This document shows positions 1 through 15,905 of a stretch of DNA of 15,905 nt, in pieces; position 1 is the stretch's first letter; each line of letters begins with the position of its first letter. Both the position numbers and the translations under genes were made by a program. This DNA comes from Chlamydiales bacterium. GTDB lineage: Bacteria; Chlamydiota; Chlamydiia; Chlamydiales; JBDQID01. Under the pieces are notes generated by a model. That model was given only the letters and a program-made list of their open reading frames with translations, did not search any database and was not told the DNA's origin. The stretch is taken from contig JBLFWS010000068.1 in NCBI GenBank assembly GCA_047611865.1, forward strand, positions 1 through 15,905, written 5' to 3'.

Positions 1-48
1 GAGGCCTCCTCCGAGTAAAAGCGGTAAGATTGAAAAAAAGAGTTTCAT
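1..48 (-). CDS. 5' end of a gene running off the window; probable signal peptide (MKLFFSILPLLLGGGL...)
   Basis: ATG at 48-46, AAGGA Shine-Dalgarno-like motif a few nt upstream on the - strand, open frame to the window edge, basic then hydrophobic N-terminus. Confidence 0.65.
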   Translation of the reverse strand, partial: MKLFFSILPLLLGGGL

Positions 49-130
49 GCAGTTCCTTTCAAAAAAATACAATAAAAATGGTCACCATGCAAGTTGCAGA
101 TATATTTTGCTAGAGATTTGAAAAAAAATA

Positions 131-591
131 AACGCGAAGACTGTGAAGGTAGATAAGAGAAAGAGAAGAAGAGAAAGAGAAGAGGAACGCGAAGGCAGCG
201 AAGGACGCGAAGATCGCGAAGGAAGATAAGAGAAAGAGAAGAAGAGAAAGAGAAGAGGAACGCGAAGGCAGCGAAGGACGCGAAGATCGCGAAGGAAGAT
301 AAGAGGAGAGAAGAAGAGAAAGAGAAGAGGAACGCGAAGGCAGCGAAGGACGCGAAGATCGCGAAGGAAGATAAGAGGAGAGAAGAAGAGAAAGAGAAGA
401 GGAACGCGAAGGCAGCGAAGGACGCGAAGATCGCGAAGGAAGATAAGAGGAGAGAAGAAGGGAAAGAGAAGAGGAACGCGAAGATCGCAAAGGAAGATAA
501 GAGGAGAGAAGAAGAGAAAGAGAAGAGGAACGCGAAGGGAGCGAAGATCGCGAAGGAAGACAAGAGGAGAGAAGAAGAGAAAGAGGAGAGA
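131..591. repeat. Purine-rich tandem repeat array, 7 units, consensus 72 bp with internal 9-bp subrepeats
   Basis: Units start at 131, 186, 259, 331, 403, 475 and 529 (55, 73, 72, 72, 72, 54 and ~63 bp). Consensus AACGCGAAG GCAGCGAAG GACGCGAAG ATCGCGAAG GAAGATAAG AGGAGAGAAGAAGAGAAAGAGAAGAGG. Confidence 0.97.
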
Positions 592-617
592 ATGAAAAAT
601 TAATCTCTTCTCTTTCT
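578..617. terminator. Possible hairpin just downstream of tdk, closing the repeat array
   Basis: AGAAAGAGGAGAGA (578-591) pairs with TCTCTTCTCTTTCT (604-617) with one G-T pair and a 12-nt loop; no clean U-tract. Confidence 0.35.
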
Positions 618-631
618 TCGTATTGAACCTT

Positions 632-1258
632 TTATACCTGAGTAGTCTCGAGAACTTCATCTGGATTGAAAACTTCGATTTTACTTTCTTTGGCTTCTTC
701 CAGAAGGGAGTGATAGCATTTGAAGCAGGCAGGATGGTATTTTTCTTCGGCGCCAAGTTCTACAGAGGGACCTTTGTCAGTGGGGATGCCGTTGACATAC
801 TTTAGATTTTGGGTGGCCTTGCGTTCGCAATAATAGCATGTGGATTTTATTTCGTCGATGGCATCGGCGACTTCCATAAGACGTTTCGTTCCTTCAAATA
901 AAAAGGATTTAAAGTCATTACGTAGGCCATAGCATATGACTGGAATGCCAAAATCAAGGGTGATCTTGCGAAGTTGGTCAATATTTTTCACGGTGAGAAA
1001 TTGTGCTTCGTCTACAAGGACACAGCTGATGTTGCTGTAGTCGTAGCTTAGAAGGTCCGTATCATCTTCCACCAAGATGTCCGCCTCTGTTTCCAGGCCT
1101 GCTCGGGATTTAATTACGGATCTCCCGAATCTGTCATCAAGATAAGGTTTTATGAGGATAGCTTTTTTGTTCTGTTGCTTATAGTTATGTGCAACAGCTA
1201 GCAAATTTAAAGTTTTAGCACTGCCTACAGCGCCATATTTAAAGTATAGTTTAGCCAT
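632..1258 (-). CDS. tdk: Thymidine kinase (TK1-like, bacterial type)
   Basis: MAKLYF.YG N-terminus, P-loop GAVGSAKT, VLVDEAQFL, ICYGLRNDF, zinc ligands CYYC...CFKC. Confidence 0.96.
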   Translation of the reverse strand: MAKLYFKYGAVGSAKTLNLLAVAHNYKQQNKKAILIKPYLDDRFGRSVIKSRAGLETEADILVEDDTDLLSYDYSNISCVLVDEAQFLTVKNIDQLRKITLDFGIPVICYGLRNDFKSFLFEGTKRLMEVADAIDEIKSTCYYCERKATQNLKYVNGIPTDKGPSVELGAEEKYHPACFKCYHSLLEEAKESKIEVFNPDEVLETTQV

Positions 1259-1321
1259 GGTACCACCTGTAATCGGATTTCAAATCAACGGACGGCATAG
1301 TAGATAAACAATTTATTTACA

Positions 1322-3430
1322 TCAAGACGAAGCTTTTTTACGTTTGGTGTATTTAGAGTAAGTTGTTTTCTTCTTTGGCTTCCATTCACGGCCCTGTGGG
1401 AGGGCTAATTCAATAACGCCACCGTTTTCTGATAAGCAGAGGATTGAAGCTTCTTTTTTCCCTTCGAGTTGAAGGGGCTGCATCAGAATTTTCTTTTGGA
1501 GAAGTTTGCGCGCTTGTCCTGAATTAAGGGTAACGCCTTTATGTTCCTTCCAAAGAACAAAGTCACAACCCTCCTTCCACCCAGAACACCCAAAACCTCG
1601 GCGCCCTTCAATGATGGGTTTTGTGCAGCGGGGGCAGTGCCCCAGGATGTTTTCGTCTACCATAGAAACGTCGCTTTTCTGAATGAGGTTGCGAGTAAAA
1701 CGTACGATTTCCTGCATGAAAATATTGGGATCAAGCCTTCCGAATTCTATTTCTTTGAGCTTTGCTTCCCATTCACCGGTTAACTCGGCAGACTTAAGGT
1801 TAGGGTCCTGGACAAGAGCTATTAGATACCTTCCGGAATCAGTAATGGTCAGCTTTTTTTTGTCTCTGGCGATATAGCCTCTGTTAAGCAAAGTTTCAAT
1901 CATAGCCGCGCGAGTAGCCGGAGTGCCCAGCCCTTTGTTTTTGAGAGCTTCTTTGAGGGTCTCGTCTTCAATAAGCTTTCCGGCAGTCTCCATAGTTCCC
2001 AGAAGAGTATTTTCAGTAAACTGCTGGGGAGGGTTCGTTTTTCCTTCTTTGAGAAAAGGCTCGTGGGGCCCGTTCATACCTTTGTTAAATGCGGGAAGCT
2101 CTTGTTCGTCTTCATTTTTTTTCCCCTCGGAATCCTGTTTTTTGGGATATAGCACCGTCCAACCTGGATCAATAATACATACTCCTTTTGCACGGAAAGG
2201 GACTTCGTTTGTACTTCCATCGACAGTGGTAACTTCTTTCAAACAGGGAGGGTAAAAGACGGCTATGAGTCTGGTTACAACGGCATCGTAGACTTGTTGT
2301 AATGGAGTCGGAGGGTTGCGGGGGAGAGACCCCGTAGGAATAATAGCGTGGTGATCATTAACTTTTTTGTCGTTTACTATCCGGGTGGAAAAAGGGAGGG
2401 CATCAAGTTTGAGTCTTTCAATCTCTTTAGCTTTGATGTTTTTCAATTTATGTAAAATGTCAGGTATCTGGCCTTTCATGTCACTTGTGAGGTAGCGGGA
2501 GTCTGTCCGAGGGTAGGTGAGGGCTTTGCTTTCATAAAGGGACTGGGCGTGTTTTAGCGTGTCCGCTGCAGACATTCCATACCTTCTGTTCATATCCCTT
2601 TGTAAGTCTGTTAAGTCGTAAAGGAGAGGGGAAAAACTCTTTTCCTTTTTTGCTTGTACATTCTCTATGGTGAAGACATGCCCTTTTGTTTTTTCTAAAA
2701 GAGCTTCAGCTTTCTTTTTGTCTTTAAAACGATCACCAGTGAATTTAAATTTTACTTTTTGGAAATCTGTCATCAATTCCCAGAAGGGCTCAGACCGAAA
2801 GTTCAGGATGTCGTCGTTGCGGGAAGCTATCAAAGAGAGTACAGGAGTTTGCACTCGGCCAAGACTCCACAAAATTCCCCTTGCACCAAAACGCACGGTA
2901 AAATTCCTCGTTCCATTGAGACCAACGATCCAATCAGATTCACTTCTGCAGCGTGCGGCTGCGTAGAGGTTATCGAAGTCTTTTCCAGGCTTAAGCTGTT
3001 GGAAGCCTTTGCGGATAGCCTCTTCTGTCAAAGAACTTAGCCAAAGTCTGGTAAAGGGTTTACTTACACAGCCTGCCATCGCAAGGATGTAACGGAAGAT
3101 CAACTCACCCTCACGTCCGGCGTCAGTAGCACAAATAAGTTCGGTGGAGCTTTTAAAGAGACGCTTGATTACAGCGAATTGCTTCTTTGCCCCTCCATCG
3201 CCTACGAGTTTTAACTCAAAACGTTCTGGAACAAAGGGGAGTGGCTCAAGAGACCATTTTTTGAGGGCAGGGTCGTATTCATCGGGCTCTTTTAGTCCAA
3301 CAAGGTGACCGAAAGCCCAGGTAACCTGGTATCCTTGCCCTTCAAAATATCCATCATGCCTGGTCTTAGCTCCTAGAAAGGCTGCTAGGTCACGAGCAAC
3401 AGATGGTTTTTCAGTAAGGACTACTTTCAT
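1322..3430 (-). CDS. topB: DNA topoisomerase III (type IA)
   Basis: TEKPSVA Toprim start, ATDAGREGELIF, GRVQTP, active-site LTYPRTDSRYL, GLGTPATRA, C-terminal CPRC...GCSGWKEGCDF module. Confidence 0.96.
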   Translation of the reverse strand: MKVVLTEKPSVARDLAAFLGAKTRHDGYFEGQGYQVTWAFGHLVGLKEPDEYDPALKKWSLEPLPFVPERFELKLVGDGGAKKQFAVIKRLFKSSTELICATDAGREGELIFRYILAMAGCVSKPFTRLWLSSLTEEAIRKGFQQLKPGKDFDNLYAAARCRSESDWIVGLNGTRNFTVRFGARGILWSLGRVQTPVLSLIASRNDDILNFRSEPFWELMTDFQKVKFKFTGDRFKDKKKAEALLEKTKGHVFTIENVQAKKEKSFSPLLYDLTDLQRDMNRRYGMSAADTLKHAQSLYESKALTYPRTDSRYLTSDMKGQIPDILHKLKNIKAKEIERLKLDALPFSTRIVNDKKVNDHHAIIPTGSLPRNPPTPLQQVYDAVVTRLIAVFYPPCLKEVTTVDGSTNEVPFRAKGVCIIDPGWTVLYPKKQDSEGKKNEDEQELPAFNKGMNGPHEPFLKEGKTNPPQQFTENTLLGTMETAGKLIEDETLKEALKNKGLGTPATRAAMIETLLNRGYIARDKKKLTITDSGRYLIALVQDPNLKSAELTGEWEAKLKEIEFGRLDPNIFMQEIVRFTRNLIQKSDVSMVDENILGHCPRCTKPIIEGRRGFGCSGWKEGCDFVLWKEHKGVTLNSGQARKLLQKKILMQPLQLEGKKEASILCLSENGGVIELALPQGREWKPKKKTTYSKYTKRKKASS

Positions 3431-3520
3431 AATTTCACCTTATTAAAGTACGTTTAGAATTAAATCGAGAGTATGTATACTTATCGTCCTTTTAAAATTA
3501 AAGACGATATTGAGGTAGCG

Positions 3521-4273
3521 ATGGCTAGTGCGTCAAGTTTTTCCTTGTCTTCTTACATTTCTACAGGTGCCGCTCGTCTAGGATGGCAAGCGACATCCAA
3601 TGAAGTGAAGTGTGAGTGGCTCGATCCAGTTGGGACTGTAGTAAAACTCGCAATGCTTCGCTTTCGTGATCCGGGAACAAAAATCAGTATCGTAGATCAT
3701 GATTTGCAGTTCGATCATGTGTGGAGTTTACCCATTCAGGGACTAAAACGCTATTATTACGGAAGTAGCAGCAGTGATTTGTACAACCTTGTAGCCCCCA
3801 TATACTACTCAGCAGTATGGCTTAACCCCTCTGAAGATGAGGTGGCTATGAAGATCTTTTCTATTGCTAGAGAGGGCATCGTTCGTCTTATTGATGGAGC
3901 TTATAAGGATGATATGCAAGTTCAGCAATACCTCCAAGGCGTGCATCTGACGATGATAGATAAGGCTTTGAGTGGTGAAGCCATTGACCCTAATCAATTT
4001 AGAATTCCTTGTTGGGAAGAAAACCCATTAGCCAATGCTAGTAAAGAATTTTGGGATAAAAAGAAATTACAACTCATAAAAGATGCTTTCGAAGAAGCTT
4101 TAGAAAATGAAAAAAGAGGAGACCCGTTTGATATCCAGATAGATTTTATCAAGGGGACAGTAAATAATACTCTTCAAAAAATCATTCATTTAGACGAAAG
4201 TATAAGATCCGGGCAATCCATAGAAAAAGCGAGTATCGATGAAGTCGAATACGAAAGTAGTGAAGAAAAGTAG
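3521..4273 (+). CDS. Hypothetical protein (~250 aa) with Ser-rich N-terminus; resembles an uncharacterised giant-virus protein family
   Basis: Long ORF; GAGG at 3512-3515 precedes ATG 3521 (ORF track starts at 3473). Motif LDP..T..KLAML.F...GTKISI...QG..RY.....DL..L..PI recognised from memory only. Confidence 0.85.
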   Translation: MASASSFSLSSYISTGAARLGWQATSNEVKCEWLDPVGTVVKLAMLRFRDPGTKISIVDHDLQFDHVWSLPIQGLKRYYYGSSSSDLYNLVAPIYYSAVWLNPSEDEVAMKIFSIAREGIVRLIDGAYKDDMQVQQYLQGVHLTMIDKALSGEAIDPNQFRIPCWEENPLANASKEFWDKKKLQLIKDAFEEALENEKRGDPFDIQIDFIKGTVNNTLQKIIHLDESIRSGQSIEKASIDEVEYESSEEK

Positions 4274-5063
4274 ACAGACAAATAAACCACGACGCCCTCG
4301 AGCTGAGGGACGTATGGTGATGGGAAAAAACTGTATACGAGAAATTTTGGATCACGCTCCAGAACGACTTATTAAAGTTTTTACCTCGAAGCAGGACCCA
4401 ACGAAGCCCGATTCGTTACTAGAAGACCTGAAAGCAAAGAAAATTCCGATTGAAGTATTAGATAAAGATAAGCTCACTTCTCTCGTAGAATCCGATTCCC
4501 ATCAGTCTTTTGTGGCTCAGGTAAGAAATTCTGGAACAACAGAGTTGTCGACCTTTTTACAAAAGTCTGCTTCAAAGAAAAAAAGTCTTGTTCTGGCTCT
4601 TGACTGCATCTTTGACCCACAGAATCTTGGAGCACTTCTAAGAGCAGCCGATTGTTTTGGAGTGGATGCGGTCCTTTGGTCAAAAAACAGAGGAACGGAT
4701 GTAACTCCCGTGGTGAGTAAAGCAAGTGTTGGGGCTTCTGAGTTGATTGAGATTATAAAGGTCTCTAACCTCGTAGAAGCAATGAAAAAGTTTCAGAAAG
4801 CCGACTACTGGACTGTCACTGCTGAGGTGGATGAGACGTCACAAAATCTTTACTCTTTTGATTTCCCGGACAAAACTCTCCTGGTTATGGGATCAGAGGG
4901 GAAAGGGGTGCAGAATCTGGTGAGTAAAAATGCCGACTTCAAAGTGTATATATCCATGTTGGGAAAAATTAATTCCCTCAACGTATCGCAAGCAACGAGT
5001 GTTTTTCTTTCACACTGGAGAAGTCAGGTAGAATCTCTGGAGAGTATTCCCGGTGGGCATTAA
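4239..5063 (+). CDS. rlmB: 23S rRNA (guanosine-2'-O)-methyltransferase, TrmH/SpoU family
   Basis: SHQ motif, LDCIFDPQNLGALLR, KASVGA, LVMGSEGKG, NSLNVS SPOUT motifs. The 4239 start overlaps the upstream gene by 35 bp; alternative ATG at 4314 follows GAGGG. Confidence 0.93.
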   Translation: MKSNTKVVKKSRQTNKPRRPRAEGRMVMGKNCIREILDHAPERLIKVFTSKQDPTKPDSLLEDLKAKKIPIEVLDKDKLTSLVESDSHQSFVAQVRNSGTTELSTFLQKSASKKKSLVLALDCIFDPQNLGALLRAADCFGVDAVLWSKNRGTDVTPVVSKASVGASELIEIIKVSNLVEAMKKFQKADYWTVTAEVDETSQNLYSFDFPDKTLLVMGSEGKGVQNLVSKNADFKVYISMLGKINSLNVSQATSVFLSHWRSQVESLESIPGGH

Positions 5064-5069
5064 TTCTTT

Positions 5070-5098
5070 TTGACAAGATAGGGTAGTAAAATTATAAA
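5070..5098 (+). promoter_or_regulatory. Candidate sigma70/sigma66 promoter for the 91-aa ORF
   Basis: TTGACA (5070-5075), 17-bp spacer, TATAAA (5093-5098); the -10 lacks the final conserved T. Confidence 0.5.
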
Positions 5099-5140
5099 CC
5101 CATAAGTTTTCAAAGAAGCCATATCACCGGAGAAAATCTT

Positions 5141-5416
5141 ATGGGCCTATGTTTTTCAAAGAGTAACCTTGAAAGAAGAGTCGATGCGCAAGAGCAATGG
5201 GTAAACTCCACTATGCAAAGTGGTGGGGTGAAGCAGCTTCAAGGAATGAAGGGCGAATCAGGAGGACGGAAATACTCGAATAGGCAGATTAAGGGTATGT
5301 TGCGGCAAAACTATTGGAATACGAGAGAGAGCAATTCCTATGTTCTCGATCGTGATGTCAGTAAAGCCGGAGGCTTTTCTCGATATTCTCAAGATCATCG
5401 AATTTATAGAGCTTAG
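5141..5416 (+). CDS. Small basic hypothetical protein with N-terminal MGLCFSK acylation-like motif
   Basis: Fills an otherwise empty gap; GGAG RBS upstream; candidate promoter; stop overlaps the convergent MBL gene stop by 4 bp. Confidence 0.75.
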   Translation: MGLCFSKSNLERRVDAQEQWVNSTMQSGGVKQLQGMKGESGGRKYSNRQIKGMLRQNYWNTRESNSYVLDRDVSKAGGFSRYSQDHRIYRA

Positions 5417-6279
5417 CGCTTAATCTCTTCTTGCAGACTCTCTAAGCTCGTTGGCTCCCCAAAGAATTTCCCCTTTTCGTCTTTTCTTATGGTGACGCAG
5501 CTTACAGTCGGATCATGGGTGAAGAATATTTTACCATTACGATCCAGCATTTCATTTAGAAAGTTTGTTTTTTCATTTACGACGAGCTCGGGATAACGGT
5601 CGTATCCCATAGTGATGGGGATATGTACCCATGGCATAGCAGGTACCAGGTCCGAAACGAAAACCAGTGGACCTGACTCAAGAGAAATTTCAGACAACAT
5701 CAGTCCAGGTGTATGGCCGTGGACAAAACGGAAGCTAATGCCGAAATCCAGAGAAGGGTGACTAGCCGTTTCTATAAATTCCAAGCGGCCGGAACTCTTC
5801 AGAAGCCCGTTGATTAAGGGGATAAAGGAGGCACGATCTCGAGGATGTGGGGCTTCTGCCCTCTTCCAATTTTCTTGGCTTGTGTAGAAGGTGGCCTTTG
5901 GAAATAGAAGGCGTGGCTCTCCATCCGCGAAAGCTGAGAGGATTCCTCCAGCGTGATCGAAATGCATGTGGGAGAGAATGACGATATCAATATCTTCGTG
6001 AGAAAGATCTAGAGCTTGTAGGTTTTTGAGGAGCATGTGTTCCTCTTCTACAACTCCGTAACGATCTTTTAGCTTGGGATCGAAAAAAGCCCCAACACCC
6101 GTTTCAAAAAGGACATTTCTTCCGTCATCCAATTGGAGAAGTAGAGCTCGGCATGCTAGTGGAATTCTGTTTAATTCATCAGGTGTAACCCATCTCTCCC
6201 ATAAAGCTTTGGGAGCGTTACCAAACATAGAGCCACCGTCAAGGCGCTGGGTGTTCCCTTCTACCGCAAAGAATTTCAT
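5413..6279 (-). CDS. MBL-fold metallo-hydrolase (YtnP-like)
   Basis: RLDGGSMFG.PK.LW N-terminus, HMHFDH metal motif, GHTPG, SDL, MGYD, HDP. Confidence 0.92.
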   Translation of the reverse strand: MKFFAVEGNTQRLDGGSMFGNAPKALWERWVTPDELNRIPLACRALLLQLDDGRNVLFETGVGAFFDPKLKDRYGVVEEEHMLLKNLQALDLSHEDIDIVILSHMHFDHAGGILSAFADGEPRLLFPKATFYTSQENWKRAEAPHPRDRASFIPLINGLLKSSGRLEFIETASHPSLDFGISFRFVHGHTPGLMLSEISLESGPLVFVSDLVPAMPWVHIPITMGYDRYPELVVNEKTNFLNEMLDRNGKIFFTHDPTVSCVTIRKDEKGKFFGEPTSLESLQEEIKR

Positions 6280-6299
6280 CGTAAAATCTCATGTAAAGA

Positions 6300-7073
6300 T
6301 TATTTATTGGTCCAAGAGGGCTCACGCTTTTCAAGGAAGGCTTTGATGCCTTCGTTCGCTTCGTTGGAAAGGCGAGCATTCATGTGGTAGTCGAGAGCTT
6401 TATTCAGACCTTCTTCGAGGCTGGAAGGGGCAAGGTCTTCTAGCAGGCGCTTAGTTTGAGCCGTAGCTTGAGGAGCTCCTTGTAACACTTGTCCTGCTAC
6501 CGATAAAACTTCTTTTAATAATTCCTCTTCAGGGACAACGCGATTTAGAAGGCCTAAACGTAAAGCTCGCTCTGCAGTGATTGGTTCTCCCAGTAGGAGG
6601 AGCTCACGAATAAAGGTTTCCTGAATTTTCCTACGTAATAAGGTCATTACAAGACCTGCAACGAGTCCCCTTTTGGTTTCGGGGTAGCCTAAAACAAAGC
6701 CTTCAGCTGCGACGGCAAAGTCACATGCAGAAACGAGTCCTGCACCGCCAGCCATTGCTGCGCCATGAACTGCGGCGATGGTGACGAGAGGGGAGCTGTA
6801 TAGGGCTTTTAAAGTTTGGGCGACTCTTTGAGCAGAGTCATGAGCGACTTCGTTGTTCATCGCTTCTTTGAGATCCAGTCCAGCACAGAAAACCTTGCCT
6901 GCTCCACAGAGGACGATGACTCTTTGTCCTTCTGTGTTGTTGGCTGTTTCTATAGCGGAGCAAAGTTCTTCGAGGAGCGCTCTGTTAAGGGCGTTTCTCT
7001 TCTCCGGGCGATTTAAAGTCAGAATAGTAACGCCCGGATGTGTTCTGTCAATGAGGATGTTTTTATCACTCAT
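6300..7073 (-). CDS. Enoyl-CoA hydratase/isomerase (methylglutaconyl-CoA hydratase-like)
   Basis: LNRPEKRNAL, FCAGLDL, AMAGGAGLVSACD, PETKRGL, EGIKAFLEKREPSW; start overlaps the upstream stop (7070-7073). Confidence 0.93.
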   Translation of the reverse strand: MSDKNILIDRTHPGVTILTLNRPEKRNALNRALLEELCSAIETANNTEGQRVIVLCGAGKVFCAGLDLKEAMNNEVAHDSAQRVAQTLKALYSSPLVTIAAVHGAAMAGGAGLVSACDFAVAAEGFVLGYPETKRGLVAGLVMTLLRRKIQETFIRELLLLGEPITAERALRLGLLNRVVPEEELLKEVLSVAGQVLQGAPQATAQTKRLLEDLAPSSLEEGLNKALDYHMNARLSNEANEGIKAFLEKREPSWTNK

Positions 7074-7432
7074 TCTTTGCTCCCACTAGCAGGAAGGCAG
7101 AGGGATAGTTGCTCTTCGACAATTTCAAAGGGGATGTCTAAAAGACTTTGCCCAATGGTTTTACCGTCAGTTTCGGCTAAAGGGGATTTCACAAAATTTA
7201 TGGATGACTCGTCAAATACAAAATTCAAGGCTCTCAGCCCTGGAAGTTCATACTTCTCTACTAGAATGAAGCCTAAGGGCTTGCAGTATTCAGTGACATG
7301 CTCTAAAGAAAGATGTTCCTTTAAGAACTCAAAACCCTCAGGGGTATGAGCTATGACACCAATATCAGCCGTATTTCCCTTGTCTCCACTTCTGGTGTAA
7401 GCAATATCTTTAACTTGTATGTTTTTTGTCAT
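7070..7432 (-). CDS. Small AtuA-related protein (stand-alone AtuA C-terminal-like domain)
   Basis: IAYTRSGDKGN.ADIGVIA, V.KYELPGL.ALNF, GK..GQ.LL motifs. Confidence 0.82.
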   Translation of the reverse strand: MTKNIQVKDIAYTRSGDKGNTADIGVIAHTPEGFEFLKEHLSLEHVTEYCKPLGFILVEKYELPGLRALNFVFDESSINFVKSPLAETDGKTIGQSLLDIPFEIVEEQLSLCLPASGSKE

Positions 7433-7441
7433 TTTTATCCT

Positions 7442-9085
7442 TTAGACTTGTAGTACACCCGTATGAAATCGGTTGGTTGGAGGAACAGATCTCTTGGTCA
7501 GCTCCAACATATGAATCAATGCCTCTCTTGTATTGTGAGGCTGGATAATAGCATCGATCCATCCACGGGCCGCACCGTATCGTATGTCCATATGTTCTTT
7601 ATAGCGCGCGACTAAATTCTGGCGCATATCTTCTAATTCATCAGGTTTCAAGCTTCGACCATCACGTTCGGCAGCTTTTTTCTGTACTGCAAAGAGGGTG
7701 TCTGCTGCTTGGCTTGATCCCATAACAGTAAATTTTGCATTAGGCCACGCTACAATGAAGTTAGGGTCGTAAGCCTTTCCGCAAAGGGCGTAGTTTCCAG
7801 CACCAAATGAGTTACCGACAACAACGGTTAACTTGGGAACAACAGAGTTGCTGACAACACTTACGAGCTTTGCTCCACTCCGGATGATGCCAGATTGCTC
7901 AGCTTCTCTCCCAACCATAAAACCCATAACGTCCTGGAGGAAGATTAATGGAATCTGTGTTTGGTTGCAATCCATAACAAAGCGCGCGGCTTTATCAGAA
8001 CTCTCTTTATAGATGACTCCGCCGATTTCGATGCCACCTTGCTTGGGTTGAGTCTGGATTCTCTGATTGGCTACAATGCCTACTGGGTGGCCGCCAATTT
8101 TTGCGTAGACCGTGACTAGTGCCTGTCCATATTTTGCTTTGAACTCTTCCATGGAGCCTGAGTCAACGATACATTTTATTAGGTCACGTGCGTCATAGGC
8201 TTTGTTGCCGTCGCCACCAACCAAGTCGTAAACGGTATCGGCAGGAAACTCTGGAGCTGGACCTTCGTATTTTTTGCCTTCATTATCGGGGAGAAAATCC
8301 ACAAGGGAGCGCAGTCTTTTCAGGCAGCTTGCATCGTCTACTTCATGAAAGTCTACGGTGCCACTTATTTCTGCGTGCATGGTTGCGCCGCCTAATTCTT
8401 CCGTGCCGACCTTTTGCCCAATGGCTGCTTCTACTAGAGAGGGGCCAGCAAGAAAGAGACCGCTTCCCTCTGTCATCAAAAGTTTATCACAAAGGACAGG
8501 AAGATACCCGCCTCCAGCGATGCAATTTCCCATTACAGCAGCAAACTGGGGGATACCAGCGGCTGAAAGCACGGCGTTGTTGCGGAATATTCTGCCAAAG
8601 TCGTCTTCGTCAGGAAAAATCTCATCTTGTAGAGGAAGAAAAACCCCGGCGGAGTCTACCAGGTAAATCAAAGGCAAACGACATTCGCTTGCGATTCTTT
8701 GTGCGCGCAACACTTTTTTCACGGACTGAGGAAAAAAGGCCCCCGCTTTTACTGTGGCGTCGTTAGCGACAATCATACACTGTCTTCCCTGGACAGGGCC
8801 AATGCCAGTAATTACACCAGCAGCAGGGACATCTCCCCATTCTTCGTACATCTTGTATGCAGCCCATAGGCCTAATTCAAAAAAGTAGGCGTTTTTGTCG
8901 AGGAGGTGGGAGATGCGTTCTCTGGCAATCATCCGCCCTAGCCTCCGTTGTCGCTGTTCTCCAGCGTTACCTCCGCCACGGCGAATGATAGCCTCAAGAT
9001 TCCTAAACTCTTCAGCAAGCTCTTTCAAAGTAGGTGAGATAGTTTTTGCCTCTTGTTGACGGCCTTTTTTCTCGGCTTTTTTCAT
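7442..9085 (-). CDS. Acyl-CoA carboxylase carboxyltransferase (beta) subunit, methylcrotonyl-CoA carboxylase-like
   Basis: ARERI..LLD, VANDATVKAG, YLVDSAG.FLP.QDE.FPD, GSFGAGNY-like motif NSFGAGNYALCG; ATGA overlap with the upstream gene. Confidence 0.94.
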   Translation of the reverse strand: MKKAEKKGRQQEAKTISPTLKELAEEFRNLEAIIRRGGGNAGEQRQRRLGRMIARERISHLLDKNAYFFELGLWAAYKMYEEWGDVPAAGVITGIGPVQGRQCMIVANDATVKAGAFFPQSVKKVLRAQRIASECRLPLIYLVDSAGVFLPLQDEIFPDEDDFGRIFRNNAVLSAAGIPQFAAVMGNCIAGGGYLPVLCDKLLMTEGSGLFLAGPSLVEAAIGQKVGTEELGGATMHAEISGTVDFHEVDDASCLKRLRSLVDFLPDNEGKKYEGPAPEFPADTVYDLVGGDGNKAYDARDLIKCIVDSGSMEEFKAKYGQALVTVYAKIGGHPVGIVANQRIQTQPKQGGIEIGGVIYKESSDKAARFVMDCNQTQIPLIFLQDVMGFMVGREAEQSGIIRSGAKLVSVVSNSVVPKLTVVVGNSFGAGNYALCGKAYDPNFIVAWPNAKFTVMGSSQAADTLFAVQKKAAERDGRSLKPDELEDMRQNLVARYKEHMDIRYGAARGWIDAIIQPHNTREALIHMLELTKRSVPPTNRFHTGVLQV

Positions 9086-10845
9086 ACGATACCTACACCG
9101 GAAAGTTGGTCGGAAAGGGATTCGATTTCTTCGTCGCAGTTACTAAAGAGGGAACCCAGTTGTTCTTCTATAAGAGCAAAAGCATAATGACAGTAGAACT
9201 TGCCAGTAGCGAGCTCATCTTTCAAGACTTTGGGGTCTAAACCTTTTTCCTGAATCCTTCCGTCAAGTTTACTTAGCACGGCGGTGGTGGTGTAGATAGC
9301 CATAACTGAGGTGGAAATGCGATCCAGACTAAGTTGTTTCTCTACAATATTTTCGCGGTATTTACTTAGGAGGCGAGCGACGGCAACGGAGAATTTGCGA
9401 ATGCATTTTCCTAGCTTGGCGGCTTCTTCTTTTAAGAGATCGGATTGGACAGGGACATCGGGGTTTCTTACATAGTTTAGGCATTGGCGACCAAAACCCT
9501 TGATATGCTTGAATTCGGAAATCGGATGTGAAAAAGCTTCAGAAACATGCTTAAACTGCATCCCTACATCACGAATACCTATGAGGGCGATAAAAGCTCT
9601 TAATACCTCGTTGGAGCCTTCTCCAATAGTATTTAAGCGTGCATCACGCATCATTCTTTCAAAGGGCTGATCTGTAAAGAATGATCGTCCACCATAAATT
9701 TGCATGGTATCGTAGAGCATAGTCCATACGCAGTCGCTGTTGAAGACTTTGAGGATAGCCGCTTCAAGCATGAACTCCTCAAGGCCTCTGTCTACGAGGC
9801 TGGCAGTAAGGTAGGTGGTAGCGTCCATGGCATAAGCCATAGCTGACATGAGGGAAAGCTTTTTCTTCACAAGAGGAAAGGAGGCCAAAGGGCGCTTGAA
9901 CTGATGTCTTTGGCTTGCGTGTTCCAGGGCTTTCTCTACGAGGTATTTTCCTGCTCCTGTACATGTTGCTCCAAAGGTCACGCGACCATAATCTAAAACC
10001 GTTAAGCATACTCTTAACCCCCCACCGATTGGGCCGAGGACGTTCTCTTCAGGAACAAGCATGTCTTCGAAAGCAAGATTGGCGGTTTTGGTTCCACGCA
10101 TCCCCACTTTTTCCAATGCGGGGTTTCTTACTATGAAACCAGGCATGTCGGGGGTTACGAGAAAGGCGGTAATTTTATCTTCAGGACCACGAGGGGTATC
10201 GACTGTTGTCTGAGCCATGACTGTCAATATGTCAGCAATAGAACCATTCGTTGTCCACTGTTTCATTCCATTGAGGCGATAGGCCTTCTTCTCCGGGACG
10301 TATTCAGCTCGGGTCTCTACGCCGCTGGCGTCAGATCCGGCTTTTTCTTCTGTCAAAGAAAAGGCAGCTATTTTTTCTCCACTTGTTAATGAGGGGAGCC
10401 ATTTGTTCTTTTGCTCATCGGTGCCGAAAAGTACAAGGGCTCTTAATCCGATGCTGTGGTGAACGTTGACAAAAAGGGCAGTAGAGGCACAATGGCTGGC
10501 GAGATTCTCCATGGCTTTGCAATAGCTGTATTGAGATCGGCCTAACCCCCCATATTCCTTGGGTGCTGTAATTCCTAAAAGCTTGATATCTTTTAGTCCT
10601 TGGATGACAGAGTCGGGAATGGACGCCTCGCGGTCAATTTTGTCGGCATCGATATTTTCCGTTGCCCAGCTATCAAGGCGTTTAACATAATCGTCAGTGA
10701 AGGCTTGCTCTTCATCATTTGGTTTGTAATGGGGGAAGGCGCTGGGGGAATGAAAAACTCCAAAGTAGAGCATTTTTGCAAAGCTTAGCTTCTCCTCTCC
10801 TGAAAACAAGAGTTCTTCTAGTAGGCGTTTTTGATCTTCGTCCAT
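9082..10845 (-). CDS. Acyl-CoA dehydrogenase, long ACAD9/VLCAD-like form
   Basis: AFSLTE..AGSDA, LNG.KQW.TNG, EKVGMRG, R.QF.RPL..F, ERMMRDAR...IGEGSNE, plus C-terminal extension. Confidence 0.95.
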   Translation of the reverse strand: MDEDQKRLLEELLFSGEEKLSFAKMLYFGVFHSPSAFPHYKPNDEEQAFTDDYVKRLDSWATENIDADKIDREASIPDSVIQGLKDIKLLGITAPKEYGGLGRSQYSYCKAMENLASHCASTALFVNVHHSIGLRALVLFGTDEQKNKWLPSLTSGEKIAAFSLTEEKAGSDASGVETRAEYVPEKKAYRLNGMKQWTTNGSIADILTVMAQTTVDTPRGPEDKITAFLVTPDMPGFIVRNPALEKVGMRGTKTANLAFEDMLVPEENVLGPIGGGLRVCLTVLDYGRVTFGATCTGAGKYLVEKALEHASQRHQFKRPLASFPLVKKKLSLMSAMAYAMDATTYLTASLVDRGLEEFMLEAAILKVFNSDCVWTMLYDTMQIYGGRSFFTDQPFERMMRDARLNTIGEGSNEVLRAFIALIGIRDVGMQFKHVSEAFSHPISEFKHIKGFGRQCLNYVRNPDVPVQSDLLKEEAAKLGKCIRKFSVAVARLLSKYRENIVEKQLSLDRISTSVMAIYTTTAVLSKLDGRIQEKGLDPKVLKDELATGKFYCHYAFALIEEQLGSLFSNCDEEIESLSDQLSGVGIV

Positions 10846-10874
10846 GGATTCACCTCACGTAAAATTAGAAATTC

Positions 10875-10903
10875 TTGACATCACAGTTGTTTGAAGGTGT
10901 CAT
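10875..10903. promoter_or_regulatory. Dyad TGACA-N17-TGTCA in the divergent ACAD/sixA intergenic region
   Basis: TGACATC (10876-10882) vs GGTGTCA (10896-10902), 6/7 inverted match; the left half is also a perfect TTGACA. Confidence 0.3.
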
Positions 10904-10964
10904 TTTTTTTGAATACTTTTAAATTGAAATCGATTCTTTGACAAGTAAAAAAGGAGTGAACCCG

Positions 10965-11432
10965 ATGAGTACCCGACTAGTTGCCATACGTCATGCCAAA
11001 CCTTTAAGCGAAGGTTATGCAGAAGATGCCCTTCGCCCATTATCAGAAGAAGGAAAAAGCATTCAATTACGTGCAACAAAACAGCTGAAAGATGAGGGGA
11101 TTGTTCCTACATTAATTTTGAGCTCACCACTACTGCGAGCCCAACAAACGGCTCAGGTGATCACTGACGTTTATAATCTTCCCTTTGAAGAAGAAAATGC
11201 TTTGGGATATGATTTTAACCAAGAGCTTCTTTTAAAAAGGATTCCATCACCTGAAGAAAACCAAACACTATTTCTTGTGGGACATGCTCCGACCTTAGGG
11301 CATTTTATCAACGCCTTGGTAGGGGAAAATGTTCTTCCTTACGGATTATCAAAAAGCTGTGCTGCTGTAGTGGATTTTAAAAATGAGGTTGGATTGGGGC
11401 AGGCTGAATTTGTGTCCTATTATCAGCCTTGA
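10965..11432 (+). CDS. sixA: Phosphohistidine phosphatase SixA family
   Basis: RHAK, D..RPLS.EG, SSPL.RA.QTA, LVGH.P; AGGAG RBS before ATG 10965. Confidence 0.9.
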   Translation: MSTRLVAIRHAKPLSEGYAEDALRPLSEEGKSIQLRATKQLKDEGIVPTLILSSPLLRAQQTAQVITDVYNLPFEEENALGYDFNQELLLKRIPSPEENQTLFLVGHAPTLGHFINALVGENVLPYGLSKSCAAVVDFKNEVGLGQAEFVSYYQP

Positions 11433-11490
11433 TTGTTGATCTTGTAGGAGATGCCTCTCTCCCGCTTGCAGATTAGAGAGGGGCCAAAGC

Positions 11491-11903
11491 TGGGGTGACA
11501 CAGATGAGGCTAAAATCCCATGATCTCCCCCTCAAGTCTTCCGGTTAAAACCCGTCCCATTTTTGTGGTGATTTTGTGGAATAGGCAACGCCTTCATGAG
11601 TCCGGCAGGACGACCCGATTAAAGCCTCGGGTGACTTGAGCTTGCGAGGGAACCCGTGGAGGAGAAAATAAAAAATAGAGCCTGAGGAACGAAGGCGATT
11701 GAAGCCTCTTACACCTTTCAGTCGCCCTCGCGGGCTCTGATTTTCTGTTCTCACTACCACGGATTCCTTCGCTCCGCTTAAGTCATCCGAGGCTTTGATC
11801 GGGGACCCTACGGGCTTTCGAAGTTGAGCGAAATTGGTACCACAACAAGGATGTAAAAAAAAAAATCTAACTAGCCGTATATGGTAGCATCTGTGTCACC
11901 CCA
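11491..11903. mobile_element. Non-autonomous MITE, 413 bp
   Basis: Perfect 16-bp TIR TGGGGTGACACAGATG (11491-11506) / CATCTGTGTCACCCCA (11888-11903); 9-bp direct repeat GGCCAAAGC at 11482-11490 and 11904-11912 (alternative parse: 17-bp TIR with 7-bp TSD); no transposase. Confidence 0.92.
11563..11845 (+). other. Long nested inverted repeat predicted to fold as a rod-like RNA or ssDNA inside the MITE
   Basis: Nested stems 11563-70/11838-45, 11598-604/11811-17, 11614-59/11757-803, 11677-84/11731-38, 11694-703/11717-26. Confidence 0.85.
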
Positions 11904-12002
11904 GGCCAAAGCAGTGCTTAATGTATTAATGGGCTTGACTTTCACGTATAGTCTCGTAATACTTCATCCTATTTTTACTTGATTCCTAAGGTAAGTATTA
12001 TA

Positions 12003-12473
12003 ATGCCAGATACAGATATGGAAAATTCACTTAAAGATGACTTTCAGGCTTGTCGGAAGTACGCTCTCTATTTGTTGAACTTGCGAGTCTATACCGCCCA
12101 TAACTTTAAGAAAAAGTTACTTGAAAAGGAGTATTCTCTAGAGTCGAGTGAGAAAGTAGTTCGGGAATGTATCGAAAGGGGATACTTAAACGATCGTTTG
12201 TGGTCAGAGAGCTTTGTTCGGGTTCAGAAAGGGAGGAAATACGGGCAAGCGATAATCGCACAAAAGCTTAAGATAAAGGGCATTGAAGAGGGCCTTATAG
12301 CTGAGGTTCTTGAGAAATATCGTGACACGGATGGGGATCAAGAAAACATAAGAACTTTACTAGAGACACGTTATCGCAACAGAAATCTTGAAGACCCTCG
12401 GGAAAAGCAGAAAGTCATAGCTTCTCTTCTTCGGAGAGGATTTGATTACACCTCCATCCTTAAAAGCCTGTAA
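12003..12473 (+). CDS. recX: Regulatory protein RecX
   Basis: ALYLL..R, GYLND..WSESFV, KYG...I.QKLK.KGI, KVIASLLRRGF. Start uncertain (TTG 11979, ATG 12003 or ATG 12018). Confidence 0.9.
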   Translation: MPDTDMENSLKDDFQACRKYALYLLNLRVYTAHNFKKKLLEKEYSLESSEKVVRECIERGYLNDRLWSESFVRVQKGRKYGQAIIAQKLKIKGIEEGLIAEVLEKYRDTDGDQENIRTLLETRYRNRNLEDPREKQKVIASLLRRGFDYTSILKSL

Positions 12474-12527
12474 TAAATTAAAAAAATAATTATAGTGAGG
12501 TGACAGGTAAAGGAAGGGGGTATTGTT

Positions 12528-13838
12528 TTGGAAGTCTTGTGGAAAGCAGCTTCACTACAGCAAGCGTTGAATATTTTGACGGAATGGTTTTACCACTATG
12601 TTTTTGATACCAGCACGTTTCTCCAACTCTTAGGAACTCTTTCTGTACTTGTCTTTTCCTATTTCGTAACGAAGCCCTTAAAAGCTTTTATTCAGTCGCA
12701 CTTTCAGATAAAACCTGAACTCATACAGCTAAAGGAAACCCTCCTCGATTTGATGTTTCCAGCTCTATGGTGTCTTTTGCAATGGGCAATTGTCGTAGCA
12801 AGCCAGCAGATAGAAGAGCAGACCTTTCTTTCAAGAATCGTGGCAAGTCTTTTGACAGCTTGGCTGGTGATTCGCTTTATGACAGGGTTTGTGAGAGAAG
12901 CTGCTCTGGCAAGATTTATCGCTCTTACGACTTGGACTTTAGCGGCTTTCGATATAGTAGGTATACTTCAACCAACTCTTCAGGTCCTGGACTCTATATC
13001 TATGGACGTGGGAGAGTTGCATATCTCAGTTCTTTCAATAGGAAAAGGTTTAGTTACTCTTCTTGTTCTTCTATGGGGAGCCACTTTTGTGTCACGCTTG
13101 ATTGAGGTAAGGCTAAAATCCTACACGGATTTAGCGCCCTCTCTTCAAGTGTTGTTTAGTAAGTTTACAAAAGTGACTTTTGTCATACTGGCGATTGTAT
13201 TTGGCTTCACCAGCATGGGAATAGATATGTCGGCATTTGCCGTGATTGGTGGTGCAGTTGGTGTGGGTATTGGTTTCGGTTTACAAAAGGTTGTTTCCAA
13301 CCTTATCTGCGGAATCATTCTTCTGGTAGATCGCTCAATAAAGCCGGGTGATGTGGTAGCTCTGGAACAGGGTCTTACATACGGAGTGGTTAACAAGCTT
13401 ACTGCTCGATGTGTATCAGTACGTACGCGCTCGGGTAAGGAACATCTCATTCCAAACGAAGACTTTATTACCCAGAAAGTAGAAAACTGGTCTTACACAG
13501 ATAGTAACGTTCGTATTAAGCTTCCAATAGGAGTCGCCTACGATAGTGACGTTGAAAAAGTGATAGACCTTTTGAAACAAGCTGCAAACGATGTAGTCAG
13601 AGTGAACAAAGTTCCTGCTCCGGCTGTCCGACTTCAGGAGTTTGGCGATAACTCCATTAATTTTGAGCTGAGAATTTGGATACGGGATCCTCAAAATGGA
13701 ATCACCAATGTGAGAAGTGAGGTGTATGTGATTCTCTGGAAACTTTTTAAAGAAAATGAGATCAGAATACCCTATCCACAGAGAGATCTACACTTGAGAT
13801 CTGTAAGTCCTGAGAGCGCTGGGATTTTTCAATCATAA
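12528..13838 (+). CDS. MscS-family mechanosensitive channel with extra N-terminal TM helices
   Basis: GAVGVGIGFGLQKVVSN.I.GIILL.DRSIKPGD, LIPNEDFITQKVENWS, GVAYDSD, FGDNSINFEL, IPYPQRDLH; TTG start after a G-rich RBS. Confidence 0.94.
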   Translation: MEVLWKAASLQQALNILTEWFYHYVFDTSTFLQLLGTLSVLVFSYFVTKPLKAFIQSHFQIKPELIQLKETLLDLMFPALWCLLQWAIVVASQQIEEQTFLSRIVASLLTAWLVIRFMTGFVREAALARFIALTTWTLAAFDIVGILQPTLQVLDSISMDVGELHISVLSIGKGLVTLLVLLWGATFVSRLIEVRLKSYTDLAPSLQVLFSKFTKVTFVILAIVFGFTSMGIDMSAFAVIGGAVGVGIGFGLQKVVSNLICGIILLVDRSIKPGDVVALEQGLTYGVVNKLTARCVSVRTRSGKEHLIPNEDFITQKVENWSYTDSNVRIKLPIGVAYDSDVEKVIDLLKQAANDVVRVNKVPAPAVRLQEFGDNSINFELRIWIRDPQNGITNVRSEVYVILWKLFKENEIRIPYPQRDLHLRSVSPESAGIFQS

Positions 13839-13840
13839 TA

Positions 13841-14050
13841 GGCGTTGTTGCATAAAACATGCGTATACAAGAGGCTTATGATTAACATTTTACCGCCGAG
13901 ATCACAGAGGACACAGAGGAAATAAAAAATCACAGATCAGTTGATATCATATTATGAGAGACTTTATGTATTTTTCTATCTCTCTGTGTTCTCGGTGCTC
14001 TCTGTGGTTAAATAAATGATTGTAAATGTATTAAGTTATGCAACAACGCC
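13841..14050. mobile_element. Non-autonomous MITE, 210 bp, with IS5-family IS903-group-like ends
   Basis: Perfect 15-bp TIR GGCGTTGTTGCATAA (13841-13855) / TTATGCAACAACGCC (14036-14050); 9-bp TSD ATCATAATA at 13832-13840 and 14051-14059. IS903 ends begin GGCTTTGTTGAATAA and make 9-bp TSDs. Confidence 0.92.
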
Positions 14051-14071
14051 ATCATAATAGCGTTGTTGCAT
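14038..14071. terminator. Perfect 12-bp hairpin formed by the MITE right end and an adjacent third IR copy; possible terminator between convergent genes
   Basis: ATGCAACAACGC (14038-14049), 10-nt loop, GCGTTGTTGCAT (14060-14071), followed by TATTT. Confidence 0.45.
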
Positions 14072-14133
14072 TATTTACTGGTCGACGCGGAGACATAGGT
14101 AACAAGACCAGTCATAGCTATGAATTTGTAGAC

Positions 14134-14999
14134 CTAGGACTCTTCTTTCTCGAATTCTACTTCGAGAAGTTCAGGAGAATCAGGAAGGCCTAAGTTAGAG
14201 CTTGCTACTTCTTCTTCTATAACGATCATATTATCGCTAGGGATAATAGCTCCTAGGAGGACGTTTTCAACGACAGCTCCTATTGCACCAGGGACAAAAC
14301 CTTCTCCAAAACCATAAGCAATTCGAGATACGTCGTAGAGTTTGATTTTTTCTTCGAGGATTTTTCTTTCATACTGCATATGTGTAGGGGTACTTCTGAG
14401 TTTATCAGAGGCGTGGGATTTTCGAACTTGAGTAGCAGTTAGGCTGCCCAGAGTGACAACACCTGAACTAAGAATGATGTACAGGCAAGAGGCGCGTCGC
14501 CAAGGGCTATTTGGGCGAAACCAGCACCTGCTAACCCTCCAGCAATTCTTCCTGCGAACTTAGGATCTTTCATTTGCTTCAGCATCAGCAAAGCTTTGTC
14601 GTGGGTGTTTTTCCAGGCATTTTTTGGGTGGGAGATGGTGTAGGCTGTTCCCGCAGGAATATAATATATAGCTTTTTCCAGCAAAAGAGGGGTGGATAGT
14701 GTGCTTCCTAAAAGGACTTTTCCGATTTTCACAGAGCTTCGGTCCCTTTCATTGATATAGGTGAATTTTCCTGCAGAGTGAAAATGTTGGGTAGCTTTCC
14801 TGTGGATGGTGTTACCAGCATGATCACTGGAGACACGTAGCTTTCCCTGTAGTTCACCACCGGTAGCCATTAGATGTCTACAGGTTTTTCTGGGGCTAGG
14901 CATATGAGGTTTTACAAGCTTTATTTTTAGAATATCTTTCAGGGGTCTGTTAACGGTTTTTTGAGTTTGCAGAGCAGGTGGTTTTTTGGGACTTTTCAA
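14134..14999 (-). pseudogene. Frameshifted hypothetical membrane protein with an Inc-like bilobed hydrophobic segment
   Basis: ORFs 14439-14999 and 14134-14379 join into one frame if one base is restored near 14485. The frame stays open upstream to ~15080 without an ATG. Confidence 0.6.
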
Positions 15000-15105
15000 T
15001 TGAGGCCAGTATCTTCCTGCACTCGAAGAAGTTTTTATTTTAGGCTCATCTATAGGGGTATTAAAAAAAAATAGTTGAGTTGTCTATTCCGATTTTATTA
15101 TGTTT

Positions 15106-15816
15106 CGCCTTTTCAATTCTTAAGTGCGACACTTAGGCTGCCTCACGAAGGTAGCTAAAAACCTCTATCGGTGTTGCAAAGTCTAGCACTTTTCTTGTTC
15201 GATTGTTAAGCAATAACTCAACCTTCTCGACCTCTTCTTCTGAAATCTCATCAAACCGCTTAGATTTTGGGAAATACTGTCGTACAAGACCATTGGTATG
15301 CTCGTTGAGCCCTCTTTCCCAAAAGTGGTATGGTTTGGCAAAATAGAACTCTGCTTTTAGTAGTTCACTGATTTCTTGATACTTAGCAAATTCTTTCACT
15401 GGCTCAAGTCGTTCGATCAGTGCTTCTTTTGCTTCTTGAGCTGACTTTCTAGAAACCTTGATAAGTTTTGTTAATTTTGAGGCCCTATCTACCATTGAGA
15501 CTATTGCCCCACTTTGCTCTGTTCCAATGCCTTCTCATTTGCCTGATGATAGCGGTAACCTCGTTTTCCTATATTCCTATTCAGTTCCCTATAAATAGTA
15601 GATCGGTGAATTCTAAGTTCTTTAGCAATTTGTGCTGCAGAATCTCCTCTTTTCTTTAAGGTGTAGAGCTGACATCTTGAATCTCTGGTCAGCTGATGGT
15701 AGTCCTTAGACATATTTCCTCCTCGGGTATTTGTGGTAAAATCACCGTAGAGGTTTTAGCCGTCTCTGACCATTTTAATTTTTAACTATTTGTCGCACTT
15801 CGCAGTTGAAAGGGCC
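15106..15816 (-). mobile_element. Internally deleted IS30-family element (~710 bp)
   Basis: Imperfect TIRs: GCCTTTTCAATTCTTAAGTGCGACA (15107-15131) vs reverse complement of 15791-15815 GCCCTTTCAACTGCGAAGTGCGACA (20/25); encloses IS30 transposase fragments; no clear TSD. Confidence 0.9.
15133..15713 (-). pseudogene. IS30-family transposase pseudogene
   Basis: N-terminal HTH YHQLT...IAKEL..HRSTIYREL.RN; C-terminal YFA.PYH.WERGLNEHTNGLVRQYFPK...LNNR.RK.L.F.TP; AGGAGG RBS; split into two frames and missing two catalytic segments. Confidence 0.93.
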
Positions 15817-15905
15817 CACTCTTACTTCACAGCATCTCTCTAACGCTTTCAAATGTGGGGATGGTTCAGAAAGAGGCTTTTTTAGGTAATAAAAAGGGTT
15901 GTGGG

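Follow-up and report, generated by a model that had tools for sequence, protein, structure and literature searches.

A MITE of a Chlamydiales bacterium whose palindromic core probably derives from a Y1 transposon

The element between a SixA-like gene and recX

The window, the whole stretch of DNA that was analysed (15,905 nucleotides; contig JBLFWS010000068.1 of a Chlamydiales bacterium), carries a 415-bp element (11490-11904) between a gene for a SixA-like histidine phosphatase and recX. The element has a perfect 17-bp TIR and is bordered by a target duplication of 7 to 9 bp. The features of the locus are as follows.

10938..11432, + strand: upstream gene, histidine phosphatase (SixA-like; Pfam His_Phos_1, 31.1 bits), context only
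11483..11489, no strand: left target-site duplication GCCAAAG, read from the sequence; 9 bp, GGCCAAAGC, at 11482-11490 if the element starts at T 11491
11490..11506, + strand: left TIR of the outer family-A MITE, CTGGGGTGACACAGATG, 17/17 complementary to 11888-11904
11507..11598, + strand: family-A-specific left subterminal segment, also present beside other cores in other family-A-type elements
11599..11702, - strand: left arm, one ~100-nt Y1-element terminal unit, reversed (nhmmer unit profile, E 1.2e-19)
11703..11717, + strand: spacer and apical loop, at the position held by a 150-aa Y1 transposase gene in autonomous relatives
11718..11816, + strand: right arm, the same ~100-nt unit as the left arm, forward (nhmmer, E 5.7e-25; alignments)
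11817..11887, + strand: family-A-specific right subterminal segment with an A11 run, from the sequence
11888..11904, - strand: right TIR of the outer MITE, a perfect match to the left TIR
11905..11911, no strand: right target-site duplication GCCAAAG, read from the sequence
11979..12473, + strand: downstream gene, RecX (Pfam RecX_HTH1, RecX_HTH2 and RecX_HTH3), context only

When the plus strand of 11563-11845 was folded with RNA parameters (RNAfold), it formed one nested rod of 110 pairs with an energy of -149.3 kcal/mol. The shuffle mean was -88.4 kcal/mol (z = -10.9), and none of the 200 shuffles folded as well, so the rod-like fold that the original prediction had placed at 11563..11845 is real. 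Its description of the hairpin anatomy was also essentially right. The apical loop lies at the position given (11704-11716), but 11704/11716 is the closing pair, which leaves a loop of 11 nt (11705-11715) by RNAfold instead of 13. The longest stem, described as ~46 bp (11614-11659 with 11757-11803), has the extent claimed for it, and the helix that starts at 11614/11803 does reach 11659/11757; however, it does so with 43 pairs and past two interruptions, and the longest unbroken helix is 28 bp (11614-11641 with 11776-11803). The right arm (11718..11816) has the conserved blocks TCAGTCGCCCT..GGGCTC, CCACGGATTCC and GTCATCCGAGGCTTTGATC in addition to an outer small hairpin.

The element is one member of a dispersed family, family A. 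A search allowing two mismatches found 24 family-A TIR ends in the genome (3.59 Mb in 272 contigs, 41.5% G+C). There are four full copies with 96.6-100% identity, namely the copy in the window and those on contigs C31, C128 and C90 (96.6-98.3%). Derivatives have a 67-bp internal deletion (C55 and C208) or a larger deletion (C183), and truncated copies lie at contig ends. Direct repeats of 8 to 9 bp surround four of seven copies (the window copy on C68, C31, C90 and C208), and no target duplication was present at the other three (C55, C128 and C183). Thus, the composite as a whole has been amplified with target duplications. Just outside the TIR the sequences of different copies resemble each other (GGGnCAGnC-like), which suggests a target preference. 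The TIR at both ends (11490-11506 and 11888-11904) contains GGGGTGAC, which fits the GGGGWSAS published for the TIRs that flank TIRYTs, yet the element has target duplications of 8 to 9 bp.

Thirteen DNA sequencing runs, and no RNA run, were listed as containing the stretch or part of it. In metagenome contigs of three runs the depth of the core was ~9 to 11 times that of the flanking genes, and the left subterminal segment (11507..11598) reached ~27 times the flank in run X1. The contigs of four runs were repeat-collapsed pieces, none of which joined across an empty site. One metagenome joint, from 11618 to 11814, equals the deletion variant of the C183 type. Beside the solitary family-A ends on C167, C183, C144, C148 and C19, no transposase ORF was found in this assembly of 272 contigs broken by repeats.

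Deletion derivatives of the hairpin itself were located at C55:12333-12668, C208:3570-3905, C183:5240-5474 and C35:23700-23961. Their junctions coincide with short direct repeats, either GATTRAAGCCTC or CCGA or the pair of GCCCT.CGGGCT hairpins within one arm, a pattern that would fit slippage across a long palindrome.

Relatives of the core and Y1 transposase genes

The central ~230 nt of the element recur, at 77 to 78% identity, inside family B, a MITE whose ends begin GTAAGCG and are unrelated to those of family A. All four complete copies of family B have 8-bp duplications, two of them with one mismatch. GTAAGCG ends and 8-bp duplications are features of IS66-type elements. None of the four genes for IS66-type transposases had the family-B TIR beside it, and this TIR was confined to MITE copies (9 ends). 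Other repeats contain half of the core, among them a 586-bp element that has 8-bp duplications and ~41 ends in this assembly. No dimer of the unit was found outside another repeat in the window's genome (G000), and there is therefore no direct sign of the dimer moving by itself there.

The 586-bp repeat (C21:16774-17359 and ~40 other ends) is noncoding, has imperfect TIRs beginning GGSATGGTTCA and carries, at a distance of 33 nt from one of its ends, a single diverged copy of the right-arm unit; no other sequence breaks the contigs of this assembly as often. The element at C253:1-454 is a family-A-type MITE in which both ends are of the left type and the palindromic core is another one. It pairs almost throughout (-286.1 and -301.6 kcal/mol on the two strands), and its core is a dispersed family itself (C4, C16, C9, C20, C97 and others). 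In some copies of this core the arms are 600 to 770 bp apart and enclose no recognisable gene.

BLAST searches of 41 related genomes found the core in three, the window's own included, and an exact-pattern scan of 185,579 species genomes returned 10 loci in two records, both titled chlamydiae. In genome G001 the core is again a palindromic dimer, located inside other long inverted repeats, and in G023 it occurs as single units of ~100 nt. The unit, as defined by an alignment of 20 sequences, has an inner small hairpin (GCCC-loop-GGGC) and the blocks CCACGGGTTCC and GTCAYCCGAGGCTTTGATC. Its outer small hairpin covaries between GCCC..GGGC and GTCC..GGAC, and its outer end reads AAGCCCGGAGG or GAGTCCGGAGG.

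The unit has stayed 70 to 80% identical across three chlamydial genomes in which its flanks differ, and all of the located copies are intergenic. Both observations would be expected of a DNA repeat that the host has co-opted, as has been proposed for REP/BIME, for example as a protein-binding site or as a barrier between the flanking genes. However, no conserved genomic context was seen, the neighbours being different at each copy, and the core is carried by at least 3 of the 400 genomes of the order that were scored with their top two candidates each. Deletion derivatives are also common. Changing neighbours, patchy occurrence and deletion derivatives are features of a selfish repeat, and co-option by the host is accordingly a very unlikely explanation.

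Genes for Y1 transposases (PF01797) are present in all three genomes (G000, G001 and G023). In G023, on contig C96, a Y1 gene coding for 150 aa is placed precisely between two units in inverted orientation. The stop codon directly adjoins one unit at its inner end, and the start codon lies ~38 nt from the other unit. The protein scored 80.2 bits with Pfam Y1_Tnp and 66.3 bits with NCBIfam transpos_IS200 (cut-off, 55), and it had no match to the RAYT model (NCBIfam REP_Tyr_transpos). When metagenomes were scanned with this protein, a single close relative was recovered, on contig L085, which is 78% identical and is likewise bracketed by inverted units (nhmmer, E 6e-18 and 1.5e-16); the unit of the window was absent from the other 79 kept loci of the scan. 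Both arms of the window's hairpin align over their full length with the four repeats that bracket these two genes (G023:C96, locus L035, and L085), with 38 invariant columns (alignment A1). Accordingly, the hairpin is an element of this type in which a spacer of ~15 nt takes the place of the gene. In other G023 copies, fragments of the Y1 gene have stayed attached to the unit.

All five proteins that were scored exceeded the transpos_IS200 cut-off of 55 (66 to 75 bits), and with REP_Tyr_transpos all five had either no match or 20.5 to 27.1 bits, where the cut-off is 80. The length of the enzymes is ~150 aa, and they share a WQ motif and the signature Y---Q--HH, which reads YIECQKEHH in the G023:C96 and L085 proteins and YIANQRKHH in a protein encoded on contig C24 of the window's genome. 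Y1_Tnp is the sole domain of the 150-aa protein, which does not have the RAYT-like class 2 layout with an HTH domain.

Bracketing by inverted repeats extends to more distant homologues. Among the 80 kept metagenome loci, 53 were flanked by 330 nt or more on each side, and these contained 45 distinct genes. These distant homologues (37 to 48% identity) were bracketed by inverted repeats in 38 of 45 cases, compared to 3 of 73 displaced controls. The repeats of the 38 had a median length of 46 nt (range, 14 to 132), and 21 were 40 nt or longer. The repeat-bracketed enzymes of the metagenome loci L086 to L164 bear the motif signature of a subclass that was published as having no associated repeats.

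It might be argued that the core is a fold-back MITE palindrome of the usual kind, unconnected with Y1 transposition, and that the Y1 genes are secondary IS200 insertions into a loop that already existed. IS200/IS605 elements use single-stranded DNA as their target, and the loop of a hairpin is a plausible place for them to insert. Furthermore, nearly all repeats of the window's genome are long palindromes whatever their ends, and the inverted repeat around the G023:C96 gene extends ~45 nt past the unit. However, the stop codon abutting one unit and the ~38 nt between the start codon and the other leave no room for separate IS200 ends in G023:C96. The gene on L085, with its 78% identical product, has the same layout, and there the inverted repeat extends no further than the unit. 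Most of the distant homologues have bracketing repeats, which are rare around the displaced controls, and the Y1 gene fragments that remain joined to the unit in G023 also speak against secondary insertion. It thus seems unlikely that the genes entered a pre-existing palindrome.

The window's assembly contains no close homologue of the G023 enzyme, the best tblastn match being 40% identical, and the unit profile found nothing beside the Y1 genes of this assembly. Since none of these genes is bracketed by the unit, the link to Y1 transposases rests on two autonomous elements in other organisms.

A different unit accompanies a Y1 gene in the window's genome itself. An intact gene for a 150-aa Y1 protein (C24:29461-29910, minus strand) is bracketed by a ~90-nt unit that is unrelated to that of the window (locus L076, C24:29136-30087). 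Gene-less inverted dimers of the C24 unit, with spacers of ~20 nt, are found at C18:10523-10717, C30:5906-6102 and C100:8217-8421. Judged by this arrangement, the C24 unit and its dimers look like a complete REPtron- or TIRtron-like system in a chlamydia. Elsewhere in the same genome, C112:6916-7975 encodes a 338-aa Y1 protein of the class 2 type (NHIH, YIHMNP) with an inverted repeat of ~33 bp (CATGGGTGCCAGGCCTGCAAG) and is a candidate TIRtron. At C51:17825-18452 a Y1 gene is split by a ~200-bp repeat that is found on many contigs; this gene is bracketed by ~88-nt inverted repeats of its own (17705-17792 and 18469-18556).

Covariation and strand asymmetry of the hairpin

A consensus rod of 66 pairs was derived from nine dimers of three lineages, and 94.7% of its cells were paired. 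When the partners were slid by 1 to 3 columns, this fraction fell to 31 to 54%. Fifteen of the 66 pairs had changed on both sides, and none of 500 shuffles reached the paired fraction or the covariation values. These results show that the two arms evolve in concert. The covariation among copies that the original prediction had looked for is thus present, yet it does not favour an RNA, because the arms also covary around the 450-bp gene of the autonomous elements.

The headline of that prediction was a transposase-mobilised structured RNA, with a wobble bias taken as evidence that selection acts on the fold of one strand, that of sixA and recX. The bias had been counted as 9 G-U against 2 A-C positions on the plus strand. 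The alignment of the two arms gave 17 transition mismatches, of which 11 read G-U and 6 read A-C on the plus strand (two-sided binomial P ~0.33); the minimum free energy structures contain 14 G-U pairs on the plus strand and 8 on the minus strand. The plus strand is indeed the more stable, yet the minus strand of 11563-11845 is itself far more stable than its own shuffles (-133.6 kcal/mol, z = -9.1). With DNA parameters the energies were -73.1 kcal/mol for the plus strand (z = -8.3) and -63.8 kcal/mol for the minus strand (z = -6.6), and the plus strand was thus better by 15.7 kcal/mol as RNA and by 9.3 kcal/mol as DNA.

The strand gap was compared with a null distribution in which each mismatch was mirrored between the arms at random, 400 times. 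The mean of this null was 0.1 to 0.5 kcal/mol and its standard deviation was 13 to 14 kcal/mol. The observed gaps, -15.7 kcal/mol for 11563-11845 (P = 0.25) and -14.1 kcal/mol for the core (P = 0.30; both two-sided), lie ~1 standard deviation from it. For annotation this carries a warning: because the standard deviation of the null is ~14 kcal/mol, the balance of G-U to A-C positions in one palindromic copy is poorly informative.

The mismatches of ten dimers from three lineages were also placed on the common unit profile. G-U-type events outnumbered A-C-type events in family A (11 versus 6) and family B (5 versus 3) and were the fewer in G001 (8 versus 11); the unique events pooled over the three lineages were 22 and 19, respectively. 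Single G001 copies had 5 or 6 events of the G-U type and 6 or 7 of the A-C type. The plus strand folded better in four of four copies of family A (by 12.6 to 15.7 kcal/mol) and in four of four copies of family B (by 5.7 to 15.6 kcal/mol), an advantage that we infer to be due to chance and shared ancestry. The gap between strands ranges from 0 to 17 kcal/mol, with either sign, in other palindromic repeats of the genome, such as the C253 element and four palindromes of the ~90-nt C24 unit (its three gene-less dimers and the pair on C24).

Orientation was scored with crude ORFs of at least 110 aa. Of 13 copies that were located, seven have co-directional ORFs on their two sides, with two copies in the sense direction (C68 and C16) and five in the antisense direction (C90, C55, C208, C183 and C109); the remaining six are at contig ends or between divergent ORFs. 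Hence, neither strand nor orientation gave a significant signal, and the proposal that the fold is selected on the sixA/recX strand is not supported.

A structured noncoding RNA borne by the MITE, that is, a selected rod of ~130 bp in a plus-strand transcript which might serve as an RNase III or stability element, would agree with the 15.7 kcal/mol advantage of the plus strand and with its recurrence in every copy of families A and B that was folded. It would also agree with the location of the window copy between two plus-strand genes, with compensatory changes that keep the rod, and with the lack of a known Rfam family to explain the hairpin. However, the energy gap is within chance, the bias vanishes when the lineages are pooled, with the G001 dimers leaning the other way, and other palindromes of the genome show gaps of up to 17 kcal/mol, with either sign. 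Antisense placements outnumber sense placements between co-directional genes, and the arms covary equally well where a gene separates them. Furthermore, the promoter and terminator scan detected no terminator at the hairpin and no convincing promoter tied to it; the run that follows the hairpin on the plus strand is an A-run, not a T-run. A selected RNA is therefore most unlikely.

No part of the window reached the gathering score of an Rfam family; snoR125 was the strongest match below it (19.4 bits versus 100), and a search at E values of up to 10 gave nothing meaningful in 11300-12100. The expectation that the hairpin would be new holds in part, in that no Rfam family matches it. ARAGORN found no tRNA and no tmRNA, and the only ORF of more than 60 aa in the element, a 71-aa ORF on the minus strand of the hairpin, had no Pfam match. 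A TnpB/IscB guide RNA, a retron msd and a group II intron fragment were also considered and were dropped, because there is no such gene nearby and no Rfam match, and the near-perfect symmetry of two arms is ill suited to any of them.

Interpretation and comparison with known systems

The most likely explanation is that 11490-11904 is a non-autonomous element of two layers, in which a gene-less derivative of a Y1 transposon, similar to a REPIN or TIRtron and acting as DNA, is carried by a MITE. The outer layer is the family-A MITE, which has a 17-bp TIR, produces target duplications of 8 to 9 bp on insertion and has been multiplied whole. The inner layer (~11599-11816) is an inverted dimer of the ~100-nt unit. 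The unit would represent the terminal inverted repeat of a small transposon that encodes a 150-aa Y1 transposase (HUH, IS200/IS605 family), and the ~15-nt spacer would stand in place of the lost gene, a build like that of a REPIN or of a dimer of TIRtron TIRs. The dimer may have reached its place in families A and B through insertion at the middle of these MITEs or through recombination among repeats.

The fold is rod-like because an inverted dimer is symmetric as DNA. Y1 transposases act on single-stranded DNA hairpins, and the fold, if it is relevant, would therefore matter as single-stranded DNA, in which form it could serve a cognate Y1 enzyme in trans. The original prediction had named a REPIN-like single-stranded DNA substrate captured within IS ends as an alternative to an RNA, and this alternative fits well, as the inverted repeats around Y1 (HUH) genes are homologues of the arms. 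Every dated movement was that of the composite, with target duplications; Y1 transposition, as in IS200/IS605, makes none. Since the assembly has no close cognate enzyme, the inner element probably now travels passively, moved by the transposase of the outer MITE.

An attractive reading, a mobile RNA under selection, is thus replaced by one at the level of DNA that can be tested. A poorly understood branch of the Y1/HUH enzymes (~150 aa, Y---Q--HH), for which PMC6006769 reports neither IS ends nor REPs, is tied to a candidate substrate, namely ~100-nt terminal units in inverted pairs and the dimers of them that lack a gene. Confirmation would bring another enzyme subclass, and environmental chlamydiae, under the REPIN/TIRtron principle, and it would mean that a single composite element can be common to two unrelated transposition systems. 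A more far-reaching proposal, which we consider possible but doubtful, is that the dimers form a family of large (~220 to 250 nt) REPIN-like single-stranded DNA elements, the first cognate repeats of a Y1 enzyme of the subclass 1.2 type, which would prefer the centres of palindromic MITEs and so give nested rods that can spread by either transposase.

Within the papers searched, no relevant work joined MITEs with chlamydiae or described such repeats in chlamydiae, and none later than 2018 discussed TIRYTs. The outer element resembles Correia/NEMIS, ERIC and RUP elements in having a TIR and a target duplication, in being intergenic and in forming a long hairpin if it is co-transcribed. It differs from them in that no sequence relation is known and the inner palindrome is traceable to a Y1 transposon. 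The RNA effects of Correia/NEMIS, ERIC and RUP elements are side effects of insertion.

IS200/IS605 elements have an enzyme of the same family, small GC-rich hairpins at each end and gene-less derivatives. Classical ends of this type are two different subterminal hairpins, whereas the ends described here are ~100-nt inverted copies of one unit, each with two small GC hairpins. IS200/IS605 elements insert without duplication beside a short fixed target; no target motif was seen at the junctions of the G023:C96 and L085 elements.

TnpA-Y1 subclass 1.2 is characterised, according to Quentin et al. (2018, PMC6006769), by proteins of ~148 aa with low copy numbers, no REPs and generally no IS200-type ends, mostly from Cyanobacteria and Bacteroidetes. 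The ~150-aa enzymes reported here share the WQ and Y---Q--HH motifs with this subclass, to which they are tentatively assigned by motif. Here, relatives are present in chlamydiae and their genes are bracketed by long inverted repeats, which sets them apart from the subclass as published.

In TIRtrons, according to Di Nocera et al. (2013, PMC3733652), the TIRs make up moderately abundant families that are single or dimeric, and a Y1 gene bracketed by TIRs that also form a dispersed family is the feature shared with the present elements. The 26 TIRYTs described (20 in subclass 2.1 and 6 in subclasses 2.2 and 2.5, according to PMC6006769) all belong to class 2, with Y---NP. The enzymes studied here have YIECQKEHH in a protein of 150 aa and are not of class 2, in which a C-terminal HTH domain is frequent. 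Furthermore, the published GGGGWSAS is missing from the unit, in which the nearest match is CGGGTGAC, and is present in the outer family-A TIR (GGGGTGAC).

In layout the elements match REPIN-RAYT systems as well as TIRtrons. The unit is ~100 nt in length with two small internal hairpins and gives dimers of ~220 to 250 nt, while a single REP is 20 to 40 nt. The unit is without the GTAG or CGTC head of REPs, the enzymes score 20 to 27 bits against the REP_Tyr_transpos cut-off of 80 and above the IS200 cut-off, and their signature is Y---Q--HH instead of the class 2 Y---NP. The copy number is low (~10), and in the window's genome the dimers lie inside other MITEs. As in the REPIN-RAYT systems of PMC3116915 and PMC3337134, however, a unit and its inverted copy make a hairpin, dimers that lack the gene are scattered in intergenic positions, and inverted units bracket a Y1/HUH gene; such bracketing was seen in G023:C96 and L085, not in the genome of the window.
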